From the NCBI GenBank assembly GCA_963838925.1, contig CAWISW010000001.1, positions 320,001 through 384,000 on the forward strand: a DNA stretch of 64,000 nucleotides. The letters are read 5' to 3'. The notes under the pieces were generated by a model. It was given only the letters and a program-made list of their open reading frames with translations, was not told where the DNA came from and made no database searches. This document shows, in pieces, positions 1 to 64,000 of the stretch. The DNA is from an uncultured Nitrososphaerota archaeon. Lineage in GTDB: Archaea; Thermoproteota; Nitrososphaeria; Nitrososphaerales; Gagatemarchaeaceae. Every line of letters begins with the position of its first letter. Position 1 is the stretch's first letter. The position numbers and the translations under genes are program-made.

Positions 1-676
1 CTACTGCAGGGCGTACGGCCTCCCGGTGGTCGGGGGGAAGGTAAGCTTCTACAACGAGGACTCTGCGACAGGCCGAGCGATAAAGCCGAGCCCGATCGCC
101 CTCGTCGTCGGCCTGGCCTCCAGAGCGGAGAACCTCAGGACGATGGCTTTCAGGAAGGAGGGGGGCTCGGTGGTCGTCGTCGGCAAGACGAAGCCCGAGC
201 TCGGGGGGTCCGAGCTCTCATCGAGGTTCCCGGCGTCCGTGAGAGGGATCCAGCCGTCTCCCAGGGTAGACGCGCGAGAGGACCTCAAGACCTGCCGAGC
301 GGTCCTGAGGCTGATCGACTCGGGAGCCGTTGACGCGGTCCACGACTGCTCCAGCGGGGGGCTCGGCGTCGCGCTCGCGGAGATGGCGATGGCGGGCGGC
401 TTGGGCGCGAGGGTCGACGTCTCGACCGTACCGGGCAGCTGCGCGACGCCCCTCGACGCACTCTTCTCCGAGTCCCACGGGAGGTTCGTGGTCACGGGCG
501 CGGACGGGAGAGCGGTATCTGCGGCCCTGCGCCGCGCGGGGGTGCCCCACGAAGTGATCGGGAAGGTGGGCGGGGCGGCGCTGTCGTTCTACTCCGGGAG
601 CTCGCGTCTCGCGAGCGTCCCCATCACGTCGATGCGCGCAAAGTGGGAGGGCGCGATACCGGGGCTGATGGACTAG
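1..676 (+). CDS. purL: Phosphoribosylformylglycinamidine synthase subunit PurL, C-terminal part (5' truncated by window)
   Basis: Open frame from window edge; motifs VVGGKVSFYNE, AVHDCSSGGLGVALAEMA, LFSESHGRF; directly upstream of purF. Confidence 0.95.
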   Translation, partial: YCRAYGLPVVGGKVSFYNEDSATGRAIKPSPIALVVGLASRAENLRTMAFRKEGGSVVVVGKTKPELGGSELSSRFPASVRGIQPSPRVDAREDLKTCRAVLRLIDSGAVDAVHDCSSGGLGVALAEMAMAGGLGARVDVSTVPGSCATPLDALFSESHGRFVVTGADGRAVSAALRRAGVPHEVIGKVGGAALSFYSGSSRLASVPITSMRAKWEGAIPGLMD

Positions 677-2107
677 ATGGGCGCCAAAGAAGCGTGCGGT
701 GTGTTCGGCGCATACTCGAGCAAGGGGACCGACGTCGTCCCTAAGATACTGAAGGGCCTCGAGGCACTCCAGCACAGGGGGCAGGAGTCCTGGGGGATAG
801 CGGTCAACGGGAAGCCCGTCTTCAAGCGGATGGGCCTGGCATTCAACTGGACGAACTTCGCCCGAGAGCTCAACGGGTACAAGGGGGGCTCGGGAATCGG
901 GCACATCAGGTACTCGACGAAGGGGCGCTCCAACCTGGGCAACGCGCAGCCGATCCAGTTCGGGAGCGAGTTCAGCATCGCCCACAACGGGACCATCGTG
1001 AACACCGAGGACCTCCAGAAGACCGTCCTGGCGTCCCGCTCGGGCGCCGACTGCTCCACCGACACGAAGGTGGTGGGGCACAGGCTCCTCCAGATCCTGA
1101 AGGAGGAGAACGACTGGTTCTGGGCATTCGAGCGCCTCTCCAAGGAGGTAAAGGGCGCGTACACCTTCACGATAATCAACAAGCAGGGAGAGGTCTTCGC
1201 GGCGAGAGATCCGAGGGGCTACAGGCCGCTCTGCATCGGGCTCCACGAGAGGTCGGGGACCTACATCGCAGCCTCCGAGAGCTGCGCCCTCACCGCGGTC
1301 GAGGCGCAGTTCATCCGAGACGTGGCGCCGGGAGAGATGGTGCGCCTGGGCAGCCCCAAGAAGGGGTTCGAGGCCTTCCGGTTTGCGCCCAAGGTCGCGT
1401 CCGCCCACTGCTCCTTCGAGTACACCTACTTCGCCCATCCCGCGTCGGTCATCGACGGCGTGAACGTGTACGAGGCGAGGAAGAACGTGGGCAAGATCCT
1501 CGCCCGACGGAGGAGGATGAAGGGGAAGGTCGTCATCCCGGTGCCGGACTCGGCGCGCCCCGCTGCGCTCGGCTACTCGACGGAGAGCGGCATCCCGATG
1601 GACGAAGGGCTCATGAAGGACAGGTACAGGCGGAAGGGCAGCATGAGGAGCTTCATCGAGCCCAAGCAGGGCGGGCGCGAGGAGGTGGTGAAGAGGATCA
1701 TTCCCATCAAGGAGACCATCCAGCACAAGGACGTGATCGTGGTCGACGACAGCGTCGTGCGCGGCACCAGCTCCGAGATCATCGTAGAAGCCCTCCGCGA
1801 GGCTGGCGCCAAGAGCATCAAGATGGCGATAACCTTCCCGCCCATAATGCACCCGTGCTACATGGGGGTCGACTTCCCCAGCAGGGAGGAGCTCCTCGCG
1901 TACAGGGTGGCGCGCGACGAGACGGACATCGAGGCGATCAGCGCCAAGGTCGCGAAGTCGCTGGGGGTCGACGAGCTGCACTACAACGACATCGACGGGC
2001 TCGCGGAGGCGATAGGCCTCCCGAAGGATAGCCTCTGCTTCGCGTGCATCAACGGGGACTACTCCAAGCTGGGCGCGGTCAAGCCCAAGAAAGAGTTGAA
2101 GGCCTGA
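677..2107 (+). CDS. purF: Amidophosphoribosyltransferase
   Basis: N-terminal CGVFG after short propeptide, LQHRGQES, GHIRYST, PRPP-binding VVDDSVVRGT, C-terminal Cys cluster. Confidence 0.97.
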   Translation: MGAKEACGVFGAYSSKGTDVVPKILKGLEALQHRGQESWGIAVNGKPVFKRMGLAFNWTNFARELNGYKGGSGIGHIRYSTKGRSNLGNAQPIQFGSEFSIAHNGTIVNTEDLQKTVLASRSGADCSTDTKVVGHRLLQILKEENDWFWAFERLSKEVKGAYTFTIINKQGEVFAARDPRGYRPLCIGLHERSGTYIAASESCALTAVEAQFIRDVAPGEMVRLGSPKKGFEAFRFAPKVASAHCSFEYTYFAHPASVIDGVNVYEARKNVGKILARRRRMKGKVVIPVPDSARPAALGYSTESGIPMDEGLMKDRYRRKGSMRSFIEPKQGGREEVVKRIIPIKETIQHKDVIVVDDSVVRGTSSEIIVEALREAGAKSIKMAITFPPIMHPCYMGVDFPSREELLAYRVARDETDIEAISAKVAKSLGVDELHYNDIDGLAEAIGLPKDSLCFACINGDYSKLGAVKPKKELKA

Positions 2108-2113
2108 GCGCCT

Positions 2114-2752
2114 TTGCCCGCCGCCCCGACCTGCAACATAGGAATCCTCGTCTCCGGCAGGGGGAGCAACATGCTCGCCATCATCCGCGCCATAGAGCGC
2201 GGAGGGATCAAGGGCGCGAGGGTGGCCGTCGTGATAAGCGACAAGCGCGACGCGAGGGCACTGAAGTCGGCGCTGAGCCACGGGATCGAAGCCGTCTGGC
2301 TCGACCCGGCCGAGGCGGCCAGCAGGCTAGACTACGACATGAGGCTCCTCGACGTCCTCAGAGACAAGGGAGTGACCACGAAAGGCGGTCTCGTCGCGCT
2401 CGCCGGTTTCATGAGGCTGCTCTCGCCCGAGTTCGTCGACGCGTTCAAGGGCAGGATCATCAACATCCACCCCGCCCTGCTCCCGTCGTTCCCAGGGCTG
2501 AGGGCGCAGGAGCAGGCGCTCGAGTACGGGGTCAAGGTCTCGGGGTGCACCGTGCACTTCGTTGTCCCCGAGGTCGACTCGGGCCCGATAATCCTCCAGG
2601 GCGCGGTGAAGGTGGAGGAGGGGGACTCCCCAGAGTCCCTTTCAGCGAGGATCCTTAGGCAGGAGCACAGGCTCTACCCGCTCGCGGTCAAGCTGTTCGT
2701 CGAAGGAAGGCTAAAAATCGAGGGCCGCAGAGTGGTGATAGCAAGGAAATGA
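2114..2752 (+). CDS. purN: Phosphoribosylglycinamide formyltransferase
   Basis: ILVSGRGSN, LAGFMRLL, INIHPALLPSFPG, GCTVHFV..EVDSGPII; TTG start. Confidence 0.96.
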   Translation: MPAAPTCNIGILVSGRGSNMLAIIRAIERGGIKGARVAVVISDKRDARALKSALSHGIEAVWLDPAEAASRLDYDMRLLDVLRDKGVTTKGGLVALAGFMRLLSPEFVDAFKGRIINIHPALLPSFPGLRAQEQALEYGVKVSGCTVHFVVPEVDSGPIILQGAVKVEEGDSPESLSARILRQEHRLYPLAVKLFVEGRLKIEGRRVVIARK

Positions 2753-3627
2753 CCGCCACCATAATGGACGGCAGGGCACTGGCGGCGGAGATCAAGTCCC
2801 GCCTCGCCCAAGAGGCGGCGATGATGAAGGGCGCGGGGGCCGTCCCGAAGCTGGCGACCATCCTCGTGGGCGACGACGCGCCCTCCAAGGTCTACCTTGG
2901 GGGCAAGCACCGCGCGGCGCAAGAGGTCGGCATAGGCCTCGAGACCTACCACCTCCCGGGGACCTCGCCTCCCCAGGACCTCTCCCTCCTGATACGCAGG
3001 CTCAACTCAGACAAGTCGGTGAACGGGATCCTCCTCCAGCTTCCGCTGCCCGGGCACCTGGAGCCGAGGGAGATGATTGAGCAGATCTCGCCAGCGAAGG
3101 ACGTCGACGGCCTCACGGCCGCCAACATGGGCCGGCTCTTCTACAACCAAGGCATCCTCGTGCCGTGCACGCCCAAGGGGATAATGGAGCTGCTCCACCA
3201 CTACAACGTCCCGCTCACGGGGTCGAGGTGCGTGATCATCAACAGGAGCGCCCTGGTCGGGAGGCCGCTCATGCACCTCCTCCTCGCCGAGGACGCGACC
3301 GTCACCGTGTGCCACTCAAAGTCCGTCGACTTCATCTCGATCACGAGGCAGGCGGACGTCGTGGTCACAGCCGTCGGCAGGCGGCCCGGCTTCACCCTGA
3401 CGAGGGAGATGGTGAAGGAAGGCGCGGTCGTGGTCGACGTCGCGATGAACAGGGTCCACGGGAAGCTCACCGGGGACGCCGAGTTCGAGGAGGTGTCGCA
3501 GAAGGCCTCCATGATAACCCCCGTCCCGGGAGGCGTGGGGCCGATGACCATCGCCATGCTGATGGAGAACACCCTCATCGCCACCGCGCTTCAGAACGGC
3601 CTGAAGGACGCGGGGGTGCTGAAGTGA
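2749..3627 (+). CDS. folD: Methylenetetrahydrofolate dehydrogenase/cyclohydrolase
   Basis: GILLQLPLP, KDVDG, PCTPKG, TVTVCHS, ITPVPGGVGPMT. Confidence 0.97.
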   Translation: MTATIMDGRALAAEIKSRLAQEAAMMKGAGAVPKLATILVGDDAPSKVYLGGKHRAAQEVGIGLETYHLPGTSPPQDLSLLIRRLNSDKSVNGILLQLPLPGHLEPREMIEQISPAKDVDGLTAANMGRLFYNQGILVPCTPKGIMELLHHYNVPLTGSRCVIINRSALVGRPLMHLLLAEDATVTVCHSKSVDFISITRQADVVVTAVGRRPGFTLTREMVKEGAVVVDVAMNRVHGKLTGDAEFEEVSQKASMITPVPGGVGPMTIAMLMENTLIATALQNGLKDAGVLK

Positions 3628-4242
3628 TTGCTGCGGGACGCCCGTCGCGGTAACCCGGCAGACGTGAGGGAGAGAAAGCAGGGGATCAGGGCCGCCGCTC
3701 TGCGCAAGAGGAGGTCCATCGCCCAAGGAGAGCTGGCGGAGCTGAGCACCCTCGTCGAGTCGAACCTGCGGTCGCTGAGGGAGTACCGGGACGCGCGGCT
3801 CCTGGTGTCGTACTGCGCCAAGGAGGACGAGGTCCAGACGCGACACATCATAGAGCGCGCCCTCGGGGAGGGGAAGCGGGTCGCCGTGGTCGTCACCGAC
3901 GTCTCGTCCAAGACCCTGAGCTTCTCCGAGATAGACTCGTTCGAGGACGACCTCGCCCCCGGGGCGTTCGGGATACTCGAGCCGAAGAAAGGTCACCTCC
4001 GCCCCATCTCCATCAGGGAGGCGGACCTAGTCCTCGTGCCCCTCGTGGCTTGGGACGAGAAGGGGCACCGCCTCGGCTACGGGGCAGGGTACTTCGACCG
4101 CGCGCTCGCGGGAGCGAAGCGGGTGACGAAGGTCGGCCTCGCACTGGAGTCTCAGCGGCTCCCCAACATCCCGGCGTCCAGGCACGACGTCCCCCTCGAC
4201 GTCGTCGTGACCGAGAAGAGGGTGGTCAGGCCGGCGCGATGA
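3628..4242 (+). CDS. 5-formyltetrahydrofolate cyclo-ligase
   Basis: FGILEP, LVLVPLVAWDEKGHRLGYGAGYFDR, HDVPLDVVVTE. Confidence 0.93.
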   Translation: MLRDARRGNPADVRERKQGIRAAALRKRRSIAQGELAELSTLVESNLRSLREYRDARLLVSYCAKEDEVQTRHIIERALGEGKRVAVVVTDVSSKTLSFSEIDSFEDDLAPGAFGILEPKKGHLRPISIREADLVLVPLVAWDEKGHRLGYGAGYFDRALAGAKRVTKVGLALESQRLPNIPASRHDVPLDVVVTEKRVVRPAR

Positions 4243-4299
4243 ACGGAGCGGGCAAGAAAGCATTCAAAAACACTCGGAGCGGGAGTGGGTAGCGAGAGA

Positions 4300-4743
4300 A
4301 TGCCAGAGGACATACGGGTTGCAATAATCGCGGGAAGCAAGAGCGACCAACAGGTCGTCGACGACGCCGTGAAGGCGCTCACCGAGCTGGGAGTCTCGCA
4401 CGACGTCCAGTTCCTCTCGGCGCACAGGAACCCGGAAGGGCTGCGCAAGTACCTCGCCGGGTCGAAGGCAGAAGTCTTCATCGCAGTGGCAGGCCTCGCG
4501 GCGCACCTCCCAGGCGTGATCGCCTCCCAGACCATCAAGCCAGTGATCGGGGTCCCAGTGAGCGCCAAGCTCAACGGCCTTGACTCTCTGCTTTCGATCG
4601 TGCAGATGCCGCCCGGTGTCCCCGTCGGCTGCGTGGGGATCGACAACGCGAGGAACGCGGGCATCCTCGCCGCCGAGATCGTGGGCCTCCGCGACCGCAA
4701 GGTCAGCGGGAGGCTGGAGAAGATGAGGCTAGCGTGGCGATGA
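4300..4743 (+). CDS. purE: N5-CAIR mutase / AIR carboxylase
   Basis: [39 protein letters not shown]; ATG 4300 preferred over GTG 4285. Confidence 0.96.
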
Positions 4744-5594
4744 GGGGCCAGTCGCAAAAGCCCCCCGGGCGATTCGTCCGGTCGGGCAAGGTCAAGGACA
4801 TCTACGACCTGGACGCCGGCCACCTGCTCTTCCACTTCACCGACCGCGTCTCGGCGTTCGACGTGGTCCTCCCGACGACCATCCCTAGGAAGGGGGAGGC
4901 GCTCTGCAAGATGGGGGCGTACTGGTTCGAGACGCTCGGAGTGCCCCACCACATGGTGAGGCTCGAGGGGAACAACATGATGGTCGTCAAGAAGCTCAAG
5001 ATGATAATGGTCGAGTGCGTCGTGAGGGGGTACCTCTACGGGAGCCTCTTCGAGAGGATGAGCAAGGGCGAGGTCTCCCTCCCAGTGCCGAAGACCTTGG
5101 CGGCGAAGCTCCCGGCTCCGTTCTTCGACCCCACGACCAAGTCCGAGGTCCACGACGAGCCGATCACCGAGGCCCAGATCATCAAGGACAAGCTCATGAC
5201 GGCCCCCGAGCTGAAACAGGTGAAGTCGTCGACGATCCAGGTCTACGAGAAGATGTCCGAGAGGGCGAAGGGCGCGGGCTTCATACTCGCGGACCTCAAG
5301 CTGGAGTTCGGAAAGGACGCCCACGGGAGCATCCTCATGGCCGACTCCATCGGGCCAGACGAGTTCAGGATGTGGCCGTCTGCCTCCTACGCCCCTGGCA
5401 AGTCCCAGGAGAGCTACGACAAGCAGCCCATCCGCGACTGGCTCCAGTCGTCCGGCTACAAGGCAGCGCTCGACGCCGCCAGGAAGGCGGGAAAGCCCGT
5501 CCCGACCCCCCCAGAGCTTCCTCGCGAGCTGGTCGAAGAGGTGAGCCGGAGGTACGCCCACGTGTACGAGAGCATCACCGGCAGAAAACTCTAA
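4740..5594 (+). CDS. purC: SAICAR synthetase
   Basis: [41 protein letters not shown]; ATGA overlap with purE stop. Confidence 0.96.
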
Positions 5595-5626
5595 GCGTCG
5601 CACAACGACCAGGAAAAGGCCCACCC

Positions 5627-6700
5627 TTGCCCAAGGAGAACCGAGAGAGACACGGCGACGCCTACGCCCGCGCCGGCGTCGACCTCACCAAGGTCCGCTC
5701 GATCCAGGGGACGATAGCCGACTCCCTCTCAGCCACGTTCGAGACGAGGAAGGGCAAGTTCGGCGAGCCGGCGATGAGGATAGGCCACTACGCGGGGCTG
5801 ATCGACATCGGCGGCCAGAGGCTCCTCGCCATGCACACCGACGGAGTCGGGACGAAGGTGCTGATAGCCCAGGAGATGCGAAGGTTCGACACCATCGGCA
5901 TCGACTGCGTCGCGATGACCGTGAACGACCTCATCTGCATGGGCGCCGAGCCCGTGGCGCTCCTCGACTACCTCGCGCTCCAGAAGGAGGACGACGAGCT
6001 CGTGACGCAGATATCCCGGGGGCTCGTGGCGGGCGCAAAGGACGCGGGGGCCGCCATCGTGGGGGGTGAGACGGCGATAGTGGGCGACCTCCTGAAGGGG
6101 ATCGACGGCTACGGCTTCGACCTTGTCTCGATGGGGGTCGGGTTGGTGAAGAAGGGGTCGCTCATCGACGGGAGCGCCGTCCGCGAGGGCGACGCCGTGG
6201 TGGGGATAGGCAGCTCGGGGCTGCACTCGAACGGATACACCCTTGCCAGGCGCCTGGTGAGAGGCCACAACCTCGACGAGGAGGCCGCGGGCCTCGGCGA
6301 GAGCATAGGCGAGGCCCTCCTGAAGCCCACGAAGATCTACGTCGCCCCCACCCTCGACGCTGTGAGGCGGCGCGAGGTGCACGGGATAGCGCACATAACT
6401 GGCGGAGCCTTCACCAAGCTCACGCGCCTCGTCGGCCAGAGGAAGCTGCAGTTCAGGCTGAGCGCGCTCGAGAAGGGGAGCGCCCCGCCCATCTTCGCGT
6501 TCCTCCAGGAGGAGGGGAGCCTGAGCGACATGGAGATGTACAGGACCTTCAACATGGGCGTGGGGCTCTGCCTCGTCACGCCTCGCGACGAGGTCGAGGG
6601 GGTGATCCGCGACTATAGGAAGAGGGGCTTCGACGGCTGGCAGATAGGCGCTGTGAGGAAGGGCGAGGGCGTGACCGTAGGGACGAAGCGCGTATCCTAG
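5627..6700 (+). CDS. purM: AIR synthetase (phosphoribosylformylglycinamidine cyclo-ligase)
   Basis: YARAGVD, TDGVGTK, VAMTVNDL, GGETA, SSGLHSNGY, AHITGG, MYRTFNMGVG; real start probably TTG 5627, not 5015. Confidence 0.95.
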   Translation: MPKENRERHGDAYARAGVDLTKVRSIQGTIADSLSATFETRKGKFGEPAMRIGHYAGLIDIGGQRLLAMHTDGVGTKVLIAQEMRRFDTIGIDCVAMTVNDLICMGAEPVALLDYLALQKEDDELVTQISRGLVAGAKDAGAAIVGGETAIVGDLLKGIDGYGFDLVSMGVGLVKKGSLIDGSAVREGDAVVGIGSSGLHSNGYTLARRLVRGHNLDEEAAGLGESIGEALLKPTKIYVAPTLDAVRRREVHGIAHITGGAFTKLTRLVGQRKLQFRLSALEKGSAPPIFAFLQEEGSLSDMEMYRTFNMGVGLCLVTPRDEVEGVIRDYRKRGFDGWQIGAVRKGEGVTVGTKRVS

Positions 6701-6717
6701 AGCCGCGGCCCGCGCCC

Positions 6718-8169
6718 TCAGTACTCGACCTTGGGTCGGCTCGCTTTCTTTCGCCCAGCAAGGATCGGGGAGACGACCTTCTTGAGGAAGAGCTCGCAGC
6801 TCTCGCGGGCGTCGCCGGTGTGGGTGGAGGGGTCCAGCAGCAGCTTGATCTGCTTCTTCGAGAGCTTCGAGGCTATCACCCTGTCCTCCGAGAGGAGGCG
6901 CCCGATGGGGTTCGGCTCGCCCTTCATCACCGACTCCCACGCCTTGAACGACTTTGACCTGATGAGCTCGTGCATCTTCTGCCTGTCCTCCCCCTTCGCG
7001 ACGAGCTCCATCATCACGGCCTCGGTCCCTGCGAAGGCCCCGAACCTCTCCAGGTTCTTCTCGATCATCGCGGGGTACAGCCGAAGGCCCCTCATCAGCC
7101 TCTCGTAGATCGCGAGGCACTCGTCCACGGCCAGGAACGCCTCGGGGATGACGATCCTCCTGGCCGCCGAGTCGTCGAGGGTCCTCTCGAGGATCGTGTT
7201 CGACGCGTTCATGAACGCGACCATGGGCATCACCGAGACCACCCTTGCAAGGGAGCACATCCTCTCCGCCGTGACCGGGTTCTTCTTGAACGGCATGGCG
7301 CTCGAGCCGACCTGCGACTCCTCGATGGGCTCTGAGAGCTCGCCGAAGGCGGGGGACTGGAGCACGCGCATGTCCAGGCCGAACTTGGCGCAGGAGGCCG
7401 CGACCGAGGCGAGCGCCGAGAGGACGAGGTAGTCCAGCTTCCTGGGGTATGTCTGAGTGGAGACGTCGAAGTACCCTATCCCCAGCCCCGACATCACGTC
7501 CTCCTCGAGCCGCCTCACCTTCGCTTCGCTCCCCAGGAGCTTCCTGAAGCTCGCCGAGGTTCCTACGGCCCCCTTGACGCCCTTGCCCTTCAAGAACTCC
7601 TTCCTGATCGTCTCGATGAGCCTGATGTCCAGCACGATGTCCTGGGCGTAGTTCGCGAACCTGTACCCGACGGTGGTGGGCTCGGCAGGCTGGAGGTGCG
7701 TCCAACCCATGCAGACCAGCCCCTTGTGCCTCCTGACCCTCCCCGCGGCGGCGTCGAGGCAGCTCACCAGCCGCCCCAGCAAGAGCTCGAGCCCCTTGTC
7801 GAATATCATGACGTCGGCGTTGTCCTCGATGTCCATGGAGGTCGCGCCGAGGTGCAGCTTCCCTCCCCCCTCCCTCGCCTGCTCTGCGAAGACCCTCAGC
7901 TCAGCCATGAGGTCGTGCTTGATGCGCTTCTCTATCTCGTGGGCCCTTGCTATGTCTACCTCCTCCTCGCCAGAGCTCCTCTTGATGCCCTCGAGCTCTT
8001 TCCCCGAGAGGAGGCCGAGGTCCGCCTCTGCCTCCGCCAGGCTCAGCCACACCTTCCTCCACGTCGCCCTCCTGCGAGTCTCGGAGAAGAGCGCCCTCAT
8101 CTCCCCGCTGCCGTAGCGCCACGTGAAGGGAGAGAGGTAGGAGTCGTAGCCGTAGGCGCCGTCTTTCAA
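6718..8169 (-). CDS. purB: Adenylosuccinate lyase
   Basis: YLSPFTWRYGS, HLGATS.DI.DN, GWTHLQPAEPTT, signature GSSAMPFKKNP. Confidence 0.96.
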   Translation of the reverse strand: MKDGAYGYDSYLSPFTWRYGSGEMRALFSETRRRATWRKVWLSLAEAEADLGLLSGKELEGIKRSSGEEEVDIARAHEIEKRIKHDLMAELRVFAEQAREGGGKLHLGATSMDIEDNADVMIFDKGLELLLGRLVSCLDAAAGRVRRHKGLVCMGWTHLQPAEPTTVGYRFANYAQDIVLDIRLIETIRKEFLKGKGVKGAVGTSASFRKLLGSEAKVRRLEEDVMSGLGIGYFDVSTQTYPRKLDYLVLSALASVAASCAKFGLDMRVLQSPAFGELSEPIEESQVGSSAMPFKKNPVTAERMCSLARVVSVMPMVAFMNASNTILERTLDDSAARRIVIPEAFLAVDECLAIYERLMRGLRLYPAMIEKNLERFGAFAGTEAVMMELVAKGEDRQKMHELIRSKSFKAWESVMKGEPNPIGRLLSEDRVIASKLSKKQIKLLLDPSTHTGDARESCELFLKKVVSPILAGRKKASRPKVEY

Positions 8170-8214
8170 GTGCCTGCCCTGCCGTCGCCGCCTTGGGATT
8201 AAACCTTGTCGCGC

Positions 8215-9888
8215 TCACCACTTGAACTCCACGAAGAGCTTCTTGGCCTCGCGGCTGGCCCAGCTGTAGGAGAGGGCGGTTACGGCGACGGCGAAGGCGA
8301 GCGAGACCAGGTAGAGGGCCTGGACCTTCGACTCGAGCCCCGGATAGAGAGCCAGCGCGTCGCCGACGATCGAAGGGAGGGCGGTGATCACGACGACGAC
8401 CATGCCGACTATCACCATCGCGATTATCCCGAAGGGGTCGACGAACCTGGGCCTGGGCCTCTCTTGGAAGTCGGGGTACTTCGCCCCGAACGCCGTCCCG
8501 ATGCAAACCTCCTGTGCGGTTATCGCTACCGCGATCACGAGGTTCTGGAGCGTGGCGATGGGCGGCGGCCTGGTGATGACCGTGACGACGACGAATATCC
8601 CGATGGTCGCGACCATGGCCAGCAGCATGGATGTGAACAGCTTGGCGCGCAGCACCTGCTTGGCGGTCAGAGGGAGGGAGTAGAGCAGGGAGGCGGACCT
8701 CTGCTCCTGACCGAAGCTTATCGACGAGATGATGAGGCCGAAGAGACCGCCCACGAACCAGATGGGGATCTGGTCGGTCGCTGAGGGGACCTGGGGCGTC
8801 GCGGTGGACGCCTGGCTCACGCCGGGGTTGACGAATATCTCGAAGATGAACACGATGCCGAGGACAAAGGGGATCGCGAAGTACTGGAGAAGCTCGCGAC
8901 GCCTCGTCAGCCCCTTGAGGTCCTTCTTGACGAGCGTCGCCTCCGCGGCGCTCAAGCCGAACAGCGAGAAGAAGGGAGAGCCCGCGCCGGGCTTGTACTC
9001 CCCGCCCCCCACGCTCACCTGGGAGGGCGTCGGCGACCAATACCTAGAGCGGACCTTGATGGCCACCCAGAGCATCCCCGCGGAGAAGGCGACCGTCGCC
9101 GCGGTGTATGCCGCGTTCTGGGCTACGTCGCCCACGAGGCTCGCCCTGACTGCGAGGGACGCCCACAGGACAGGGAGGAACTCGACCGCGTTGAGCGCCG
9201 AGTTGAAGCTCCCCACGAGGTCGATGAGGAAGACGAAGTTGAATATCACCTCGACCACCAGGATCACCCCGACCGTGGCCGCAAGCCTGAGGACGAGCGC
9301 GCCGCGCCTGGCGCGCCCCATCACGACGTTGCTGACCCTGTTGATGGCCGCCCTCAATATCTCGACGATCGCCCCGCCGTAGAACAGGGAGACGCAGCTC
9401 AGGGCGAGCATCTCGACCCAAGTCCCCCCGTATCCGAACCTCACTGCCGGCCCGAGGGTCAGCCCCATTATCACGGAAGGCACCAAAGAGTAGGTGTACG
9501 CGACGGAGATCACGGAAGCGGCGACGTACTCCCTCTGCGTCACCGGGAGCCAGTTTATCGCGTCGCTGGAGGCGAACTTCGAGGACGCGCTGAGCTCGAA
9601 GAGCACCCCCGCGACCAGGACGATGCTCGGGACGAGGACTGGGACGAAGACCAGGCTCTCCTTGACGGCCGCTATGAGCGACTGTCCCTGTGCAGACGGC
9701 AGCGAGAGGATGATTCCGGCGACGAAGAAACCCAAGAGGGCGCAGGCGGCGAAGGCGACCGCGTCTATCACCCCAAGGAACGAAGGGTTCCTGAAGATGC
9801 TCTCGCCGCCTCTCCCGCTCCGCCCGGATCGCAGCTGGGACTTTGCGAGTATCAGCGCGATGGCGTAGACTCGGCCCTTCGTTGTCAT
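8215..9888 (-). CDS. ABC-2 type exporter permease (multi-TM, duplicated membrane domain)
   Basis: About 12 hydrophobic segments; LLYSLPLTAKQVLRAKL motif; downstream of ABC ATPase. Confidence 0.8.
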   Translation of the reverse strand: MTTKGRVYAIALILAKSQLRSGRSGRGGESIFRNPSFLGVIDAVAFAACALLGFFVAGIILSLPSAQGQSLIAAVKESLVFVPVLVPSIVLVAGVLFELSASSKFASSDAINWLPVTQREYVAASVISVAYTYSLVPSVIMGLTLGPAVRFGYGGTWVEMLALSCVSLFYGGAIVEILRAAINRVSNVVMGRARRGALVLRLAATVGVILVVEVIFNFVFLIDLVGSFNSALNAVEFLPVLWASLAVRASLVGDVAQNAAYTAATVAFSAGMLWVAIKVRSRYWSPTPSQVSVGGGEYKPGAGSPFFSLFGLSAAEATLVKKDLKGLTRRRELLQYFAIPFVLGIVFIFEIFVNPGVSQASTATPQVPSATDQIPIWFVGGLFGLIISSISFGQEQRSASLLYSLPLTAKQVLRAKLFTSMLLAMVATIGIFVVVTVITRPPPIATLQNLVIAVAITAQEVCIGTAFGAKYPDFQERPRPRFVDPFGIIAMVIVGMVVVVITALPSIVGDALALYPGLESKVQALYLVSLAFAVAVTALSYSWASREAKKLFVEFKW

Positions 9889-9903
9889 GCTCCCTGCCCC
9901 CTC

Positions 9904-10689
9904 CTATCGGGAGAGTTCCCTGACAACCTCGCCTATGTCGTCCGTCCCGGTCATCTTCAGGAAGACCTCCTCCAGGCTCGAACCGGGGAGCCCCGCGGTC
10001 TGCCTGAGCTCGGCGACCGTCCCCTCGGCCATTATCGTCCCCTGGTACATGATGGCCACCCTGTCGCAGAGGGCTTGCGCTATCTCGAGCACGTGGGTGC
10101 TGAAGAGGATCGAAACCCCCTCGCTGGCCAGCTCCCTGAGCAGGTCCTTCACCAGCCGAGCGGAGCGCGGGTCGAGGCCGTTCAGCGCCTCGTCAAGGAC
10201 CAGTATCTGCGGCTTGTGGACGAGCGCGGAGATCAGCGTGATCTTCTGCTTCATCCCCTGCGAGTAGCCGCTGATCATCTCGTTCTCGTGCCCCGCGAGC
10301 TGCATCCCCTCGAGGAAGTGCGAGACCCTCTCCTTCCTCTCCGACGGAGGGACGCCGTACATCTCGGCCACAAAGTCGATGTACTCGATCCCCGTGAGGA
10401 ACTCGTAGAGCTGAGGGGTCTCCGGGACGTACCCGAGCTTCTTCTTCAGCTCGACGGGCGCGGTCGCCTCGTCCTGGCCGTTGATGAAGACCTTCCCGTT
10501 GTCGGGCTTCAGTATCCCCAGCACCATCTTCATGGTCGTGGACTTGCCGCTTCCGTTCGGGCCGAGCAGGCCGAGGATCTCCCCCCTCTTCAGAGTGAGG
10601 TTGATGCCCCTGACCGCCTTGACGTCGCCGTAGGACTTCACGAGCGCCTCGAGCCTGAGGGCGGCCTGCTGGTCGGGGGGAGAGTCCAA
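9904..10689 (-). CDS. ABC transporter ATP-binding protein
   Basis: Walker A GPNGSGKST, signature YSQGM, Walker B ILVLDE, H-loop STH. Confidence 0.95.
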   Translation of the reverse strand: MDSPPDQQAALRLEALVKSYGDVKAVRGINLTLKRGEILGLLGPNGSGKSTTMKMVLGILKPDNGKVFINGQDEATAPVELKKKLGYVPETPQLYEFLTGIEYIDFVAEMYGVPPSERKERVSHFLEGMQLAGHENEMISGYSQGMKQKITLISALVHKPQILVLDEALNGLDPRSARLVKDLLRELASEGVSILFSTHVLEIAQALCDRVAIMYQGTIMAEGTVAELRQTAGLPGSSLEEVFLKMTGTDDIGEVVRELSR

Positions 10690-10780
10690 CTAGATCACGA
10701 TGGAAATCCCCCGCGTGATATAGGTTGTGAATCCTTCGAACCCTTAATACGCCGAGCAGAGACCGAAACCGCGACCCCAA

Positions 10781-12799
10781 TTGACAGGAGAGGCCGAGAT
10801 ACTCGGCGAGTCCCTCCCGTTCGAAGAGCGAATCGAGCTCCCCAACTGGGCGCACCGAAGGGCCGACCTCGATGAGTACCGCGCCATGCACGCGTCGTCG
10901 GTCAAAGATGCCGCGAACCAGTGGGAGCGCGTCGCCAACGAGCTCCCCTGGCAGAGGCACTGGGACAAGGTCCTCAGCGCGGGAGACCATCCCCACGTGG
11001 CGAAGTGGTTCGAGGGAGGCGCGCTGAACCTGTCGCAGCTCGCGCTGGACAGGCACGTCCAAGGGCCCAGGAGGAACAAGGTGGCGCTCATCTGGGAAGG
11101 CGAGGCGGTGGGCAAGGACGGGGAGCCCTCAGAGGTGAGGAAGCTCACCTACTTCGACCTGTGGAGGGAGGTGAACAGGTTCGCCTTCCTGCTGAAGAAC
11201 AACTTCGGGATGAAGAAGGGCGACAGGATGGCCGTCTACCTTCCCATGATCCCGGAGGCGTTCGTCGTCCTCCTCGCGGCGGCGAGGCTGGGCGTGACTT
11301 TCACGGTGGTTTTCAGCGGTTTCAGCGCGGAGGCGCTGGCTTCAAGGATCAACGACCTGGGCGCCAAGCTGCTGGTGACGGCGGACGGGCTGAACAGGAG
11401 GGGCAAGCAGGTGGACCTCAAGGGGATCGCAGACAGCGCGCTGGAGCAGACCAGGACGGTCAGCCAAGTCATAGTCGTCAGGAGGACGGGCTCGAAGGAG
11501 GCGAACATGAAGCCCGGGAGGGACTACTGGTTCGACGACCTCATGCGCGGAGTCCCGACCTCCGCGCGCGTCGAGCCGGAGCCGCTCGAGAGCGAGCATC
11601 CGCTCTACGTCCTCTACACTTCCGGGACCACCGGCAAGCCCAAGGGCATGATCCACGACACGGGCGGTTACGCCGTCCTCCTGCACGCTACGATGAAGTG
11701 GGTCTTCGACATCAAGGACGACGACGTCTACTGGTGCCCCGCCGACATCGGGTGGGTCACGGGCCACAGCTACGTCGTCTTCGGCCCGCTCATGGAGGGG
11801 GCGACCGCGGTGATCTACGAGGGGACGCTCGACTTCCCCCAGCCCGACAGGTGGTGGCAGGTGATAGAGAGATACGGCGTCTCGGTCTTCTACACCACCC
11901 CGACTGCCACTCGGATGCAGATGAGGTTCGGCGAGGACTTCGTGAGGAAGCACGACAGGAGCTCCCTCAGGCTCATGCACAGCGTCGGCGAGCCGATCAA
12001 CCCGTCCGCCTGGAGGTGGCTCTTCGAGGTCGTGGGCGAGAAGAGGTGCCCGGTGGGCTCGACCTGGTGGATGACCGAGACAGGGGGAGTGATGATCAGC
12101 AACCTCCCCGGCCTCATGCTCATCCCGATGAAGCCCGGCACGAACGGGCTCCCCATCCCCGGGATAGACGCCGACGTCGTGGACGAGAAGGGCGAGTCCG
12201 TGCAGCACGGCCAGAAGGGCTTCCTCGTCATACGCAACAGCTGGCCGGGCATGCCCGGCGCACCGACCGGGATGTGGGGGGACCCCGAGCGGTACGCCAA
12301 GCAGTACTTCGAGCGCTTCCCCTCGAAGGGCTTCTTCTTCTGCGGGGACTACGCGGTCAAGGACAACGACGGGTACATCTGGGTCGCCGGCAGGGCAGAC
12401 GAGGTCCTGAAGGTCGCCGGGCACAGGATAGGGACCTTCGAGCTCGAGTCGTCCATCGTCTCCCACAAGGCGGCCTCCGAGGCCGCGGTGGTCGCGATCC
12501 CCGACCCCATCAAGGGCGAGGTGCCCATCGCGTTCGTGGTTCTTAGGCAGGGGTACGCGCCCGGGGAGGAGCTGCGAAAGGAGATACGGCTCTGGGTCAG
12601 GAGCAACTTCAGCCCCATCGCGGAGCCGTCGCAGGTCTACTTCGTGAACAAGCTCCCGAAGACCAGGAGCGGCAAGATAATGCGGCGGCTCGTGAAGGCC
12701 GTGGCGGAAGGCAAGCCGCTCGGAGACGTCGCCACCCTCGAGGACGAGGCGTCGGTCGAGGAGGTCAAGCAGGCCTACGAGAGCCTCACGGTAATCTGA
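10781..12799 (+). CDS. acs: Acetyl-CoA synthetase (AMP-forming)
   Basis: YTSGTTGKPKG, ADIGWVTGHSY, TWWMTETG, GRADEV, PKTRSGKIMRR (acetylatable Lys). Confidence 0.96.
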   Translation: MTGEAEILGESLPFEERIELPNWAHRRADLDEYRAMHASSVKDAANQWERVANELPWQRHWDKVLSAGDHPHVAKWFEGGALNLSQLALDRHVQGPRRNKVALIWEGEAVGKDGEPSEVRKLTYFDLWREVNRFAFLLKNNFGMKKGDRMAVYLPMIPEAFVVLLAAARLGVTFTVVFSGFSAEALASRINDLGAKLLVTADGLNRRGKQVDLKGIADSALEQTRTVSQVIVVRRTGSKEANMKPGRDYWFDDLMRGVPTSARVEPEPLESEHPLYVLYTSGTTGKPKGMIHDTGGYAVLLHATMKWVFDIKDDDVYWCPADIGWVTGHSYVVFGPLMEGATAVIYEGTLDFPQPDRWWQVIERYGVSVFYTTPTATRMQMRFGEDFVRKHDRSSLRLMHSVGEPINPSAWRWLFEVVGEKRCPVGSTWWMTETGGVMISNLPGLMLIPMKPGTNGLPIPGIDADVVDEKGESVQHGQKGFLVIRNSWPGMPGAPTGMWGDPERYAKQYFERFPSKGFFFCGDYAVKDNDGYIWVAGRADEVLKVAGHRIGTFELESSIVSHKAASEAAVVAIPDPIKGEVPIAFVVLRQGYAPGEELRKEIRLWVRSNFSPIAEPSQVYFVNKLPKTRSGKIMRRLVKAVAEGKPLGDVATLEDEASVEEVKQAYESLTVI

Positions 12800-12870
12800 C
12801 GATTCTCCTTGCGAGCCTTAAATAACGTCCACGGCCGGGACGGTAGAACAGCCGGAGTGTTGTCCCAGTC

Positions 12871-13980
12871 TTGCTAATGATACCAGGGCCTTCTCAGCCC
12901 GACCCGGAGGTCCTGAAGGCGCTCTCGGAGCCGGTGCTCCCTCACTACGGCGCGAAGTGGAAGGGCATCTACGAGGACACGACCTCCAAGCTGAAGAGCG
13001 TCTTCGGCACCTCCAAGAGCGAGGTCATCCTGATGCCCGTCCCCGGGCAGGTAGCCGTGGAGACCTCCGTCGTCAACCTCGTCGGGCGCGGAGGGACGGG
13101 CTTCGTCTGCGTGAACGGCGTCTTCTCAGGCATGATCCCGCAGATGATGAAGGCGATCGGTGCGAAGCCGGTCGTGATACGCTCCAAGCTCGGCTCAGGG
13201 CCGACCCCCGAGGACGTAGCGGCCGCCCTCGACGCCGCTGGAAAGGACGTCGCGGGCAGGGCACTGTTCCTCGTCCACACGGAGACCTCCACCGGCGCGG
13301 CGAGCTCTCCGGCCGAGATCTTCAGGGTCTGCAGGAAGAGGGGCGTGCTCACCGTCCTCGACGCCATCTCGACCTTCGGAGGGATGGAGGTCAAGATGGA
13401 CGAATGGGGAGCCGACTACGTGATAGGGTACGCGAGCAAGGCGATGGGCGGGGTGTTCGGCGCGCAGCCCGTGGCGATAGGCAAGGCCTCCTGGGAGGCG
13501 GCGAAGAAGAACAAGCCGCGCATCCACAGCTTGTTCCTCGACCTCAACACTTGGAGCGACGCCATCGAGAAGGACGGCTCCTGGGGCCACCCATATCCGT
13601 CCTCCATGCCGACCTCCGTCATAGTCGCCCTGCGAAAGGCGACAGACCTCGTGCTGAAGGAGGGGCTCCAGAACCGGTACAAGAGGCACGCAAGGGCCGC
13701 CGCCCAGGCGAGGGACGGCCTCGAGGGGATGGGGCTGGAGATCTTCACGGAGAAGCGCTTCTACTCCAACACCGTCAGCGTCGCCAAGGTGCGCCCCGGC
13801 TGGTCGGCCGCCCTGCGGAGGATGCTCCTCGAGGAGTACGACATCATGATAGCGGACGGGCTCGAGTCCCTGAGCGGCAAGATAATCAGGATAGGTCACA
13901 TGGGGACGTCGGCCACGCCCAAGGCGATATCTGCGACCGTCGACGCCCTCTCAGACTCGCTGGCCAAAGTGAGACCATAG
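12871..13980 (+). CDS. Class V PLP-dependent aminotransferase (alanine-glyoxylate/serine-pyruvate type)
   Basis: LMIPGP, VHTETSTG, VLDAIS, ASKA (PLP lysine), IRIGHMG; TTTAAATA box at ~12818. Confidence 0.9.
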   Translation: MLMIPGPSQPDPEVLKALSEPVLPHYGAKWKGIYEDTTSKLKSVFGTSKSEVILMPVPGQVAVETSVVNLVGRGGTGFVCVNGVFSGMIPQMMKAIGAKPVVIRSKLGSGPTPEDVAAALDAAGKDVAGRALFLVHTETSTGAASSPAEIFRVCRKRGVLTVLDAISTFGGMEVKMDEWGADYVIGYASKAMGGVFGAQPVAIGKASWEAAKKNKPRIHSLFLDLNTWSDAIEKDGSWGHPYPSSMPTSVIVALRKATDLVLKEGLQNRYKRHARAAAQARDGLEGMGLEIFTEKRFYSNTVSVAKVRPGWSAALRRMLLEEYDIMIADGLESLSGKIIRIGHMGTSATPKAISATVDALSDSLAKVRP

Positions 13981-13984
13981 CAGC

Positions 13985-14992
13985 TCAGAGAGGGAGGTTC
14001 ACAGCCTTCCCTTCCTGCATCGACTTCCTCGCTGCGGCGGCGATCTCCACGGCCGCCTTGCCGTCCTGAGCCGTCACCCTGGTGTCGGAGTCCTTGACGA
14101 TGGAGTCCACGAACGACTCCATCTCCAGCCTGTAGGCCTCGGCGAACCGCTCGGGGTACCACGCGTAGGTGGCCACGTCTTCGTGCGAGCCTTTCAGCAC
14201 CCTGATGCTGCTGGTGGCGTCGGGCCTGGTGAAGATTGCTCCCTCCGTGCCGAGCACCTCGACCCTCACGTCGTATCCGTAGCTGGACATCCTGCTCGCG
14301 TCCACCTGCGCGACCACCCCGTTCGCAAGCGAGAGGTTCGTTATGACAGTGTGCTGGTCGGGCTCCGAGCGCGGCGACCCCTCGGCCTCCACCCTGCTCA
14401 CCTCGCTGCCGCAGAGCCATCTCACCAGGTCGTAGTCGTGGGTGCACGTGTCGAAGAATATCCCCCCGCTGCTCTTGAGGTCGGGCCACTGCGCGGGGTT
14501 CGGGACTGGGTCCCGGGTGTTCGACCTCACGAGCACGATGTTGCCTACCTCGCCGGAGTCTAGGGTCTCTTTCACCTTGACGTGGAGCGGGTCGAACCGC
14601 CTCTGGTATCCCACCTGGAACTTCGCGGGCGACTTCTGGCTCGACCTCAGCACCTGCTCGGCGTCGTGGTAGTTGTTCGCGATCGGCTTCTCGCAGAAGA
14701 CGTGCTTGCCCGCTTCGCACGCGAACTTTACGATCTGCGGCTTGTGGATCGTGGGGGTCGCGATGACTATTGCCTGCACCTCGCGGTTCTCGACGAGCCT
14801 GAGATAGTCGGTGAAGACGTTCGTGACTCCGAACTCTGCCGCCAGTCTCTTGGCCGAGTCCTCCACGACGTCTGAGACGGCCACCAGCCTGGCGTTCGAG
14901 ACGCCCTTCGCGAGGTTGGCGGCGTGGATCCTTCCCATCTTGCCCGCGCCGATTATCCCGACGCCGACCTGACCGCTCCCCTGTGCCGCCAC
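13985..14992 (-). CDS. Gfo/Idh/MocA oxidoreductase (inositol 2-dehydrogenase-like)
   Basis: GIIGAGKMG, HVFCEKP, VGYQRRFDP, SGGIFFDTCTHDYD, YGYDVRVEV. Confidence 0.9.
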   Translation of the reverse strand: MAAQGSGQVGVGIIGAGKMGRIHAANLAKGVSNARLVAVSDVVEDSAKRLAAEFGVTNVFTDYLRLVENREVQAIVIATPTIHKPQIVKFACEAGKHVFCEKPIANNYHDAEQVLRSSQKSPAKFQVGYQRRFDPLHVKVKETLDSGEVGNIVLVRSNTRDPVPNPAQWPDLKSSGGIFFDTCTHDYDLVRWLCGSEVSRVEAEGSPRSEPDQHTVITNLSLANGVVAQVDASRMSSYGYDVRVEVLGTEGAIFTRPDATSSIRVLKGSHEDVATYAWYPERFAEAYRLEMESFVDSIVKDSDTRVTAQDGKAAVEIAAAARKSMQEGKAVNLPL

Positions 14993-15090
14993 GACCGGGC
15001 CTCCTCTTCGCGTAGTGGTAAAAACGATTCCTCCTTACTCTCCTGTGGCGCCGGAGACTTGCTCGGTCTGAACTTGGCCCCCTTTCCGGT

Positions 15091-15246
15091 CTAGTCTCTA
15101 GGTCCTCTTCTCTCGATCTCTCTCTTCAGCGTGTCAGGCATGGGCCTGCAGCCGCACTCCCTCGCGTGCTCCATGTGCCAAGCGACCCTCTGGTCGAAGG
15201 TCGGGTCCTTCGGCATCGGGTGGGCAGAGTGCCAGCCCTCGTTCAT
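15091..15246 (-). CDS. Small His/Cys-rich protein, 51 aa (MNEGWHSAHPMPKDPTFDQRVAWHMEHARECGCRPMPDTLKREIERRGPRD)
   Basis: Hand-translated, not in ORF track; fills gap between lsrF and the dehydrogenase on the same strand; WH..HPMP...QR.AWH.EHA..C.CRP pattern resembles a small conserved hypothetical family (from memory). Confidence 0.7.
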   Translation of the reverse strand: MNEGWHSAHPMPKDPTFDQRVAWHMEHARECGCRPMPDTLKREIERRGPRD

Positions 15247-15295
15247 GCTCAATGTCCCGAGCGACGGCTCGTAGCAGTCCTGTCTCCGGACGTGC

Positions 15296-16141
15296 CTAGG
15301 AGCGCCCGCGGCGCGTGCGGCGAGGGGCGGGGTGAGCGGTCAGCTCCTCGATCTTCGTCTTGGTCGAGTTGAAGAGCTCGAGCGCCTCCTTCTCCGTGGC
15401 TCCCTCGTGCACGATCGCGCTGATCGCCTTGATCATGGCGACGGGGTTGTCGTTCTGCCAGATGTTCCTCCCCATGTCGACCCCCACCGCGCCCTCGCCG
15501 ATGGCGCTCGAGACGAGGTGGAAGACGTCCGCCTCCGTGTTGAGCTTCGGCCCTCCGGCCACGACAAGCGGGACGGGGCAGCCCTCGACCACCCTCGAGA
15601 AGCCGTCGCAGTAGTATGTCTTCACCAGGTGCGCGCCGACCTCGGCCGCGATCCTGCATGCGAGCGAGAGGTACCTGTCGTCCCTCTTCTCGAGCTCCTT
15701 CCCGACGGCCGTTATCGCCATCACCGGCATCCCGTACTCCTCCCCCTCGTCGACCAGCTTCCCCAGGTTCAGGAGGGTCTGCTTCTCGTTCGGCGCGCCG
15801 ACGAATATGGAGAGCGAGACCGCGGTCGCGTTGAGGCGCACCGCGTCCTTCATCGAGGTCGTTATGCCCTCGTTGCTCAGGTCGTCCTGGAGTATGCTCG
15901 TCCCTCCCGACACGCGAAGCAGGATCGGGATGTCCCAGTCGGGGTCTACCGAGCTGCGGAGGATACCGCGCGTCACAGAGACGACGTCCGCGTAGGGGAC
16001 GAGCGGCTCGATCGTCCTGCGCGGGTTCTCGAGCCTGCGAGTGGGACCCATGAAGTAGCCGTGGTCGCATGCCAGCATCACCGAGTGACCGGTGGACGGC
16101 CTGATCATCCGAGACATCCTGTTCTTCAGTCCATAGTCCAT
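15296..16141 (-). CDS. lsrF: LsrF-like class I aldolase/thiolase (DhnA family)
   Basis: MDYGLKNRMSR, MLACDHGYFMGPT, VKTYY, VVAGGPK, GVDMGRNIWQ. Confidence 0.85.
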   Translation of the reverse strand: MDYGLKNRMSRMIRPSTGHSVMLACDHGYFMGPTRRLENPRRTIEPLVPYADVVSVTRGILRSSVDPDWDIPILLRVSGGTSILQDDLSNEGITTSMKDAVRLNATAVSLSIFVGAPNEKQTLLNLGKLVDEGEEYGMPVMAITAVGKELEKRDDRYLSLACRIAAEVGAHLVKTYYCDGFSRVVEGCPVPLVVAGGPKLNTEADVFHLVSSAIGEGAVGVDMGRNIWQNDNPVAMIKAISAIVHEGATEKEALELFNSTKTKIEELTAHPAPRRTRRGRS

Positions 16142-16195
16142 CGTTGTTTCTGCCTCCTTGTCACCGTTCAGTGATATTATCCTTTGCGCCCTAGC

Positions 16196-16600
16196 CTAAC
16201 GCTCTCTCGCTTCGTCAAAGGCTCTGTTCGTGAGCTCGTCCGCCTCCGAGTTCTTCTCGCGCGGGATCCACTCGAAGCGGAGCCGCGAGAACTCCGTCGC
16301 CATCTCCTTCGCCTTCAGGTACTTCTCGCGGTATCCTCCGGACTTGACCTTCCAATTCCCTTCCATCTGGTTGACTAGCAGCTTCGAGTCTGAGAAGACG
16401 GTTATCTCCTCGTCGCGGCGCACCTTCAGGTGCTCGAGCGCCTTGACCAGGCAGAAGTACTCTGCGAAGTTGTTCGTCACGCCCGCGCCCGCTACGCCGT
16501 GCCCGGAGTGGGCCCTCTTCCCGCCCTCGTAGACGACGTACCCGTAGGTTCCCAGGCCGGGGTTGGGCTCGGCCCGCCCGTCAGTGTAGACCTCGATCAC
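16196..16600 (-). CDS. rnhA: Ribonuclease HI
   Basis: VYTDG...NPG, TNNFAEY, SDSKLLVNQM.G, WIPREKNSEADEL. Confidence 0.93.
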   Translation of the reverse strand: MIEVYTDGRAEPNPGLGTYGYVVYEGGKRAHSGHGVAGAGVTNNFAEYFCLVKALEHLKVRRDEEITVFSDSKLLVNQMEGNWKVKSGGYREKYLKAKEMATEFSRLRFEWIPREKNSEADELTNRAFDEARER

Positions 16601-16717
16601 GGGCGCTTGGCCTTGCGCAGGCCAGATATGTTGTTTCAGGGGACGTTCGATTAGAATTGGGGGAGGTTGCCTCCCTTCGAGGCCAACCCCTTCGTCCGTG
16701 CTGACGCCGAGGCGCGC

Positions 16718-17083
16718 CTACTCCTCGTTGTCTTCCAGTTCTTCAGTGATCTCAGCGACCTCTGCTGCGTTAGAGATCTCCGAGGCTCCTGAAGCGGCGG
16801 TCGTAGCTGAACCCTGCACGACGGTGCCCATCGCGTACCGGTTCGAGACCTGCGTCACCTTGATCCTGGCCGACTGCCCTTGCTTGCCGCCGGCCACGAA
16901 GATGACGAAGCCGTCGATCTTTGCAATCCCGTCGCCACGCCTGCTGATGTCGGAGATGGTGACGTCGTACTCCTTGCCCACCTCGACTGGCTTTGGCTTT
17001 GAAGAATCGAAACCGCTGTCTCTATCTCTGCTGCCGAATCCGCCGCGGCTCCCAAAGCCGCCTCCACGTTGTCCGAAACTCAT
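16718..17083 (-). CDS. TRAM-domain RNA chaperone with Gly/Arg-rich N-tail and acidic C-tail
   Basis: KPVEVGKEYDVTI.DISRRGDGIAKIDGFVIFV, typical of archaeal single-TRAM proteins. Confidence 0.92.
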   Translation of the reverse strand: MSFGQRGGGFGSRGGFGSRDRDSGFDSSKPKPVEVGKEYDVTISDISRRGDGIAKIDGFVIFVAGGKQGQSARIKVTQVSNRYAMGTVVQGSATTAASGASEISNAAEVAEITEELEDNEE

Positions 17084-17227
17084 CCGTTATCACTTCCTAC
17101 CGCAGTTTCCTTCGGTGAAGGGCGTAGCCTGGCCGAAGTAATTAAGTCTATTCTGGGTTCGCTCCGACTTTCCCCCCTGCCGGTGGGAATAGCGATAAAT
17201 AGCGAGGCGGGGTCAAAGAAGACGGAA

Positions 17228-18109
17228 TTGAAGCAGCGCGATTTCACGCACTTCGTCGACCAGCTCGCAGAGAAAGGAGAGCCGTTCGTGGTGGCGACCG
17301 TCGTGCGGATCCACGGCTCCTCGCTAGGCAAGCCGGGGTTCAAGGCCGTCGTCTCCCGCGAGGGAAGGATAGTCTTCGGGACGATAGGGGGCGTCTGCCC
17401 AGAGTCCGCCATCGCGACGATGTCGCTCGAGGCGCTCAGGACGGGGCAGGCGAAGGTCGTGAAGGTCCACCTCGAGGACGCGAGGTCGGCGGTGGACGGG
17501 ACGCTCAGGAACGCCAGCCCCGACGAGGTTTATGTGGAGACGAACTGCGGGGGGACGATGGAGATCTACGTGGAGCCCTACCTCCCAGCGAACAGGCTCG
17601 TCCTCATCGGCCAGGGCGGGAAGGACGACGTCGAGGACGGGCTCGTGAAGCTGGGCAAGACCCTCGGCTTCGAGACCGTCGTGATAGACCACCTGCCCGT
17701 CCTGAGCGAGGACCCCGACGCTCTCATCACAGACCTCGACTACGACGTCTCCAAGTTCCAGTTCAAAGAGTCAGACTCGGTCGTCGTGCTGACCAAGGGG
17801 GAGCGGGACGTCCCCACGCTCGAGGCCATCTCGAAGGCGAAGGTGAGGTTCGTCGGGCTGATGGCCAGCCTCCAGAGGGTGAGCGAGGACGTCGAGCAGC
17901 TCAGGGCGCGGGGAGTCGCGCCCGCCTTCCTAGAGTCGCTTCACTCGCCCGTCGGGATAGACATCGGCGCGGTGACCCCCGACGAGGTGGTGGTCAGCAT
18001 CATGGCCGACGTGGTCGCCACGAAGCGGGGGAAGCACGCCCCCCACGCGGTCTTTCTGAGCAAAGTGCTGGGAGGCCAGCTGGGCTCCCAGCCTTCGCGG
18101 GCGGACTAG
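17228..18109 (+). CDS. XdhC/CoxF molybdenum hydroxylase maturation factor
   Basis: [50 protein letters not shown]; TTG start inferred. Confidence 0.9.
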
Positions 18110-18112
18110 CCC

Positions 18113-19015
18113 ATGCTCCCGCGGAGCTTCCGGTACTTCTCGCCGACCTCCTTGGAGGAGGCCTCCGACCTCCTGAAGGAGCACGCGGGGGACGTCAAGC
18201 TGCTCGCGGGCGGGATGAGCCTCATCCCCCTGATGAAGCTGCGGCTCGCGTCGCCAGCATACGTGGTCGACATCGCCCGCGTGAAGGGCCTCGACTACAT
18301 CAGGAAGAGCGACGACGGCAAGTCGCTATTCATCGGTCCGCTCACAAGGCACCACGCGCTGGAGTCCTCCCAGCTCGTGGCGGAGAGGGCGCCCCTGCTC
18401 GCAGAGACCGCCGCGTCCATCGGGGACCCGCAGGTGAGAAACAGGGGCACGATCGGAGGCGCGCTGGCCCACTCAGACCCCAGCGGCGACTGGGGAGCGG
18501 CGATCCTGGCGATGAGGGGGACAGTGAAGGCCTTGGGTCCCTCGGGGGAGAGGAGCATCGCGATAGACGACTTCCTGGTAGACACGTTCACCACAGCGCT
18601 CAAGGAGGACGAGATCATCACCCAGGTCTCCGTCCCCCTCCCGCCCGAGAAAGGGAGCGGCTCGGCGTACATGAAGCTCGAGAGGAAGGCGGGGGACTTT
18701 GCGACCGTCGGCGTCGCCGTCCAGCTCTCGCTCCAGGGCGGGGCCGGAGGGGACGCCTGCACCTACGCCGGGATCGGGCTGACGGCGCTCGGGCCGAAGA
18801 ACCTGCGCGCGAAGATGGCCGAGGGATGCTTGGCGGGCCGCAAGCTCACGAAGGAGTCCATCGCCGCGGCTTCCTCCGCCGCAGGGAAGGAGTGCTCGCC
18901 GAGCGACGACCCGCTGCGAGGCTCGGCGAAGTACAAGAGGGAGATGGCAGGGCTCTTCACGAGGCGCGCGGTAGAGCTGGCTGTCGCCAGGGCTCGGGGA
19001 CAGGGACCCTCATGA
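18113..19015 (+). CDS. Molybdenum hydroxylase FAD subunit (CoxM/CutM-like)
   Basis: [42 protein letters not shown]. Confidence 0.93.
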
Positions 19016-19518
19016 CCAGCTCTCCCAAGACGCCGGTGAAGATCAGGGTCAACGGCGAGGACCGCACCAAGGAGGTCGAGCCTCGCATGCTCCTGGTGCA
19101 CTTCCTGAGGGAGGATCTCGGCCTGACGGGAACCCACGTGGGGTGCGACACCTCCAACTGCGGCGCGTGCACGGTCCTCCTCGACGGCAAGTCGGTGAAG
19201 TCCTGCACGGTCTTCGCCGTCCAGGCCGACGGCACCGAGCTGACGACGATCGAAGGGATGCAGGACGCGGACGGCCAGCTCCACCCCATCCAGAAGGCGT
19301 TCTGGGAGAACCACGGCCTCCAGTGCGGCTACTGCACCCCCGGGATGGTGATGCAGGCGGCCTGGCTGCTGAGCGAGAACCCTCACCCCTCGGAGAGGGA
19401 GATACGCCTGGGGATCTCAGGGAACCTTTGCAGGTGCACGGGCTATCAAAATATTGTAAAGTCCATCGACGAGGCCGCGAAGGCCATGAGCTCAAAAGGG
19501 AAGGACGCGCGCCGATGA
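19012..19518 (+). CDS. Molybdenum hydroxylase 2Fe-2S subunit (CoxS/CutS-like)
   Basis: [33 protein letters not shown]; ATG 19012 overlaps coxM stop. Confidence 0.94.
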
Positions 19519-19534
19519 GCCTAGGTGCCTAGGT
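19519..19534. repeat. 8-bp tandem direct repeat GCCTAGGT-GCCTAGGT (possible excision/rearrangement scar)
   Basis: Read directly; lies where the large-subunit gene would begin (ATG 19515 gives only MSLGA*). Confidence 0.6.
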
Positions 19535-19725
19535 CACTTGGTGACGAGCGGGGCTGGGGCCGTCTGTAGCCTGTGCGCCCGGCCGTGCCTGTACATGTGG
19601 ATGTAACAGTACTTGGCTCCGCACACATGGCAGGTGAAGAAGTACTCTTTCCCAAGAGCCTTTCCGCAAAAACTGCAACTTGCAGTCTTGCTCGTCTTTG
19701 ACTCCGGGTACATCTCGTTTGCCAT
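19534..19725 (-). CDS. Small zinc-finger protein (AN1-like)
   Basis: CSFCG...FTCHVCG..YC..H...H...H ligand pattern. Confidence 0.75.
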   Translation of the reverse strand: MANEMYPESKTSKTASCSFCGKALGKEYFFTCHVCGAKYCYIHMYRHGRAHRLQTAPAPLVTK

Positions 19726-19772
19726 GCCCTACTCTGCAAGGCTTTGTAGGCCATGGTGATTCTTAAGCATAG

Positions 19773-19812
19773 ATATTGGAATATTGGAATACTCAAACCA
19801 ATATTGCAATAT
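19773..19812. promoter_or_regulatory. AT-rich inverted repeat, candidate operator
   Basis: ATATTGGAATATTGG-N10-CCAATATTGCAATAT, arms 14/15 complementary, upstream of zinc-finger gene. Confidence 0.55.
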
Positions 19813-19820
19813 TTGCACAA

Positions 19821-20765
19821 TTACGCGTTGTGCCCGACGACCATCTGCCCCACCACCGACGTCCACGCCCTTGCGCAGTTCCCCGGGTCGTACCCTCCCC
19901 CTCCCAAGGCGACCATCCTCCCTCCGCAAGTCCTGTGCGCGACCTGATGCAACGCTCTTGCGACCCGGGCGTGGAATTCTTCCGAAAATTTCAGCCCCCC
20001 GATGGGGTCGCCCGCCAGCCCGTCGGCCCCGCATTGGAGGATGACGAACTCCGGGTCCGCGCGGGTTGCAAATTCTTCAAGTTTCGGCAGGATGTCGCGG
20101 ATTCGCTCGTCTCCCTCGCCCGGGAGGAGGGGGACGTTGAGCTTGGTGCCCCTTGCTGCGCCGATTCCCGTCTCGTCCTCCCTGCCGCTGCCCGGATACA
20201 GGAACCTCCCGTCCTCGTGGACGTCGAAGATGAAGACATCGGGGTCGGACACGTAGGGATAGAAGACCCCGTCGCCGTGGTGCACGTCGATGTCCACGTA
20301 GAGGATCCTCCTGAGGCCCCTCTTCCTGAGCAGCTCGATGGCCACGCCTATGTCGTTGAAGACGCAGAAGCCCGCCGAGCGGTCCGGGCGGGCGTGGTGG
20401 AGGCCCCCCACCGGGTTGAAGCCGTGGTCCGCCTCCCCGTCGACGACCATCTGCACGCAGGACAGCGTCGACCCGACCGCAGTCTCCGCGGCCTCGAGGA
20501 CTCCCTTGAACGCGGGGGTGTCCCCCTCGTCGAGGAAGCCGTAGCCGAGGGTCGAGGCCTTCTTCACGAACTCGACGTGGCCCTTCTTGTGGAATAGCTC
20601 GAGGGTCTCCTCGTCGGCCTGCTCCGGTTCCACATCCACTTCCCCGAGCCGCATCTTGGCGAGGGCCTCCCAGAAGGCCACCACTCTTGCCGAGTTGAAG
20701 GGGTGGGGCGCGGGGAACGAGTACCTGAGCAGGCCTTCCCCCTTGACGACGCATGCGCGGCACAT
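19821..20765 (-). CDS. Histone deacetylase-family (AcuC-like) deacetylase
   Basis: GGLHHA, GFCVFND, YVDIDVHHGDG, YPGSG, QCGADGLAGDP, GGGGY. Confidence 0.93.
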   Translation of the reverse strand: MCRACVVKGEGLLRYSFPAPHPFNSARVVAFWEALAKMRLGEVDVEPEQADEETLELFHKKGHVEFVKKASTLGYGFLDEGDTPAFKGVLEAAETAVGSTLSCVQMVVDGEADHGFNPVGGLHHARPDRSAGFCVFNDIGVAIELLRKRGLRRILYVDIDVHHGDGVFYPYVSDPDVFIFDVHEDGRFLYPGSGREDETGIGAARGTKLNVPLLPGEGDERIRDILPKLEEFATRADPEFVILQCGADGLAGDPIGGLKFSEEFHARVARALHQVAHRTCGGRMVALGGGGYDPGNCARAWTSVVGQMVVGHNA

Positions 20766-20775
20766 GGGGCTCGGG

Positions 20776-21828
20776 TCACATCTTGGTTGCCAGAGAAGAG
20801 ACGGCGGTCCTGAGGGAGTCCGCCCCGGCCTTCACGAGCTCCGACGGCCTGACCATGCCCATGCCTTTGAGGAGCTCTTCGGAGATCAGCCTGTTCGGGC
20901 CTGACGTCAGCTCCCCGGTCACGTTGGAGTAGTCGGGCTCCTTGTCGAGGGCGTAGCAGTGCATGGCGTGGATGTCGAGGACCGACCTGACCACCTCGTA
21001 CCCGAGGAACGAGTAGCACTCTACCGTGTCCAGCGACTGGAGCAGCTCCGTCGCCTTGCCGCGCACTATCGCCATCGCGTCGTCAGCCCGGTACCTGCCG
21101 AACCTCAGCGACATCTGCATGTCCATGGCGGTGGTCCGCATGACGTCGTAGAGGACGGAGACGGTCTCCAGGCGGTTCTCGCAGGACGCCCTCGAGGCGA
21201 GCCTGAACCCCGACGCCTCGGTCCACTCCTTGAAGCTCGCAGACTTCCTCCTGGAGAGCCCCTTCATCTGGGCGAAGAGGTGGCTGGGCGAGGGCACCTG
21301 GAGGCTGGAGAATATCTCCGAGAAGCAGAGGTCGGTCGAGGCCGACGTCAGCCAAAAGTCTGCCTCAGGCAGGTTCTGCGCGACGTTCTGGTCCACCCTC
21401 CCCAGGGCCTTCAGCGCGGCGGCGAGGTGGGACTCCGCCGCCTTGGCGCAGTTCTCCCTGAACTTCCTGTCGCAGTTCGCGACGGTGCCGGCAAGGAGCA
21501 GCGAGCCGTCCCTCAGGATCTTTGCCCTCGCGAGCGCGGCGGCGAGCTCCGGGTCCGGGTTGCGCAGCTCCCTCTCGGGCCTGAACACTATCTTCGCGTA
21601 GAACTCGCCCGCGCGCACGTACTTCGGGGGCGTGGGGTCCTTGCTGACCACGATGAGGTCGTACTCGCAGCTCTTCCTCGCCATCCTCGCCGTGTGGCAT
21701 CCCACGATGGCCACCTCGTTCGAGGGGTACGTCTTCAGCACGCTGAGGATCGTCTGCGTGTTCGGGTCGACATCCTGCGAGGGCGGAGGGACTCCGCGCG
21801 TCCTCGAGGCGGCAGGCCTGCGGCTCAT
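20776..21828 (-). CDS. Conserved hypothetical protein, nucleotidyltransferase-like N-terminus
   Basis: IVGC......SCEYDLIVV resembles pol-beta NTase motif; helical C-terminus; coding-like codon use in operon. Confidence 0.6.
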   Translation of the reverse strand: MSRRPAASRTRGVPPPSQDVDPNTQTILSVLKTYPSNEVAIVGCHTARMARKSCEYDLIVVSKDPTPPKYVRAGEFYAKIVFRPERELRNPDPELAAALARAKILRDGSLLLAGTVANCDRKFRENCAKAAESHLAAALKALGRVDQNVAQNLPEADFWLTSASTDLCFSEIFSSLQVPSPSHLFAQMKGLSRRKSASFKEWTEASGFRLASRASCENRLETVSVLYDVMRTTAMDMQMSLRFGRYRADDAMAIVRGKATELLQSLDTVECYSFLGYEVVRSVLDIHAMHCYALDKEPDYSNVTGELTSGPNRLISEELLKGMGMVRPSELVKAGADSLRTAVSSLATKM

Positions 21829-21847
21829 CGCTCCATCCCCATTCCCC

Positions 21848-22870
21848 TCAGTCCGTTATGAGCGCCTTCATGCACTGCTGCTCGGCCGCCGCAGCGAAGG
21901 CCTGCTCCGACTCCGCCAGGGGGAACCTGTGCGTGATGAGGTCGGTGACCGAGACCGCGCCCGCCGCCAAGAGCTTCGTCGCCGACGCCGTCTCATTCTC
22001 GCTCGACGCGTAGCTCGTCACCACGGACGTCCCGTTGAGGAACATCTGCGCGAGGTCGATCGTCCCCTTCGCCCCCCTCTTCGGCGCACCGAAGAGCAGC
22101 ACCCGCCCGCCCCTCGCAGCCTGCCTCGTGGCGTCCTCGAAGGCCGAGGTGCTCGCGGTCGCGACCACCACGAGCTCGGGCCCTCCCGGCATCGCTGTCC
22201 GGAGCGTCCTCTCCTTCTCCTCCTGGTTCGCGGGGTTGAAGACGACATCCGCGCCGACCTTGCGGGAGAAGGAGTTCCGGTACTCGCTCACGTCGCCCAC
22301 GGCGACGTTCTTGATCCCCGCGTGGCGAAGAAGCTTGAAGATCATGAGCCCCACTGGACCGGCGCCGTAGATCGCAGCGCCCCGCACGCGTTGCACGACC
22401 GCGGTCTCCAGCCCCAGGATGCAGCACGAGAGCGGCTCGATGAAGCTCGCCTCCTCGTAGCCGAGGCCCTCGGGGAGCTCGATCACCGCCCCGCGGTCGA
22501 CGTTGAACTTGGGCACGATGAAGCGCTCCGCCAGCCCGCACGGCTCGAGGTTGTGCTTCGCGAACTCGTAGCAGTAGGTGGTCTTCCCTCGCTTGCATAT
22601 GTCGCACGACAGGCAGGGGACGTGGTGGTGCGCGAACACCCTCATCCCGCGAGAGACGTTCTGCACGCCGCGGCCGACCTCCTCCACCTCTCCCACCGCC
22701 TCGTGACCCAGGATCTTGGTGGTTATCCCGACTCCCTGGACCTTCTCGAGGTCGGTACCGCAGACCCCGCAGCACTTTAGCTTGACGAGGACCTCCCCCT
22801 CCGCTGGGGATGGCTCGGGGACGTCCTCGATCCTTACGCCCCCGGCTTGCCCGACAAGCGCAGCTTTCAT
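21848..22870 (-). CDS. Zinc-dependent alcohol/polyol dehydrogenase (MDR family)
   Basis: CGVCGTD, GHE, C..C..C.......C, EPLSC, GAGPVG. Confidence 0.92.
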   Translation of the reverse strand: MKAALVGQAGGVRIEDVPEPSPAEGEVLVKLKCCGVCGTDLEKVQGVGITTKILGHEAVGEVEEVGRGVQNVSRGMRVFAHHHVPCLSCDICKRGKTTYCYEFAKHNLEPCGLAERFIVPKFNVDRGAVIELPEGLGYEEASFIEPLSCCILGLETAVVQRVRGAAIYGAGPVGLMIFKLLRHAGIKNVAVGDVSEYRNSFSRKVGADVVFNPANQEEKERTLRTAMPGGPELVVVATASTSAFEDATRQAARGGRVLLFGAPKRGAKGTIDLAQMFLNGTSVVTSYASSENETASATKLLAAGAVSVTDLITHRFPLAESEQAFAAAAEQQCMKALITD

Positions 22871-22951
22871 TCTGAGTTACGTGAGCTCCTTCTTGAGAAG
22901 GCTATAAGCGCGCGCATGAAAAATCCATGTCGGCATCCCTGCTCGCCCAGC

Positions 22952-23080
22952 TCACTTTGGAAGTCCGGAGACGTCCTCACAATCGAGCAGTGCGCCGCAG
23001 TTCGGGCATTGATACTTACAAGTGCTGATCTGGACCATCATCGTGCCACAGTAGCAGCGCTCGCCGCTCTGTCTCGACAT
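22952..23080 (-). CDS. Small CPxCG zinc-ribbon protein, 42 aa (MSRQSGERCYCGTMMVQISTCKYQCPNCGALLDCEDVSGLPK)
   Basis: Hand-translated; CxCG and CPNCG knuckles typical of archaeal zinc-finger micro-proteins. Confidence 0.7.
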   Translation of the reverse strand: MSRQSGERCYCGTMMVQISTCKYQCPNCGALLDCEDVSGLPK

Positions 23081-23196
23081 GCGCACCGAGTACCTCAAAA
23101 CCGAGAAACCCCGCCTCGCTAAAAGCACTTCCGCGCTCCTGCGTTCCCGCGGAGCCTTGGTTTATCTACGGACCTAGGCGTCGGAGATGGGCAGTC

Positions 23197-23997
23197 TTGG
23201 CGAAGGGTAGCGACAAGTGGGGGCAGGGTGGCGGGCCGAGGATCCGGGTCGAGGTCATCCTCGCCGTCCTCGTGGCCGTGAGCTTGGTCGGCGTCTACTT
23301 CTACTACCTCGAGGGTCGCGGGCTCTCGGGCACCGAGCAGGGAGGGGTCACGACGGTCACCACGACCGGCATCGGCTGCAACGACAGCAGCTTGCCCCCG
23401 GCCGCCGAGAGCGTGGAGGCAAACCCGACGTTCTTGAACCTCAGCGACGGGCTCTGCTACAACTACATGGGGGGGTCGGTGCCCTCCGTCATGCTCTTCG
23501 CCTACTACAACGGCACCATCGCGTACCCGTGCGGAGACGCGCCCTTTCTCCTGCCCGCTTCCGTCATCCAGGTCCAGACAGACGGCTCGGGGGGAGTCAC
23601 CGCCGCCCAATTGGTGAGCCCGAGCGCGGCCGCTCCCCCAGCAGAGAGGTGCGCTTCAGCGATCCCCCTCGAGGTCGCGTCGGTCACCAGCGTCGAGTCC
23701 ACGATCCCCGCGGTCCCGCAGCTGAACGTCACCCTCACCGTCCCGGTCGGAGGGATGCCCATCGCCAGCGTCCAGGCGGTCTTGACCCTCGACGGGGGGT
23801 CGCAGAAGTTCCAGTTCAACGGCGTGACCGCCACAACGCCGCTGACCTCTCCCAACTCGGTCTCGAGCACGGAGATAGTCCTCTCTGACCTCGCCTTCAG
23901 CGGCAACGAGGTCTACCCTATGACCATCTCAGGCACATACAGCGGAGGGCAGACCTTCAGCTACGTCGTCCACTTCCAAGTATACGGGGCACCCTGA
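23197..23997 (+). CDS. Membrane-anchored extracellular protein
   Basis: N-terminal TM helix; Thr/Ser-rich beta-type ectodomain with 4 Cys. Confidence 0.7.
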   Translation: MAKGSDKWGQGGGPRIRVEVILAVLVAVSLVGVYFYYLEGRGLSGTEQGGVTTVTTTGIGCNDSSLPPAAESVEANPTFLNLSDGLCYNYMGGSVPSVMLFAYYNGTIAYPCGDAPFLLPASVIQVQTDGSGGVTAAQLVSPSAAAPPAERCASAIPLEVASVTSVESTIPAVPQLNVTLTVPVGGMPIASVQAVLTLDGGSQKFQFNGVTATTPLTSPNSVSSTEIVLSDLAFSGNEVYPMTISGTYSGGQTFSYVVHFQVYGAP

Positions 23998-24095
23998 CGG
24001 GCAGTTTCGGTGGAAAACGCGCGAAAAGGGTTTTAGCCATGCGTTTGCACATGGAAATCCAGCTTTTGCCGCCACCGCAGGACTCGGACGAAGGG

Positions 24096-24326
24096 ATGCC
24101 CAGGCTTGTCAGGAGGAACCCTAGCAAGCCCGTGACGAAGTACTGCGTCAACTGCCTCGCCCCGCTTGAGAAGGGGAGCGAGCTCGGCGGCTGGCTCGTG
24201 CCCCAGGACTACTACTGCAAGAAGTGCGGCTACAAGGGGTACGTCTACCTCGAGGACAGGAGGAGCGAGGACGAGGAGGAAAGGCGCGAAAAGGCGCAAT
24301 CGTCGGCCGAGCGCCGAGACCCATAA
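24096..24326 (+). CDS. Small zinc-ribbon protein
   Basis: YCVNC...GWLVPQDYYCKKCGYKG; ATG 24096. Confidence 0.75.
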   Translation: MPRLVRRNPSKPVTKYCVNCLAPLEKGSELGGWLVPQDYYCKKCGYKGYVYLEDRRSEDEEERREKAQSSAERRDP

Positions 24327-24331
24327 CCAAG

Positions 24332-25492
24332 TTGTCCCCCAAGGCGAGGGCCCTCAACCCGCCCCTCTCGGAACCCGACGACCCAGAGCCTTATCCGAAG
24401 GTGAACTGGCTCTTCTTCTTCGTCGGCATCATCATCTTCACGGTGGCTATGATGTTCGTGTCGTTCCCGGCCGGCCTCTACACCGTCTTCGGGACGCACC
24501 TCTCGAACAGCTACACAGCCTCCACCCGCGTCACCGCCCTGACCTACGACTTTGTCTTCGCGAGCGTGCAGATCCCTGTCTTCGGCCCAATCTTCAGCAC
24601 CCTGGGAGGCATCTTCGTTCTCTTCTCCGCGATCTACTTCGCGTTCCTCGTGTTCGCGGCGAGGCAGGGCTCCGGCCTCCTCGGGGCGCTCCGCTCGTCC
24701 ACCACAAGGGGGTACGACGCGCTCTTCACGAACCCCCTCGCCGCCACCACGGTGCTGGTCGGGGCGACCAGCCTCATGACCCAGCTGGTCGACTCGGTCC
24801 AGACGAACGCCGGGATCTCCACGGGATCGCTGAGTGGGGACCCGTTCTCGCTGCTCGTGGACTTCACCGTCGCCCCCCTGCTCGAAGAGACCACGTTCAG
24901 GGTGATAATGCTGGGCATCCCGGTGCTGGTGCTCTCCCTCATCCTGCTCCGGGGCTTCTCTCTGAAAAAGGCGGCCAAGGTCTTGTGGCGCCCGTCCTCT
25001 TTCTGGGACGTCGACGAGACCGAGGAGGTGGTGACGCCGCGCACATTCAGCGATACGAGCCCGTCGATCTTCCCTGACCAGCAAGCAGACTCTCTCAAGG
25101 TGAGGGCGATGAAGCCAATCGTCTACGTGTTCCTGCTCCTCTCCTCCCTCATCTTCGGATATGCGCACTACGCCTCCGGGGCCGGGTGGGGGCCGGGAAA
25201 GATCAGCGAAGCAGCCCTCGCCGGGCTCGCCCTGGGCTACCTGTATGTCAAGTACGGCTTCCACACCAACGTCCTGCTCCACTGGTCGATCAACTACGTG
25301 GGGAGCGTCTTCTCGTTCCTCGCCCAGGGCCTCTGGGGGGTGCCTTGGACCTCCAACACGGGGAGCTTCCTTGACGTCATCCCCACCGTCGAGATAATCT
25401 TCCTCCTAGGCGTGCCGTCAGCGCTCATCGTGGCAAACGAGCTGCTGAAGCAGGCAATGGGCGGGAAGAAGAAGGGGCTGCCGGCGCTCTAG
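24332..25492 (+). CDS. CPBP (CAAX/Rce1-like, Abi) intramembrane metalloprotease
   Basis: APLLEETTFR (EExxxR), SSLIFGYAH (FxxxH), LLHWSINY (HxxxN); multi-TM; TTG start inferred. Confidence 0.9.
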   Translation: MSPKARALNPPLSEPDDPEPYPKVNWLFFFVGIIIFTVAMMFVSFPAGLYTVFGTHLSNSYTASTRVTALTYDFVFASVQIPVFGPIFSTLGGIFVLFSAIYFAFLVFAARQGSGLLGALRSSTTRGYDALFTNPLAATTVLVGATSLMTQLVDSVQTNAGISTGSLSGDPFSLLVDFTVAPLLEETTFRVIMLGIPVLVLSLILLRGFSLKKAAKVLWRPSSFWDVDETEEVVTPRTFSDTSPSIFPDQQADSLKVRAMKPIVYVFLLLSSLIFGYAHYASGAGWGPGKISEAALAGLALGYLYVKYGFHTNVLLHWSINYVGSVFSFLAQGLWGVPWTSNTGSFLDVIPTVEIIFLLGVPSALIVANELLKQAMGGKKKGLPAL

Positions 25493-25606
25493 CCGCGTTA
25501 GAATCCGCATGGGTTCAGGCTGAGAAAACCATGCGTTCACTGGGGGCAATCCGACCGTGGGGTTAGATTTTGCACGGGGGAAAGTGACTTTCGGTCATGC
25601 AAAGAG

Positions 25607-25627
25607 CAGATTTATAAATCTGGATTA
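25607..25627 (+). promoter_or_regulatory. TATA box inside a perfect 16-bp palindrome CAGATTTATAAATCTG, overlapping motif ATCTGGATTA
   Basis: TTTATAAA at 25611-25618, 23-30 nt before ATG 25641 (leaderless archaeal geometry). Confidence 0.7.
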
Positions 25628-25640
25628 ACGTGAAACGGAC

Positions 25641-25778
25641 ATGGAACTCGACCAGAAGGTCAGATACGCTCTAGTGGCTTTCGCTCTAACCTCGGCAATC
25701 CTGGCAGGGCTCGGGATTCACACGGGGCAGCTAGGCATGCACTTGAAGGCGCTAGAGATCGGCGGCGGGATGGACTAG
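25641..25778 (+). CDS. Small exported peptide precursor 1, 45 aa (MELDQKVRYALVAFALTSAILAGLGIHTGQLGMHLKALEIGGGMD)
   Basis: Hand-translated; own TATA box; basic N-region plus hydrophobic helix plus Gly-rich C-terminus; stop 6 nt from stop of convergent regulator. Confidence 0.75.
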   Translation: MELDQKVRYALVAFALTSAILAGLGIHTGQLGMHLKALEIGGGMD

Positions 25779-25784
25779 CGGTCG

Positions 25785-26957
25785 CTAGCTTAGGTCTCGA
25801 ATCTTAAGCACGATGCCCTCGAGGCGGGGCATGAGCGCGGCGCTGTCAAAGGTCCAGCGGCCGGTCCGCTCGTCCCAAAGGTTGTGGCCTATGGTGAACG
25901 ACTTCATCTCCCTCCTGTCGAGCAAGAACATCTCTGCTCTGTTTCCATAAGGCTTCAGAAGCCTCTTCAGATACTCGAGCGCTTCGTTCACGACTTCCAG
26001 CGGGAAGAACAGCTGCGAGTAGTAGGCGTCGCCCGCGGCCTCGGACCAGAGGAAGGGAAGGCGATTCAGCATGCTCCGAAGCGTCATCTTCTCCTGCTCG
26101 CTCATCTCGCGGACGATCAGCGAGACGCCAAGGTACTCGTGCTTCCCGAACTTCTGGAGCCTTTCGGCGCTGAAGTCGTACTTCATTCCGTTCCAGGTTA
26201 TCGAGTAGTCCCTGATTAGCCTCTGGCCCAGGACGTGATGCGCGTAGTGCCAGCCGAGCGTCTTGTAGTTGACGTCGATGCCGTTCACCTTCTTGATTGC
26301 CGCCCGAATCTCCATCAAGGAGCGGTCGCCGTCCTTCCAAAGCTCCTTCAGGATGAGCAGGTCGATCTTGTCCACTCTCTTCCTCTCGGAGATTGTTGCC
26401 CGGGCGGCTCTTTCGTCGACGGGTGGCGGCCTGCTCCAGTCGAAATCCCAAACGCCCTCGTCGAAGTTGAAGCACTCGGCTCGCATCGGCGAGACCCTGA
26501 ACCAGGGGCAGTCGAAGAACTCGACCGAAGAGAAGACCCCCTTCTCCGCAAGGCTCTCGATGAAGCGGTGGAACTCCTTAGTGAACTCTCGCGGAACTCC
26601 GGCGTGGACTATGTACGTGTCTTGAGGCATGGTTCCCGCATACGCCACGACGTAGCACGTCTCGCTCATCGCCTCGAAGAGCTCGTGCGCCTTCTTGCTG
26701 TAGGGGTCGCAGACCTTGAGCTTCATCACGACCCTGGTCAGTCCTAGGGCGCCGTAGTCGACGTCTGCCTTTATCTGAAAACCCCTCTTGACTATCTTCT
26801 CCTTGTATCGGTACCTGACGCTCTCCTTGAACTGCCCCAGCCGCCTCGATATCTCGGCGATGTCGGGACCTATCTCCGTGATCAGCTTTACGAGCGCGAC
26901 CGTGTTTTCACTGGCATCGTGCTGAACTCCGTCGCTTTGTGGCGGCACGACATCCAA
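25785..26957 (-). CDS. Double-HTH Lrp/AsnC-like transcriptional regulator (paralog A); start uncertain
   Basis: N-terminal HTH (IAEISRRLG..KESVRYR), second HTH (DKIDLLILKEL...TLGWHY), RAM-like intervening domains; colinear with 58084-59175. Confidence 0.75.
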   Translation of the reverse strand: MDVVPPQSDGVQHDASENTVALVKLITEIGPDIAEISRRLGQFKESVRYRYKEKIVKRGFQIKADVDYGALGLTRVVMKLKVCDPYSKKAHELFEAMSETCYVVAYAGTMPQDTYIVHAGVPREFTKEFHRFIESLAEKGVFSSVEFFDCPWFRVSPMRAECFNFDEGVWDFDWSRPPPVDERAARATISERKRVDKIDLLILKELWKDGDRSLMEIRAAIKKVNGIDVNYKTLGWHYAHHVLGQRLIRDYSITWNGMKYDFSAERLQKFGKHEYLGVSLIVREMSEQEKMTLRSMLNRLPFLWSEAAGDAYYSQLFFPLEVVNEALEYLKRLLKPYGNRAEMFLLDRREMKSFTIGHNLWDERTGRWTFDSAALMPRLEGIVLKIRDLS

Positions 26958-27065
26958 GAAATTATTACAGGCTCGAAGTACGGAGTTTCTATATTACGTG
27001 TTATGGAATGGGCTTCTAGATTCCGCCTTCTGCGAGCAGCCGAGCGCGAGTCTATTCGCAGTCTA

Positions 27066-28013
27066 CTAGATTCCGAGCGCCGAGCGCAGGCCCTTGTACC
27101 TGTTCCTGATGGTAACCTCGGTGACGCCCGCAGCCTCTGCGACGTCCCGTTGGGTCTTGTCCTCACCTTCGAGGGTGCAGGACACGTAGAGCGCGGCCGC
27201 CGCGAGGCCCATCGGGTCCTTCCCGGCCGAGATCCGCGCCTCCTCCGCCTTCTTGAGTATCTCTAGAGCCCGCCTCTTGGTCCTCTCCGAGAGCTGCGCC
27301 CTCGACGCGATCCTCGAGACGCACTTCGTGGGGTCGACCACGGGCATCTTGATGTCCATCTCCTTCAGGAGCAGCCTGTAGCACCTGGCGATGTCCTTCT
27401 TCTTCACGTTGGAGACGTTCGCGAGGTCCTTGAGCGTCCTCGGGGTCTCCCTGTCCCTGCAGGCCGCGTACAGGGAGGCGGCGATTATCGCGGAGATGGA
27501 CCTTCCCCTCACCAGCCCCCTCTCCAGAGCCTTCCTGTAGATGTAAGCAGCCTTCTCGACAACGGCGTCGGAGACGGAGAGCTTGTCAGAGAGCCTGTCC
27601 AGCTCGCTGAAGGCCTGCCTGAGGTTCCTGTCCTGGGGCTCGTGGACCTGGCTCCTGCTGTCCCACGTCCTCAGCCTCTCCACCGTCGCCTTCATCGATC
27701 CCGAGAGAGACTTGCCGGAGGCGTCCTTGTTGACGGCTCCTATGACCGTGGCCAGGCCCATGTCGTGCATGGCTATCGAGGTCGGGATGCCGCCCCTCGA
27801 CCTGTCGTCCTTCTCCTCCTTGGAGAACGCCCTCCATTCGGGGCCCGTCTCCTCTATCTTTTCCTTTACCACGAACCCGCAGCTGCTGCAAACCAGCTCT
27901 CCCCCGGCGTTGTCCACGACCATGGGACCCTTCCCGCACCTGGGGCACTTGTCCAGCGCCTTCTGCAACCTCATCAGCCTCGAGAAATCTCTTTCAGATG
28001 ACAAGCAATACAC
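27066..28013 (-). CDS. tfb: Transcription initiation factor IIB (start may be ATG 27974)
   Basis: CPRCG...GELVCSSCG zinc ribbon, GPEWRAF, two cyclin repeats, GKDPMGLAAAALY, VTEVTIRNRY. Confidence 0.97.
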   Translation of the reverse strand: MYCLSSERDFSRLMRLQKALDKCPRCGKGPMVVDNAGGELVCSSCGFVVKEKIEETGPEWRAFSKEEKDDRSRGGIPTSIAMHDMGLATVIGAVNKDASGKSLSGSMKATVERLRTWDSRSQVHEPQDRNLRQAFSELDRLSDKLSVSDAVVEKAAYIYRKALERGLVRGRSISAIIAASLYAACRDRETPRTLKDLANVSNVKKKDIARCYRLLLKEMDIKMPVVDPTKCVSRIASRAQLSERTKRRALEILKKAEEARISAGKDPMGLAAAALYVSCTLEGEDKTQRDVAEAAGVTEVTIRNRYKGLRSALGI

Positions 28014-28136
28014 TCCGGTAAGGCGTGAGCCAAACTTGCAAATCTTTTACACCTATTTAGCTTTTGTGGAGAATTAGGCCTTCTGAGGTTCAGGTTTGCA
28101 TCCGTTTTCTCCTTGGGAGAATCGACGGCCAGTGCA

Positions 28137-29458
28137 GGTTCTGTTAACTCTTCAGCTCAGGCAGTGGGCGAGTCAACTTGCTGGCATCGACTCGGAGGAT
28201 TAGGGTCTTCCTCGTCCCGTTCCCCGTCACTGCTTCACCTGCCAGCCCTTTCTCCTCCTCTATCGTGTGCGAGCGACTTTCCTCCTCTCGCCTCTCCGAC
28301 CGAGGAGAAAGGGAACGGTCGAACCTGGACCGCCCCCTCTCGGATAGGTTCAGGGCCGCGTTCACGTCCCTGTAAATCCACTCCTTGCACTTCTGGCACC
28401 AGAGCATCCTCGCGTGCGCGACATCACCCCTTGCAGGATTGTGGAGCTTCTCCCCACACGCCGAGCACGTCGAGGATGACCCGTAGGTCTCAGACTTTGT
28501 CAGCAGAACCACAGTCAGGCCCTTCCATGCTGCCTTGTATTCGAGCATCTTCTTCGCCTTCCGGTGGGGCCACGAGTTGAGCCTGAACCTGTAGCCTGCA
28601 CCTTGCCCGTTCCCTCTTTGGTACAACCTCCTGATGTCGGTCAGGTCCTCGATAGCAAGCGCAGCCCCTTGCCTCGCCGCGTCATCGACGATATAGTTCG
28701 TGGCCGCGTGGAGGATCTGGTCGCTCCTGTGACGGGCCCTACTCCAGTACTTGCGGGCGAGATTCCTTCGTATCCTGACGTCGTTCCTCTTGAACGATCC
28801 GACTATCTCCCTGGTCGTCTGCCTCATCTTGACCAACTTCGTCATCTCGACCAAGGTGACGTTTTCTTTATCACCGAACGTGATGTTCTTCTCGTTCCTG
28901 TCCAAGCCATAGACTCTTCTTATCTCAACAGGTTCGATGTGCTTCGAATAGCAGAGCGATAGCGAGTCGGGAGTTATGGTGAGGCTCCTGACCTTCCCCT
29001 CTGAGAGCTTCCTGACCGCATATTGATTGAGCTTTATGTCGAAATACTTGTCACGTCTCAGCGGGATGAAGAGCCTCCCCTTCATTGTGATGAAGAAACC
29101 CGAGATGATACATGAAACCGGTCTCAAAGGCCTGGGATGGGCTGCTTTGATTCCTCGCTTCTCGCCTTTGTTGCGACTTTGGACGACTGCGCAGGCGCGC
29201 GTTATCGACGCGACCTTGTAACAAGAAGGAAACTCGGTGTTCCTGAGCGTCCGGTAGAATCCCTTCATCCCCTTGCGGTTCTCAATCCCATGTGCTTCGG
29301 CGTAGTTGACTGCGTCATAGGTCGCTGTTAGACATTCGTTAAGCAGACCACGTAGCTGCTCGCTGGAATGCGATTGGGTGACACACTTTGTTGCCCGCAA
29401 CAATCATCTGGGATGCAATCGTATAAACGCGCCCATGAGCCGAAGAGTTACCAGAGCC
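28137..29458 (-). mobile_element. Non-autonomous tnpB-only element with 23-bp TIRs and 8-bp TSD (copy 1)
   Basis: TIRs 28137-28159 and 29436-29458 (20/23 complementary); direct repeat CCAGTGCA at 28129-28136 and 29459-29466; no transposase inside. Confidence 0.9.
28144..29403 (-). CDS. tnpB: TnpB-family RNA-guided endonuclease
   Basis: RuvC-I VYGLDRN, RuvC-II LAIEDL, zinc ribbon SSTCSACG/WCQKC, RuvC-III RDVNAALNL; stop lies inside TIR. Confidence 0.88.
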   Translation of the reverse strand: MLRATKCVTQSHSSEQLRGLLNECLTATYDAVNYAEAHGIENRKGMKGFYRTLRNTEFPSCYKVASITRACAVVQSRNKGEKRGIKAAHPRPLRPVSCIISGFFITMKGRLFIPLRRDKYFDIKLNQYAVRKLSEGKVRSLTITPDSLSLCYSKHIEPVEIRRVYGLDRNEKNITFGDKENVTLVEMTKLVKMRQTTREIVGSFKRNDVRIRRNLARKYWSRARHRSDQILHAATNYIVDDAARQGAALAIEDLTDIRRLYQRGNGQGAGYRFRLNSWPHRKAKKMLEYKAAWKGLTVVLLTKSETYGSSSTCSACGEKLHNPARGDVAHARMLWCQKCKEWIYRDVNAALNLSERGRSRFDRSLSPRSERREEESRSHTIEEEKGLAGEAVTGNGTRKTLILRVDASKLTRPLPELKS

Positions 29459-29530
29459 CCAGTGCATCAAGCTTTTATATCGAGCCCGGCACTTTGTCGC
29501 CAGGTCGCGCTCGTGGGCTCAGAGTTGGTC

Positions 29531-30160
29531 ATGTTCGAGAACGCCCTCCAGTTCATCGGGGCGTTCGTGGCCTTTTCCATCGCCCTCGTCGCATACAAGG
29601 GTGTGCGCGAGACGAGCAGCTCCTCGATGCTCAGGCTCGCGGCTGCCTTCGTCTTCCTCGGGGCCGGGTTCGTCCTCCAGGGGCTGGACAGCGTCGGCGC
29701 GTTCGGCAGCATCCCTGGGCTCTCGACCTCCATCGACACGATAATGGTCGCCGGCATGTTCCTACAGACGGTGGGCTACTTCTTCTTGGCATTCTCCCAC
29801 GTCCTGGACGTGGTCGTCTCAAGGCGGCTGGGGCCGCTCCTCGTGCTCCTCCCGATACTCGCGGTAGGCCAGACCAGCGTGGAGACCGTCCTCCGCAGCC
29901 TGTCCTTCTACTTCATACTGTACGGGGTGCTAGAGACGGCGCTCTCGTATACAAAGTCGAGGAACCCCAACACGCTCTTCATCGCGACCGGGCTGGGCAT
30001 GCTCGCCGCCGGGTGGTGGGTCTCGCTCGCGGCACCCGACCTCGTATTGTTAACATTGTTGCAGCTTTTGATGAGAGAAGTTGGACTGATTGCGCTATTC
30101 GTCCCAGTCTTGAGATTCTCGTTCAGGAAGCCAGGAGACTTGTTGAATGCCCCAGTATAG
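29531..30160 (+). CDS. Multi-pass membrane protein (about 7 TM), possible sensor
   Basis: Hydrophobic helices throughout; overlaps start of downstream wHTH gene; TTTTATAT box at 29473. Confidence 0.7.
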   Translation: MFENALQFIGAFVAFSIALVAYKGVRETSSSSMLRLAAAFVFLGAGFVLQGLDSVGAFGSIPGLSTSIDTIMVAGMFLQTVGYFFLAFSHVLDVVVSRRLGPLLVLLPILAVGQTSVETVLRSLSFYFILYGVLETALSYTKSRNPNTLFIATGLGMLAAGWWVSLAAPDLVLLTLLQLLMREVGLIALFVPVLRFSFRKPGDLLNAPV

Positions 30161-30434
30161 GACCCAGGGCAAGATCATCGCGGACATCCTGGTCACCGCC
30201 CGAGACATGAACACCGACGGCCAGGGCGTGGGGATCACCACGCTGCTCAGGCGCGGGAACGTCTCCTACAGCAGGATGACCAAGCTGATAGTCGACCTTG
30301 TGGGAGCGGGCCTCCTTCTCGAGGAGACCATGGAGAAGAACTCAAAGTATCGCATAAGCGACAAGGGGATGATGTTCCTCCAGGCATACATGCAGTTCGA
30401 GGACTTCGCCCAGTCCTACGGATTGAGACTCTAA
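30147..30434 (+). CDS. Winged-helix transcriptional regulator (archaeal HTH_45/DUF4364-like)
   Basis: YRT..KIIADIL...ITTLLRRGNVSY..M..L...L...GLL...YRISDKG. Confidence 0.85.
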   Translation: MPQYRTQGKIIADILVTARDMNTDGQGVGITTLLRRGNVSYSRMTKLIVDLVGAGLLLEETMEKNSKYRISDKGMMFLQAYMQFEDFAQSYGLRL

Positions 30435-30513
30435 GGGCCTCTCTCGCGGCTTTAGGCTAGCTTTTTTACTGCCTGTAGGTGCTGTCGCGTCCGGAGCGGT
30501 CGGCTAGCAAGAA

Positions 30514-31431
30514 ATGATTGGCTTCCTAGGGGCAGGCAGGGTGGGCGCCCAGGCGGCGCTCGAGGTCGCGTCCGCCGGCATCGACGACGTCACCCTCGTG
30601 GACATCCTCCCCGGGCTTGCCGAGGGCGAGGCCATGGACATATCGCAGAAGATAGCGGAGACCGGCGTCGACGTGGAGGTGAGGGGCTCGACGGACTTCT
30701 CCGCGCTCCGCGGTTCCACGGTGGTGGTGATAACCGCCGGGCTGGCACGCAAACCCGGCATGACCCGGATGGACCTCCTGGAGAAGAACGCGGGGATAGT
30801 CTCCGCCGTCGCCAAGGAGGTCGCGAAGCACGCCCCCACGGCGGTCGCCCTCACGGTGACCAACCCGATGGACGTCATGAACTACGTGGTCCTGAGGAAG
30901 ACGGGCTTCCCGAAGGGGAGGGTCGTGGGGATGGGCGGGATACTCGACCTCTCCCGGTTCAAGTCGACCATCTGCGCGATGCTCGACGTCTCGCACTCGT
31001 CGATAACCTCGCTGGTGATAGGGGAGCACGGCGAGAGCATGCTCCCCCTCCCGAGGTTCACCTCGATAGGGGGCGTCCCGCTTTCCATGCTCATGGACGA
31101 GACCCAGATCGGGCTGGCCATCGAGACGACCAGGCGCGTCGCGATCGACGTGATCTCGAAGAAAGGGGCGACCGTGGACGCGCCGGCGAACGCGGTGGTC
31201 AAGATGGTCAAGGCCATCGCTTGGGACCGCAAGGAGGTCATCCCCGCCTCGGCCTACCTCGAGGGAGAGTACGGGGTCGACGGCCTCTGCATAGGGGTCC
31301 CCGTCGTGCTGGGGGCGAGGGGAGTCGAGAGGATACTCCCGCTCGACCTGAACGAGAGGGAGAAGGCCCAGTTCCATAGGGGCGCCAAGACCATCCGCGA
31401 GGGCATAGCCGCGATAGGCGCGGCCCTCTAG
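30514..31431 (+). CDS. mdh: Malate dehydrogenase (LDH-like)
   Basis: GAGRVG, ITAGLARKPGMTRMDLL..N (Arg specificity), VTNPMD, LD.SRF, GEHG. Confidence 0.93.
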   Translation: MIGFLGAGRVGAQAALEVASAGIDDVTLVDILPGLAEGEAMDISQKIAETGVDVEVRGSTDFSALRGSTVVVITAGLARKPGMTRMDLLEKNAGIVSAVAKEVAKHAPTAVALTVTNPMDVMNYVVLRKTGFPKGRVVGMGGILDLSRFKSTICAMLDVSHSSITSLVIGEHGESMLPLPRFTSIGGVPLSMLMDETQIGLAIETTRRVAIDVISKKGATVDAPANAVVKMVKAIAWDRKEVIPASAYLEGEYGVDGLCIGVPVVLGARGVERILPLDLNEREKAQFHRGAKTIREGIAAIGAAL

Positions 31432-31542
31432 CTCCGACCGCAAGCAAGAACTACGCGGATTGACGAAAACAGCGAGATATGGCTCGCCGTCGCTCATTTC
31501 CCCGAATACTTTTATTGCCGGTATGACGGCGTTGGGACGACA

Positions 31543-32721
31543 TTGCTCATAATAGCACTAGTGAAGGGCGTCCCGGCCAGGCTCACGAAGGTCGTGAGGG
31601 TAGACAACATCGTCCAGCGCGACGCGATGGAGATGGTCGTCAACCCCAACGACGAGAAGGCCATAGAGGCTGCCGACTTCCTCAAGAGGAAGGTAGGGGG
31701 CAAGATAGTCACTCTCAGCATGGGGCCCGACGCCAGGCTCAGGCCCATCCTCACCCCGCTCTACGGCGCGGAGGCCACGGGGGTGGACGAGGAGATCATA
31801 CTCAGCGACCCCAAGCTCGCAGGCTCCGACACGGTGGCCACGGCCTACGCTGTGGGGCATGCAGTCTACAAGATTTACGAGAGGCACGTAGTCCCGTTCG
31901 ACACCCTGATCAAGCTCCTCACCGATGGAGCCTCCCTCCAGGAGATAGAGGCAAAGGCGAGGGAGCTCTACGACCAGAACCTCATCCCCAACAAGGTGTA
32001 CAACGAGGAGCCGGGTACAAGGACATCGGTGATAGGGCACCTCGTCAACGGCAACCTCTCGAGGGAAGAGGCCATTCAAAGGCTCAAGACCGAGAGGTCC
32101 AACGTAACGAAGTTCGTGATATTCGCAGGGATCAGGACGGCAGACGGCGAGACGGGAAGCGTAGGCCCCCAGGTCGCCGAGGTCGTCTCCCAGAAGATGG
32201 GGGTGGAGGTACCGCACTCCACATACGTCGAGGAGCTCGACGTCGACCCCGACACGCTCCGTCTCCACGCCGGCAGGAGGATAGGAAGGTGGATGCAGCG
32301 CCTGGAAATCGAGGCCCCCTGCCTGATGACGTTCGCACCAGAGTACCAGGCTAAGGAGATAAAGTCGGTAGACTTTGGGAGGGTCATCGAGAACTACTAC
32401 AAGGGCAAGGTCAAGGAGCAGATGAAGTGGACAGCAGACGCCCTTGACGCCGACCCGGCCCGCCTAGGCTTCGGCGGCTCCTGCGTCATCGTGGGTCCAG
32501 CCATCATTATGGGCGCTCCAGCCTCCCAGAAGACCCTCGACAAGAGCCTGGTCTTCACCAAGAGCGTCGACAAGACGGCGTGGGAGGGCAAGGAGTACGG
32601 CCCGTTCTCAAAAGGCGACGTCGCTGACTCGCTGCCGCAGACTCTCAAGGACGACCTCTTTGCCAAGGGAGCGCTCGCGACCTACACGCTTCAGATGCTC
32701 GGACAGGAGTTGGTGGCATGA
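31543..32721 (+). CDS. etfB: Electron transfer flavoprotein beta subunit (FixA-like) with internal insertion
   Basis: LVKGVP, NPNDEKAIEAA, LSMGP, LSD.KLAGSDT.AT, DGETGSVGPQVAE. Confidence 0.88.
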   Translation: MLIIALVKGVPARLTKVVRVDNIVQRDAMEMVVNPNDEKAIEAADFLKRKVGGKIVTLSMGPDARLRPILTPLYGAEATGVDEEIILSDPKLAGSDTVATAYAVGHAVYKIYERHVVPFDTLIKLLTDGASLQEIEAKARELYDQNLIPNKVYNEEPGTRTSVIGHLVNGNLSREEAIQRLKTERSNVTKFVIFAGIRTADGETGSVGPQVAEVVSQKMGVEVPHSTYVEELDVDPDTLRLHAGRRIGRWMQRLEIEAPCLMTFAPEYQAKEIKSVDFGRVIENYYKGKVKEQMKWTADALDADPARLGFGGSCVIVGPAIIMGAPASQKTLDKSLVFTKSVDKTAWEGKEYGPFSKGDVADSLPQTLKDDLFAKGALATYTLQMLGQELVA

Positions 32722-33857
32722 GCACCACAGCCCCGGCGGCCACGACCTCTGCCAAGGTGACCCTGGCGGACTACAAGGACGTCTGGGTCTTCCTGCAGCG
32801 CGACGACGGCCACCTCTCCAACGACTCGCTGGAGCTACTCGCCGCGGGAAGGAAGGTCGCGGACCAGGCGGGCCAGAAGCTCGTGGGGCTACTGCTCGGG
32901 AACCACCTCAGGGGTCTGGCTGAGGAGGCCGTCGACCACGGCGCCGACGATGTCCTCGTGGTGGACGACCCCGCGCTCCGTACGTACAACACGATGAGGA
33001 TGATAGACACCCTCGAGGCGATGACGCTGAAGAGGAAGCCCTATGCGATAATCTTCCTAGCGACCGAGTTCGGCAGGGAGCTCGCGGCCAGGCTAGCATA
33101 CAGGGTGAACACAGGAGTCGCGACTGACAACGTGGACTTTGAGGTCCAGGACTACTTCAACCCGAAGTTCAACGAGATGTTCCCCAAGACCCTTACCCAG
33201 GTCAGGCCTGACTTTGGGAGCAGGGTCGCGAAGATCTGGACGCCACGCCACAGGCCACAGATAGCGAGCCTGAAGCCAGGGAGCTTCGCACCGCTCCCGC
33301 GCAACCCCGCAAGAAGGGCGAGCGCGAAGATCGAAAAGGTGCAGTTGCCCCGCCCCGGCAAGACCTACCCGCTCACGGTGAAGGAGCTCGTCGAGCTTCC
33401 AAAGCCCAATTTCGACCTCGAGCACGCCGACGTTGTCATCGGCCTCGGGATGGGCATCCTCCGCGGAGCGGACGGCTCTCCGAGGAACCCCATCGACGCC
33501 TTCAAGCTCGCCACCGAGCTCAAGGAGCTCATAGAGAGGAAGTGGGGCCTCAAGACGGAGATAGGGGCTTCGAGGGGGCTGGTCATGGCCAACGTGAAAG
33601 CTCTAGAGGGGATAATCACTCGCGACCACGAGCTGGGTCAGACCGGGACCCTCATCAGTCCGCAGCTCTACATCGCCCTGGGAGTCAGCGGCTCCGCCCC
33701 CCACAGGGGAGGGATCAAGGCAAAGAAGATTCTCGCGGTGAATCCCGACCCCACGGCACCTATCCACCTGGCAGCCCAGTACTCCGTGGTCGCCGACCTC
33801 TACGACTTCGTCCCGAAGCTCATCGACACGCTAGAAGCCCTGCCCGACAAAGCTTGA
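32718..33857 (+). CDS. etfA: Electron transfer flavoprotein alpha subunit (FixB-like)
   Basis: GRELAARLA, QVRPDFG, GASR, GQTG...P.LYIALGVSG..H, AVN.DP.API. Confidence 0.9.
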   Translation: MSTTAPAATTSAKVTLADYKDVWVFLQRDDGHLSNDSLELLAAGRKVADQAGQKLVGLLLGNHLRGLAEEAVDHGADDVLVVDDPALRTYNTMRMIDTLEAMTLKRKPYAIIFLATEFGRELAARLAYRVNTGVATDNVDFEVQDYFNPKFNEMFPKTLTQVRPDFGSRVAKIWTPRHRPQIASLKPGSFAPLPRNPARRASAKIEKVQLPRPGKTYPLTVKELVELPKPNFDLEHADVVIGLGMGILRGADGSPRNPIDAFKLATELKELIERKWGLKTEIGASRGLVMANVKALEGIITRDHELGQTGTLISPQLYIALGVSGSAPHRGGIKAKKILAVNPDPTAPIHLAAQYSVVADLYDFVPKLIDTLEALPDKA

Positions 33858-35578
33858 GTGCCACCGGCGCCGAATACGACGCGATCGTGGTAGGGGCCGG
33901 ACCCGGAGGGTCGGCTGCGGCGCTCACGCTGGCCCGCAAGGGGGCGAAGGTCCTCCTCATCGAGAAGGCGAAGGTGCCCGGTGAGAACAACGTCTCGGGG
34001 GGCGTGCTCTACGGCGACTTCACCAAGGGGTACGGCCTGAAGGACCTGGTCCCCGAGTTCGAGTCGGAGGCGCCCCTCGAGCGGAAGGTCCTCTCGCACG
34101 AGGTCAACATCCTCTCGGCTCCAGACACGAGGAGCGGGACCTACCAGCGCTACCACCTCGACGGGAACTCCTTCCTCGCCAGGCTCGGCTTCTTCACCGT
34201 CGAGATCCAGACGGGACACGACTACACGGTGCTCCGGAGCGAGTTCGACCGATGGTTCGCCGAGAAGGCCGCCGATGCCGGCGCGGTCCTCATGGCGGGG
34301 ACGACCGTTCGGGGGCTCCTGACCGACGCGCCCGAGAAGAAACCGGAGGGCGTCGAAGACGAGGGCGAGCACGAGCCCGCGGTCATAGGCGTTAAGACAT
34401 CAAGGGGCGACATCCGCGCGAAGCTCGTGATCGACTGCTCCGGGGTGACCTCGAACCTCGTCGAGGAGGCCGGGCTCAGGGGGCAGCTCGGGCCGAGGCA
34501 GCTCTACCACTCGATCAAGCACGTCTTCCGCCTCTCGAAGGACGACGTGGACAAGAGGTTCAAGCTCAGGGAGGGCGAGGGCCGCGCGATAAACTGTTTC
34601 GGCGACTTCATGCAGGGGGTGAGCGGGAGCGCCTTCATCTTCACCAACCGCGACACGGTCTCTGTGGGGGTCGTCGCCTCCGTCGACTCGATGGTGCGCG
34701 CCTTCACGGAGCACTTCGACGCAGCGGGCACCCTGCGCGACGTGCTCGACGCCTTCGAGGCGCACCCCTACACCTCGGACCTCCTAAAGGGGGCCGAGCC
34801 CCTCGAGTTCTCCTCTCACAACATCCCCCGCGGGCACGTCGCGATGCTGAAGAAGCCGTACGCCAGCGGCTACCTCCCGACTGGCGACGCCCTCGGGGCG
34901 TTCATCAAGATCGGCCCCCTCTTCGACGGAATGAGGCGCGCCATCGCGAGCGGGATCATGGCAGCCGAGGCATACCTCCTCGCGAGCGAGTCGGGCTCCT
35001 TCCGCGCGTCCAACCTCTCCCGCTACAAGGACATGCTCGCCCCCCTCTACGAGGACGTGAACAGGTCTGGGAGGGAGAGCTTCTTCGCCGAGAGCGGGTT
35101 CGCCTACGGCACCCTCCCTCGCCTCCTCTTCTCTTCCTCGGTCTTCTCGAAGAAGGTGAAGTTCGAGGCTGCGACCGAGCCCAGGGCGGTGAAGAGCCCC
35201 CCGCCGCCGTCCGATGCTGACGGGCCCTCGGCCCGGATCACGGTCGACCTCGAGGCCGCTTCCAAGTCTTCTGTCAAGCCATGGGTCCCCATCTGCCCCG
35301 TGGGGTGCTTCACGCTGGTCACCCCGAAGGGGACGTTCGTCTCCTACAAGGACCTCTACGCCTCGAACTACAAGGCGGTCGCCTCCTCCCCCGCGAACCA
35401 GAGCGGGCTCGACGTCCTCGCCTACCGGGAGACCGTCAAGGACATACTCGAGGGGACCCTGGCCTTCGACGGGAGCTCGTGCGTAGGCTGCGGGACGTGC
35501 GCCGAGATAGGCCCGAGGGAGCTGGTGGCGCTCGAGCCCGAGGAGGAGGGGCGGGGCGCGCGGTACAGCTACGGGTAG
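33854..35578 (+). CDS. fixC: FixC-like flavoprotein fused to C-terminal FixX-like ferredoxin
   Basis: YDAIVVGAGPGGS, N.SGG, YTVLR..FD.W, GDA; C-terminal ICPVGC and CVGCGTC; TTG 33854 overlaps etfA stop. Confidence 0.85.
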   Translation: MSATGAEYDAIVVGAGPGGSAAALTLARKGAKVLLIEKAKVPGENNVSGGVLYGDFTKGYGLKDLVPEFESEAPLERKVLSHEVNILSAPDTRSGTYQRYHLDGNSFLARLGFFTVEIQTGHDYTVLRSEFDRWFAEKAADAGAVLMAGTTVRGLLTDAPEKKPEGVEDEGEHEPAVIGVKTSRGDIRAKLVIDCSGVTSNLVEEAGLRGQLGPRQLYHSIKHVFRLSKDDVDKRFKLREGEGRAINCFGDFMQGVSGSAFIFTNRDTVSVGVVASVDSMVRAFTEHFDAAGTLRDVLDAFEAHPYTSDLLKGAEPLEFSSHNIPRGHVAMLKKPYASGYLPTGDALGAFIKIGPLFDGMRRAIASGIMAAEAYLLASESGSFRASNLSRYKDMLAPLYEDVNRSGRESFFAESGFAYGTLPRLLFSSSVFSKKVKFEAATEPRAVKSPPPPSDADGPSARITVDLEAASKSSVKPWVPICPVGCFTLVTPKGTFVSYKDLYASNYKAVASSPANQSGLDVLAYRETVKDILEGTLAFDGSSCVGCGTCAEIGPRELVALEPEEEGRGARYSYG

Positions 35579-35591
35579 ACGCTGCTCGCGC

Positions 35592-37010
35592 CTAGCCGGT
35601 GCCGGAGTTGAGCCTCTCGAGCTTGAACGCCGAGTGTATGGCCCTCACCGTCTCTTTCGCGTCTCTCTCCGCCACGATGAGCGAGATGTTCTGGTTCGAG
35701 GAGCCCGACGCGATCATCTTGATGTTTATCCCCCTGGCGGAGATCGCCCCGAAGGCCGTGGCCGCCACGCCCTTGGTGGTCCTCAGCGACCCCCCCACTA
35801 TCGCTACCGCGCTGACGTCGTTCTCCGTGAGTATGTGTCTGTAGCCGCCCTGACCGAGCAGGGCCAGCTCGAGGGCGTTCACCCCCTTCTCCATCGACGA
35901 CCTCGCGACAACCATGCTGATGTTCGACTCCGACACGCTCTGGGAAATCATCAAGACGTTGATGCCGCTTCGGCCCATGACGTCGAATATCCTCGCCGCG
36001 CTCCCGGGCTTCCCCACCATGCTCGCGCCCGCCACGGTGATGATCGCCACCTCCCTCACAAGCGCCACCGCCTTCACCACGTTCTTCGAGTAGAGCTTGG
36101 GGTTCCTCTTCACGACGGTGCCGGGGTCCTTCGGGTGGAAGGTGTTCCTGAACCTGACGGGGATTCCCTTCTCCGCGACCGGCTCCAGCGTGCGCGGGTG
36201 GAGCGCCTTGGCGCCGAAGACCGCCATCTCTCCGGCCTCCTCGTAGGAGATCTCCCGGAGGACCTTGGCGTTCGGAACGATCCTCGGGTCGGCCGTCATG
36301 AGGCCGTCGACGTCGCTCCAGATCCAGACCTCGTCCGCGTCGATGGCGGATGCGATTATCGTCCCCGTGAAGTCCGACCCCCCACGGCCGAGGGTGGTCG
36401 TGTCCCCGCTCTGGGTGGCCCCGATGTAGCCCGTGATGACCGGGGTCTTCCCCTCCTCGAGGAGGGGAGCGAGCTTCTCCCTCACCTGGAACTTGGTCAC
36501 CTCCATGAGGGGCGTGGCGTCGCCGAACCTGTCGTCGGTCATTATCCCCGCCTCTCCGCCCGTCATGTAGACGGCGCGCATCCCGCGCTCTATCAGCGCG
36601 CCCATGATTATGGGGTTGGAGAGCCTCTCGCCGCACGCGAGGATCGCGTCCTTCGACCTGGGGGTCAGCTCCCCGAGCACGGTGCTCCCCCGCGCGAGCT
36701 TCTCCAGCTGGCTGAGCGTGACGTTGAGCACCCCGAGCACCTGGCGCCTCACCGCCTTGTCGCTCACCGTCGCGCTGAGCGCGGCGAGGTGGCTCTTCCT
36801 TATCGAGGCGAGCCTCTCCTCAACAGGCTTCTCCAGCCCCTTCGAGGCGTCGGAGCAGAGCGCGAGGAGCTGGTCTGTGACGTCCCCCATCGCCGAGCAG
36901 ACGACGACGACGCTGTGGCCCTTCCCGCTGTCCTTGACCCTCTCCGCGACGTTCTTTATGCGCTCGGCCGACGCGACGGAGCTCCCGCCGAACTTCATGA
37001 TTATCTTCAT
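35592..37010 (-). CDS. lysC: Aspartate kinase
   Basis: MKFGGSSV, VVCSAMGDVTD, TTTLGRGGSD, DVDG.MTADPR, two ACT domains. Confidence 0.96.
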   Translation of the reverse strand: MKIIMKFGGSSVASAERIKNVAERVKDSGKGHSVVVVCSAMGDVTDQLLALCSDASKGLEKPVEERLASIRKSHLAALSATVSDKAVRRQVLGVLNVTLSQLEKLARGSTVLGELTPRSKDAILACGERLSNPIIMGALIERGMRAVYMTGGEAGIMTDDRFGDATPLMEVTKFQVREKLAPLLEEGKTPVITGYIGATQSGDTTTLGRGGSDFTGTIIASAIDADEVWIWSDVDGLMTADPRIVPNAKVLREISYEEAGEMAVFGAKALHPRTLEPVAEKGIPVRFRNTFHPKDPGTVVKRNPKLYSKNVVKAVALVREVAIITVAGASMVGKPGSAARIFDVMGRSGINVLMISQSVSESNISMVVARSSMEKGVNALELALLGQGGYRHILTENDVSAVAIVGGSLRTTKGVAATAFGAISARGINIKMIASGSSNQNISLIVAERDAKETVRAIHSAFKLERLNSGTG

Positions 37011-37011
37011 C

Positions 37012-38085
37012 TCAGCCCAGACCCCCGCTGATGCCGCTCATGCTGTAGGCTGAAATCGTCGCTCCCTGCCCGTTGATCTTCCCCCTGATCTCTATCAAGT
37101 CTCTCAACAACGACGAGGCGGTCTCGGGGCCTCCCGCCCCCTTCCCTATTATCACCTTCGGGCCCGAGTACTCGCACTCGAACTCGACGGCGTTGTTCGC
37201 GCCGTTTATGCAGAGGGGGTGGTCCCTCTTTATCACCGTGGGCTCGACGACGAGGCCCCTCTCCGCGGAAACCGACGCTATGAGCCTTATCGCCTTTCCC
37301 TTCTTCTTGGTCTTCAGGACCTCCGCTGAGGACATCCCCCTTATCCCGCTCACCTTCACGTCCTTGATCCCCGCCTTGCTCAGCTGCAGGTGGTTCGCTG
37401 TGATCACCAGCTTGACCGCGCTGTCGTACCCGTCGATGTCCAGGGAGGGGTCTGCCTCCGCGTACCCCGCCTTCTGCGCCCCGTCCAGCGCCTCGGCGAA
37501 CGGGACGCCCTGCTGCTCCATCCTAGTGATTATGTAGTTGCAGGTCCCGTTGAGTATTCCCCTGATCCCGATGAGCTGGTCGCCGACGGAGCAGGTCTTC
37601 CCAAAGTCGAGCACCGGCGTCCCCCCTCCCACCGCCCCGCTGAACCTCAGCTGGACCCCGTTGTGCCGCGCGAGCTCGTGGAGCGCGTAGTACGCCAGGG
37701 AGAGCGGGCCCTTGTTGCACGTTACGACGTGCTTCCTGCTCTCGAAGGCGGCCTTCATGTGCGAGAACCCGGGCTCCCCGGTCTTGAAGTTGGTTGGCGT
37801 GGCCTCGATGAGGACCTCGGCCTCCAGGTCCCTTATCACGTCGGCGGCGCTACTCTGCCCCTCGGCCCTGCGCCCCTTCGGGCTCACCCTTCCCGTGTCC
37901 TTCTTCGACTTCAGCGCTCTCTTGAGGTCGACCCCGTGCTCGTCGATGAGCCATCCGGAGCTGTCCATGATGCCGACCACCTGGGGCACCAGCCCGTAGT
38001 TCGCCGCGAGCTCCTTCTCCTGGGCCATGAGGAGCCGGGCAAAGCTCTGCCCGACTATCCCGAAGCCGGCCAGGACCAGTCTCAA
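37012..38085 (-). CDS. hom: Homoserine dehydrogenase
   Basis: GFGIVG, VVTCNKGP, AVGGGTP, GILNGT.NYI, GYAEADP..DIDG.D, GAGGPETAS. Confidence 0.95.
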   Translation of the reverse strand: MRLVLAGFGIVGQSFARLLMAQEKELAANYGLVPQVVGIMDSSGWLIDEHGVDLKRALKSKKDTGRVSPKGRRAEGQSSAADVIRDLEAEVLIEATPTNFKTGEPGFSHMKAAFESRKHVVTCNKGPLSLAYYALHELARHNGVQLRFSGAVGGGTPVLDFGKTCSVGDQLIGIRGILNGTCNYIITRMEQQGVPFAEALDGAQKAGYAEADPSLDIDGYDSAVKLVITANHLQLSKAGIKDVKVSGIRGMSSAEVLKTKKKGKAIRLIASVSAERGLVVEPTVIKRDHPLCINGANNAVEFECEYSGPKVIIGKGAGGPETASSLLRDLIEIRGKINGQGATISAYSMSGISGGLG

Positions 38086-38193
38086 GGACGGTGCCCAGCC
38101 CCGGTTCGGCTTTAGGAGTTTCGGTGGTGCGGGCCTGCCTTCGGAAGCCTTCCGGGAATGGTTAATAGTTCCAAGAGGCCATTTTCACGCGAC

Positions 38194-39546
38194 ATGAGCG
38201 CCCCCAAGGAGCGTGCGACATTCCTGACGCAGGACGAGATACCGACCTCATGGTACAACATACAGGCGGACCTCCCGGAGCAGCTCCCGCCGCCGCTCGA
38301 CCCGGGGACGCACAAGCCCATGTCCCCCGAGCCGCTCTTCAGGCTGTTCCCGAAGGAGCTCGTCGGGCAAGAGGTCTCCCAGGAGAGGTGGATCAAGATC
38401 CCCGACGAGGTGCTCGAGGCCTATCGGTGGCTGCCGCGCCCGACGCCCCTCTTCCGCGCGTACAAGCTCGAGAACTTCCTGAAGACTCCGGCGAAGATCT
38501 ACTACAAGTGGGAGGGCGCCAACCCCACGGGGAGCCACAAGCCGAACACGGCGCTCGCCCAGGCCTATTACAACATGAAGGAGGGCACGAAGAGGCTCTC
38601 GACGGAGACGGGCGCCGGTCAGTGGGGCTCCGCGCTCTCCATGGCGGGCGCCTACTTCGGGCTCAAGGTCCGCGTCTTCATGGTGGCCGCGAGCTACAAC
38701 CAAAAGCCCGGCAGGAGGACCATGATGGAGACCTGGGGCGCGGAGTGCGTCTCGTCCCCGAGCAACAAGACCAAGTTCGGCAGGTCCCTCCTCGCGAAGG
38801 ACCCCAAGGATCCGGGGTCGCTTGGCATCGCGATAAGCGAGGCGATTGAAGATGTGCTCGCCGACGACGGCGCGAAGTACAGCCTGGGCTCGGTTTTGAA
38901 CCACGTCCTGCTCCACCAGACCGTCATCGGGCTGGAGCTGAAGAAGCAGCTCGAGATGCTCGACGTCACACCAGACATGGTCGTGGGGAACATCGGCGGG
39001 GGCTCTAACTTCGGAGGCTTCTGCTTGCCTCTGATGGGCGACAAGATCTCCAAGAGGCTGCGAATGGACTTCGTCGCCTGCGAGTCGAGCGCCATCCCGC
39101 ACACCACCAAGGGGAAGTACACCTACGACTTTGGTGACACGGCCGGGATGACGCCGCTCCTGAAGATGTACACGCTTGGGAAGGACTACAAGACCCCGCC
39201 AATCCACGCGGGAGGCCTGAGATACCATGCGATGGCTCCGATAATCTCCTACCTCATCAACAAGGGATACATGCGCTCCGTGGCTTTCACCCAGAAGGAG
39301 GTCTTCGAGGCCGCCGTGACCTTCGCGAGGACGGAGGGCATCATCCCCGCCCCGGAGTCCGCGCACGAGATCAAGTTCGTAATCGACGAGGCGCTAAGGT
39401 GCAAGGAGAAGAGGGAGGCCAAGGTCATCGTCTTCAACAACTCGGGGCATGGGCTGCTCGACCTGAGCGCGTACCAGGCCTACCACGACGGGAAGCTCGA
39501 GGACTGGGCGCCGACGAAGATAGAGTACCCGAGCATGGTCGCGTAG
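38194..39546 (+). CDS. trpB: Tryptophan synthase beta chain, TrpB2 type
   Basis: WYNIQADLP, GSHKPNTA, TETGAGQWG, GGGSNFGG, IHAGGLRYH, PAPESAH. Confidence 0.95.
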   Translation: MSAPKERATFLTQDEIPTSWYNIQADLPEQLPPPLDPGTHKPMSPEPLFRLFPKELVGQEVSQERWIKIPDEVLEAYRWLPRPTPLFRAYKLENFLKTPAKIYYKWEGANPTGSHKPNTALAQAYYNMKEGTKRLSTETGAGQWGSALSMAGAYFGLKVRVFMVAASYNQKPGRRTMMETWGAECVSSPSNKTKFGRSLLAKDPKDPGSLGIAISEAIEDVLADDGAKYSLGSVLNHVLLHQTVIGLELKKQLEMLDVTPDMVVGNIGGGSNFGGFCLPLMGDKISKRLRMDFVACESSAIPHTTKGKYTYDFGDTAGMTPLLKMYTLGKDYKTPPIHAGGLRYHAMAPIISYLINKGYMRSVAFTQKEVFEAAVTFARTEGIIPAPESAHEIKFVIDEALRCKEKREAKVIVFNNSGHGLLDLSAYQAYHDGKLEDWAPTKIEYPSMVA

Positions 39547-39559
39547 TCTGCCAAACGGG

Positions 39560-40895
39560 CGGTGGACCGCCCTCGGCTTCATCCGTGAGGTAGGGCGAAT
39601 GGGCGCTTAAATCGAATTTGCAGTTTTGGGTTTCGGCCCAATTGAAGTCAGCTCTCCGGTTTCGTCTCTATCCGAACAGAAAGCAGGAGTGGAGGCTGAT
39701 AAGGATGGTCGAGGCCGGGCGGCGACTGTGGAACATTGCTCTCTGCCACAGGAGACTGCGATGGGAGCAGAAGCGACTCTCCACCTCTTACAGCCAACAG
39801 TGCTTGATTCTTACTGCAGAGAGGCGCTTAGACCCGTTCTTGAAAGAGCTGTACTCACAAGCGGGTCAAGAGATACTCAAGCGCCTCGACAGGGCATTCC
39901 AGTCGTACTTCGACGGACGGGCAGGATATCCGAAGTTCAAAAAGTTCTCCGAATCGGGGTCGTTCACGTATCCTCAGGCTTACAAAGGATCTGTAAAGCC
40001 AGACATAGTGCGGAGGAGGCTCTTCCTCTCAAAGGTGGGAAATGTCAAGGTGGTTTTCCACAGAGAACTGCCTTCCGGGAGCGCGAGGTTGAAGACCTGC
40101 ACCATTGTTAGGGAACCGAATGGCGAATGGTACGCGTCTCTGGTCTACGAGGTATACAGGGAATGGCCTCAACCGTGTAAGGCGTTTACATCGCCGGTTG
40201 GAGTGGATTTAGGACTGAAATCAGTCATAACCACAACCGATGGAATCAAGATTGCACACCCTCAGTTCCTCAGGAAATCAGAGAGGCGGCTGAAGCATCT
40301 GAATCGAGCGCTTTCCAAAACGCTGAAAGCTTCGAGGAATAGAGAAAGAGCTCGCATAAAACTTGCGATCTGCTCGTCGACCGTCACGAGACAACGGACA
40401 GATTTCAATCAAAAACTGAGCCCATCACTGGTGCGGAAGCACGATTTGATTGCCTTTGAGGACCTGAAGGTCAGGAATATGGTCAGGAACCGCGTTGTTG
40501 CGAAGTCCATTATAGATGCCGGATGGCATCAGATTCGAATCCTTACAGAATACAAGGCAACATGGGCAGGGAAGCTCGTTGTGGGGGTGCCGGCAGCCTA
40601 CTCGAGCCAGGAATGCTTCTTTTGCGGCACGCTAAACCAGGTTCCTCTAAGCGTCCGCGTCTTTGACTGCCGAGGTTGCGGCCGGACGTTGGACCGCGAC
40701 CTAAACGCGGCGTGGATAGTGCTGAAGCGAGGATTCGCTCAGGTAGGGCAGGACATGCCCGAACTCAAGCCTGGGGAGACAGGACCTCTACCCGTCCCGG
40801 CAACGGGACGCGCAAGCCCCGTCGGTGAAGCAGGAACTACACGCGGCGAGCATCGAGCCGCTGGAATCCCAAAACCTCAGGTGGGAAGGATGTCA
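39560..40895 (+). mobile_element. IS200/IS605-family tnpB-only (IS1341-like) element; left boundary approximate
   Basis: Left subterminal hairpin CGCCCTCGGCTTCATCCGTGAGGTAGGGCG; right end GGAATCCC...GGGAAGGATGTCA; lower GC than flanks; no TIR/TSD seen. Confidence 0.75.
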
Positions 40896-41309
40896 CTTTT
40901 TCGACTCGCGCACGTAGTCTTCGAAGATCGCCTTGACCTTGTCGGCGGCGAGGCCGGAGCCCTCGGTCACCCCCTTGTCGGTGACCTTGATCTTCTCCAT
41001 CACGATTATGGCCCCTATGTCCTCCCTCACCGAGACCAGCCCGGGGAACACCCTGTTGAGCCTCTCGCCCAGGGCCTTGAAGTCGAACGGCCTGTCCGTC
41101 AGCCTGATCTCGCGGACGTTGTCGCCGTTCATGGCGACCTTGAAGACGTTGGGCCCCGCCCCGACCACCTTGTCGAGGACGATGTTGAGCCTCTCGTCCG
41201 CCCCCACGAGCTGGCCGTTGTACTCCTTCCCATCGGCCGTAACAACCACGACGTGCCTGCCAAGGAAGGCGTTCAACTCCTCCCCGAACTTTCGAAACAC
41301 AACCGATGA
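39642..41309 (+). CDS. tnpB: Canonical IS605-type TnpB; frame runs past the element end antisense through the Sm gene (meaningful part ends by ~40895)
   Basis: RFRLYPN HTH, GYPKFK, VGVDLGLK, IAFEDL, SSQECFFCG...CRGCG..DRDLNAA. Confidence 0.9.
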   Translation: MKSALRFRLYPNRKQEWRLIRMVEAGRRLWNIALCHRRLRWEQKRLSTSYSQQCLILTAERRLDPFLKELYSQAGQEILKRLDRAFQSYFDGRAGYPKFKKFSESGSFTYPQAYKGSVKPDIVRRRLFLSKVGNVKVVFHRELPSGSARLKTCTIVREPNGEWYASLVYEVYREWPQPCKAFTSPVGVDLGLKSVITTTDGIKIAHPQFLRKSERRLKHLNRALSKTLKASRNRERARIKLAICSSTVTRQRTDFNQKLSPSLVRKHDLIAFEDLKVRNMVRNRVVAKSIIDAGWHQIRILTEYKATWAGKLVVGVPAAYSSQECFFCGTLNQVPLSVRVFDCRGCGRTLDRDLNAAWIVLKRGFAQVGQDMPELKPGETGPLPVPATGRASPVGEAGTTRGEHRAAGIPKPQVGRMSLFRLAHVVFEDRLDLVGGEAGALGHPLVGDLDLLHHDYGPYVLPHRDQPGEHPVEPLAQGLEVERPVRQPDLADVVAVHGDLEDVGPRPDHLVEDDVEPLVRPHELAVVLLPIGRNNHDVPAKEGVQLLPELSKHNR

Positions 41310-41312
41310 CAT
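40893..41312 (-). CDS. Sm-like RNA-binding protein with C-terminal domain (SmAP3 type)
   Basis: Sm fold V.T.DGKEY.G.LVG.D..LNIVL, then FDFKALGERLNRVFPG; ATG 41312. Confidence 0.88.
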   Translation of the reverse strand: MSSVVFRKFGEELNAFLGRHVVVVTADGKEYNGQLVGADERLNIVLDKVVGAGPNVFKVAMNGDNVREIRLTDRPFDFKALGERLNRVFPGLVSVREDIGAIIVMEKIKVTDKGVTEGSGLAADKVKAIFEDYVRESKK

Positions 41313-41421
41313 CCGATTCGATTCCTGAACCTCCCGAGAGGGTATATAGGAATTATTTCGGCCGGCGCTGGTAACTCCTCGGCGCATAGGCGCATATATT
41401 TGAATAACGCGAAAATGATTA

Positions 41422-42696
41422 TTGCGAGCGACAAGGTCCGTCACCCAGTCCCATTCCAGCCAGCAGCTTGCAAGCTTGCTCTCAGAGTGTCTGACGATGA
41501 CTTGCAACGCCATTCACTACGCCCAAGAACACAAGATCAAGAGCCGCAGAGGAATGAAAGGGTTCTACAGGACGCTCAAGGACGTCGAGCTGCCTTTGTG
41601 CTACAAGGTCGGGTCGATATCGCGGGCTTGCGCCGTCGTCAACAGTCGCGAAAAGAGCGAGAGGCGAGGAGTCGCGGTCGGCCACCCCAAACCTCTTCGC
41701 CCGGCCGTTTGCATCACCTCGGGGTTCTTCATCACGATGAAGGGGAGGCTCTTCATCCCGTTGAGGCGTGACAGGTATTTCGACGTCCAGCTCAATCAGT
41801 ACATAATGGACTGGCTCGCCGACAAGAAAGTGAGGAGCCTCACCATTGCTTCCGACTCGCTCTCACTCTGCTACTCGGAGGACATCCGTCCAGCCCCTGT
41901 CAGGAGGGTCTACGGCGTCGACAGGAACGAGAAGAACGTCGCCTTCGGGGACAGAGAGAAGGTCATCCTGGTCGAGATGAAGAAGATTGTCAGGGTCAGG
42001 CAGACGACGAGGGAGATAGTCGCCTCGTTCAAGAGGAACGACGTCAGGATGCGAAGGAAGCTCTTCCGCAAGTACTGGAGGAGGGCGAACCACAGGGGCG
42101 ACCAGATCCTCCACGCGGCCGCGAACTACGTCATCGACGTGGCGGCGAAAGACGGGGCCGCGCTAGCCATCGAGGACCTAAGGGGCATCAGGAAGCTGTA
42201 CCGCAGGGGGAGCGGTCAGGGACCTGACTATAGGTTCAGGCTCAACTCATGGCCGCACTGGAAGGCCAAGAAGATGCTCGAGTACAAGGCCGCTTGGAAG
42301 GGAGTGACGACGATTGCGCTCACGAGGTCTGACACCTATGGATCCTCGTCGACGTGCTCGGCGTGCGGGGAGAGGCTCCGCAGTCCTGCGAAGGATGATG
42401 TCGCGCACCGGAGGATGCTGTGGTGTCAGGCCTGCAGTAGGTGGATAGACAGGGATGTGAACGCGCCCCTGAACCTGTCCATGAGGGGGCGGTCGAGGTT
42501 TGACCGTTCCCTTCCTTCCCGGTCGGAGCGCAATGAGGAGGAGGAAAGGCGCTCGCAACAAGCAACTCCCTCTTCCATCCCGACCGTGAAGGAGGAAGGG
42601 CTGGCAGGTGAAGCGGTGACGGGGAACGGGACGACTACCCTAATCCTCCGAGTCGATGCCAGCAAGTTGACTCGACGGCGTGAGCCGAAGAGTTAA
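41422..42696 (+). CDS. tnpB: TnpB-family RNA-guided endonuclease, paralog of 28144-29403
   Basis: VYGVDRN, LAIEDL, SSTCSACG/WCQAC, DRDVNA; colinear with copy 1 over full length. Confidence 0.88.
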   Translation: MRATRSVTQSHSSQQLASLLSECLTMTCNAIHYAQEHKIKSRRGMKGFYRTLKDVELPLCYKVGSISRACAVVNSREKSERRGVAVGHPKPLRPAVCITSGFFITMKGRLFIPLRRDRYFDVQLNQYIMDWLADKKVRSLTIASDSLSLCYSEDIRPAPVRRVYGVDRNEKNVAFGDREKVILVEMKKIVRVRQTTREIVASFKRNDVRMRRKLFRKYWRRANHRGDQILHAAANYVIDVAAKDGAALAIEDLRGIRKLYRRGSGQGPDYRFRLNSWPHWKAKKMLEYKAAWKGVTTIALTRSDTYGSSSTCSACGERLRSPAKDDVAHRRMLWCQACSRWIDRDVNAPLNLSMRGRSRFDRSLPSRSERNEEEERRSQQATPSSIPTVKEEGLAGEAVTGNGTTTLILRVDASKLTRRREPKS

Positions 42697-42703
42697 CAGA
42701 ACC
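42598..42703 (+). ncRNA. Putative omegaRNA scaffold overlapping tnpB 3' end (equivalent in copy 1 at ~28137-28248, minus strand); 5' end unknown
   Basis: Near-identical between copies; stem CGAGTCGA/TTGACTCG with loop TGCCAGC complementary to upstream GCTGGCA (pseudoknot). Confidence 0.6.
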
Positions 42704-42733
42704 TTTCGGCCCGAAGTGCGAGAGCGGCGAAAG

Positions 42734-44626
42734 GTGGCGCGCTTCCTCGCAAACGTCAATAACGGCCCGTCGTCGGAGGCCCTCGTGAGCGCAAGAAGGC
42801 GCTACCTCGCGTTGCGCTTCGTGGTCACCTTCCTCGCCGCCCTCTCGCTCGTGGACCTCCTCTCGATGCTCGCCGTAGTCGGCTTCCACGCCTACTCGCC
42901 TTCGGCGGTCGCGACGGGGGTCCTGGCGCCCATGACGTTCATCCTGGCGGGAGCGTCGTCGGCCGCGCTGGCCCTTTCGCTCGTCTACGCCCTCCTCGCC
43001 TACCCGGCCTACCGCAACACCACGCTCCTCCTGGCTCTCATCGTGCTTGGGCTCCTCGGGGCCCACCTCTACACCATCAACACGCCCCCGCTGGGCACCA
43101 CGGCCTCGCTGAGCGCGCCGATCGGGCACCCGGCCAACGACAACCTCGTCACCCTGTCTTCGAGCCTCACCGGGACGACCCTCCGCGCCACTGTCGCCGT
43201 CTCGGACGTCTCGGGCAGCGACGCGGTCGGCTCGCTGTCCATCGCCGTGGGGAACACCGTGCTGCCCACCTCGGGATGGACGTTCGCCCCGACCACGGTC
43301 ACCGCCTTGCAGCCTGGGTCGATCGACTCGGGCAACTGGTCCCTGCAGTCCGCCCCCTCAGGGCCCGTCACCCTCACCTACGAGGACCTGAAGTGCTACG
43401 CCACCGACAAGCAGGTCGACGGCTGCATAATGGACGAGGTCTACTACGTCCCCGCCGCGCAGACCCTGCTGGCCGGCGAGAAGTGCGCCCCCTACGCGGA
43501 CAACTGCAACCTGGAGCACCCCTTCCTATCCAAGGCCTTCATCGCTGCGGGGATAGCAATCTTCGGGAACGGGACATTCGGCTGGAGGATCTTCGAGGTG
43601 CTGCTGGGCACGTTCAGCGTCCCGGTCCTCTTCGGCATCTGCTGGTCGGTGACCCGCAACCAGAGGCTCTCCCTCTACGCCTCCTTCCTCCTCGCCTTCG
43701 AGACGCTCTTCTTCGCCCACTCCAGCATGGCGGTGATAGACGTCTCCGCCATCTTCTTCGGGCTCCTCGGCTTCCTGTTCTACTTCGCCAAGGTTCGCTG
43801 GTGGAAGTTCGATTCCATCGCCCTCACGGCCATCGCGTTCGGCCTCTCGGCACTCTGTAAGGAGACCGCGATCATGCTCCTCTTCGTCCTCCTCGCCTAC
43901 CACCTCCTCTTCGGAGACGGGAGCAGGACGCGCCGGGTCCTCTCGTCCGTCGAGCTCGTCCTGTCCGTCTTCCTGGTCTTCGCCGTGGGCCTCCAGATCT
44001 ACGACAGCCTCTTCGGGGCGGGTTCGGCGACCACGTTCCTGGGGCAGGTGGAGTTCATCCTGAAGTACGGGGCCTCGCTCACGATGACCCCGACCAGCCA
44101 GGGCTGGATCGACACGGTCCTGAAGACCCCCATCACGCCATGGAACTGGATAACATACTACTCCCCGGTCGGATACCTGATCACCAACGTGAAGGTCACC
44201 ACGGGGACGTCGTCCTACTCGTACGTCTCGGCCGGCTACTACGGCATCACCGACCAGTTCGAGGTCTGGATGGTCTACCTCTGGGGTGCCTACGCCGTCT
44301 ACCTCTGGTGGAAGACCAGGGGGACGCAGTTCGCCACCGAGTCGGACGCGAAGGACTTCAAGGTTGTGCGCCTCGCGCTCGTCTGGTTCCTCGTCATCTT
44401 CCTCGCGTACCTCGCCCTCTTCTACTACGGGCGCATCACGTACCCATACTACTTCATCCAAGCCGTCCCGGCGCTCGCCGTGGGCGCCGCCTACTTCCTT
44501 ACGAGGGGCTGGTTCCCGAAGCAGATAGCCTACATCGTCCTCGCCGGAGTCCTCCTCTGGTTCTTCATCTTCTACCCCGACAAGAGCTTCCTCCCGACGC
44601 AGCTCAGGGTCTGGCTGGGGCACTGA
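42734..44626 (+). CDS. GT-C (GT39/PMT-like) membrane glycosyltransferase with extra extracellular beta domain
   Basis: MDEVYYVPAA, NLEHPFLSK.FIA.GI, FGWR, many TMs; GTG start inferred. Confidence 0.85.
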   Translation: MARFLANVNNGPSSEALVSARRRYLALRFVVTFLAALSLVDLLSMLAVVGFHAYSPSAVATGVLAPMTFILAGASSAALALSLVYALLAYPAYRNTTLLLALIVLGLLGAHLYTINTPPLGTTASLSAPIGHPANDNLVTLSSSLTGTTLRATVAVSDVSGSDAVGSLSIAVGNTVLPTSGWTFAPTTVTALQPGSIDSGNWSLQSAPSGPVTLTYEDLKCYATDKQVDGCIMDEVYYVPAAQTLLAGEKCAPYADNCNLEHPFLSKAFIAAGIAIFGNGTFGWRIFEVLLGTFSVPVLFGICWSVTRNQRLSLYASFLLAFETLFFAHSSMAVIDVSAIFFGLLGFLFYFAKVRWWKFDSIALTAIAFGLSALCKETAIMLLFVLLAYHLLFGDGSRTRRVLSSVELVLSVFLVFAVGLQIYDSLFGAGSATTFLGQVEFILKYGASLTMTPTSQGWIDTVLKTPITPWNWITYYSPVGYLITNVKVTTGTSSYSYVSAGYYGITDQFEVWMVYLWGAYAVYLWWKTRGTQFATESDAKDFKVVRLALVWFLVIFLAYLALFYYGRITYPYYFIQAVPALAVGAAYFLTRGWFPKQIAYIVLAGVLLWFFIFYPDKSFLPTQLRVWLGH

Positions 44627-44644
44627 TCCCGGGGAGAGCCCTGC

Positions 44645-46192
44645 GTGAACGCGCTAGAGCGACACCCGGCGCTGCGCTTCGTCGTCGCCTTCCTCGCAGC
44701 GGTCTCGTTCGTGGACCTCTTCGCGATGCTCGTCATCGTGGGACTGCACGCCTACTTCCCGGCCGGCGTGGCGACGGGCGAGCTCTCCCCCATGACCTTC
44801 GTCCTCGCGGGAGCCTCAGGGTCAGCGCTCGTCCTCTCGCTGGCCTACGCCCTCCTCGCCTACCCTTCCCGTCGCAGGACCCTCCTCCTCCTGTCCCTCC
44901 TCGTCTTGGGGCTCCTCGGCGCGCACCTCTACACCATCAACACGCCGGACACGGCGAACTGCAATGACACCGCAAAGAACGTCCAGGGCTGCGTCATGGA
45001 CGAGGTCTACTACGTCCCCGCCGCCCAGACCATGCTCAGCGGCGAGAAGTGCGCCCCCTTCCAGGTGAACTGCAACCTCGAGCACCCGTTCCTCTCCAAG
45101 GCCTTCATCGCTGCGGGGATAGCGGTCTTCGGGAACGGGACCTTCGGCTGGAGGATCTTCAACGTCATCCTCGGCACCTTCAGCATCCCCGTGCTCTTCG
45201 GGCTGTGCTGGACCGTGACCAAGAACGAGCGCCTCTCGCTTTACGCGGCCTTCCTCCTCGCCTTCGAGACCCTCTTCTTCGTCCACTCGAGCATCGCCGT
45301 CATCGATGTCGGGGCGATATTCTTCAGCCTGCTGGGATTCCTCTTCTACTTCGCAAAGGCGCGCTTATGGAAGCTCAGCCACGTCTCGCTCGCCGGGATC
45401 GCCTTCGGGGTGGCGGTCCTCTGCAAGGAGACGGCGGCTCTCCTGTTCATCATGCTGATCTACTACCACCTCTTCTACGCTGAGGGCAACCGCGGCGCGG
45501 TGGCGCGTTCGACGGCCGTGCTCTGCGCGTGGACCTTCCTCGTATTCGCTGTGGGCATGCAGATCTACGACGGCGCCTTCGGCGCCGGGACGGCGACCAC
45601 CTTCATAGGCCAGACCTACTTCATCTTGGGGTACGGGGCCTCTTTCGTGATGACCCCGACGAACCGAGGGTGGCTCGACTCGGTCTTCAACACCCCCATA
45701 ACGCCACTGAACTGGGTGACCTACTACTCGCCAGTGGTATACCTCGTCACCACCGTCAAGGTGACCGCGGCCTCTGGGAACTATTCCTACGCCTCCGCCG
45801 GATACTACGGAGTCACCAGCCAGATTGAGGTCTGGCTGGTCTACCTTTGGGGCGCCTACACCGTCTACCTCTGGTGGAAGACCAAGGGCAAGACGTTCGC
45901 CTTGGAGTCCGAAGCGCGCGAGTTTCGCCTCGGGCGCCTGGCGCTGGTCTGGTTCCTCGTCGTGTTTCTAGGCTACGTCGCCCTCTACTTCTACGGGAGA
46001 GTGACCTATCCCTACTACCTCATCGAGGCCGCCCCCGCGCTGGCGATGGGCGCCGCGTACTTGCTCACCCGGGGCTGGTTCCCGCGGCCGGTGGCCTATC
46101 TCCTCCTCGCGGGGGTCTTCATCTGGTTCTTCGTCTTCTACCCTGACAAGAGCTTCCTCCCGACGCAGCTCAGGGTCTGGCTGGGCCACTGA
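44645..46192 (+). CDS. GT-C (GT39/PMT-like) membrane glycosyltransferase, tandem paralog
   Basis: Same DE and EHP motifs; colinear with upstream gene; identical C-terminus YPDKSFLPTQLRVWLGH. Confidence 0.87.
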   Translation: MNALERHPALRFVVAFLAAVSFVDLFAMLVIVGLHAYFPAGVATGELSPMTFVLAGASGSALVLSLAYALLAYPSRRRTLLLLSLLVLGLLGAHLYTINTPDTANCNDTAKNVQGCVMDEVYYVPAAQTMLSGEKCAPFQVNCNLEHPFLSKAFIAAGIAVFGNGTFGWRIFNVILGTFSIPVLFGLCWTVTKNERLSLYAAFLLAFETLFFVHSSIAVIDVGAIFFSLLGFLFYFAKARLWKLSHVSLAGIAFGVAVLCKETAALLFIMLIYYHLFYAEGNRGAVARSTAVLCAWTFLVFAVGMQIYDGAFGAGTATTFIGQTYFILGYGASFVMTPTNRGWLDSVFNTPITPLNWVTYYSPVVYLVTTVKVTAASGNYSYASAGYYGVTSQIEVWLVYLWGAYTVYLWWKTKGKTFALESEAREFRLGRLALVWFLVVFLGYVALYFYGRVTYPYYLIEAAPALAMGAAYLLTRGWFPRPVAYLLLAGVFIWFFVFYPDKSFLPTQLRVWLGH

Positions 46193-46229
46193 CCGTGCCG
46201 ATTCACGAACGTGTTAATCCTGACCCGAA

Positions 46230-47018
46230 TTGCGAAGGTTTTTCTACATCAACGCGCACCCACGCGCAGACACCTTGAGCCGGGTAGCTGAGGTCAAGTC
46301 GAGGATATCCTCGGTCGAGCTCCTCTCCACGCTGAAGAAGAGCTACAGCTACAAGGAGCTCTCGTCCATCCTCGGCCTCTCCGCGCCCATCCTCAGCAGG
46401 TACGTCAGGGGCCACGTCCTCCCGAGCCCCGCGCGCTCGGACAAGTTCGTCGCGGTCTTCCGCGAGAGGCTCCTGAAGAAGATGGTCAGCGACCACATCA
46501 GGCTCACCAACGAGGGGGCCTACGACCTCACCCGCGTCGTCCTGGACGTGGGCCTCCTCAAGCAGATAGCGAAGGTCGTCTACAGCGAGTTCGAGCCCTC
46601 TCGCGTGGAGAAGGTGCTCACGATGGAGGTGGACGGCGTCCCGCTGGCGGTGGAGATAGCGGACGAGTTCAACGTGAGCGTCGCGATCGCCAAGACCGAG
46701 CGCGACCTCGCGGCGGAGGAGTTCTACGAGCAGAGGATGGTCTACTCGCCGGACGCGGTGAAGTACCTCTACATCCCGAAGACCTCCCTCAAGAAGGGGG
46801 AGCACGTCCTCATCGTGGACGACCTGATCCGCTCAGGAGTGACCCTCGACGCGCTCGTGCGCCTCGCCGAGAAGGCCAGGGCGCGGCCCGTGGGGATCTT
46901 CACAATAGCCTCCTTGGAGGCCTCCCTCCCGAAGCTGAAGGAGCGCATGAAGCTGAACTGCCCCATCGAGACCCTCGTCACGCTCGAGCCGCCCAAGAAG
47001 CAGCAGTACAACTTCTAG
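46230..47018 (+). CDS. HTH-phosphoribosyltransferase fusion (PurR/APRT-like regulator)
   Basis: N-terminal HTH (YKELSSILGLSAPILSRYV.G), PRPP motif VLIVDDLIRSG.T. Confidence 0.85.
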   Translation: MRRFFYINAHPRADTLSRVAEVKSRISSVELLSTLKKSYSYKELSSILGLSAPILSRYVRGHVLPSPARSDKFVAVFRERLLKKMVSDHIRLTNEGAYDLTRVVLDVGLLKQIAKVVYSEFEPSRVEKVLTMEVDGVPLAVEIADEFNVSVAIAKTERDLAAEEFYEQRMVYSPDAVKYLYIPKTSLKKGEHVLIVDDLIRSGVTLDALVRLAEKARARPVGIFTIASLEASLPKLKERMKLNCPIETLVTLEPPKKQQYNF

Positions 47019-47033
47019 GAGGGGTAGCGAGGA

Positions 47034-47912
47034 TTGACAGGGCCGGCGTCCACGTTCGAGATAGACGACGAGTACGTGGAGGCCAGGATCCCTCCCAGGA
47101 GGCGCGACTCCCACAAGGGGATGAACGGGGTCGTCTGCGTGGTGGGCGGAAGCAGGACCTACCACGGGGCGCCCTTCCTCTGCGCCATGGGCGCGGCGCG
47201 CACCGGGGTCGACCTCGTCTATGTGGCGGTCCCGAGCATGGTGGCCGGCCCCATCAGGTCGCTCTCGCCCGACCTCATTGTCATCCCCCTCCCAGACAGC
47301 AAGCTCACGCGCGGCAACGCCTCGAGGCTCGCGAGCTGGCTGCCAGAGCTCGGTTGCATCGGGATAGGCCCCGGCCTCGGACCCCAGAACCCCAACGAGC
47401 TCAAGAACGCGCTGGCGATGCTCTCCGCGAAGTGCCGCACGCTCGTGGTGGACGCCGACGCCCTCCGCCCCTCAATCCTCGAGGCCCCCGAGGCCCAGAG
47501 GGCGAAGATGGTCGTCACCCCCCACGCCAAGGAGTTCGAGAGGCTCTTCGGGGTCGACCTCCCGGACTCGCTCGACGGGAGGGTCGCCGCTGTCAGGAAG
47601 GCGGCCGCAGAGCACGGGCTGGTGGTGCTCTTGAAGGGGCCGACCGACGTGGTAAGCGACGGCGACAAGGTCGGGCTCAACGACATCCACTCCCCCGCGA
47701 TGACGGTCGGCGGGACGGGCGACGTCCTCACCGGAGTCACGTCGGGCCTCGCCGCGAAGGGCGTGGGAAGGTTCGAGGCCGCCTGCTGCGCGGCCTACAT
47801 CAACGGCCTCGCGGGGGCGGAGGCCGCCAAGGAGCTCGGCATGCACATAGTCGCCTCCGACGTCGTGGCGTGCATCGCCAAGGCGATGAAGCGGTTTGAC
47901 AAGCTCGAGTGA
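47034..47912 (+). CDS. nnrD: ADP-dependent NAD(P)H-hydrate dehydratase
   Basis: SHKG.NG.V.VVGGS..Y.GAP, GPGLG, VDADAL, TPH.KEF.RL, GGTGDVL.G. Confidence 0.93.
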   Translation: MTGPASTFEIDDEYVEARIPPRRRDSHKGMNGVVCVVGGSRTYHGAPFLCAMGAARTGVDLVYVAVPSMVAGPIRSLSPDLIVIPLPDSKLTRGNASRLASWLPELGCIGIGPGLGPQNPNELKNALAMLSAKCRTLVVDADALRPSILEAPEAQRAKMVVTPHAKEFERLFGVDLPDSLDGRVAAVRKAAAEHGLVVLLKGPTDVVSDGDKVGLNDIHSPAMTVGGTGDVLTGVTSGLAAKGVGRFEAACCAAYINGLAGAEAAKELGMHIVASDVVACIAKAMKRFDKLE

Positions 47913-48600
47913 CGCCGACGGGAGTCGGCCTGGGCTCCACTCCAAGTGGAGGGGAGTGGTGGACTCCCTCGAGGCGATCATCCCGATCTACGAGAAGGGC
48001 TCTAGCCGGATCTCCCTATTCTCGGACAGGGCGATGCGCGAGGAGGTGGCCTCGTTCGCCGTGGAAGGGGAGAAGGGGGCGCCGGTCCTCGACCTCGGGG
48101 CGGGTCCGGGCACCCTGTCGAGGGTCGTAGCACGCGCGGGTGGGGCGCCGGTCCTCGCGGACGCGTCCAGGAAGATGCTCGCGAAGGCGGCCGAGTTCGA
48201 CCGGGTGCAGTGCGTCTTCGAGAACCTCCCGTTCAGGCCGGGCGCCTTCAGCGCAGCGGTAGCGGGGTTCTCGCTCAGGGACTCGAAGGACCTCGAGACG
48301 GCTCTCGCGGAGATACGCCAGGCGATACGCCCAGGGGGGAGGTTCGCGTTCTGCGACCTCGGAAAGCCTACCTCGAAGGCCAAGGCGAGCCTGGTCGGCG
48401 CCTACATCCGCGTCGCCCCCCCGCTGATCGGTTTCCTCACGGGCGGGCGCTCGGGACTCAGGTTCGGGTCGCTCCGCGACACGTACAAGCTCGTGCTCGA
48501 CAACAGGTCCCTCGCGAAGGTACTCTCAGGATACTTCGGCTCCGTGGCCGTCAAGGAGAGGCAGTTGGGCGGGTCGATCGTCGTCCGCTGCTCTGCCTGA
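47896..48600 (+). CDS. Class I SAM-dependent methyltransferase (UbiE/MenG-like)
   Basis: VLDLGAGPG, FENLPFR, GFSLRD, RPGG. Confidence 0.82.
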   Translation: MTSSSDADGSRPGLHSKWRGVVDSLEAIIPIYEKGSSRISLFSDRAMREEVASFAVEGEKGAPVLDLGAGPGTLSRVVARAGGAPVLADASRKMLAKAAEFDRVQCVFENLPFRPGAFSAAVAGFSLRDSKDLETALAEIRQAIRPGGRFAFCDLGKPTSKAKASLVGAYIRVAPPLIGFLTGGRSGLRFGSLRDTYKLVLDNRSLAKVLSGYFGSVAVKERQLGGSIVVRCSA

Positions 48601-48645
48601 CTCTTAGGGGGCGAATTGTTTATAACCTAATCATTCGGCGCCGAT

Positions 48646-50403
48646 GTGTTTTCCTTGCAGTACAAGTGGATAGTGCTCTCCAACACCACCATCGCCATGC
48701 TGATGGCGTCGCTCGACGGCACGATAGTTCTCATCTCGCTCCCGGCGATCTTCAACGGGCTCAAGATCGACCCGCTCTCATCCTTCCAGTACCTCCTCTG
48801 GATCCTCTTCGGGTACAGCCTCGTGACCGCCACGCTGCTCGTGACCTTCGGGCGGATCTCGGACATCTACGGCAGGGTGAAGCTGTACAACCTCGGGTTT
48901 GCCGTCTTCACCATCGGCTCCGTCCTCGGCTATCTCACCCCGAACACGGGGGACGCCGGGGCGCTCGAGCTCATCATCTTCAGGATGGTCCAGGGGGTTG
49001 GCGCCGCGTTCCTCTTCGCGAACGGCGTCGCCATACTCACGGACGCGTTTCCTGAGAAGGAGCGCGGCCAGGCCCTGGGCATCAACATGGTCGCGCTCAT
49101 CGCAGGGTCGATGCTCGGGCTGACGCTGGGAGGGGTCCTAGCGACCATCAACTGGCGGTACATCTTCCTCGTGAACGTGCCCATAGGCGTCTTCGCGACG
49201 GCGTGGGCCTACCTGAAGCTGAAGGAGGTCGGCGCAGTGAGGCGCAGGCAGAAGATTGACGTCTGGGGCAACCTCACCTTCGGGGGCGGCTTGACACTCC
49301 TGATGCTCGGCGTGACCTACGGGCTGCTCCCCTACGGCACTTCCTACTTCGGGTGGGGCAGCCCTTGGGTGGTCGGTTCCATGCTCGCGGGCGCAGCCCT
49401 CCTCGTCGGCTTCGTCTTCATCGAAGGGCGGGTGAAGGACCCGATGTTCAGGCTCGACCTCTTCAAGATCAACGCCTTCAGGGCTGGGAACATCGCCTCC
49501 TTCCTGTCCTCGATAGGCAGGGGCGGGACTCAGATAATGCTCATCATCTTGCTACAAGGGATATGGCTTCCGCTCCACGGCTACGCCTACAAGTCGACCC
49601 CCTTCTGGTCGGGGCTCTACATCACCCCCCTCCTCGTGGGGTTCGTGGTGATGGGGCCCATAAGCGGCCGGCTCGCAGACAGGCGGGGCGCGAGGGGGCT
49701 GGCCACGGGCGGCATGCTCATCTCCGCGACGTGCCTCCTGCTTCTCACCCTGCTTCCCTACGACTTCGTCTTCTGGCAGTTCGCCCTCATACTCTTCGTC
49801 ATGGGGCTTGGAGGGGGCCTCTTCGCCAGCCCCAACACCGTCGCGATAATGAACTCCGTCCCGCCCGAGACGAGGGGCGCCGCATCTGGGATGCGGGCCA
49901 CGGTCCAGAACACAGGGATGAGCGCGAGCACCGCCGTCTTCTTCTCCATAGTCCTAGTAGCCCTCGGGTCAAGCCTCGCGCCCGCCCTCACGGCGGCGGT
50001 GACGAGCGCCGGCGCTCCGCAGCTGGCAAGCGCCTTCAAGGGCCTTCCGCCCACCGCCGCGCTCTTCGCGGCGTTCCTGGGCTACAACCCCATCGGCTCC
50101 CTCATCCCCCCCGCCGTGATGGGCTCCCTGCCGGCTGCGGCGCAGAGCCAGCTGACCGGCCTCACTTTCTTCCCCACCGCCATCGCGCCGGCCTTCATGT
50201 CCGCCCTGCACGACGCCTTCTACATCGCGTCGGCGATGACCTTCATCGCGGCGGCCACGTCGTGGTTCGGGATGCGCAGCGCGCAGCCCGTTCGCAAGGC
50301 GGTCGCGGTGGCCCAGCAGGAGCAGGTGCCGCAACCTGTCCCAATCGCGGAGTCCGCGGCGCCCCCGGGCAGTGTCGATGAGGCGGTCGGGAAGAGGCAG
50401 TGA
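48646..50403 (+). CDS. MFS drug:H+ antiporter (DHA2, 14 TM)
   Basis: [40 protein letters not shown]; TTTATAA box at 48619. Confidence 0.92.
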
Positions 50404-50409
50404 CTCGGC

Positions 50410-50910
50410 TTGGGCTCGCAGAACTCGACGATCAAGAAGGGCAAGGCACCCGCGCCGCTCGACGAGGTCGAGCTCTGGCGCTCCCTCGCCAACGACTGGA
50501 AGCGGCTCCAGCGTGGCGCCGAGAAGAACATAATGCGCCTGGACCTCACCGTCGCCGAGCTCCGGATCCTGAGGGTCCTGCGCGAGCAGGGCACCTCGCC
50601 CATGAACCGGTTCTGCAGGGAGACGATGCTCTCGCAGCCCACCATCACGGGTGTGGTCGACAAGCTCGAGGAGCGGGGCCTAGTAGGGCGCGTCAGGAGC
50701 CGCGAGGACAGGAGGGAAGTGCTCATAGCGATCACACCGAGGGGGGAAGAGGCCTTCGTGAAGGGGATGGACCTTCACAGGCAGTTCGTCAAGAAGGCGC
50801 TCTCCGTAATGACAGCCGACGAGGTGGACACCCTCGCGTCCCTCCTCAGGAAGCTCGCCGACGCGTCTGACGCCATCGTCCAGGCGTCAGCGATTCCCAC
50901 TGCGGGATAA
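50410..50910 (+). CDS. MarR family regulator
   Basis: TITGVVDKLEERGLV.R.....DRR...I.IT..G. Confidence 0.92.
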   Translation: MGSQNSTIKKGKAPAPLDEVELWRSLANDWKRLQRGAEKNIMRLDLTVAELRILRVLREQGTSPMNRFCRETMLSQPTITGVVDKLEERGLVGRVRSREDRREVLIAITPRGEEAFVKGMDLHRQFVKKALSVMTADEVDTLASLLRKLADASDAIVQASAIPTAG

Positions 50911-50941
50911 GAGGCGCCAGTCCGCGGCGCAGACCGAAGGC

Positions 50942-51910
50942 TCACGAGGCCTGTCGAAGGAGAGCTTCCAGGTCTGCGAGCAACCCCTGGACTTCTGAGC
51001 TCGGGACCGAGCACCCGGCTGCCCTTTCGTGCCCTCCTCCGCTGCCTCCGTGCTTCTGCGCTATCATCCCTATCTCCTTCCCCAGGTGGATCTTGCTCTC
51101 CGAGGTGCTTCGAAGGCTGAACTCCGCCACGCCTCCGGCCTTCTCCTTGTAGGCGACGCCGAGGGGTACGCCGAACGCCCCGAGGAGCAGCTTCGCGACG
51201 TTCCCGGTGGCGCTCTCGCCCGTCTTCATGTAGGCCAGCCTGCCGAGGCGGGTCCCCTTCGCCCTGACGTCCTCCGCGAGCTTCCTCACGACCTCTGCCT
51301 GCTCGATCGCATGCTTTCCGACGTCGTCTATCTCGTGAGGAGCCTTCATCTTCGCAAGCTCCTTGACCAGCATCTCCGGGTAGGCGTAGTCCCTGCCGTT
51401 CTTGGCGAGTGCGTAGGCGAGCATCGTGCACTCTAGGAGGACGAACTGCCTGTCGAACGTCTCCATCATCTGGCTGGCGTTCGCGCTGGTGTCCATGTAG
51501 TCCGTCACTGCCCCGTACAGCGCCAAGAGGCGCGCCCCCTCGGGCAGGTCCTCCTTGTATCTCAGGAAGGTCAGCATCGCCGCGGAGTCCCTCACGTCGT
51601 GCCTTAGGTCGACCCCCGTCTTGACGATCTGCTGCTTCGCCTCCTCGGTGAGGTAGTGGTGGTCGACGTACGTGACCGGCATCCTCTTCGCGAGCGCCGC
51701 CAGCCTCGAGACGAAGTCGGGGAAGTTAGACGCGTTCGTCCCGAGGTCGCACAGCGTGAGACTCGTGGCCGTCTTCGGGACCCCGTCGAGCTCCTTGAGG
51801 AGGTCGTCGTAGTCTGTGAGCCTGAAGGTGCCTCCCTTGGCCGCCAGCACGATCGCGGCGGAGGAAACCCCGTCCACGTCCTTGATGTGAGAGATGCAGT
51901 GATGCGCCAA
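50942..51910 (-). CDS. DHH/DHHA1 phosphoesterase
   Basis: SH..DVDG, CDLG, VDHH, GGSGGGHERAAG; start probably TTG 51910. Confidence 0.88.
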   Translation of the reverse strand: MAHHCISHIKDVDGVSSAAIVLAAKGGTFRLTDYDDLLKELDGVPKTATSLTLCDLGTNASNFPDFVSRLAALAKRMPVTYVDHHYLTEEAKQQIVKTGVDLRHDVRDSAAMLTFLRYKEDLPEGARLLALYGAVTDYMDTSANASQMMETFDRQFVLLECTMLAYALAKNGRDYAYPEMLVKELAKMKAPHEIDDVGKHAIEQAEVVRKLAEDVRAKGTRLGRLAYMKTGESATGNVAKLLLGAFGVPLGVAYKEKAGGVAEFSLRSTSESKIHLGKEIGMIAQKHGGSGGGHERAAGCSVPSSEVQGLLADLEALLRQAS

Positions 51911-51977
51911 CTTGAAGGTGCGTGCGGACGTCGGGGTCAGCGCATATAAGGAAACCTCGGCGAGACCCGACGCCATC

Positions 51978-52349
51978 ATGATAAGCGCTCCCAGGGGCCT
52001 CCTCAAGCTCGTCTCCCTACAGCTCTTCTCGGAGTCCTCCCTCTCGGGCGCGGAGCTCCAGGAGGAGATACGCAAGACCAGCGAGGGCGTCTGGAAGCCG
52101 GGGCCGGGCTCGATCTACTTCCTCCTCGACGAGCTGCGCAAGGGCGAGCTGATCGTCGAGCTCCCACACAAGGGAGGGACCATCAGGCGCTACGTCATCT
52201 CGAACAAGGGCAAGGCGGAGCTCACCAAGCTGAGCGGGAAGATCGACGAAGAGGTCAGGAGGCAGCTGAGGCTCCTCGCCTACTGCTGCGACCACACGTC
52301 GAACTCAAAGCTCGCCGACGGTCTGCGCAAGCTCTCTGAGGCGCGCTAG
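51978..52349 (+). CDS. PadR family regulator
   Basis: PRGLLK...L, W.PGPGSIY.LL..L, Y.IS.KG. Confidence 0.88.
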   Translation: MISAPRGLLKLVSLQLFSESSLSGAELQEEIRKTSEGVWKPGPGSIYFLLDELRKGELIVELPHKGGTIRRYVISNKGKAELTKLSGKIDEEVRRQLRLLAYCCDHTSNSKLADGLRKLSEAR

Positions 52350-55300
52350 CTCTTTGGCACTCTGCTCAACTTTGGCGTGAACCCGCGCCTCACCACGAAG
52401 ACGTACGCGGCGCCTATGAAGACGACCAGCGTCGCCACGGCGAACGTCCTGATGTCGGTGTAGTCGGTGGCGAAGCTCGCGTGCACCGTGCCCGGCGAAA
52501 AGATCGACACCGCTGTCTGCAGCTTGAGCGCCGAGGCGGACTCGATCTGGGTGCCGGATACGCCAAGGGTCCAGCCTTGGAACATTATCTCCACCGTGCC
52601 CGGTATTGCGGTTAGGGTAACGTTGCGTCCAGGAGGCGGGTAGATTGTCGCGTTCGCCCCTGCCTGGACCGTCCCGCTTATCGAACCGTACGAGTATGCC
52701 ACCGACCCCTGGCCGTCGGTGGATATGTTGAGGCCGGGGAAGAAGATGGCGGTCTCGTTCGCGGCGCCTGTGACAAGCAGCGTCGGCGAGATCGTCGTGC
52801 CGTTGTACGAGAACGCGGTCGCTCCCTGCCAGTAGGCGAAGGCCCATTGCCTAGCGGTCGTCTCGTTCAGGACCACGGTCGACCCCTGGTCGTGCCACTC
52901 GTTCTGGGTCCCCTCGGCCCCGCCTGCTGGCGTGCTCACGCCCACCTCCACGTAGAACTGGTGGGCGTACTGGACGTCGAGCTTGGTCGGCTGCGCGATT
53001 ATGGCTGCGGTGGTCTGGTTTGACATCCAGCGCTCCCCGTGCGTGCCCGGAAGCAGGAGCGGGACCTCCCAGGTCGACCCGGAGTCCATCCAGAAGCCGG
53101 TCGCCGAAGGACCCAGTGGGGACAGCAGCGTCGCCCCTTCGGACGTGTAGTTCAAGCTAGGCACGGGGGGCGAGCCTCCGGACCCCTGGACCGTGTAGTG
53201 GAGCGTGTCCAGGTACTGGTGGTAGTACATCAGGTCGCCGCTGAGAGGGGCCGAGGCGATGCCGGAGGGGTTCGTCTTCGTTATCCACTGCTCACTCGGG
53301 GACGAGCTGGGGAGAAGCGCGCTCGCGGCCCAGCTTGTGCCCGAGTCTAGCCAGAATGTCGTTTGGGTGGCGTTGAGCTGTGCGAGACCCTGAACTCCCA
53401 AGGAGGTGTAGTTCAAGCGAGGATTGCTGTATGCCCCTCCATCCAAGACGCCGAAGTTAAGAACGAACGCGTACTGGTGGTAGTAGAGCTCGGTCAGAGA
53501 ACCGGCTTGGTTGATGACCCCTAACGGGCTTCCAGCGAACCAACGCTCTACCGCGGAGGAGCCCACCAGAGGATTCGTGTAGTTGAACGAGGAGCCCGCG
53601 TCTACCCAGCTCTGGGACCCCCTTGCGGAGGCGCCGAATGACGTGAAGAGAACCGAGGGAGGTTGATAAGCTGTGCCACCTCCAATGACGCTGTAACCGA
53701 AGGTGATGAAGAACTGGTTGTAATACTGCAACGACACTGTCTGTCCAGCGGTCGCGGCACCATTATTGACCGAGCTGTCCCACCGTTCGCTAGACGTAGA
53801 TCCCGCAAGGGCCGAAGGGACCGTCCAACTGGATCCTGAGTCCAGCCAAACTGAAGAGGCCGACCCGATCAGCGGAAGGTTGTCCGGTGCGCCGAAAGCG
53901 GTAAAGTTGAGTCGGGGGGTCGAGGGTGAAGTTGTAGAGCCGATGAGGGAGTACTCGAATCCCTCGAGCACCTGCGAGTAGTAGCTCGACGTGTGCTGAT
54001 TACCCCCTGCTACGTCTGTGAAGGCGTTCTGAGAGGTGGCCCACCGTTGCGTCGGTGAGACCTGCAAGAGACCCAAGCCCGCCTGAGTGTTGTAGTCTGT
54101 CCAGCCTTGACACGAGAACGTTCCAGAGCCGGTGGTGACCGAGATTGTGCAAATGGTCTGTCCGGCGCTGTCCAGCGTTGTGCCGTTGACGACGATCGAG
54201 CCAGGGGTGGTCCATGATGCCGGGCTCTTGGGGGATGCCTGGTACGTGTTCTCGACCTGATAGTAGATGGTGGCGGAGAAGGTCTGGCAAGAGCTAGAAG
54301 AGCAGCTTCCGACTGTCAGGGAGTTCAAGCCGGCTGAGGAGAGGTATCTCGAGTTAGTCCCGGCCGGAGGAAGGGTGATGGTAATGGGCGAACACCCGGA
54401 GGACGCTTGGAAGTTGTAAGGTGTTCCGTTTGCCGGGATAGACGTCGGTGAGACCGAGCACCCTGAGAGGGAAACGGTGGTCGGAGGACCTGAGTTAGCC
54501 ACTGTGATCTGTATCGTCTCGTTGACGTTTGCGGTTATTGAAAACGTTCCGCTGCTAGCCACGTTGTTCGTGTCGCCGGAGTACACGGCGGTGATTGTGG
54601 CGGACTGTGTCGGAGTGTATGTTATCCCACACGAGGCGGATGAGAGGGTGCACGGGTTTGCCGAGAAGATGCCACCCTTGTCTGTCGATTGCCAAGTGAT
54701 GATTCCAGTTGGCGAGTACCCAACGACCGTCGCGCTGCAGGTGCTAGGCTTGCCGACGAGGAGGGTCGCGGGGGAGCAAATCACGCTTGTCGTGCTCGTC
54801 GCGGGAGAGACGGTAAGGGTGGTGGAGCCTGAGCTTCCGATGTTATTGGAATCGCCTGAGTACGTTGCCAATATTGTCGCGCCTCCTGCCCCGGTTGTCG
54901 AAACCGACACAAAGCACGTTCCGGATGCGAGGGTGCAAAATGTTGGCGAGGAGGCAAGAGACGTCGTCGCGGTGCCTGAGAACTGAGTGAAGGTCACAGT
55001 TCCAGTAGCGCCGTTGGGAGGGTAGCCAGACACGGCTGCAGTGCAGGTGGTCGGTGAAGGCGACCCTACAATCACCGTCGATGGCGCGCAACTGACAGCT
55101 GTGGTCGACGTCGCCTGATTCACCGTCAGGGTGAACGTTGCCATCCCTGAGTTCGTCGGCGTCGCGCTGTCGGTAACAGTGACGGTCACGGAGAACGACC
55201 CGGACCCTACGCCGCTTGGGACGCACGTGATTGAAACCGAATTTGAACTACTGCAACCAGCAGGCAAGCCCGACCATGCATAGGTGTACGGTGTCGTCCC

Positions 55301-55474
55301 GCCCGTCGCTGGGGGCGTGGAAATGGTTGTGGACTGGCCCACGACTATTGGGTTAGGCGCTGCCGAGGGCGAAACGGTCAAGCTCGCTGCATAGGCTGGC
55401 TTCGCGGCAAACAACAAGCCCAAAGCGATGAGTACGGTAAAGACGAGAAGCGCACTCCCGTGCCCCTTTCTCAT
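52346..55474 (-). CDS. Large Ser/Thr-rich cell-surface protein with Ig-like and W-x-D-x-G...ERW...YYxQ repeats, C-terminal TM anchor
   Basis: Signal peptide ending AYA; Ig-like repeats (A.YSGD.NN); four to five ~80-aa repeats; C-terminal hydrophobic helix plus basic tail. Confidence 0.88.
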   Translation of the reverse strand: MRKGHGSALLVFTVLIALGLLFAAKPAYAASLTVSPSAAPNPIVVGQSTTISTPPATGGTTPYTYAWSGLPAGCSSSNSVSITCVPSGVGSGSFSVTVTVTDSATPTNSGMATFTLTVNQATSTTAVSCAPSTVIVGSPSPTTCTAAVSGYPPNGATGTVTFTQFSGTATTSLASSPTFCTLASGTCFVSVSTTGAGGATILATYSGDSNNIGSSGSTTLTVSPATSTTSVICSPATLLVGKPSTCSATVVGYSPTGIITWQSTDKGGIFSANPCTLSSASCGITYTPTQSATITAVYSGDTNNVASSGTFSITANVNETIQITVANSGPPTTVSLSGCSVSPTSIPANGTPYNFQASSGCSPITITLPPAGTNSRYLSSAGLNSLTVGSCSSSSCQTFSATIYYQVENTYQASPKSPASWTTPGSIVVNGTTLDSAGQTICTISVTTGSGTFSCQGWTDYNTQAGLGLLQVSPTQRWATSQNAFTDVAGGNQHTSSYYSQVLEGFEYSLIGSTTSPSTPRLNFTAFGAPDNLPLIGSASSVWLDSGSSWTVPSALAGSTSSERWDSSVNNGAATAGQTVSLQYYNQFFITFGYSVIGGGTAYQPPSVLFTSFGASARGSQSWVDAGSSFNYTNPLVGSSAVERWFAGSPLGVINQAGSLTELYYHQYAFVLNFGVLDGGAYSNPRLNYTSLGVQGLAQLNATQTTFWLDSGTSWAASALLPSSSPSEQWITKTNPSGIASAPLSGDLMYYHQYLDTLHYTVQGSGGSPPVPSLNYTSEGATLLSPLGPSATGFWMDSGSTWEVPLLLPGTHGERWMSNQTTAAIIAQPTKLDVQYAHQFYVEVGVSTPAGGAEGTQNEWHDQGSTVVLNETTARQWAFAYWQGATAFSYNGTTISPTLLVTGAANETAIFFPGLNISTDGQGSVAYSYGSISGTVQAGANATIYPPPGRNVTLTAIPGTVEIMFQGWTLGVSGTQIESASALKLQTAVSIFSPGTVHASFATDYTDIRTFAVATLVVFIGAAYVFVVRRGFTPKLSRVPKS

Positions 55475-55569
55475 CGTAAACGTCCTCCTGTTTCCAAGTT
55501 GGGTTCGCGTTTAGGGGATGCCCTAGCCTGCGGTATAAGCTCTCGGATGCCAACTTCCATTCTTCGCAC

Positions 55570-55707
55570 TTACAAGCCGAGAGGGAACGCAACCATCGCC
55601 AGCAAGAAGGCTAGGATGACCGCCACATGGTGGAGGTGGAAGTGCAGCTTTATCCGGGTCTTGAGAAGGAGCGCCTTGACCACCAATACGACGGCGGCAG
55701 TCGCCAC
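55570..55707 (-). CDS. Possible small two-helix membrane protein (MATAAVVLVVKALLLKTRIKLHFHLHHVAVILAFLLAMVAFPLGL)
   Basis: Hand-translated; two hydrophobic stretches around HFHLHH; GTG start. Confidence 0.35.
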   Translation of the reverse strand: MATAAVVLVVKALLLKTRIKLHFHLHHVAVILAFLLAMVAFPLGL

Positions 55708-55864
55708 TCAAATCAGGCCGATTTTTGGTTCTTTCGGCGGCTCCCCCGCACGAGGGCATCGCGGGCCACCGTGGATTTCTGCCGTTTTCCATAACATTTT
55801 GACGCCAAGTTCTGGTAGGAGGTCTAAGAACGATAAGTAACGGACGCGTCATCTACGTGTTGCG

Positions 55865-56180
55865 ATGATTCGAAGGTCAAAGCTTGAAGTCTTCATGGAC
55901 ATCATGAAGGTGGTCGCAGAAGAGAGAGAGATGAAGCGCACGAGGATCATGTACAAGGCGAACCTCGCCTGGACCGTGCTCAACGATGCGCTCGACTCGA
56001 TGGAGAAGAAGGGAATCCTCGAGAAGCAAGGAGACTCCCTCTGGCGTCGTCGTGACCCCAACCCCCGACGGTCTGAACCTCCTGAAGAGATTCCAAGAAG
56101 TGGAGTCAGTCTTCATGGAGCCGACCATCAGCGCGGAAGGGCTCATCTACCCGACGCACAGAATGGAAATCCTGCGCTAA
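55865..56180 (+). pseudogene. Winged-helix regulator (HTH_45-like) split by a +1 frameshift near 56024
   Basis: MIRRSKLE..MDIM...TRIMYKANL in one frame; wing and final helix (KETPSGVVVTPTPDGLNLLKRF) continue in the next frame. Confidence 0.7.
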
Positions 56181-56313
56181 ACACGCGCAAAAAGCCTCTC
56201 CGTGCGACCGTCTTCCTAGGTCCATGAGTGGGCCCGCGCTCAAGGGCGCTAGCTCACGGCCAAACGGATTCGAAGACGTTATATCCGCAGGCGCGGTCGT
56301 ACCATCCCGTCTG

Positions 56314-56682
56314 ATGGACTCCAACGAAGAGGTGCTTGCAGAGCTCCGCAAGATCAGCGAGCTCCTCACGAAGCCCCCCGCGCCCCCACAGCCCAAGGGC
56401 ATGGCGCAAGAGTTCAAGGCGTTCCTTTCGGAGTACAAGGTCCTTGGCCTTGCCGTGGCCTTCATCCTGGGTATCTACCTCGGAAACGTGGTGAAAGCCC
56501 TCGTGACCGACATGATACTCCCCATACTCTCATACGCGCTTCCTCCGGGGAAGGACATCAACACCCTCATGGCCGGACCGTTCGGCGTGGGCGACTTCGC
56601 CAACAGCGTCCTCACCTTCCTCATCGTCGCCTTGGTCATATTCCTCATAGTAAAGGCGGCAAACCGCTTCAAGATACAATAG
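56314..56682 (+). CDS. mscL: Large-conductance mechanosensitive channel
   Basis: EFKAFL...VLGLAVAFILG, LV.D.I.P, G.F...LTFLIVALVIF. Confidence 0.88.
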   Translation: MDSNEEVLAELRKISELLTKPPAPPQPKGMAQEFKAFLSEYKVLGLAVAFILGIYLGNVVKALVTDMILPILSYALPPGKDINTLMAGPFGVGDFANSVLTFLIVALVIFLIVKAANRFKIQ

Positions 56683-56724
56683 GAGGAACGCCCCCACCCA
56701 GGAGCGCCGCCCCTGGCCGGCGCT

Positions 56725-57042
56725 CTAGGGCCGCACGGCGTTCGAGACCAGCGAGTTGTACTCTCTCTGGAGCCTTGCCAGGACGCCTGTCCCTGCGGTC
56801 GTTATCCTGAGCCTGTCGCCCCCAATCCCCGGCTCGACCACGACGAACCCCTCGCCCACGAGCTCCTTCTCGAGGCGCCCGAACTCTCTCCCGCTGGGGT
56901 TGAGCCCGTAGCGCGAGTGCAGCCGAGCGAGTATCTCCCATTCGCTGAGCGTTGATTCCCTGAGCAGCGTCAGCACGAGAAGGGTGAGGTTCTGCGTGAG
57001 CCAGGCCGTGCGAAACCTGGACAGCACCCAACTCGATACCAA
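56725..57042 (-). CDS. PadR-like winged-helix protein
   Basis: LLVL.LL.E..LS.WEI...L...YG, L...GFV, IT.AG. Confidence 0.65.
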   Translation of the reverse strand: MVSSWVLSRFRTAWLTQNLTLLVLTLLRESTLSEWEILARLHSRYGLNPSGREFGRLEKELVGEGFVVVEPGIGGDRLRITTAGTGVLARLQREYNSLVSNAVRP

Positions 57043-57067
57043 CCTGACGCATCGCCGCCCTTGCGAA

Positions 57068-57442
57068 TCAAGCTACGGTCCGCAGTTCCTCTGTCAATCC
57101 TTCGCTGAGCTGCATCTGGATCGCCCGGAATTCGCCTCTCCAGGCCTTTAGCAGGGACTGCCCGAGGTGTGACGCCTCCAAGAGGACCGTCCTGCCGTTC
57201 TTCTCCTTTACGATCAGCCCTTGGTCAGCCATGTGGTCGATCACGGGATAGACCTGGCCGGGGCTTAGGAGCGTGTGGAACCTCTCATGCAAGAGCGTGA
57301 TGATGTCGTATCCGCACAGCTTTCCCTTTTCGAGATAGTTCAGTATCAGGTACTCGAGCAGGGAGTTCACCATCCCACGCCTGTACTTGCGGACGAAACG
57401 GTCTATCTCAACAGCTGATGCCGGATTCACCAATTGTGACAC
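57068..57442 (-). CDS. PadR family regulator
   Basis: LEYLIL..L....LCGYDII..L..RF..LLSPGQVYP. Confidence 0.82.
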   Translation of the reverse strand: MSQLVNPASAVEIDRFVRKYRRGMVNSLLEYLILNYLEKGKLCGYDIITLLHERFHTLLSPGQVYPVIDHMADQGLIVKEKNGRTVLLEASHLGQSLLKAWRGEFRAIQMQLSEGLTEELRTVA

Positions 57443-57618
57443 GTCAGTCCACGTTTACGGTAATCACTTAGATAAACGTTTGCCGAACGATGAGACGAAG
57501 CAGTCATCTCGAGTAGCAAGGGGCCGTCGTTCGTTCGTCCTAGTTGATTTGCGGGACGGTGATGGCTTCGACTTCAGGATTGCGAAGCGATGGGAGGGAT
57601 CGCGCCGACCCCTGAATG

Positions 57619-57726
57619 CTACTTGGCTTTGGTCGGGACCGACTCTGGAGTCGGCTTCTCTTCGAACGATATGGCGAGCTTCAAGTTGACGTTCTCCTTC
57701 GAGACAGCGATGACTTTCTCTACCAC
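57619..57726 (-). CDS. Possible 35-aa protein (MVEKVIAVSKENVNLKLAISFEEKPTPESVPTKAK)
   Basis: Hand-translated; host-like codon usage; AGGTGGAG upstream and TTAAAT box ~40 nt upstream. Confidence 0.35.
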   Translation of the reverse strand: MVEKVIAVSKENVNLKLAISFEEKPTPESVPTKAK

Positions 57727-58083
57727 TGGGCTCCACCTGACATGCAATCATAGAATTACTTTAGGAATTTAAGCAGTGCCAGCAAATGCATAACGTAATG
57801 CGTGCGCGCTCATGAAGAATCTGAATCTAGATTCGCGGCACAGGTACCCGGTTCGGATGCGGTGCGGATTTCGACGTTCGTTGGTCAAACGGGGTCCGAA
57901 ATTAACCCAAACATCAAATCGGGGCTGGTCTTATCATGCGGAACGGAGACAAAGTAAATATCTCATCCCGCGCGATGCGACGCTTGGAAGCGGTCAGGAA
58001 CGACAAAAGATGCTCCGAGGCGACACTTCCCTTTTTCGCAAACGCTAATATATTATATGGGTAATTTGACGGTGGACTCCTAG

Positions 58084-59175
58084 ATGGCAACTAACCTTAC
58101 GAAGCTCATCGAAGCGATCAACCGCGTCGGCATCCAGAACGTGTCCTTGCTTTCGCGGATGACCGGGATGCCCACCGAGACGATCCGCTACACGATGAAG
58201 AAGAGGTTCCCGAACATGGGCCTCAACATCAGGACACCGTTGAACCACAGCGCGATGGGGCTCGAGCGCTATTTCGTAAAGCTCAAGCTAACCGAGGCGG
58301 CGGAGGAGTCGCTCTCGTCGATAGTCCAGGGACTCTCTTCGAAGGCCTTCCTCACCTACTGGTGCGAGGCGCCCCTCGAGCGCAAGTACCTTTCCTTCTT
58401 CTCGGTCCCCGTGTCTTTGGTCGACGAGTTCACGGGATTCCTGGACAGGCTCGTAAAGGACGGAGTCCTCGTCGAATACAACCCGGAGCGGCTCGAATGG
58501 TCAAGGCACCCCGAGCTGAAGAGCAGGTATTACGACTTCGCAACGGGAGAGTGGTCCATCAACTGGGACAAGATCAAGAAGGCGGGAGAAGCGCCGCCCG
58601 CGCCAGACTACCCGGACGAGCCATCCGGGTCGCCCGCCATCGACGTCATCGACACGCTCATCATCAAGGAACTCGAGCTAGACTCGTGGCGCAACATCGC
58701 AGAGATCGCGCGCAAGCTGAAGCTGAACGAGAGGACCGTGAGGTGGCACTACAGGAAGCACGTCGTGGACATCGCCCAGTCCAGCTATGTGAACTGGAAG
58801 CCGGTGACCCCGAAGGAATATGGGAAGGCCGTGGGACTGGTCCACGAGTTCAAGGACATCTCGAAGGAGAGACTCGCCAAGGTCAGGGTGGTCTTCAACA
58901 ACTTCCCCTTCCCATGGTTCGAGGGCGGACGAAAGGACGGATACTACCAGGTGCAGTCCGCCATCCCGGGGCAGTACTACATGGAATCCTTGCGCTTCCT
59001 CAATGCGAGCCTGGCCGGCGTGGTGGAAGACTGGAAGGCATGGACCGTCGACGTCGCGTCCACGCTCTGGTACACAGTGCCTTACGAGAACTTCGATGAC
59101 AAGAGGGGCTGGTTCTTTGACAAGGAATCCGCGCTAGAGGCCGTGCTGCCTCAGAAGATGAAAATAAAGCAGTGA
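58084..59175 (+). CDS. Double-HTH Lrp/AsnC-like transcriptional regulator (paralog B)
   Basis: N-terminal HTH (VSLLSRMTGMPTETIRY), second HTH (IDVIDTLIIKEL..DSWRNIAEIARKLKLNERTVRWHY); TAATATATTATA box upstream. Confidence 0.8.
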   Translation: MATNLTKLIEAINRVGIQNVSLLSRMTGMPTETIRYTMKKRFPNMGLNIRTPLNHSAMGLERYFVKLKLTEAAEESLSSIVQGLSSKAFLTYWCEAPLERKYLSFFSVPVSLVDEFTGFLDRLVKDGVLVEYNPERLEWSRHPELKSRYYDFATGEWSINWDKIKKAGEAPPAPDYPDEPSGSPAIDVIDTLIIKELELDSWRNIAEIARKLKLNERTVRWHYRKHVVDIAQSSYVNWKPVTPKEYGKAVGLVHEFKDISKERLAKVRVVFNNFPFPWFEGGRKDGYYQVQSAIPGQYYMESLRFLNASLAGVVEDWKAWTVDVASTLWYTVPYENFDDKRGWFFDKESALEAVLPQKMKIKQ

Positions 59176-59179
59176 GGGC

Positions 59180-59410
59180 CTAGTTAGGCCCCCCAGAACC
59201 GCCAGGGTCTCCGCCCGATATCATGTGGAGGTTAGGCCCGCCAGACCCTCCCGGATCCCCACTGGTGATCACGTGAAGGTTTGGTCCCCCAGACCCTCCG
59301 GGATCTCCGTTGAAGATTCCGTGCACTCCATGCGCCATGAGGGCGAACGCGACGAACGTCACGGCGAACGGAGCGACCTTGATCAGCTTGCTCAGAAGTC
59401 GACTATTCAT
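59180..59410 (-). CDS. Small exported peptide precursor 2 with three GDPGGSGGPN cores
   Basis: Basic N-region plus hydrophobic helix, then 3 x 16-aa unit; stop 4 nt from stop of convergent regulator. Confidence 0.85.
   Translation of the reverse strand: MNSRLLSKLIKVAPFAVTFVAFALMAHGVHGIFNGDPGGSGGPNLHVITSGDPGGSGGPNLHMISGGDPGGSGGPN
59183..59326 (-). repeat. Three 48-nt tandem coding repeats (xHxIxxGDPGGSGGPN)
   Basis: Core codons differ only synonymously between the three units. Confidence 0.9.
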
Positions 59411-59463
59411 TGGACGAATGGCGTGGGGATTACTATTACCGCACTATGCAGGCCCGAGTTACT

Positions 59464-59480
59464 AATCCAGATACTGGATT
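59464..59480. promoter_or_regulatory. Palindrome AATCCAG-ATA-CTGGATT, candidate operator; second AATC-N9-GATT site at 59588-59604
   Basis: Read directly in the divergent intergenic region upstream of peptide 2. Confidence 0.6.
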
Positions 59481-59603
59481 CACTGGCCGCGAATCTACAC
59501 GATTAAGGATGTCCAGTTTTCATGCGATTGGGCAGGTCCGCGGGGTCTGCGTTACCGCATTCATAACCGCTATATACCATTATCATGAATCCGGAAACCA
59601 GAT

Positions 59604-60083
59604 TTGGAGATGCCTGCCGAAAGAGGGACGCGGCCCAGCCACGACGAGCTCGAGGCGATCCTCAGGGAAGGGATTCAGGACGGACTCCGCAGTGTCCTCG
59701 GTCAGAGCGGGCTCCAGATGGTGCTGAAGGAGTGCCCGCTCGAGCTCATCACCGCCGAGCCGGCGCGATTCCACGAGTTCCTGAAGGGCATATTCATGGA
59801 GGGCGGGGCGTTGGTGATTGAGCGAGAGATAGGCAGGAGGCTGCTTCAAAGACTGGGCGACGAGTTCGACCCGGCGCGGCACTCACGACATAGGTGGTTG
59901 GTTGCTGCCACCACAAGGAATAACGGGTCTGCGAGGGTGTCCAAGGAAGAGAGGGAAGTCCTTAGGCGGTTCCTCTCGCCAGAACCGCTTCCCAAGGAAC
60001 GCATCGGCAGGGCGAACGTCGGGGCAGCACCGATCGAGGTCACCGCGGCCAGCTTCGCGCGCGCGTTCAAAAAGGGAACATAG
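59604..60083 (+). CDS. Small cytoplasmic protein resembling NitrOD5/DUF3227-type domain
   Basis: I...L..VLG..G...V...........P..F...L..IF..GA.VIER.I pattern (recalled, not searched). Confidence 0.6.
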   Translation: MEMPAERGTRPSHDELEAILREGIQDGLRSVLGQSGLQMVLKECPLELITAEPARFHEFLKGIFMEGGALVIEREIGRRLLQRLGDEFDPARHSRHRWLVAATTRNNGSARVSKEEREVLRRFLSPEPLPKERIGRANVGAAPIEVTAASFARAFKKGT

Positions 60084-60086
60084 ACA

Positions 60087-60878
60087 GTGCAGCGGTTCGT
60101 CGGCGCCCTCAGCTCTGTAGTCGTAGCCTTGCTGGTGGCCCTTCTGTACGCGTTGAGGCCAGAGCCGTTCATCGCTCTCGCCCTCGTGTTCCCCACGCTG
60201 ACCAGCGTCTTCATCACCGCCCCGTCTCTCGTGGTCGCCTACGTGGCGGCGAGGGCGTACTCGCGGGAGGGGGTGCTCAGCGTGCTCTTCTTGGGCTTGG
60301 GGGCGGTGGTCTTCGGCTCCACCGCCCTTCTCGCTTCTGTGTTCGTCGACACCGAGGGGCGCAACTTCACGGCGACCGTCTTCGCGACGGGCGCCCTGCT
60401 CTCCGCTGCCCTCAGCTTCGCTTGCGCTTACCTGACTTATCTAGGTGGCACGCCCAAGGCGGCCAGCAGCCGTCTTGTCTACGCGTGGGTGCCGCTGACG
60501 GTGTTGGCGATCGTCGCGATCATGGTCGGGGCAGCCACGGGCGCCTTGCCGCCTTTCTACGCCGAGGGCGTGGGGACCACAGCCCTAGATCAGGCGGTGC
60601 TGTTGGCGGCCTCGCTCGCTTTCGTCTGCGCGGCGGCGGCGATATTCGCGGTCTTCTCGTCTTCCAGGTCTGGCGTCCTCTTCTGGTACGCCACGTCCTT
60701 GTGCGCGACGGCCGTTGGGCTGGTTGAAATCGCGTTCTCGAACGGCGACCTCAGCTCAATCACTATGCGGGGCGGCTGGGCGACCTTGTATCTGGGAGGG
60801 GTGTTGTTGGTGACGTCGGTGCTTTCCGCCGAGAGGTTGAACGGGCTGCCTTCGGGGAGGAACGGACGCAAGGCTTGA
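60087..60878 (+). CDS. Integral membrane protein (about 8 TM), stand-alone MASE-like sensor domain
   Basis: Continuous hydrophobic helices; GALPPFY.EG.G.T.L.Q motif; in operon with neighbours. Confidence 0.65.
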   Translation: MQRFVGALSSVVVALLVALLYALRPEPFIALALVFPTLTSVFITAPSLVVAYVAARAYSREGVLSVLFLGLGAVVFGSTALLASVFVDTEGRNFTATVFATGALLSAALSFACAYLTYLGGTPKAASSRLVYAWVPLTVLAIVAIMVGAATGALPPFYAEGVGTTALDQAVLLAASLAFVCAAAAIFAVFSSSRSGVLFWYATSLCATAVGLVEIAFSNGDLSSITMRGGWATLYLGGVLLVTSVLSAERLNGLPSGRNGRKA

Positions 60879-60933
60879 CGCCGGGACCAGGTCTCGATGC
60901 TCCTGGCGCTTCCCGTCAGGGAGACACCAGACC

Positions 60934-62307
60934 TTGACCGACCTCGCAACGACCCTAGGCGTTACCGGCGCCTTCGTCATCGAGGTGGGGGCTGTCCTTC
61001 TTGCGCTCAGGAACGTCCTCGGACAGAAGCTGACCAGGGTCGTCGACACGAAGGCCGTGCTCGTGTTCGCGCACGTCTTCATCCTCGCGATCTTCGCGCT
61101 GGAATACATGAGGTTCTTCCTGTCGTCCTCCGTAGGCTTCATGGACTTCTACACCTTCGGAGTGGTCTCGCTGATCCTCTGGATTGGGATCCTCCTCACG
61201 TCCCTTGCCTACATCGTCTTCTTCCGTCCGAGCGAGCGCAGCTTTGGGCAGAGGGTCGTGGCTCTCGTCACGAGCAGGCTCTTTCCCTTCGGCCTCATGC
61301 TAGTGCTCTTCGTGGCGTACATCCTGGCGGTGGACGGGTTCCTGATAGCCACGAGCCCGTTCTCCTTTGTCACTCTCCGCGACCTGACGGGGCAATCTGG
61401 CACGGTGCCCCTCTTCAACGGGACGCTGAAGGCTCTGGTGCTCTCGCTCTACCTTGTCTTCCTCCTCTTCCCCTCGCTGCAATTCGTGCTTGCGATCCGC
61501 TCGATTTCGGACCCTCAGACGAAGCGGGCCGTCAGCGTGCTGATCTGCGGCTGGGACATTATCGCGCTGGACGGGCTCTTGATCTACGGGTTCCTGCCGT
61601 CCCTCGGCGTCAACGCGTTAGGCCCAGGGCAGCTGATAGCGGGGCTCGTGCTCGGCGTCACCGGGTACTCGATGCGCAAGAGCTCCGTCCTCGAGAAGAT
61701 GTTCGAGCAGGTCGAGGCCAAGTCCCCTCGAACGGAGCCGGTTATTAATGGGGTTCTAGCGAGCGAGCGTCCCGTGTCAAGCTACAAGGGGACGATGCTC
61801 TTCGAGGCCGACCCGTCGGCGAACTACGAGCGAGCGGTGAAGGACTTTGCCCTTGAGATGATCGCTAGCGGGCGACTCGTGTTCGCGTTCACGTCGAGGG
61901 GGAGCCCCGTCTACCTACTGCTCAAGGACATCCCCGGCCTGCGCTTCTTCATCCTCTCTGAGAGTTCCTATCCCAAGCCAAGCGGAGGCTCCCTGGAGGT
62001 GATGGTCCCGCGCAGCGACTACGCCGTACTCCTGAACGTCATGGACGAGACCGTGACGCACAGCCCTGAGAAGCCGAAGGCGATTATCTTCGACAACATC
62101 TCGTCGCTCATCCTCGACGCGGGGTTCCAGGAGTGCTACAAGTTCCTGAGGCAGGTGAACGAGATACTCAGCCACGGCGACGTGGTCTCAATCTTCCTCG
62201 TGCTCTTGAAGGCGCACGACGACAAGACGCTGAACATCGTCAAGAACCTGTACTCGGGACACCTGATATTCGACGCGACCGGACTTCGCGTCCTGAAGCA
62301 GGGCTGA
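60934..62307 (+). CDS. 7TM membrane domain fused to inactive RecA/KaiC-like (DUF835-like) domain
   Basis: About 7 TM N-terminus; C-terminal IIFDNISSLIL..GF...YKFL without Walker A. Confidence 0.7.
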   Translation: MTDLATTLGVTGAFVIEVGAVLLALRNVLGQKLTRVVDTKAVLVFAHVFILAIFALEYMRFFLSSSVGFMDFYTFGVVSLILWIGILLTSLAYIVFFRPSERSFGQRVVALVTSRLFPFGLMLVLFVAYILAVDGFLIATSPFSFVTLRDLTGQSGTVPLFNGTLKALVLSLYLVFLLFPSLQFVLAIRSISDPQTKRAVSVLICGWDIIALDGLLIYGFLPSLGVNALGPGQLIAGLVLGVTGYSMRKSSVLEKMFEQVEAKSPRTEPVINGVLASERPVSSYKGTMLFEADPSANYERAVKDFALEMIASGRLVFAFTSRGSPVYLLLKDIPGLRFFILSESSYPKPSGGSLEVMVPRSDYAVLLNVMDETVTHSPEKPKAIIFDNISSLILDAGFQECYKFLRQVNEILSHGDVVSIFLVLLKAHDDKTLNIVKNLYSGHLIFDATGLRVLKQG

Positions 62308-62332
62308 TGCCTGGCCGTCTTCTGAGCGCGCA

Positions 62333-63124
62333 TTAGGCCCTGGAGAGGCGCGCCTCTTGAGGCACGCTCTCGGTCGCCTTGCCGCCCAAGACAAACCCAA
62401 GCTCGTCGCCTTCGAAGCGGACCTTCTCGACGGTGTAGCTGGTCGCCATCAGGCGGCCGGTGGCCCCCGCGACGACCCCGGTGAGGAAGTGGTCGTGGAT
62501 CCGCGTCTCCGTCGCTGAGATGATGGGCTCCCGCACCTTCACGACGAACCCGTCGGTCGTCCTCCTCATCTCGGTTATCCCCATCCCTGCCGCCCTGAGC
62601 ATCACCTTGAGGTTCTCGACGGACGTCTCGGCGTTCGCCTTGCTCCCCAACTTCTCCTGGATGTGCTTGGCGAACTCCTCGCCGCACGCCACTCCCGCCT
62701 CATGGAGGATCGCGAGGCCTCCCGTACCGTAGGTCAGCACCAGCCTCGAGGCGATGGACAACCAGGCGCTGTCCGTCATTAGGAAGCCGCGGACTTTGTC
62801 GTCTATCATTATCGGGAACAGGAACTCCTCGAAGACCACCCTGTCCTTCCTGACCGCGTTGGCCTCCTGGACGAAGTCCAGGTCCCTCACGGTCTTGAGG
62901 AGCGCATCGATCCCCACCTTGGACTCTCCCATCTCGAGGTATGCCACGATGTCCGCGGTCTTTCCCCTCGTGGCCTGGATGTGCATGGAGAGGATGTCCA
63001 CGTTCTCCTGAGCCAGAAACCCCGTGATCTGGTGCAGGACGCCTATCTTGGACTTTACGTTAAGGTGCAGCTCGTACGCGTCCTTGCTCGGAGGGGAGGT
63101 CAGGTTGAGGATTCTCGGTCTCAA
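62333..63124 (-). CDS. ACT domain plus V4R-like ligand-binding protein; start uncertain
   Basis: N-terminal ACT (KIGVL..IT..LA..NVDIL), then IL.EAG..CG, GMG, HFL.GVVAG. Confidence 0.7.
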   Translation of the reverse strand: MRPRILNLTSPPSKDAYELHLNVKSKIGVLHQITGFLAQENVDILSMHIQATRGKTADIVAYLEMGESKVGIDALLKTVRDLDFVQEANAVRKDRVVFEEFLFPIMIDDKVRGFLMTDSAWLSIASRLVLTYGTGGLAILHEAGVACGEEFAKHIQEKLGSKANAETSVENLKVMLRAAGMGITEMRRTTDGFVVKVREPIISATETRIHDHFLTGVVAGATGRLMATSYTVEKVRFEGDELGFVLGGKATESVPQEARLSRA

Positions 63125-63415
63125 AGCAGGGATTCGGAGGAATGTTCGCCTTGCGCGATAAAAGTATGATGAATCCAGCATACACTTTCTAAATATTTGA
63201 GGTCCAGTTTCGATGTCCCGATGCTGTGGAGTCGAGGGTCTGTCAAGATCGGGCGTGCTCGTATTCGCTACCCCTCTCTGTTGCCATCCGAACCTCGTGA
63301 CAGGCCTTCTCATCGCAGGCCGTCACTAGTTTCAGCGAGCCGGAGGACTCCGTCCGGACGTTCTCCACGGGAACCGAAGGACTGATGAGGAGCCTTTGAA
63401 GAAGAGGGAGAGAAC

Positions 63416-64000
63416 TTGAGGGGAAATCCAGCGGTCCTACCCCCGGTCGCCACGCTCCTGGCTCTGGCGTTGCTTCTCCTGATGGGGTCAACCGGCGCGT
63501 CGGCGGCGCATGCGTTTGAGTTTGGGAACGGAGGGTTCGGAGGGAGCGGAATGCAGGTTCCTCTGACAGCAAGCTACTCCACCATCGGTGGTGGCGGGAG
63601 TCAGGTTGTGGACGCACTGACTTTTGTGAACAACGGCGTACAGCAGACGGTGGCTCTTACCACGACCCCGACGATATACATGGTCGACTCCGGGACCCAA
63701 TGGAGCGCGCAGACCATCCTAAACGGTTCGACCAGCACCGAGAGGTGGATCACCTCGCAGGATGTCGCTGGAACGATAGTTGCGCCATTTGCAGTCGTAT
63801 TCACATACTATCACCAGTACCTCGTGACATTCAACTTCAACGTCACCAACGGTGGGGCTGGGTTCTCCAGCCCATCCGTCAGATTTGTTCAAATGGGCGG
63901 GATTGTCTCCTCACCCGCTCCAGAGGTGGTGTGGGTCGACGCTTCGTCAACCTATTCGTATGACTCGCAACTACCTGGATTCTCTTCGACCGAGAGATGG
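63416..64000 (+). CDS. Secreted/surface repeat protein, paralogous to 52346-55474 (3' truncated by window)
   Basis: Hand-translated open frame from TTG 63416: signal peptide MRGNPAVL...ASAAHA, then VDSGTQWS...STERW...YYHQYLVTF repeats. Confidence 0.85.
   Translation, partial: MRGNPAVLPPVATLLALALLLLMGSTGASAAHAFEFGNGGFGGSGMQVPLTASYSTIGGGGSQVVDALTFVNNGVQQTVALTTTPTIYMVDSGTQWSAQTILNGSTSTERWITSQDVAGTIVAPFAVVFTYYHQYLVTFNFNVTNGGAGFSSPSVRFVQMGGIVSSPAPEVVWVDASSTYSYDSQLPGFSSTERW

Follow-up and report, generated by a model that had tools for sequence, protein, structure and literature searches.

The question raised by this locus is how a tnpB gene comes to be enclosed, as the only gene, by inverted repeats that are themselves flanked by an exact direct repeat, and what such a gene would do there. 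For IS200/IS605 and IS607 elements, the supposed benefit of TnpB is survival of their own scarless excision, in that the emptied site is cut and then repaired from a filled copy. For the window (the whole stretch of 64,000 nucleotides analysed here), the first-pass annotation had described tnpB as the sole gene between 23-bp inverted repeats (20/23 matching) with an exact 8-bp repeat on either side, and both the ORF list and a repeat search agree with this. The element, copy 1, spans 28137-29458 (1,322 bp; 28129..29466 with both duplications), and its terminal inverted repeats (TIRs) are the longest inverted pair within 27800-29800 (23 nt, 87% complementary). Seen in the orientation of tnpB, which is encoded on the minus strand, the left-end TIR lies at 29436..29458 and reads GGCTCTGGTAACTCTTCGGCTCA inward (as the reverse complement), and the right-end TIR lies at 28137..28159 and reads GGTTCTGTTAACTCTTCAGCTCA inward, with IS6-type GG..CTGTT tips. 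The 8-bp target-site duplication CCAGTGCA, read directly, is found at 28129..28136 on the right-end side, which is the side of the tnpB 3' end, and exactly repeated at 29459..29466 on the left-end side. The tnpB ORF (28144..29403, minus strand, 419 aa, TTG start), identified from the ORF list and by Pfam, AlphaFold and Foldseek, is the sole long ORF inside the element, and its TAA stop codon falls within the right-end TIR at a distance of 7 nt from the end of the element. The TIR and duplication arrangement of copy 1 is real, and the original observation is hereby confirmed. Excerpts of PMC7986276 give GG..CTGTT as the consensus ends of the IS6 family, and GGTTCTGTTAAC / GGCTCTGGTAAC are short TIRs with the GG tips and the CTGTT motif by which membership in this family is recognized.

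It had been suggested that a search with the TIR consensus would find further copies, and that empty alleles would carry a single 8-mer; both expectations were borne out. Within the window, the consensus has four matches, with 0.18 expected and 0/100 shuffles reaching four, and they represent both ends of copy 1 together with both ends of another copy, which is on the plus strand. Copy 2 (41364-42703; 41356..42711 with its duplications) begins with its left-end TIR at 41364, carries tnpB at 41422-42696, ends with its right-end TIR at 42703, as given by TIR matches and ORF, and has its own exact duplication, TTTCGGCC, at 41356-41363 and 42704-42711. A third copy of the same genome, at contig C2:422318-423654, has TAAGAAGG on each side, and TIRs with exact 8-bp duplications are thus present in 3/3 copies of the source genome. 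The identity of within-genome copies is at most 91%, and there is therefore no sign of very recent movement. A solo TIR-like sequence was also seen at contig C3:382558. Empty sites with a single 8-mer were found at seven of the nine aligned same-genus loci (L036, L038, L039, L040, L041, L042 and L044), where the flanks are joined by one ...GTGCA 8-mer followed by TCAAGCTTTTATAT, the junction of L040 being GCAGTGCA; at the remaining two, L037 and L043, the junction is not clean.

As there is no transposase gene in the element, it can be an IS6 member only as a non-autonomous relative, and the annotation had proposed mobilisation in trans by an IS6 transposase whose own element has the same TIRs. 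The source genome contains four IS6-type DDE genes, three of them within complete elements that end in GGTTCTGTTC... and are flanked by exact 8-bp duplications; the transposase matches Pfam DDE_Tnp_IS240 with 61.9 bits (cut-off 27), and its best NCBIfam family is IS6 (124.8 bits; cut-off 125). Autonomous elements of the source genome and the order are 2-5.5 kb in size, have GGTTCTGTYAAS... ends with 8-bp duplications, and contain passenger genes besides the gene for an IS6-family DDE transposase, a protein of 376-400 aa that has a zinc finger at its N-terminus. The combination of GGTTCTGTYAAS ends and an 8/8 duplication was found at 18/32 autonomous loci (one more at 7/8) and at 10/13 loci of a second set. 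Across the order, autonomous and tnpB elements have a common TIR family, with the best same-genome match in G144 (17/18, autonomous L326 versus the tnpB elements L107/L108), and terminal as well as subterminal repeats are common to autonomous and long-class tnpB elements. In the source genome itself, the autonomous TIRs fully match the tnpB TIRs only over the first 9 nt, and these elements are candidate partners; by our own reading, the IS6a TIR matches the tnpB TIR at about 22/25 positions if two single-base gaps are allowed. A transposase homologue is encoded by 92/201 genomes of the order and by 21/32 TnpB-bearing genomes (Fisher p 0.019). The other 11 of these 32 (80-99% complete) gave no transposase at E ≤ 1e-20, and a Pfam search of 10 of the 11 revealed one in only three. 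No DDE transposase gene was found next to tnpB in any of the 280 screened loci (183 with TnpB; flanks only 0.7-2 kb in many), and none of the 45 autonomous loci contains a TnpB homologue. Judged by sequence, the terminal repeats of the element fall into the TIR family that is also found in autonomous IS6-family elements of the same genome and order. Together with the empty sites, this supports the proposed non-autonomous tnpB element with IS6-type ends that is mobilised in trans.

The order-wide screen started from 280 loci, 183 of which had a TnpB match and 157 of these an RNA core with a right terminus, and resulted in 142 distinct copies. An initial scan for TIRs and duplications required an exact duplication and missed most elements, and later scans were relaxed; copies were counted as duplicated with at least 7/8 duplication positions and at least 6/12 positions of the TIR tip. 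Since we estimate that this looser rule could yield about three false positives per 142 loci, a strict set with TIRs of at least 15/22 was also counted, and it comprises 27 elements of 1231-1370 bp. The exact YAGAACC terminus is present in 105/142 copies. A left end was detectable in only 53/142 (22 with an 8/8 duplication, 7 with 7/8, and 24 with the TIR pair only) and undetectable in 89/142, and 29/142 copies have a duplication of at least 7/8. The association extends over the whole TnpB clade, but a left end and a duplication are detectable only in a minority of copies. A 17-letter RNA-core pattern found 117 stretches in genome contigs, only 21 with a TnpB match, and added few elements because by our estimate several hundred matches occur by chance alone; a scan of metagenome contigs with the copy 1 protein gave one locus. 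The TnpB clade sampled in the order covers 27-100% identity and has the IS6-type terminus throughout. The capture proposed in the first-pass annotation is not a recent one of a single gene, as the whole sampled clade ends in this terminus and the right TIR lies within the guide-RNA fold described below.

Copy 1 TnpB matches the zinc ribbon family Cas12f1-like_TNB (PF07282, 8.9e-15) and, in the Pfam search, not OrfB_IS605; its NCBIfam guided_TnpB score of 75.1 bits is below the cut-off of 100. The three RuvC acidic residues that had been noted are indeed D168, E252 and D346, invariant in an alignment of 16 sequences, and RuvC II and III align with solved TnpB-like chains. The AlphaFold model (pLDDT 81.7) has Cas12f and TnpB structures as top Foldseek matches (E 1e-13 to 1e-14; AsCas12f 8j12 at 2.1e-14, ISDra2 TnpB 8h1j at 6.9e-13, TM 0.56-0.64). 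The protein retains the RuvC triad and the zinc ribbon, and its modelled structure is of the Cas12f/TnpB type.

The 3' 130 nt of the element form a conserved, covarying RNA fold that overlaps the tnpB 3' end and reaches the element end, and we assign to it a putative omegaRNA-like guide-RNA scaffold (28137..28273, minus strand in copy 1) on the basis of alignment, RNAalifold and pair counts. The predicted fold has 21 pairs with both-side changes in 14; pairing amounts to 93%, compared with 31-45% when slid, and the covariation score is 0.608, compared with at most 0.135. In the last helix (helix 5), GTTGAC pairs with right TIR positions 7-12 (GTTAAC); this helix is 88% paired, with both-side changes in five of six pairs, and the terminal AGAACC is predicted to be unpaired. 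The scaffold matched no Rfam family; the only hit, sR43, was sub-threshold (19.6 bits versus a gathering score of 45) and was taken as chance. A pseudoknot-like pairing, CGAGTC/GACTCG, was found in copies 1 and 2 and was dropped, as other members do not keep it. New here is this apparently guide-RNA-like, covarying fold whose last helix would be built from the right TIR.

We regard it as likely that the element is a non-autonomous IS6-type element whose sole cargo is TnpB with its guide-RNA scaffold, and that it functions as follows. The transposase, an IS6-family DDE enzyme that is encoded elsewhere and has an N-terminal zinc finger, would bind the element ends. Movement would be replicative and proceed via cointegrates, as in this family (excerpts of PMC7986276), and the donor copy would therefore never be excised. 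Transcripts may extend beyond the right TIR into flanking sequence, as the TnpB model and the flank asymmetry suggest, and the guide would then consist of the 8-bp duplication and the next ~8-12 nt. In copy 1, 28129-28136 on the minus strand would be the first 8 nt of this guide, and the flank beyond (28113..28128, minus strand) its putative continuation if the RNA passes the element end. Since the duplication varies in sequence, it would be part of the guide and not of the scaffold or the motif. TnpB would cut alleles without insertion if a T-rich motif (TT at -3,-2) lies directly 5' of the 8-mer, and repair from the filled copy would spread or keep the insertion.

The flanks of the elements bear on this last step. 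TT at -3,-2 is present in the left flank of 19/29 elements and in the right flank of 4/29 (p 1.2e-4), and the left flanks of tnpB elements also differ in this respect from the flanks of autonomous elements (7/38; p 1.3e-4), which have no side bias. Cutting by TnpB, followed by repair off the filled copy, would account for the restriction of the motif to the left side of surviving insertions. The TT asymmetry, at the position expected for a TnpB target-adjacent motif, and the insertion next to TATA-like boxes appear to be new, and motif-dependent RNA-guided DNA cleavage by TnpB is a prediction for which the asymmetry is indirect evidence. Copy 1 itself has TTGA and no TT at -3,-2; the stretch that precedes its left-side duplication, as seen in the direction of tnpB (29467..29480, minus strand, ATATAAAAGCTTGA), contains a TATA-like box and is located where a target-adjacent motif would be expected, and the identical sequence is present at empty sites. 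By our own reading, copies 1 and 2 are located upstream of promoters of divergent genes, for a membrane protein and an Sm-like protein. The left-flank motif may have another origin: it would not be a target-adjacent motif, and the elements would be placed immediately upstream of archaeal BRE/TATA promoters by the IS6-type transposase or by selection. The fixed orientation of tnpB, away from the neighbour gene, would then have arisen because this gene would suffer from transcription that leaves the element at its right end. The position of copies 1 and 2 and the presence of the motif already at empty sites agree with this account, as do the TATA-like boxes at -14..-5 that also flank autonomous elements (11/19 left, 12/19 right), and if TATA-flanked sites alone are compared, the TT signal is weak (13/19 versus 7/23, p 0.029). 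However, TT is also found in 6/10 tnpB left flanks without a TATA-like box, compared with 0/15 for autonomous elements (derived from totals), the autonomous elements have no side bias, and the signal is exactly at the position predicted by the TnpB model. We rate the promoter account as possible rather than probable.

The guide may alternatively not derive from the flank at all. The RNA would then end inside the element, and a fixed guide would be provided by the TIR or by the variable stretch (4-45 nt) that separates it from the conserved RNA core; TnpB would have fixed targets, such as transposon ends, or a regulatory role. The existence of this variable stretch fits, and so do the three positions of difference between left and right TIR, which are the same in each of the three source-genome copies. 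Against this, many elements have a left TIR identical to the right one (22/22), compensatory changes in helix 5 tie the TIR to the scaffold, the residues of the nuclease are intact, and the TT asymmetry is located on the far side of the duplication, where it is expected for a guide taken from the flank. We thus consider a fixed guide unlikely. A nested composite, in which an IS6-derived miniature element would enclose an ordinary tnpB element of the IS1341 type, complete with IS200/IS605-type ends of its own, is very improbable: such miniature elements exist (excerpts of PMC7986276), and the solo TIR-like sequence could be seen in this light, but the arrangement is clade-wide with co-varying RNA and TIR, and there is no room for inner ends because the ORF stops within the right TIR and the last RNA helix uses it. 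An ordinary IS200/IS605 tnpB-only element with inverted ends and direct repeat by chance, for which only the gene family speaks, is refuted by the excess of TIR matches in the window, by exact 8-bp duplications at 22 distinct elements and by the empty sites, and its likelihood is negligible.

Returning to the trans-mobilised IS6-type element, we may extend the model to a joint reading, which we advance tentatively and without holding it to be the probable one. A whole archaeal TnpB clade would be passenger only of a never-excising, replicative IS6-type transposon; the right TIR would be both a transposase site and the last guide-RNA helix; the guide would open with the variable 8-bp duplication; TT beyond the left duplication would mark insertions that can be driven into empty alleles; and the transposase would set both kinds of elements at a fixed distance from a TATA box.

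With the IS6/IS26 family (IS26, IS257 and archaeal members), the tnpB element has in common the GG..CTGTT ends and the 8-bp duplication, with a DDE_Tnp_IS240 transposase as partner, but it lacks a transposase gene and carries tnpB and a putative guide RNA as cargo. In excerpts of PMC7986276, IS6 elements are about 800 bp long and a single passenger-carrying member is described, whereas the elements that encode the partner transposases here are 2-5.5 kb long and contain passenger genes. The IS1341 group of IS200/IS605 resembles the element in its size of ~1.3 kb, in tnpB as sole gene, and in a guide RNA that overlaps the gene's 3' end up to the right end. However, IS1341 elements have no TIRs or duplication, possess hairpin ends, and insert 3' of a target motif that abuts the left end, whereas here TIRs and an 8-bp duplication are present and the duplication separates the candidate motif from the left end. 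Closer are the DDE-1 to DDE-6 TnpB branches (Altae-Tran et al. 2023, PMC10691335), for which excerpts describe prokaryotic TnpBs inside inverted terminal repeats, the TnpB 3' end near the transposon end, and solo TnpBs with the same ends that were proposed to move in trans. The family named in the text of that paper, as excerpted, is IS630 and not IS6; furthermore, tnpB and transposase are here never within one element, and IS6 transposition is replicative, not cut-and-paste. The novelty claimed initially must therefore be reduced, since DDE-associated TnpBs with trans-mobilised solo copies were already published in 2023. IS6 is not among the families with TnpB named in excerpts of a 2026 review (ISL2, IS630 and IS1031; PMC13565253), and our literature searches found no paper describing an IS6-TnpB link. 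IS6 thus adds a new transposon family to the recently described partnership of TnpB and DDE transposons. In eukaryotes, Fanzor1 is a TnpB homologue that is likewise TIR- and duplication-flanked cargo of often non-autonomous DDE transposons, and in excerpts of PMC10711439 its TIR and duplication form part of the guide-RNA scaffold; here, the host is archaeal, and the variable duplication would be guide.

An IS6-type element copies itself and the donor stays, and a long-lived, clade-wide partnership therefore asks of what use TnpB is without excision. If the joint reading is true, the benefit of TnpB to the transposon would be independent of excision. Transposase binding site and guide-RNA helix would be the same co-varying bases in a prokaryotic case, something so far described for eukaryotic Fanzor1, and a 1.3-kb element with a transposase of ~380 aa and a defined RNA fold offers a small test system. 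As a trans-only association is invisible to gene-neighbourhood surveys, other 'solo' TnpBs may likewise have partners that are hidden from view.

The tnpB element reported by the first-pass annotation is real. Copy 1 is 1,322 bp long (window 28137-29458) and is flanked by the 8-bp target-site duplication CCAGTGCA, read from the window sequence at 28129-28136 and 29459-29466, just within which lie the terminal inverted repeats (TIRs) GGTTCTGTTAACTCTTCAGCTCA (28137-28159) and, as the reverse complement, GGCTCTGGTAACTCTTCGGCTCA (29436-29458). This TIR pair (23 nt, 87% complementary) was the longest inverted pair found around copy 1 in a repeat search, and tnpB (28144-29403, minus strand, 419 aa) is the sole long ORF between the repeats. 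The TIR consensus matched four times in the window, with 0.18 matches expected, these being both ends of copy 1 and both ends of copy 2 (41364-42703), which has the duplication TTTCGGCC at either side. A third copy, flanked by the duplication TAAGAAGG, lies on another contig of the genome (C2:422318-423654). The copy 1 region was sought in 23 genomes of the same genus, and nine loci were aligned. Seven of them are empty sites in which the flanks are joined with one ...GTGCA 8-mer, followed by TCAAGCTTTTATAT; the empty site of locus L040 reads GCAGTGCA and agrees with the window 8-mer at 7/8 positions, and a clean junction was not obtained at two of the nine loci. The 8-mer arises on insertion. 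All three copies in the genome have perfect duplications although they are only 79-84% identical, which makes the insertions look more recent than the split between the copies and favours separate arrivals over one local burst. A solo TIR-tip-like sequence, GGTTCTGTTAACTTAGAGAG, was seen at C3:382558 (+), with no partner found nearby.

The annotation had proposed a non-autonomous element, mobilised in trans, in which IS6-type ends have captured an RNA-guided nuclease, and an IS6 transposase with related ends is present in the same genome. Three of the four IS6 DDE domain matches lie within complete autonomous elements of 1,983, 2,384 and 2,774 bp (C2:509147-511129, C3:179310-181693 and C3:395264-398037), with GGTTCTGTTC... 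ends and exact 8-bp duplications. The 383-aa transposase has a zinc-binding domain at its N-terminus and scored 61.9 bits with Pfam DDE_Tnp_IS240 (cut-off 27) and 124.8 bits with NCBIfam IS6 (cut-off 125), the top of all IS models. Of the 201 genomes sampled from the order, 92 have a homologue, a tally that counts one unpublished genome (G108). The ends of autonomous elements in other genomes include GGTTCTGTTAACTTG..., GGTTCTGTCAAGTCTTCG... and GGTTCTGTAGCATCTTCGGCTCAT, and 8/8 duplications were found at 18/32 loci in one set, with one more at 7/8, and at 10/13 in another; the ends of IS257 read GGTTCTGTT and those of IS26 GGCACTGTT. Judged by their ends, autonomous and tnpB elements have one TIR family. 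Their closest match within one genome is 17/18 (genome G144). The match is weaker in the genome studied here, where identity is complete over the first 9 nt and the autonomous element IS6a, aligned by eye, agrees with the tnpB TIR at about 22/25 positions once two single-base gaps are allowed. In the autonomous elements and in a long class of tnpB elements alike, the TIR core is repeated subterminally, some 30 nt in from either end. No TnpB homologue was detected in 45 loci of autonomous elements, and no transposase in 280 loci screened for TnpB, many with only 0.7-2 kb of flank. The shared TIR family and the autonomous partners support the proposed mechanism, namely IS6-type ends and mobilisation in trans. 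The autonomous elements (the three of this genome, L045-L074 and L322-L334) are unusually long, measuring 2-5.5 kb in other genomes, with passenger genes adjoining a zinc-finger DDE transposase of ~380 aa. In this genome, Pfam Proteasome subunit was matched by one passenger (4e-07), and a second passenger is without a Pfam match.

At E<=1e-20, 32 of 201 genomes have a TnpB homologue; a profile search gave 83 of 401 genomes at E<=1e-40, the latter tally counting the unpublished genome G283, whose locus was left out. A TnpB match was present in 183 of the 280 screened loci, and in 157 of these a conserved RNA core precedes a YAGAACC-like terminus at the right (tnpB 3') end, corresponding to 142 distinct copies. 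The terminus is exactly YAGAACC in 105 copies, at an estimated chance of about 1.5% per locus. The left end was detected much less often: 22 copies have an 8/8 duplication, 7 a 7/8 duplication and 24 a TIR pair only, and 89 have no detectable left end. A strict set, with TIRs matching at least 15/22 and duplications at least 7/8, comprises 27 elements of 1231-1370 bp. Copies within a genome are at most 91% identical, so movement does not seem to be very recent. At the level of sequence, the association with IS6-type termini spans the whole TnpB clade sampled; the same RNA core and TnpB occur in records titled Thaumarchaeota, Nitrososphaerota, Nitrosotenuis, Nitrososphaera, Nitrosotalea and Gagatemarchaeum. 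The transposase is also found in 21 of the 32 TnpB-bearing genomes of the first sample (Fisher p 0.019), and a Pfam search in 10 of the other 11 detected its domain in 3.

The flanks of the tnpB elements are asymmetric. Among 29 elements with duplications of at least 7/8, read in tnpB orientation, the left flank has T at -3 in 22/29 and T at -2 in 23/29; TT at both positions is seen in 19/29 left versus 4/29 right flanks (p 1.2e-4) and versus 7/38 flanks of autonomous elements (p 1.3e-4), and in the strict set in 17/27 left versus 4/27 right flanks. The left flank of copy 1 itself reads TTGA and so has no TT at these positions. A TATA-like box at -14..-5 is present in 19/29 left and 7/29 right tnpB flanks, and in 11/19 left and 12/19 right autonomous flanks. 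It lies ~5-14 nt outside the duplication in autonomous (L045-L074) and tnpB elements (window 29467-29480 and 41342-41355), on either side of the former and mostly on the left of the latter. The flanks suggest that the elements insert with a constant spacing to archaeal promoters, and promoter-directed insertion, with the orientation fixed by selection, may account for the left-flank signal. The TT excess shrinks when only TATA-flanked sites are counted (13/19 vs 7/23, p 0.029); TT is found in 6/10 tnpB left flanks without a TATA-like box. We infer instead that TT is a candidate target-adjacent motif that became more frequent as TnpB drove copying into empty alleles. The RNA would continue past AGAACC into flanking sequence, the guide would consist of the 8-bp duplication and downstream sequence, and in an empty allele exactly the left-flank bases would precede the target that matches it, the position of a TnpB target-adjacent motif. 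The bases before the putative guide-encoding stretch at the right end are always AACC, which would keep the filled site from being targeted, and at the left junction just 8 nt would match the guide.

Copy 1 TnpB matched Pfam Cas12f1-like_TNB at 8.9e-15 and NCBIfam guided_TnpB at 75 bits, under the model cut-off of 100. Over RuvC II and III, its sequence weakly matches solved chains of TnpB and Cas12f. Its AlphaFold model (16-sequence alignment, mean pLDDT 81.7) superposes full-length on Cas12f/TnpB structures (8j12, 2.1e-14; ISDra2 TnpB 8h1j, 6.9e-13; TM 0.56-0.64), and the three RuvC acidic residues already noticed in the annotation, D168, E252 and D346, are invariant in this alignment. The C-terminal tail, residues about 367-419 (window 28144-28340, minus strand), overlaps the predicted RNA scaffold, and the low model confidence of residues 367-398 fits the overlap with a nucleotide-conserved RNA region. 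The conservation of this underlying region would also be the reason why the C-terminal ILRVDASKL peptide, modelled as a strand and a helix with moderate confidence, is conserved. The tnpB stop is a TAA within GTTAACAGAACC, 7 nt from the element end, as in many diverged copies. Immediately upstream of copy 2 is a second, classical TnpB (39618-41309, plus strand; Pfam OrfB_IS605, TNB and HTH_OrfB_IS605), whose ORF extends to 563 aa, exceeding normal TnpB length.

Nucleotide conservation extends over the final 130-170 nt of the elements, even across TnpBs that are ~30% identical. Of 53 elements whose core and end are defined, we aligned 30 short-class ones together with the two window copies (32 rows); the other 23 were left out, namely the long class, which has an extra hairpin, and three further short elements. 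RNAalifold predicted a guide-RNA-like fold of 21 pairs in five helices, 14 of the pairs changed on both sides; 93% of cells pair, versus 31-45% with partners slid by 1-3 columns, and the covariation score is 0.608 versus at most 0.135 when slid, a control that somewhat favours the structure because it was derived from the same alignment. None of 500 shuffles reached the observed score. In helix 5, GTTGAC just past GAUGCCAGCAAG pairs with right TIR positions 7-12 (GTTAAC), with 88% paired and both-side changes in 5/6 pairs. The predicted fold has several sense-strand G-U pairs, and it leaves the terminal six bases, the invariant AGAACC, unpaired. Since helix 5 uses these positions, the right TIR is part of the predicted RNA scaffold, which speaks against both a nested element and a recent capture of tnpB. 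Long-class elements (L007, L013, L020, L077, L098 and others) have the extra hairpin between RNA core and right TIR, and share their terminal-plus-subterminal repeat layout with the autonomous elements. A weak Rfam match to the C/D-box sRNA sR43 within the guide-RNA-like region (window 28155-28217, minus strand; 19.6 bits vs gathering score 45, E 0.05) was taken as chance.

The main text of Altae-Tran et al. (2023; PMC10691335) describes six branches of TnpB associated with DDE transposases, each having inverted terminal repeats, names IS630 as DDE family, and proposes movement in trans for solo TnpBs with nearly identical ends. A 2026 review (PMC13565253) lists, in its relevant part, the DDE families ISL2, IS630 and IS1031, and argues that never-excising elements would gain little from such a nuclease. 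The relevant sections of the IS6 review (PMC7986276), the source of the TIR consensus and the 8-bp repeat, record two miniature elements and just one passenger-carrying member, whereas the autonomous elements here carry passengers; TnpB is not mentioned in these sections. A search of the full-text literature turned up no paper that links TnpB to IS6. In Fanzor1, as described in the relevant part of PMC10711439, TIR and target-site duplication are part of the scaffold, a likeness to the right TIR in the predicted scaffold here. As to novelty, the kind of system is already known, but its partnership with IS6 appears to be undescribed, and the same appears to hold for the trans-only relation, for a prokaryotic helix shared by TIR and RNA, and for the flank asymmetry.

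Follow-up and report, generated by a model that had tools for sequence, protein, structure and literature searches.

Cas12 descends from TnpB, which is itself a compact nuclease for genome editing. To our knowledge, what TnpB does in nature is understood only in IS200/IS605 and IS607, whose excision is scarless. The window analysed here, a stretch of 64,000 nucleotides taken as a whole, contains a tnpB gene that lies between terminal inverted repeats (TIRs) and target-site duplications (TSDs). How is such a gene moved, and does the nuclease contribute to its own spread? Annotation puts elements of this kind under IS200/IS605, which hides their mode of movement. What emerges below is a TIR- and TSD-making family of DDE type, repeatedly mobile with tnpB as its sole cargo, and it hints at how such nucleases hitch-hike.

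Anatomy of the element

The element under study, hereafter copy 2, is organized as follows.

41353..41355, plus strand: TTA, at the candidate TAM position, adjoining the left duplication on its 5′ side
41356..41363: left 8-bp target-site duplication TTTCGGCC, read from the sequence
41364-42703: copy 2 element, 1340 bp, with 22-bp TIRs and an intact tnpB as its sole gene
41364..41385, plus strand: left TIR GGCGCTGGTAACTCCTCGGCGC; homology with copy 1 begins at its first base
41393..41407, plus strand: TATA-like box CATATATTTGAATAA, about 27 nt ahead of the TTG start
41422..42696, plus strand: tnpB ORF, 424 aa, TTG start (PF07282, E = 1.7e-13)
42682..42703, minus strand: right TIR, GGTTCTGTTAACTCTTCGGCTC on the minus strand, with the tnpB stop codon inside
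42704..42711: right 8-bp duplication TTTCGGCC, read from the sequence, with a possible guide role

The TIRs of copy 2 start with GGTTCTGTT/GGCGCTGGT. Left and right repeats match at 17 of 22 positions, or at 18 of 23 if one base is added. The repeats (18/23) and the perfect 8-bp duplication TTTCGGCC of the original prediction were recovered base for base. The stop codon of tnpB had also been placed inside the right TIR, and it is indeed there, as a TAA within GTTAAC, 7 nt before the end of the element.

The sequence TTTATA occurs at the equivalent place in copies 1 and 3, and the TATA-like box may be the promoter of a leaderless tnpB mRNA. Another idea, that insertion of copy 2 separated a leaderless gene from its promoter, was dropped: the adjacent paralogue suggests a start of the glycosyltransferase about 120 codons downstream.

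Three insertions of a single unit

Copy 2 had been described as having a diverged paralogue of the same TIR family in the opposite orientation. This description is accurate, and the paralogue, copy 1, has the following coordinates.

28129..28136: duplication beside the right TIR, CCAGTGCA on the plus strand; empty site in G406
28137..29458, minus strand: copy 1, 1322 bp, with tnpB at 28144-29403 (419 aa)
29459..29466: second duplication, beside the left TIR, read from the sequence

The right TIRs of copies 1 and 2 are identical at 22 of 23 positions, and the duplication of copy 1 (TGCACTGG) is a different octamer from that of copy 2. A third copy, on a different contig, has the same boundaries and its own perfect 8-bp duplication, TAAGAAGG. 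The whole genome contains three full-length copies, with 100, 82, and 77% identity to copy 2. A search of the whole genome with the TIR pattern, at up to three mismatches, returned six sites as against one for the reversed control, and all six are ends of the three full-length elements.

Pairwise alignment of copies 1 and 2 extends from the first to the last TIR base and the flanks are unalignable. Homology was expected to end exactly at the edges of the TIRs, and there is no extension beyond them. Furthermore, in a genome of the same genus (G406) all three insertion sites are empty, each with a single octamer identical to the corresponding duplication at 6 of 8 positions; at the empty site of copy 2 the octamer is TTTCATCC. 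In addition, metagenome contigs from two soil runs match the window up to position 42703 and then continue with unlike sequence (four in X1, two in X2), which shows the right boundary in use elsewhere as well. None of the sequencing runs listed as containing the element is an RNA run. A joint skipping the element, corresponding to an empty-site allele, was not found in the contigs of four sequencing runs, and three further tnpB relatives of the same genome (T4-T6) have no recognisable left TIR. Three copies, three different perfect duplications, and three empty sites bear out the view that the unit moved is TIR-tnpB-TIR, and this genome records no fewer than three separate insertions of it.

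An ordinary tnpB-only element of IS200/IS605 (IS1341 group), moved by a Y1 TnpA, might nevertheless be envisaged, the end repeats being due to chance or to subterminal hairpins. The TnpB protein is typical of that family, and a survey of thaumarchaeal mobile elements files tnpB-type elements under IS200/IS605 in its classification (PMC6563490). However, this assignment is contradicted by the three perfect 8-bp duplications and the three empty sites. Moreover, the Y1 transposase profile PF01797 gave no match in the 87%-complete genome, with 6 of 14 control genomes positive. We regard an ordinary IS200/IS605 element as very improbable.

The TnpB protein and its selection

The three TnpB copies share 72-78% amino-acid identity, all their ORFs are intact, and the TTG start is common to all of them. 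The dN/dS ratios (NG86) of the three copy pairs are 0.30, 0.24, and 0.31, with dS of 0.42-0.69, far from the ratio near 1 of neutral decay. The three diverged copies are under purifying selection, in agreement with the proposal that they represent an established family rather than a one-off capture.

Residues D167, E251, D345, and the cysteines C312/C315/C335/C338 are invariant in five aligned relatives of 30-78% identity. By the motifs known for TnpB, we take D167/E251/D345 to be the RuvC-like triad and the four cysteines to be those of the zinc finger (TNB domain). The DRDxNA motif aligns to the solved chain 9j09_A. The guided_TnpB model NF040570 scores from 69 bits (copy 2) to 75 bits, under its cut-off of 100, and the scores of NF038281 and NF038280 are far under their cut-offs. 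Judged from these matches, the protein is a divergent member of TnpB.

It may also be imagined that these genes are immobile and domesticated, for instance as RNA-guided regulators, and were duplicated by ordinary recombination. Judged by their dS, the copies diverged from one another long ago, and this and the absence of a recognisable left TIR in T4-T6 would agree with the idea. For the three copies, it is contradicted by homology that stops at the TIR tips, by their own duplications, and by the empty sites; the catalytic residues are intact as well. Domestication is accordingly given hardly any credence here.

IS6-type ends and a candidate mobiliser

Elements of the IS6 family have GG tips, a cTGTt motif, and 8-bp direct repeats, according to the family review (Varani et al., 2021, PMC7986276). 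The right TIR (GGTTCTGTTAAC...) has GG tips and CTGTT, and the left TIR has CTGGT; the 'caaa' of the family logo is absent from the TIRs. The TIR tips of the tnpB element are shared with IS6-type elements of its own genome and of two other genomes (G152 and G235). An IS6 origin of the ends fits the tips, the 8-bp duplication, and the presence of IS6-family elements in the same genome. Copy 2 has no transposase ORF. Since tnpB is its only long ORF, the element can be no more than a non-autonomous relative, as opposed to a member of IS6 proper.

A profile search found no IS6 transposase in the window or on its contig. Elsewhere in the genome, PF13610, the IS6-type transposase profile, matches four places. 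The closest autonomous match in TIR sequence is a 1983-bp element, L002, which encodes a 383-aa transposase and is bordered by a perfect duplication, CTTTTTCG; its TIR is identical to the right TIR of the tnpB element at 18 of 22 positions. Perfect 8-bp duplications are also found at two further IS6-type elements of this genome. Among 24 IS6 transposase loci taken with 1.5-kb flanks, TIRs and TSDs were seen at two (L002 and L066), most IS6-type elements extending left beyond such a flank; L003 and L004 were resolved from the whole genome. At 373-404 aa, the related archaeal transposases are long, and their N-terminal part contains a zinc finger/SWIM region.

The complete genome G152 offers a second view of the ends. 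There, the transposase-bearing elements that are nearest in TIR (GGTTCTGTTAACTTG..., identical to the right TIR of the window over the first 13 bases) encode PF13610 transposases. Two multi-gene IS6-type elements of G152 were checked, and neither combines transposase and tnpB within one TIR pair: the cargo of L088 is a DNA methylase and an HNH nuclease, and that of L101 a second integrase-type gene. Matching duplications are absent from 13 of 30 G152 elements, which would fit replicative or recombinational reshuffling.

Could another enzyme be responsible? The mobiliser might belong to another DDE family making 8-bp duplications (e.g. IS1595-like), or be a missing IS6-like transposase, L002-type elements then having no part in mobilisation. 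The TIR of L002 is an inexact match, the genome is 87% complete, and no autonomous element with an exact TIR match to the tnpB element was found in it. In addition, the L002 transposase (61.9 bits with PF13610) has an N-terminal zinc-binding domain that also matches IS1/IS1595 models, and it scores 124.8 bits with NF033587, 0.2 bits under the cut-off of 125. Against this stand the PF13610 transposases carried by the G152 elements with the nearest TIRs, and the fact that, of the Pfam DDE families, PF13610 scores highest in each of the six transposases scanned. A mobiliser outside the L002 type appears distinctly unlikely. Copy 2 is probably a non-autonomous IS6-type element that carries TnpB and its omega RNA and is moved in trans.

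Distribution in Nitrososphaerales

The tnpB family with IS6-type ends is widespread in Nitrososphaerales. A strict scan for TIRs and TSDs around a tnpB homologue was positive at 4 of 31 loci of other genomes (L025, L038, L045, and L046), and the same architecture was found by hand at L017, L020, and L021. Copies also occur in the same genus and the same family (L117, L120, and L122). A fourth member is carried by the metagenome contig L102, with a duplication matching at 7 of 8 positions; L102 is the single locus returned by a metagenome scan with a 30-nt left-end pattern. A protein search of a collection of species-representative genomes gave two loci. In G152, the family has more than 30 copies and derivatives, and there are 96 TIR sites, versus four for the control. 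The two TIRs of the G152 tnpB elements differ by one mismatch in 24.

Nitrososphaerales is the order to which the soil and marine ammonia oxidisers belong. The amoA profile PF12942 was not found in the genome studied here or in any of 14 control genomes. It is present in three of five related genomes.

A putative guide-RNA scaffold ending in the right repeat

The 3′ part of the element has features of its own.

42480..42703, plus strand: candidate omega-RNA scaffold, overlapping the 3′ end of tnpB and running through the right TIR; its 5′ limit is approximate
42655..42697, plus strand: terminal hairpin GTTGACTC...GAGTTAAC, with TIR positions 7-14 as its 3′ strand and AGAACC unpaired

In the scaffold region, identity between the copies reaches 89-93%, as compared with 74-81% upstream, and dS falls to 0.19-0.36 across the last ~60 codons of tnpB. 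A consensus fold was computed from four window-type 3′ ends. The long stem shows compensatory changes at all six of six pairs across subfamilies. When the 3′ ends were folded with RNAfold, 11 of 15 subfamily representatives built the terminal hairpin with the TIR, and the 5′ strand of the hairpin varies in step with the TIR sequence across these representatives; one additional case, L018, was judged by eye from the sequence. A search of Rfam over window positions 40500-43000 gave no family and only a chance miRNA match (E = 1).

Short derivatives point to the same region. Of the 11 short TIR pairs examined in G152, ten are deletion derivatives in which the final ~90-390 nt of the tnpB element survive, the retained length being 260-390 nt in nine of the ten. 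Taken together, the right repeat would be part of a covarying 3′ hairpin of a putative guide-RNA scaffold, as suggested by the modelled folds. In this geometry, the right duplication (42704..42711) would supply the first 8 nt of the predicted guide. Alternatively, the covarying 'hairpin' could matter at the DNA level, as a subterminal repeat belonging to a site bound by the transposase.

A TAM-like motif beside the left duplication

Of 30 elements in G152, 21 have TTR adjoining the left duplication on its 5′ side, against a background of 4.6% (binomial p = 7e-22). Position -10 is T in 28 of the 30 and position -9 is R in 29, and on the right side the motif occupies the mirrored position in 5 of 30. 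By its position, TTR would occupy the strand and place that TnpB geometry demands if the empty site is to be cut. In the window's own clade, the case for a TAM is weak: TTR is found in 3 of 10 cases (TTA in copy 2 and L117, TTG in L102) and TTT in 3 of 10, the remaining four being TGA, CCA, CAA, and CTC, so that TT- amounts to 6 of 10 overall. Other subfamilies have CTA, ACA, and ATC at this position.

Proposed mechanism

The following steps may be envisaged. First, an IS6-family DDE transposase acting in trans would bind the TIRs and insert the element with an 8-bp staggered cut. Second, the TATA-like box on the inner side of the left TIR would drive tnpB, and the omega RNA would be cut from the 3′ part of the transcript. 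The scaffold would end with the hairpin to which the right TIR contributes its inner half, and with the six unpaired bases (AGAACC). The guide, read out of the element, would then consist of the duplicated octamer and the right flank.

The third step is the least certain one. The complex of TnpB and omega RNA would cut only the unoccupied copy of the site, where octamer and flank are immediately preceded on the 5′ side by a T-rich, TAM-like motif, TTA in copy 2 and TTR in relatives. The occupied site would be spared, since its left junction matches the guide over 8 nt only and its right junction has AACC instead of the motif. Repair from the occupied copy could then spread or retain the element, by analogy with the IS605 logic transferred to a TSD-making DDE transposon. 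In this proposal, a TnpB/omega-RNA module of this archaeal lineage has been fitted to a TSD-making, probably replicative IS6-type transposon: the right TIR doubles as transposase site and last scaffold hairpin, the guide is octamer plus flank, the TTR-type TAM lies outside the left duplication, and only the unoccupied allele is recognised. We put it forward tentatively, as a possibility about which doubts somewhat outweigh confidence.

Part of the doubt is mechanistic. IS6 elements are held to transpose replicatively, and their excision is not known according to the family review (PMC7986276). In the argument of a 2026 review, an element profits from homing by TnpB only if it excises (PMC13565253). 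An IS6 transposon held not to excise sits uneasily with a homing step.

The opposite reading is that of a non-autonomous IS6-type transposon in whose spread TnpB and its RNA have no part. Here, tnpB would be mere cargo or serve another end, such as defence or regulation, and TTR would reflect an asymmetric preference of the transposase. Apart from the point on excision, this reading can draw on the autonomous IS6 elements without tnpB: of 10 such elements, three show TTG at the end upstream of the transposase and none shows it at the other end. The motif could therefore be, partly at least, a target preference of the transposase. In IS200/IS605, moreover, the target site of the transposase is the TAM sequence (PMC13565253), and because the two coincide there, a shared motif cannot separate the readings.

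Several observations nevertheless argue against mere cargo. Pooled over both ends, the autonomous elements have the motif in 3 of 20 cases, which is near chance (estimated p ~0.06 at the 4.6% background). The G152 motif lies on the tnpB-upstream side (21/30 versus 5/30 at the mirrored position), and a transposase alone can hardly tell left from right because the two TIRs are near-identical there. Furthermore, the short derivatives retain the RNA module and no other inner part, and tnpB is under purifying selection with its catalytic triad intact. On balance, a passive tnpB seems rather improbable, though it is the least improbable of the alternatives considered here.

The module fitted to the transposon makes definite predictions: the TAM should adjoin a duplication of variable sequence, the guide should start with that duplication, and the RNA scaffold should include a TIR. 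If it were true, the nuclease would drive or retain the insertion by recognising only the unoccupied allele, and RNA-guided homing would extend to a transposon class held not to excise. Miniatures reduced to the TIRs and the RNA module would in that case be parasites twice over, dependent in trans on a transposase and on TnpB alike. The 30 insertion sites of one genome constitute a natural data set on whether RNA-guided nucleases help non-excising transposons.

Comparison with known systems

The association of TnpB with DDE transposons is already known, although such links in prokaryotes are described as rare in the 2026 review (PMC13565253). New here are the spread in Nitrososphaerales, the putative TIR hairpin, the RNA-only derivatives, and the TTR placement. 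DDE-associated TnpB branches, DDE-1 to DDE-6, were described by Altae-Tran et al. (2023, PNAS, PMC10691335). There as here, TnpB lies inside transposons whose inverted terminal repeats are shared with DDE-transposase relatives, a solo TnpB stands between ends that hardly differ from the ends of relatives with a transposase, and the 3′ end of TnpB is at most 250 bp from the transposon end. The DDE families named are IS630 in the main text of that study and ISL2, IS630, and IS1031 in the review (PMC13565253). IS6 is named in neither of these two texts, although one of the six branches might still be IS6-linked. The same main text (PMC10691335) describes no TAM adjoining an 8-bp duplication of variable sequence, no RNA hairpin that includes a TIR, and no RNA-only miniatures.

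Like IS6/IS26, the present elements have GG tips, short TIRs, and 8-bp duplications, and CTGTT in the right TIR of copy 2, with a PF13610/NF033587-type transposase in autonomous relatives. Unlike IS6/IS26, they carry tnpB in place of a transposase and miss the logo 'caaa'. The IS6 review (Varani et al., 2021, PMC7986276) knows of a passenger gene in a single family member and of two MITEs, and reports no tnpB.

With the IS1341 group of IS200/IS605, the elements share a tnpB whose 3′ end is covered by a putative omega-RNA scaffold, a guide expected past the right end, and a candidate TAM on the 5′ side of the left end; a need for a transposase in trans, as in the non-autonomous copies of that group, would be a further likeness. 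IS200/IS605 elements, however, have no TIRs and no duplications, and use a Y1 HUH transposase on single-stranded DNA (PMC13565253). Copies 1-3 have TIRs and 8-bp duplications, no Y1 gene was found in their genome, and the octamer separates the TAM-like motif from the left end of the element.

A last comparison is with Fanzor1 in eukaryotic DDE transposons, where a TnpB-type nuclease is likewise found on a TIR- and TSD-making element, so that in both cases it matters how TSD and TAM are related (PMC13565253). For Fanzor, the TAM is said to include the 5′ TSD, and the scaffold to include the 3′ TSD (PMC13565253). In the present case, the octamer is variable; the TAM-like motif must therefore lie outside it, and the octamer would start the guide, unlike in Fanzor. 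Finally, in contrast with the eukaryotic setting of Fanzor1, the host here is an archaeon.

Structure and boundaries of the element

The tnpB element studied here (copy 2) was originally predicted to carry terminal inverted repeats (TIRs) matching at 18/23 positions, a perfect 8-bp duplication abutting both ends, and a tnpB stop codon within the right TIR. It is delimited, together with its relative on the minus strand (copy 1), as follows.

41356-41363 and 42704-42711: duplication of copy 2, octamer TTTCGGCC
41364-42703: copy 2 element, 1340 bp, between the two copies of the octamer
41422-42696: tnpB ORF of copy 2, 424 aa, the sole long ORF in the 1340-bp unit
28137-29458, minus strand: copy 1, of the same build as copy 2, with its own perfect octamer TGCACTGG

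All these features were recovered. The duplication TTTCGGCC is seen base for base at both ends. The first 22 bases of copy 2 (GGCGCTGGTAACTCCTCGGCGC) and the reverse complement of the last 22 (GGTTCTGTTAACTCTTCGGCTC) share 17 matches (18 of 23 in the earlier count), and the TAA stop is located inside the GTTAAC of the right TIR, 7 nt short of the element end. As anticipated, the likeness between copies 1 and 2 spans the first to the last TIR base and ends exactly there, the flanks being unlike. A third full-length copy (copy 3), 82% identical to copy 2 and bordered by the perfect octamer TAAGAAGG, is found on contig 2 of the same genome (1.84 Mb, 3 contigs, 87% complete). Searching this whole genome with a degenerate TIR pattern (at most 3 mismatches) gave 6 sites, versus 1 with the reversed control, and all six are ends of copies 1-3. 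In the three copies, a candidate TATA-like box occurs about 27 nt upstream of a conserved TTG start. Judging from the bases, this arrangement would fit a leaderless archaeal mRNA.

Other features of the window are listed below.

39618-41309 (+): another, canonical TnpB (PF01385 OrfB_IS605, PF07282, PF12323), just upstream of copy 2, which BLAST does not relate to the TIR family; the real protein probably ends before the ORF does
40743-40850: about 108 nt with 5-10 times the depth of the surroundings in metagenome contigs and loose ends on both sides, possibly representing the RNA of the upstream canonical TnpB element or its conserved right end
42716-44626 and 44645-46192 (+): glycosyltransferase genes of PMT_2 type, a tandem pair of paralogues directly after copy 2, appearing as 74-82% direct repeats (D1-D3)
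27066-28013 (-): TFIIB gene adjoining copy 1; the several TFIIB paralogues of this genome and its relatives cross-match at 66-77%
59183-59326: three tandem 48-nt repeats, 67-73% alike (D7), probably within a coding region

Insertion and selection

The proposal that the unit moves as TIR-tnpB-TIR holds, given three different perfect octamers and three empty sites in G406, a genome of the same genus (88% complete). G406 is without elements at the sites of copies 1-3, where the flanks match at 73-85% identity, and at each site a single octamer, 6/8 identical to the duplication, joins both flanks (CTCGTGCA for copy 1, TTTCATCC for copy 2 and TAAGGAAG for copy 3). In a second same-genus genome, G412, the copy 1 locus is also without the element, and the genome has its own copies at other loci, two of which (L117 and L122) show perfect 8-bp duplications. 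From one soil metagenome run 4 contigs, and from another 2, track the window to base 42703 and continue into unlike sequence, which we read as other insertions of related right ends. In these runs, the summed contig depth over the last ~100 nt of copy 2 is about 10 times that of the rest, and none of their contigs skips the element.

The proteins of copies 1-3 are 72-78% identical. Nei-Gojobori dN/dS values among the three copies are 0.30, 0.24 and 0.31, not near 1, with dS of 0.42-0.69; the idea of an established family under selection, rather than a one-off capture, is thus borne out. Such divergence between the copies, set against duplications that are still perfect in all three, suggests that the lineages separated long before the insertions took place. 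The copies would then be diverged members of an already established family, inserted separately.

The encoded protein

The sole Pfam match of the two window proteins is the Cas12f1-like TNB domain (E 1.7e-13 and 8.9e-15). In NCBIfam, the RNA-guided endonuclease TnpB family is nearest for both, at 69 and 75 bits, under the cut-off of 100. When the three copies were aligned with two relatives (30% identical to copy 2) from G152, a genome with many related elements, D167 (GxDRN), E251 (E-D/N-L), D345 (RD) and four zinc-ribbon cysteines were invariant in the five proteins. The DRDxNA stretch aligns to solved TnpB-like chains. From what is known of TnpB, the three acidic residues are presumably the RuvC triad.

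Distribution in related genomes

A homologue at E <= 1e-30 is present in 54 of 401 genomes sampled from the class, the genome of the window being counted. One related locus belongs to a Nitrososphaerales archaeon, an order that includes ammonia oxidisers. The amoA gene is present in all 3 tested genomes from two other families; it was found neither in the genome of the window nor in a complete genome of the same family.

Among 31 loci fetched from other genomes, a strict scan (TIR of at least 15/20 and duplication of at least 7/8) retrieves the TIR/duplication architecture at four (L025, L038, L045, L046). Manual reading adds L017, L020 and L021, in which the left tips have decayed a little; L018 is truncated by the contig end, and L036 and L047, from genomes flagged as unpublished, are two further cases of the architecture on which no conclusion rests. 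In G152 (complete, 2.2 Mb), 96 TIR sites are found, versus 4 in the control. The 20 opposite-strand pairs 1.27-1.37 kb apart picked out of the site listings and all 11 pairs 0.14-0.66 kb apart were fetched, which covers all but 34 of the 96 sites. A tnpB-size open frame (373-421 aa) occurs in 20/20 of the longer pairs, and the one that was scanned (L069) matches PF07282.

IS6-type ends and a candidate mobiliser

According to the passages of the IS6 family review drawn on here, members have GG at their tips, contain cTGTt and are flanked by repeats of 8 bp (PMC7986276). The tnpB element agrees with this in its tips, GGTTCTGTT, and in the length of its duplication. The family logo also shows 'caaa', which its ends lack. 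The IS6-type DDE domain PF13610 is found at 4 places in the genome of the window, with no match on the window's contig. One of the IS6-type elements, L002 (contig 2), spans 1983 bp; its TIRs measure 49 bp, and the octamer CTTTTTCG is perfectly duplicated around it. Its 383-aa transposase reaches 61.9 bits with PF13610 and 124.8 bits with NF033587 'IS6 family transposase' (cut-off 125), and its TIR GGTTCTGTTCAATCAACGGCTC is 18/22 identical to the right TIR of the tnpB element. Two more such elements, of 2384 and 2774 bp, have the perfect duplications AGCATAAC and TTACAAAC. The IS200/IS605 Y1 transposase (PF01797) was not found in this 87%-complete genome; 6/14 control genomes matched. Considering the IS6-like ends, the IS6 elements in the genome and the lack of a Y1 match, mobilisation in trans by an IS6-family transposase would therefore be the simplest mechanism. 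That the tnpB element is an IS6-type non-autonomous element is highly probable.

Some IS6-type elements carry additional sequence. Besides its transposase, the autonomous L002 (contig C2) has ~800 bp (2518-3336) with a 139-aa membrane-like ORF without Pfam match and a short ORF (~46 aa, read from the sequence). The 3.1-kb element L088 (G152:C1:699962-703092) encodes an HNH endonuclease and an N6/N4 DNA methylase in addition to its 387-aa transposase; in IS6-type elements of its clade, 0.8-3 kb of cargo frequently lies upstream of a transposase placed at one end. Another genome, G235, contains on C1 six nearly identical copies of a 705-bp IS6 element (L103-L108), two with 8-bp duplications, two with 7-bp duplications and two having one left flank and an altered tip in common.

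A putative guide-RNA module

The last ~130 nt are 89-93% identical between copies, versus 74-81% upstream, and over the last ~60 codons dS is down to 0.19-0.36, against 0.47-0.77 before them. The 3' ends of window-type members are predicted to share a common fold. A putative scaffold core (..TAATCC..AGTCGATGCC.GCAAGT..) is recognisable in all subfamilies, and its long stem shows paired changes: CTGGCA/TGCCAG in the window type, GAGGCA/TGCCTC in L120 and L008, CTTGCA/TGCAAG in L025 and TGACAT/ATGTCA in G152. With RNAalifold (18 sequences), double changes occur in 6/6 pairs of this stem, where the G152 rows are partly misaligned. Directly after the core, a terminal hairpin is predicted in 11/15 subfamily representatives; TIR positions 7-14 form its 3' strand, and six bases, AGAACC, are left unpaired ahead of the flank. 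The 5' strand tracks the TIR sequence (GTTGACTC/GAGTTAAC in the window, GTCGGGT/ACCCGAC in L085, GTCGAGTC/GACTTGAC in L025), and single hairpin changes in copy 3 and L102 retain wobble pairs. This hairpin pattern could reflect a subterminal DNA repeat of the transposase site; an RNA would be the better fit. No Rfam family matches the module.

Three further tnpB genes of the same clade (T4-T6; 27-38% aa identity to copy 2) are found in the genome of the window.

C1:60485-61510 (-): tnpB gene
C1:189686-190681 (+): tnpB gene
C2:545833-546804 (+): tnpB gene

They keep the RNA-like 3' module and end in ..AGAACC or ..AGAGCC, resembling the right TIR tip; neither a left TIR nor a duplication was found at these loci. 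They may be decayed copies, or represent the state preceding capture by IS6-type ends.

All but one of the 11 short TIR pairs in G152 are miniatures, derived from tnpB elements by internal deletion. In these 10, a TIR is retained at each end together with the RNA module, which amounts to the final ~90-390 nt of the tnpB element (260-390 nt in nine of them). The remaining pair (L097, 139 bp) lacks such homology, and its TIRs are of a type seen in an autonomous IS6 element; having no orientation, it was left out of oriented counts. In the window, 57554-57676 (-) loosely matches a regular expression for the RNA core (..AATCCTGAAGTCGAAG..), and tblastn finds no tnpB homologue there.

A TAM-like motif beside the left duplication

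Thirty G152 elements (20 with tnpB and 10 miniatures, all flanks distinct) were oriented by tnpB or by the RNA module. TTR lies directly 5' of the left octamer in 21/30, and in 14/17 of those with a perfect duplication, against a background of 4.6% of flank positions (binomial p 7e-22). Counted from the left end, T is at -10 in 28/30 and a purine at -9 in 29/30. The mirrored motif past the right octamer occurs in 5/30. Since the two TIRs are nearly identical, this asymmetry points to something inside the element. If the omega RNA were read out of the right end, its guide would consist of the octamer and the right flank. At an unoccupied site, this sequence would be preceded by the TAM-like three bases, on the strand that TnpB requires for a TAM. 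At an occupied site, the left junction would match over 8 nt only and AACC would precede the right junction. Targeting of the empty site by TnpB in this manner may be envisaged, though with slightly less than even confidence.

Counted against a TAM, the window's own clade has TTR in only 3/10 cases (copy 2 TTA, L102 TTG, L117 TTA); TTT occurs in 3/10 (copy 3, L020, L021) and other triplets in 4/10 (CCA, CAA, CTC and, in copy 1, TGA with a TTG shifted outwards by one base). Other subfamilies show CTA, ACA and ATC at this position. The data also leave room for a target preference of the transposase, which the TAM of TnpB may have come to match, by analogy with IS605. Ten tnpB-less autonomous IS6 elements (3 from the genome of the window, 3 from G152 and 4 of the 6 G235 copies, two being dropped for their common left flank and altered tip; some flanks were reverse-complemented by eye) have TTG at the transposase-upstream end in 3/10 and at the other end in 0/10, which would favour such a preference; with both ends pooled, however, the count is 3/20, near chance.

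Comparison with known systems

The original prediction was exact as an observation, and its interpretation is upheld: copy 2 is a mobile element under selection that is non-autonomous, has IS6-type ends and carries tnpB alone. Three traits are worth experiments, namely a TIR that would double as part of the putative RNA, miniatures reduced to the RNA module, and a TAM-like motif lying beyond the duplication.

In the parts drawn on here, a thaumarchaeal mobile-element survey assigns elements of this kind to IS200/IS605 (PMC6563490), and the IS6 review describes one passenger-carrying member and two MITEs, without tnpB (PMC7986276). A search of the full-text literature gave no paper linking TnpB to IS6 ends; an IS6-linked branch may stand in the supplement of PMC10691335. 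As far as the portions consulted go, TnpB has been described within DDE transposons that have inverted repeats, as has solo TnpB flanked by those same ends, the DDE family named being IS630 (Altae-Tran et al., 2023; PMC10691335). Excerpts of a 2026 review give ISL2, IS630 and IS1031 as TnpB-linked DDE families, and consider homing profitable for excising elements only (PMC13565253).

Follow-up and report, generated by a model that had tools for sequence, protein, structure and literature searches.

A candidate TnpB guide-RNA scaffold that very probably incorporates the IS6-type inverted repeat of a Nitrososphaerota mobile element

The conserved 3' end of a small mobile element, located in a 64,000-nucleotide stretch of DNA from an uncultured Nitrososphaerota archaeon (the window), is very probably a structured TnpB guide-RNA scaffold that has absorbed an IS6-type inverted repeat. 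Between its repeats this element has one long ORF, which is tnpB-like, and no transposase gene. As judged from sequence comparison, the right inverted repeat would have a dual role, acting in the DNA as a transposase end and contributing, with its inner half, the 3' arm of the last hairpin of the RNA. The fuller proposal, an omegaRNA scaffold at 42485-42703 that reaches the tip of an element with IS6-type ends and is followed by a predicted guide from position 42704, is considered probable, though well short of assured. It supposes that TnpB binds an RNA transcribed from this scaffold, that 42704 is the first guide position, that IS6 transposases mobilise the element and that the nuclease has a use. 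The features on which it is based are listed in Table 1.

The element was delimited by alignment of its three copies in the genome (copy 2 and two more), which showed sharp boundaries on both sides, with a single pattern of the terminal inverted repeat (TIR) fitting all six ends. Repeats of approximately 23 bp and distinct, perfect 8-bp duplications were present in three of three copies, and 23-bp repeats with 8-bp duplications were also seen across 27 mapped insertions of the family. The TIR and target-site duplications put forward in the original prediction are real, with TTTCGGCC flanking copy 2 and TGCACTGG flanking copy 1. Empty sites orthologous to that of copy 2 were identified in four relatives, where a related octamer occurs once. 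A genome search for further elements with this TIR resulted only in the six ends of the three copies and one site with two mismatches, which turned out to be an IS6 end. Pairwise identities between the three genomic copies were 94.3, 95.3 and 90.6% over the last 106 nt (42598-42703), compared with 76.8-82.6% over the ORF body and 35-44% in the flank beyond 42703, in agreement with the earlier observation that the 3' end is more conserved than the coding region. The interval originally assigned to this 3' region, 42598..42730, overshoots the right end of the element at 42703 and includes 27 nt of host DNA.

Table 1. Positions in the window of the element copies, their ends and the proposed RNA and guide segments.
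Feature	Position	Strand	Remarks
Copy 2 of element	41364..42703	+	1340 bp; non-autonomous; IS6-type ends; sole gene encodes TnpB-like nuclease
Copy 1 of element	28137..29458	-	1322 bp; RNA-model match at 28137-28254
Copy 1 8-bp duplication TGCACTGG	28129-36 and 29459-66		
Host TATA-like box TATATAGG	41343..41350	+	14-21 nt upstream of left end; in empty sites of 4 relatives
Copy 2 left 8-bp target-site duplication TTTCGGCC	41356..41363	.	identical to 42704-42711
Left inverted repeat GGCGCTGGTAACTCCTCGGCGCA	41364..41386	+	18/24 positions match reverse complement of 42681-42703
tnpB-like ORF, 424 aa	41422..42696	+	start uncertain (TTG at 41422); stop TAA 42694-42696 inside right repeat
Helix A, GGGGGCGGTC / GACCGTTCCC, loop GAGGTTT	42485..42511	+	likely 5' part of RNA scaffold
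Variable insert closed by helix B	42513..42593	+	TCCT 42513-16 / AGGA 42590-93; copies differ in length
Long-range helix GCTGGCA / TGCCAGC	42600..42663	+	42600-06 / 42657-63; encloses hairpin C
Local stem D, CGAGTCGA / TTGACTCG	42649..42674	+	42649-56 / 42667-74; present, not supported as conserved helix
Terminal hairpin E	42666..42697	+	outer helix GTTGACTC / GAGTTAAC (42666-73 / 42690-97), 3' arm within right inverted repeat; inner CGGC / GCCG; loop GTGA
Right inverted repeat TGAGCCGAAGAGTTAACAGAACC	42681..42703	+	last tnpB codons AAG AGT TAA, hairpin E 3' arm and tip AGAACC
Repeat tip AGAACC	42698..42703	+	between hairpin E and flank; unpaired in 70/75 folds (by reading of RNAfold output)
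Copy 2 right 8-bp target-site duplication TTTCGGCC	42704..42711	.	putative first 8 nt of guide under model (a)
Putative guide segment (duplication and host 5' leader)	42704..42723	+	inferred; length assumed from other TnpBs

A Pfam search with the tnpB-like ORF identified the zinc-finger (TNB) domain PF07282 (E 1.7e-13) and gave no match to PF01385 or PF12323. The residues of the D-E-D triad, D167 (GVDRN), E251 (IED) and D345 (DRD), were invariant in an alignment of 25 homologues. Foldseek searches with an AF2 model of the protein (mean pLDDT 67.5) returned Cas12f and TnpB structures as best matches (E 1e-12 to 1e-9), with Fanzor structures far below; approximately 400 columns were aligned with Cas12f, ISDra2 TnpB and ISFba1 TnpB at TM 0.4-0.47, and the C-terminal residues 366-424 were predicted to be disordered. 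As modelled, the gene product has the TnpB/Cas12f fold with an intact D-E-D triad. At the sequence level the similarity to solved TnpBs was remote (E 1e-3) and the score against the NCBIfam model guided_TnpB (NF040570) was 69 bits, below the cut-off of 100; by these comparisons, the protein is a divergent TnpB-like lineage. The family is compact (approximately 420 aa with an RNA of approximately 220 nt) and diverse.

The inverted repeats of IS6 elements begin with GG and contain CTGTT, and members of the family are known to transpose replicatively, without excision. The element described here has repeats starting with GG and containing CTGTT together with an 8-bp duplication, and encodes no DDE transposase (DDE_Tnp_IS240); it is therefore classed as non-autonomous, with ends of IS6 type, and not as a member of IS6. 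Four IS6 elements in the same genome have tips of the form GGTTCTGTT..., 8-bp duplications and DDE_Tnp_IS240 transposases. The left repeat tip of copy 2 fits their GGYTCTG pattern, and at most 9-12 tip nucleotides are identical between the resident IS6 repeats and that of the TnpB element. An autonomous IS6 element of another genome (L138:5537-10162) has 15 nt identical to the right repeat (17 of 18 nt overall), and contains an ORF ending, as does the tnpB-like ORF, in AAG AGT TAA. The tips and 8-bp duplications shared with the four resident elements, and the near-identical L138 repeat, corroborate the IS6-type ends that had been proposed from the window. IS6 transposases were encoded in all five other tested genomes with members of the TnpB family, compared with 5 of 14 control genomes. 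Strict repeat-and-duplication criteria, applied to 11 windows and 9 larger ones, defined no IS6 ends in these five genomes, and motif scans identified one clean IS6 element (that of L138) and, in L131, a repeat pair without duplication. An ISL3 transposase (8-bp duplications, GGCTCT ends) was also considered as the mobilising enzyme and dropped in favour of IS6; no PF01610 match was found in the genome, which is 87% complete. On the indirect evidence of the shared tips, the common duplication length and this co-occurrence, a DDE transposase of the IS6 family acting in trans most likely mobilises the element and would also give rise to the 8-bp duplications.

Covariation was analysed in 75 related element 3' ends from Nitrososphaerota, with 74 sequences in one set of counts for stem D and hairpin E. 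Across the 75 3' ends 97.4% of cells were paired and 12 of 25 pairs had changed on both sides; none of 500 shuffles equalled these values, and slid controls gave 29-49%. Alignments built with the covariance model are biased towards its structure. Exchanges between pair types were seen in the core of helix A (42491-94/42502-05; UA:50 GC:21; GC:51 UG:15 CG:5; GC:35 UA:18), a region of 93-96% identity between copies. The closing pairs of helix B were 95.1% paired, one of them varying between CG:25, UA:21 and UG:11, and the insert that it closes contains indels between copies. The long-range helix was paired in 98.5% of cells across the 75 3' ends, with both sides changed at four of seven pairs (GC:67 CG:8; CG:62 GC:8; UA:62 AU:5 GU:3), and all seven pairs are exchanged in a divergent subfamily (CCACCCA/TGGGTGG). 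Hairpin C (GGG 42628-30 / CCC 42638-40), enclosed by this helix, also switches pair type (GC:51 CG:22). The compensatory changes cross codons, Ser AGC to TCG occurring with an upstream change of Leu-Ala to Glu-Ala, and Gly to Pro with Leu to Val, which points to selection on the RNA and not on the protein. The AGC-to-TCG triple change, present in eight sequences, may go back to few events.

Hairpin E was predicted by RNAfold in essentially all 75 tails (median z -3.2), ending 6 nt before the tip. Its outer helix was 91.0% paired in the 74 sequences, and individual positions showed several pair types; in the formal count the outer helix was 93.2% paired and 8 of 12 pairs had changed on both sides. 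Four of five measures were reached by none of 500 shuffles, and the number of pairs changed on both sides by 6 of 500. Covariation in four helices and a scaffold of approximately 220 nt (42485-42703) are well supported by these alignments. The scaffold would overlap the last 70 or so codons of tnpB and extend to the element tip. With a covariance model built from the final 112 nt, seven sites were identified in the genome, six of them at the 3' ends of ORFs with a TNB domain; a scan of 39000-43500 against Rfam (E up to 1) matched no family. Two elements of the original prediction are supported here: the predicted RNA is omegaRNA-like, a compensating structure of several helices that overlaps the 3' end of tnpB and runs exactly to the end of the element, and the scaffold is fused to the TIR, the 3' arm of hairpin E lying in the right inverted repeat.

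The RNA had been drawn as an H-type pseudoknot, in which the local stem CGAGTCGA / TTGACTCG is formed and its loop TGCCAGC pairs with 42600-06. This stem occurs in the sequence of both copy 1 and copy 2, and GCTGGCA and TGCCAGC are complementary in both, but the description of TGCCAGC as lying wholly inside the stem loop did not hold; it sits at 42657-42663. Pseudoknots are a known feature of TnpB and Cas12f RNAs, and retention of seven or eight of the eight local pairs in 44 of 74 sequences, with an outermost pair that varies (CG:18 AU:6), would be consistent with such a fold. However, of these two pairings only the long-range helix showed compensation across homologues, the check that had been suggested for the drawing. 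The local stem was paired in 78.5% of cells over 74 sequences, its 5' arm being almost invariant, and in comparison with shuffles its pairing (82.9% versus 80.8% of cells) and covariation counts were no better. Changes in its 3' arm are uncompensated within the stem, which the divergent sequences L102, L104 and L070 are unable to form, and the arm covaries with the inverted repeat instead. The 3' arm fits better as the 5' arm of hairpin E, which competes with the local stem and excludes it; in the absence of that stem the long-range helix is nested and not knotted. The pseudoknot as drawn is thus not supported, and it is improbable that it represents the working fold or alternates with hairpin E. 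As an idea only, a real pseudoknot might form by pairing of the tip AGAACC with the helix A loop (GGTT[C/T]); the two are complementary in 97.8% of cells, in almost invariant columns, and the covariation count was matched by 57 of 500 shuffles.

With respect to the guide, the sequences favour a scaffold that includes the repeat and a guide that would start at the duplication (model (a)) over a scaffold ending before the repeat, with the repeat itself, or AGAACC plus flank, as guide (model (b) or a variant of it). The inner half of the right repeat appears to act as scaffold and not as guide because it is the covarying 3' arm of hairpin E, and conservation between copies stops at the repeat tip (42703). 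Under model (b) the nuclease would recognise IS6-type ends, and the tip common to resident IS6 elements would offer several targets; the last 6 nt are also unpaired in predicted folds. Such a guide would nevertheless be self-paired, since 17 nt of the repeat, its inner part, lie in a hairpin arm kept paired by compensation, which is unexpected for a guide. The inner part of the repeat is moreover very different between subfamilies with the hairpin still kept, and both element ends share the same sequence and upstream context (repeat of about 23 nt), so that a TAM could not prevent self-cleavage. Model (b) and its variant are therefore regarded as very unlikely. Under model (a), the 6-nt tip would be a linker, transcription out of the element would provide a guide consisting of the duplication and the following host sequence (TTTCGGCCCGAAGTGC... 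for copy 2), and the TnpB-RNA complex would recognise alleles without the element.

No conserved motif was found directly before the duplication, where the 5 nt differ among the 27 insertions, with a weak tendency to T, T and A at -3 to -1 (17, 16 and 13 of 27); a flank-derived guide would thus often be without a fixed TAM. The TATA-like box was considered as a TAM and rejected, as 5-6 nt separate it from the duplication and these bases do not match the repeat tip. The lack of a conserved TAM beside the duplication would suit a structured RNA that is real but has no flank-derived guide, for instance one that regulates the tnpB mRNA in cis or takes part in its processing, or a partner of TnpB with another role such as end binding or the control of transposition; alternatively, the nuclease may have lost its use in homing. 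IS6-type transposition is not known to leave an empty donor, so that the role of IS605 TnpBs in restoring the emptied donor is not obviously applicable. The element always has a host TATA box on one side and the downstream gene on the other, so that read-through may matter for expression rather than targeting. Against a guide-less RNA stand the invariant catalytic triad in 25 homologues and the match to known omegaRNAs in position, in size and in extending as far as the end of the element. In the passages of PMC10691335 that deal with DDE-linked TnpBs, these too terminate no more than 250 bp from the end of the transposon. An RNA without a guide is accordingly thought unlikely.

A host TATA-like box closely precedes the element in every one of the 27 mapped insertions, with the orientation constant and the same motif at the same distance. 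It is conceivable, although doubtful, that a Nitrososphaerota TnpB lineage shifted from IS605-type carriers to IS6-type ends, the right repeat becoming part of the guide-RNA fold, and that insertion in one orientation between TATA box and host-gene start would supply promoter-proximal leaders as guides for a nuclease without a transposase-set TAM. In that event the host promoter would read through tnpB, RNA and host gene, and the nuclease could have a relaxed TAM or could drive copying of the element into promoters that lack it, on sister chromosomes or on incoming DNA.

In well-studied TnpB systems the transposase fixes an insertion motif that is also the TAM of the nuclease, a coupling that underlies the logic of cutting the emptied site. 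The present element has the same kind of nuclease and RNA on the ends of a DDE transposase, with variable 8-bp duplications and no known excision by IS6. If the guide starts at the duplication, the element raises the questions of how TnpB picks its targets when no TAM is dictated by the transposase, and of what advantage it has in being carried by a replicative transposon. A single segment would also serve as DNA repeat, RNA hairpin and coding sequence, placing overlapping constraints on a single sequence. Orientation-specific insertion behind TATA boxes, if mechanistic, would be an uncommon way for a prokaryotic transposon to select its targets, and a compact and diverse family such as this may be of interest in the mining of small RNA-guided nucleases.

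IS200/IS605 elements, as characterised in passages of a 2026 review (PMC13565253), have no inverted repeats, make no duplications and insert beside a fixed motif that doubles as TAM, and the ISDra2 RNA takes a guide of approximately 16 nt from the 3' flank; the definition used here (no TIR, no duplication, subterminal hairpins, Y1 TnpA) follows the same passages. The present system resembles the IS200/IS605 TnpB-omegaRNA (reRNA) in its compact RuvC-triad nuclease, zinc-finger (TNB) domain and fold, and in a structured RNA overlapping the ORF at its 3' end and reaching the right end of the element, but differs in its 23-bp repeats, 8-bp duplications, absence of TnpA and lack of a fixed insertion-side motif. 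With repeats and duplications in three copies and 27 insertions, it falls outside the IS200/IS605 definition, including the IS1341 group.

Passages of Altae-Tran et al. 2023 (PNAS, PMC10691335) describe TnpBs carried by transposons whose inverted terminal repeats are symmetrical, solo TnpBs sharing ends with transposase-carrying relatives, and TnpB 3' ends within 250 bp of the transposon end. They name IS630, to which passages of the 2026 review add 'ISL2' and IS1031 (PMC13565253). The element is like these DDE-associated branches, six of which are named, in its TnpB between inverted repeats, its solo occurrence and its 3' end near the transposon end, as far as those passages go, whereas a fusion of repeat and hairpin and TATA-proximal insertion are absent from the PMC10691335 passages. 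IS6 does not occur in the main-text portions of PMC10691335, and in the full-text literature no paper linking TnpB with IS6-type ends was found, although the supplements of PMC10691335 may hold this lineage. Fanzors, too, are RNA-guided nucleases housed in DDE-type transposons with inverted repeats and duplications, and the review attributes to their 5' duplication a place within the TAM (PMC13565253). They differ in being eukaryotic or viral, and the duplications of Fanzor transposons are short and sequence-specific (TA, TTAA); the 8-bp duplication here is variable and so cannot serve as TAM. With IS6 (IS26) the element shares repeats that start with GG and contain CTGTT, the 8-bp duplication and an ORF ending in the right repeat, but it carries only tnpB and the RNA and would thus be at most a passenger or a non-autonomous derivative of that family.

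The interval 42598-42730, for which the original prediction proposed an RNA pseudoknot fused to a terminal inverted repeat, covers the right-hand boundary of a mobile element (copy 2); copy 1 also lies in the window and a third copy elsewhere in the genome. Alignment of the three copies showed an overall identity of 77–82% with an abrupt loss of similarity at both ends. Terminal inverted repeats of roughly 23 bp (left GGYKCTGKTAACTCYTCGGCKCA, right TGAGCYGAAGAGTTARCRGAACC) bound every copy, and outside them lie perfect 8-bp direct repeats that differ from copy to copy (TTTCGGCC, TGCACTGG and CCTTCTTA). In four genomes of the same genus the locus orthologous to that of copy 2 is without the element and the octamer region is single (...GGGTATATAGGAATTATTTCG...), indicating a true insertion with target-site duplication. 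Copy 2 adjoins a gene for an Lsm-domain protein with an Lsm C-terminal domain (40893-41513, minus strand), whose ORF as listed runs into the element, so that its true start lies further in. Upstream of copy 2, at a distance of 470 nt, is an unrelated tnpB gene of canonical type (39618-40890, plus strand) with OrfB_IS605, HTH_OrfB_IS605 and TNB domains; as listed, its ORF continues to 41309 across the opposite-strand Lsm gene, so that its real stop probably lies before that point. Just past the element begins the first of two adjacent paralogous membrane glycosyltransferase genes (42680-46192, plus strand; PMT_2/PMT domains), 74–82% identical in DNA across three 300-nt blocks.

Coordinates of the element copies, RNA features, TATA-like boxes and IS6 elements (window coordinates unless prefixed; G000, source genome; C1–C3, its contigs)
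Feature	Coordinates	Strand	Remarks
Element, copy 2	41364-42703	+	1340 bp
Element, copy 1	28137-29458	-	second copy, in window
Element, third copy	G000:C2:422318-423654		elsewhere in genome
Helix A	42491-94/42502-05		core; extensible to 42485-94/42502-11; RNAalifold
Helix B	42513-16/42590-93		closes variable insert; RNAalifold
Long-range helix	42600-06/42657-63		GCTGGCA/TGCCAGC; RNAalifold
Hairpin C	42628-30/42638-40		RNAalifold
Further RNA-model matches	G000:C2:546728-546840, C1:190580-190694, C1:60472-60586		each at the 3' end of a more divergent TNB-domain ORF
Further RNA-model match	G000:C2:601711-601794		without recognisable tnpB
Host TATA-like box (copy 2)	41343-41350		same position in 25 further loci (e.g. 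L022, L069, L076)
Host TATA-like box (copy 1)	29472-29479	-
Resident IS6 elements (L046-L049)	G000:C2:410327-413132, C2:509147-511129, C3:179310-181693, C3:395264-398037

The inverted repeats enclose a single long ORF (41422-42696, 424 aa), which matched the Cas12f1-like TNB domain of Pfam (E 1.7e-13) and scored 69 bits against NCBIfam guided_TnpB, under the 100-bit cut-off; its similarity to solved TnpB and Cas12f sequences is remote. An AlphaFold model (25 homologues as input, mean pLDDT 67.5) matched Cas12f and TnpB ternary complexes across about 400 columns in Foldseek (E 1e-12 to 1e-9). D167, E251 and D345 occupy the usual RuvC motif positions and are invariant across the alignment of homologues, and the final ~60 residues are predicted to be disordered. 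Among the 8000 candidates scored, chosen as having most words in common, at least 352 homologous proteins were found with E up to 0.001, and the named homologues among the listed matches were all Thaumarchaeota, Nitrososphaerota or Nitrososphaerales. In one locus (L040, match 1501-3342) the tnpB match is 1842 nt as against the usual ~1250, and an insertion may interrupt it.

The last 106 nt are 90.6–95.3% identical among the three copies, compared with 76.8–82.6% for the ORF upstream of 42485 and 35–44% for the flank, as anticipated from the sequence, where the final ~105 nt had been judged far more conserved than the coding region. There is another conserved island at 42485-42511 (93–96% identical), with a stretch rich in indels between the two. 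Pattern matching gave 82 candidate loci in genomes, of which 28 were confirmed as related, and 179 in metagenomes, of which 68 were confirmed. A 19-nt anchor from the conserved region was present in 85 of 99 sources, and removal of 10 (end motif absent within one mismatch, truncated, or exact duplicate) left 75 distinct 3' ends, 46 with short tails and 29 with tails ~25 nt longer, all terminating in ...ACAGAACC or a one-mismatch variant.

RNAalifold analysis of these 75 sequences identified four covarying helices in the upstream part, including a long-range helix that matches exactly the GCTGGCA/TGCCAGC pairing originally proposed. In the alignment count, 97.4% of 1854 cells in these helices held standard pairs, with changes on both sides at 12 of 25 pairs; none of 500 shuffles reached any of five measures, and sliding the partners by 1–3 columns lowered pairing to 29–49%. 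The compensatory changes cross the reading frame: eight sequences exchange the serine codon of VDASKL (AGC to TCG) with upstream codons Leu-Ala to Glu-Ala, 22 exchange Gly for Pro (GGG to CCG) alongside Leu for Val (CCC-T to CGG-T), and the codons of helix A alternate between RSRFDR and LARFAS. In a more distant TnpB subfamily the long-range helix reads CCACCCA/TGGGTGG in place of GCTGGCA/TGCCAGC, with 7/7 pairs exchanged. Such frame-crossing compensation would be expected if selection acts on the RNA fold and not on the peptide, which fits the predicted disorder of the protein tail.

The original prediction also drew a stem CGAGTCGA/TTGACTCG (42649-56/42667-74) which, although present in both window copies, lacks covariation support. 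Over 74 sequences (L110, with a 1-nt deletion, was left out) 78.5% of its cells were paired, the 5' arm took only nine distinct sequences and 3'-arm changes were uncompensated; in the 46 short-tail sequences 82.9% were paired vs 80.8% in shuffles, and the covariation counts were equalled by 278–295 of 500 shuffles. The better partner of its 3' arm lies in the right inverted repeat, whose inner half pairs with it (GTTGACTC, 42666-73, with GAGTTAAC, 42690-97); the resulting terminal hairpin, hereafter hairpin E, encloses an inner helix (CGGC/GCCG) and the loop GTGA. RNAfold recovered hairpin E in essentially all 75 tails (median z-score -3.2), and it is retained despite entirely different subfamily sequences and a larger insert in the long-tail class; the last six nt read as unpaired in 70 of the 75 folds. 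Across the 74 sequences the outer helix was 91.0% paired, most of its positions showing three or four kinds of pair; the formal count gave 93.2% paired, and of the 12 outer and inner pairs 8 had changes on both sides. For four measures the observed value was reached in none of 500 shuffles, and for the count of pairs changed on both sides in six. Stem and hairpin E are mutually exclusive. Formation of hairpin E leaves the long-range helix nested, and the pseudoknot of stem and long-range pairing as drawn is therefore left without support. A different pseudoknot is possible, offered as an idea only: in 97.8% of cells the helix A loop (AGGTTC) and the repeat tip (GAACC) are complementary, and the loop is also retained in a subfamily that reads it in another frame (Gln-Val-Arg, not Arg-Phe). 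These columns scarcely vary: compensation was seen twice (L081 and L156), along with several G-U pairs and one contrary case (L030), and their covariation count was equalled by 57 of 500 shuffles.

A covariance model across homologues, suggested as a check, was built from the last 112 positions (22 pairs). It found seven sites in this genome (E 1e-26 to 1e-6), six of them, including the three known copies, at the 3' ends of TNB-domain ORFs, which ties the RNA motif to this kind of gene; the seventh may be a remnant or a solo RNA. Around the four extra sites the same script found neither inverted repeats nor duplications. As alignments made by the model are biased to its own structure, they provide additional support only.

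These structures bear on where a guide would begin. Were the scaffold to end after the stem, with the guide reading into the repeat, the guide would be self-paired and would match both ends of its own element in the same context. The covarying inner half of the repeat has its hairpin-arm partner outside the repeat, no matching hairpin was seen by eye at the left end of the element, and conservation stops exactly at the right repeat tip; together these features place the inverted repeat inside the predicted scaffold. Known TnpB RNA carries ~16 nt of 3' flank, according to passages of PMC13565253, and by analogy the putative guide would run from 42704, at the duplication, which agrees with the original model of a repeat absorbed into the scaffold and a guide starting at the duplication. 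No conserved target-adjacent motif was seen, the five bases preceding the duplication varying among 27 insertions with a modest T-T-A preference. Transposition in the IS6 family is described as replicative; if it takes part in homing at all, the nuclease would then help the element to copy itself into empty alleles and would not restore a donor site left empty.

All 27 insertions with mapped ends (19 with perfect duplications, 8 with one mismatch) have a TATA-like box 14–21 nt upstream of the left end, reading T-W-T-W-T-A-A-G at -21 to -14, with the insertion 5–6 nt downstream. At positions -20 to -15 at least five of six bases were A/T in 27/27, vs 2.4% of genomic hexamers, and no such signal was seen at the mirrored position to the right of these insertions. 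The box is host sequence, being present in empty sites, and the orientation of the insertion relative to it is always the same; a same-orientation host gene follows both window copies, and two of the four resident IS6 elements have the same box spacing. Since the box is always upstream, the putative guide would always be a promoter-proximal leader. Two possible reasons for insertion near TATA-like boxes are that the transposase prefers such targets or that read-through from host promoters is selected for.

A genome search revealed no ISL3 transposase in this genome, and four DDE_Tnp_IS240 (IS6-family) transposase genes, each inside an element of 2.0–2.8 kb. The repeats of these resident elements begin GGTTCTGTT(C/A)A..., one beginning GATTCTGTTAAC, with perfect 8-bp duplications, and 9–12 tip nt are common to them and the TnpB element. 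Another family-bearing genome contains a 4626-bp IS6 element (L138:5537-10162) flanked by the duplication CGACAGCG. Its repeat, GGTTCTGTTAACTCT(C/T)CG..., is identical to the right repeat of the window element over the first 15 nt and at 17 of 18, and its transposase ORF terminates AAG AGT TAA within the repeat, as does the ORF of the window element. The tips and duplications common to the four resident elements, with this near-identical repeat, bear out the IS6-type ends first proposed. Transposases of this family occurred in 5/5 further family-bearing genomes vs 5/14 control genomes; the ends of most IS6 copies in other genomes were not definable by search. From the common tips, the duplications and this co-occurrence, we infer that the elements are likely moved in trans by IS6 transposases. 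Three of the four resident IS6 elements have an extra upstream ORF (292–334 aa; Pfam match absent or weak Proteasome), and in the L138 element a passenger ORF of 805 aa runs on the opposite strand (L138:5916-8330).

TnpBs within DDE transposons with inverted repeats, including same-ended solo TnpBs, have been described (Altae-Tran et al., 2023; PMC10691335). No description of IS6-type TnpB elements was found by full-text literature search, in which that study was represented by its main text; this names IS630 and is without IS6. The window element has both inverted repeats and target-site duplications, unlike IS200/IS605 elements, which have neither according to passages of PMC13565253, and differs from IS6 in being without the defining transposase; by analogy, the system would work like a TnpB–omegaRNA.
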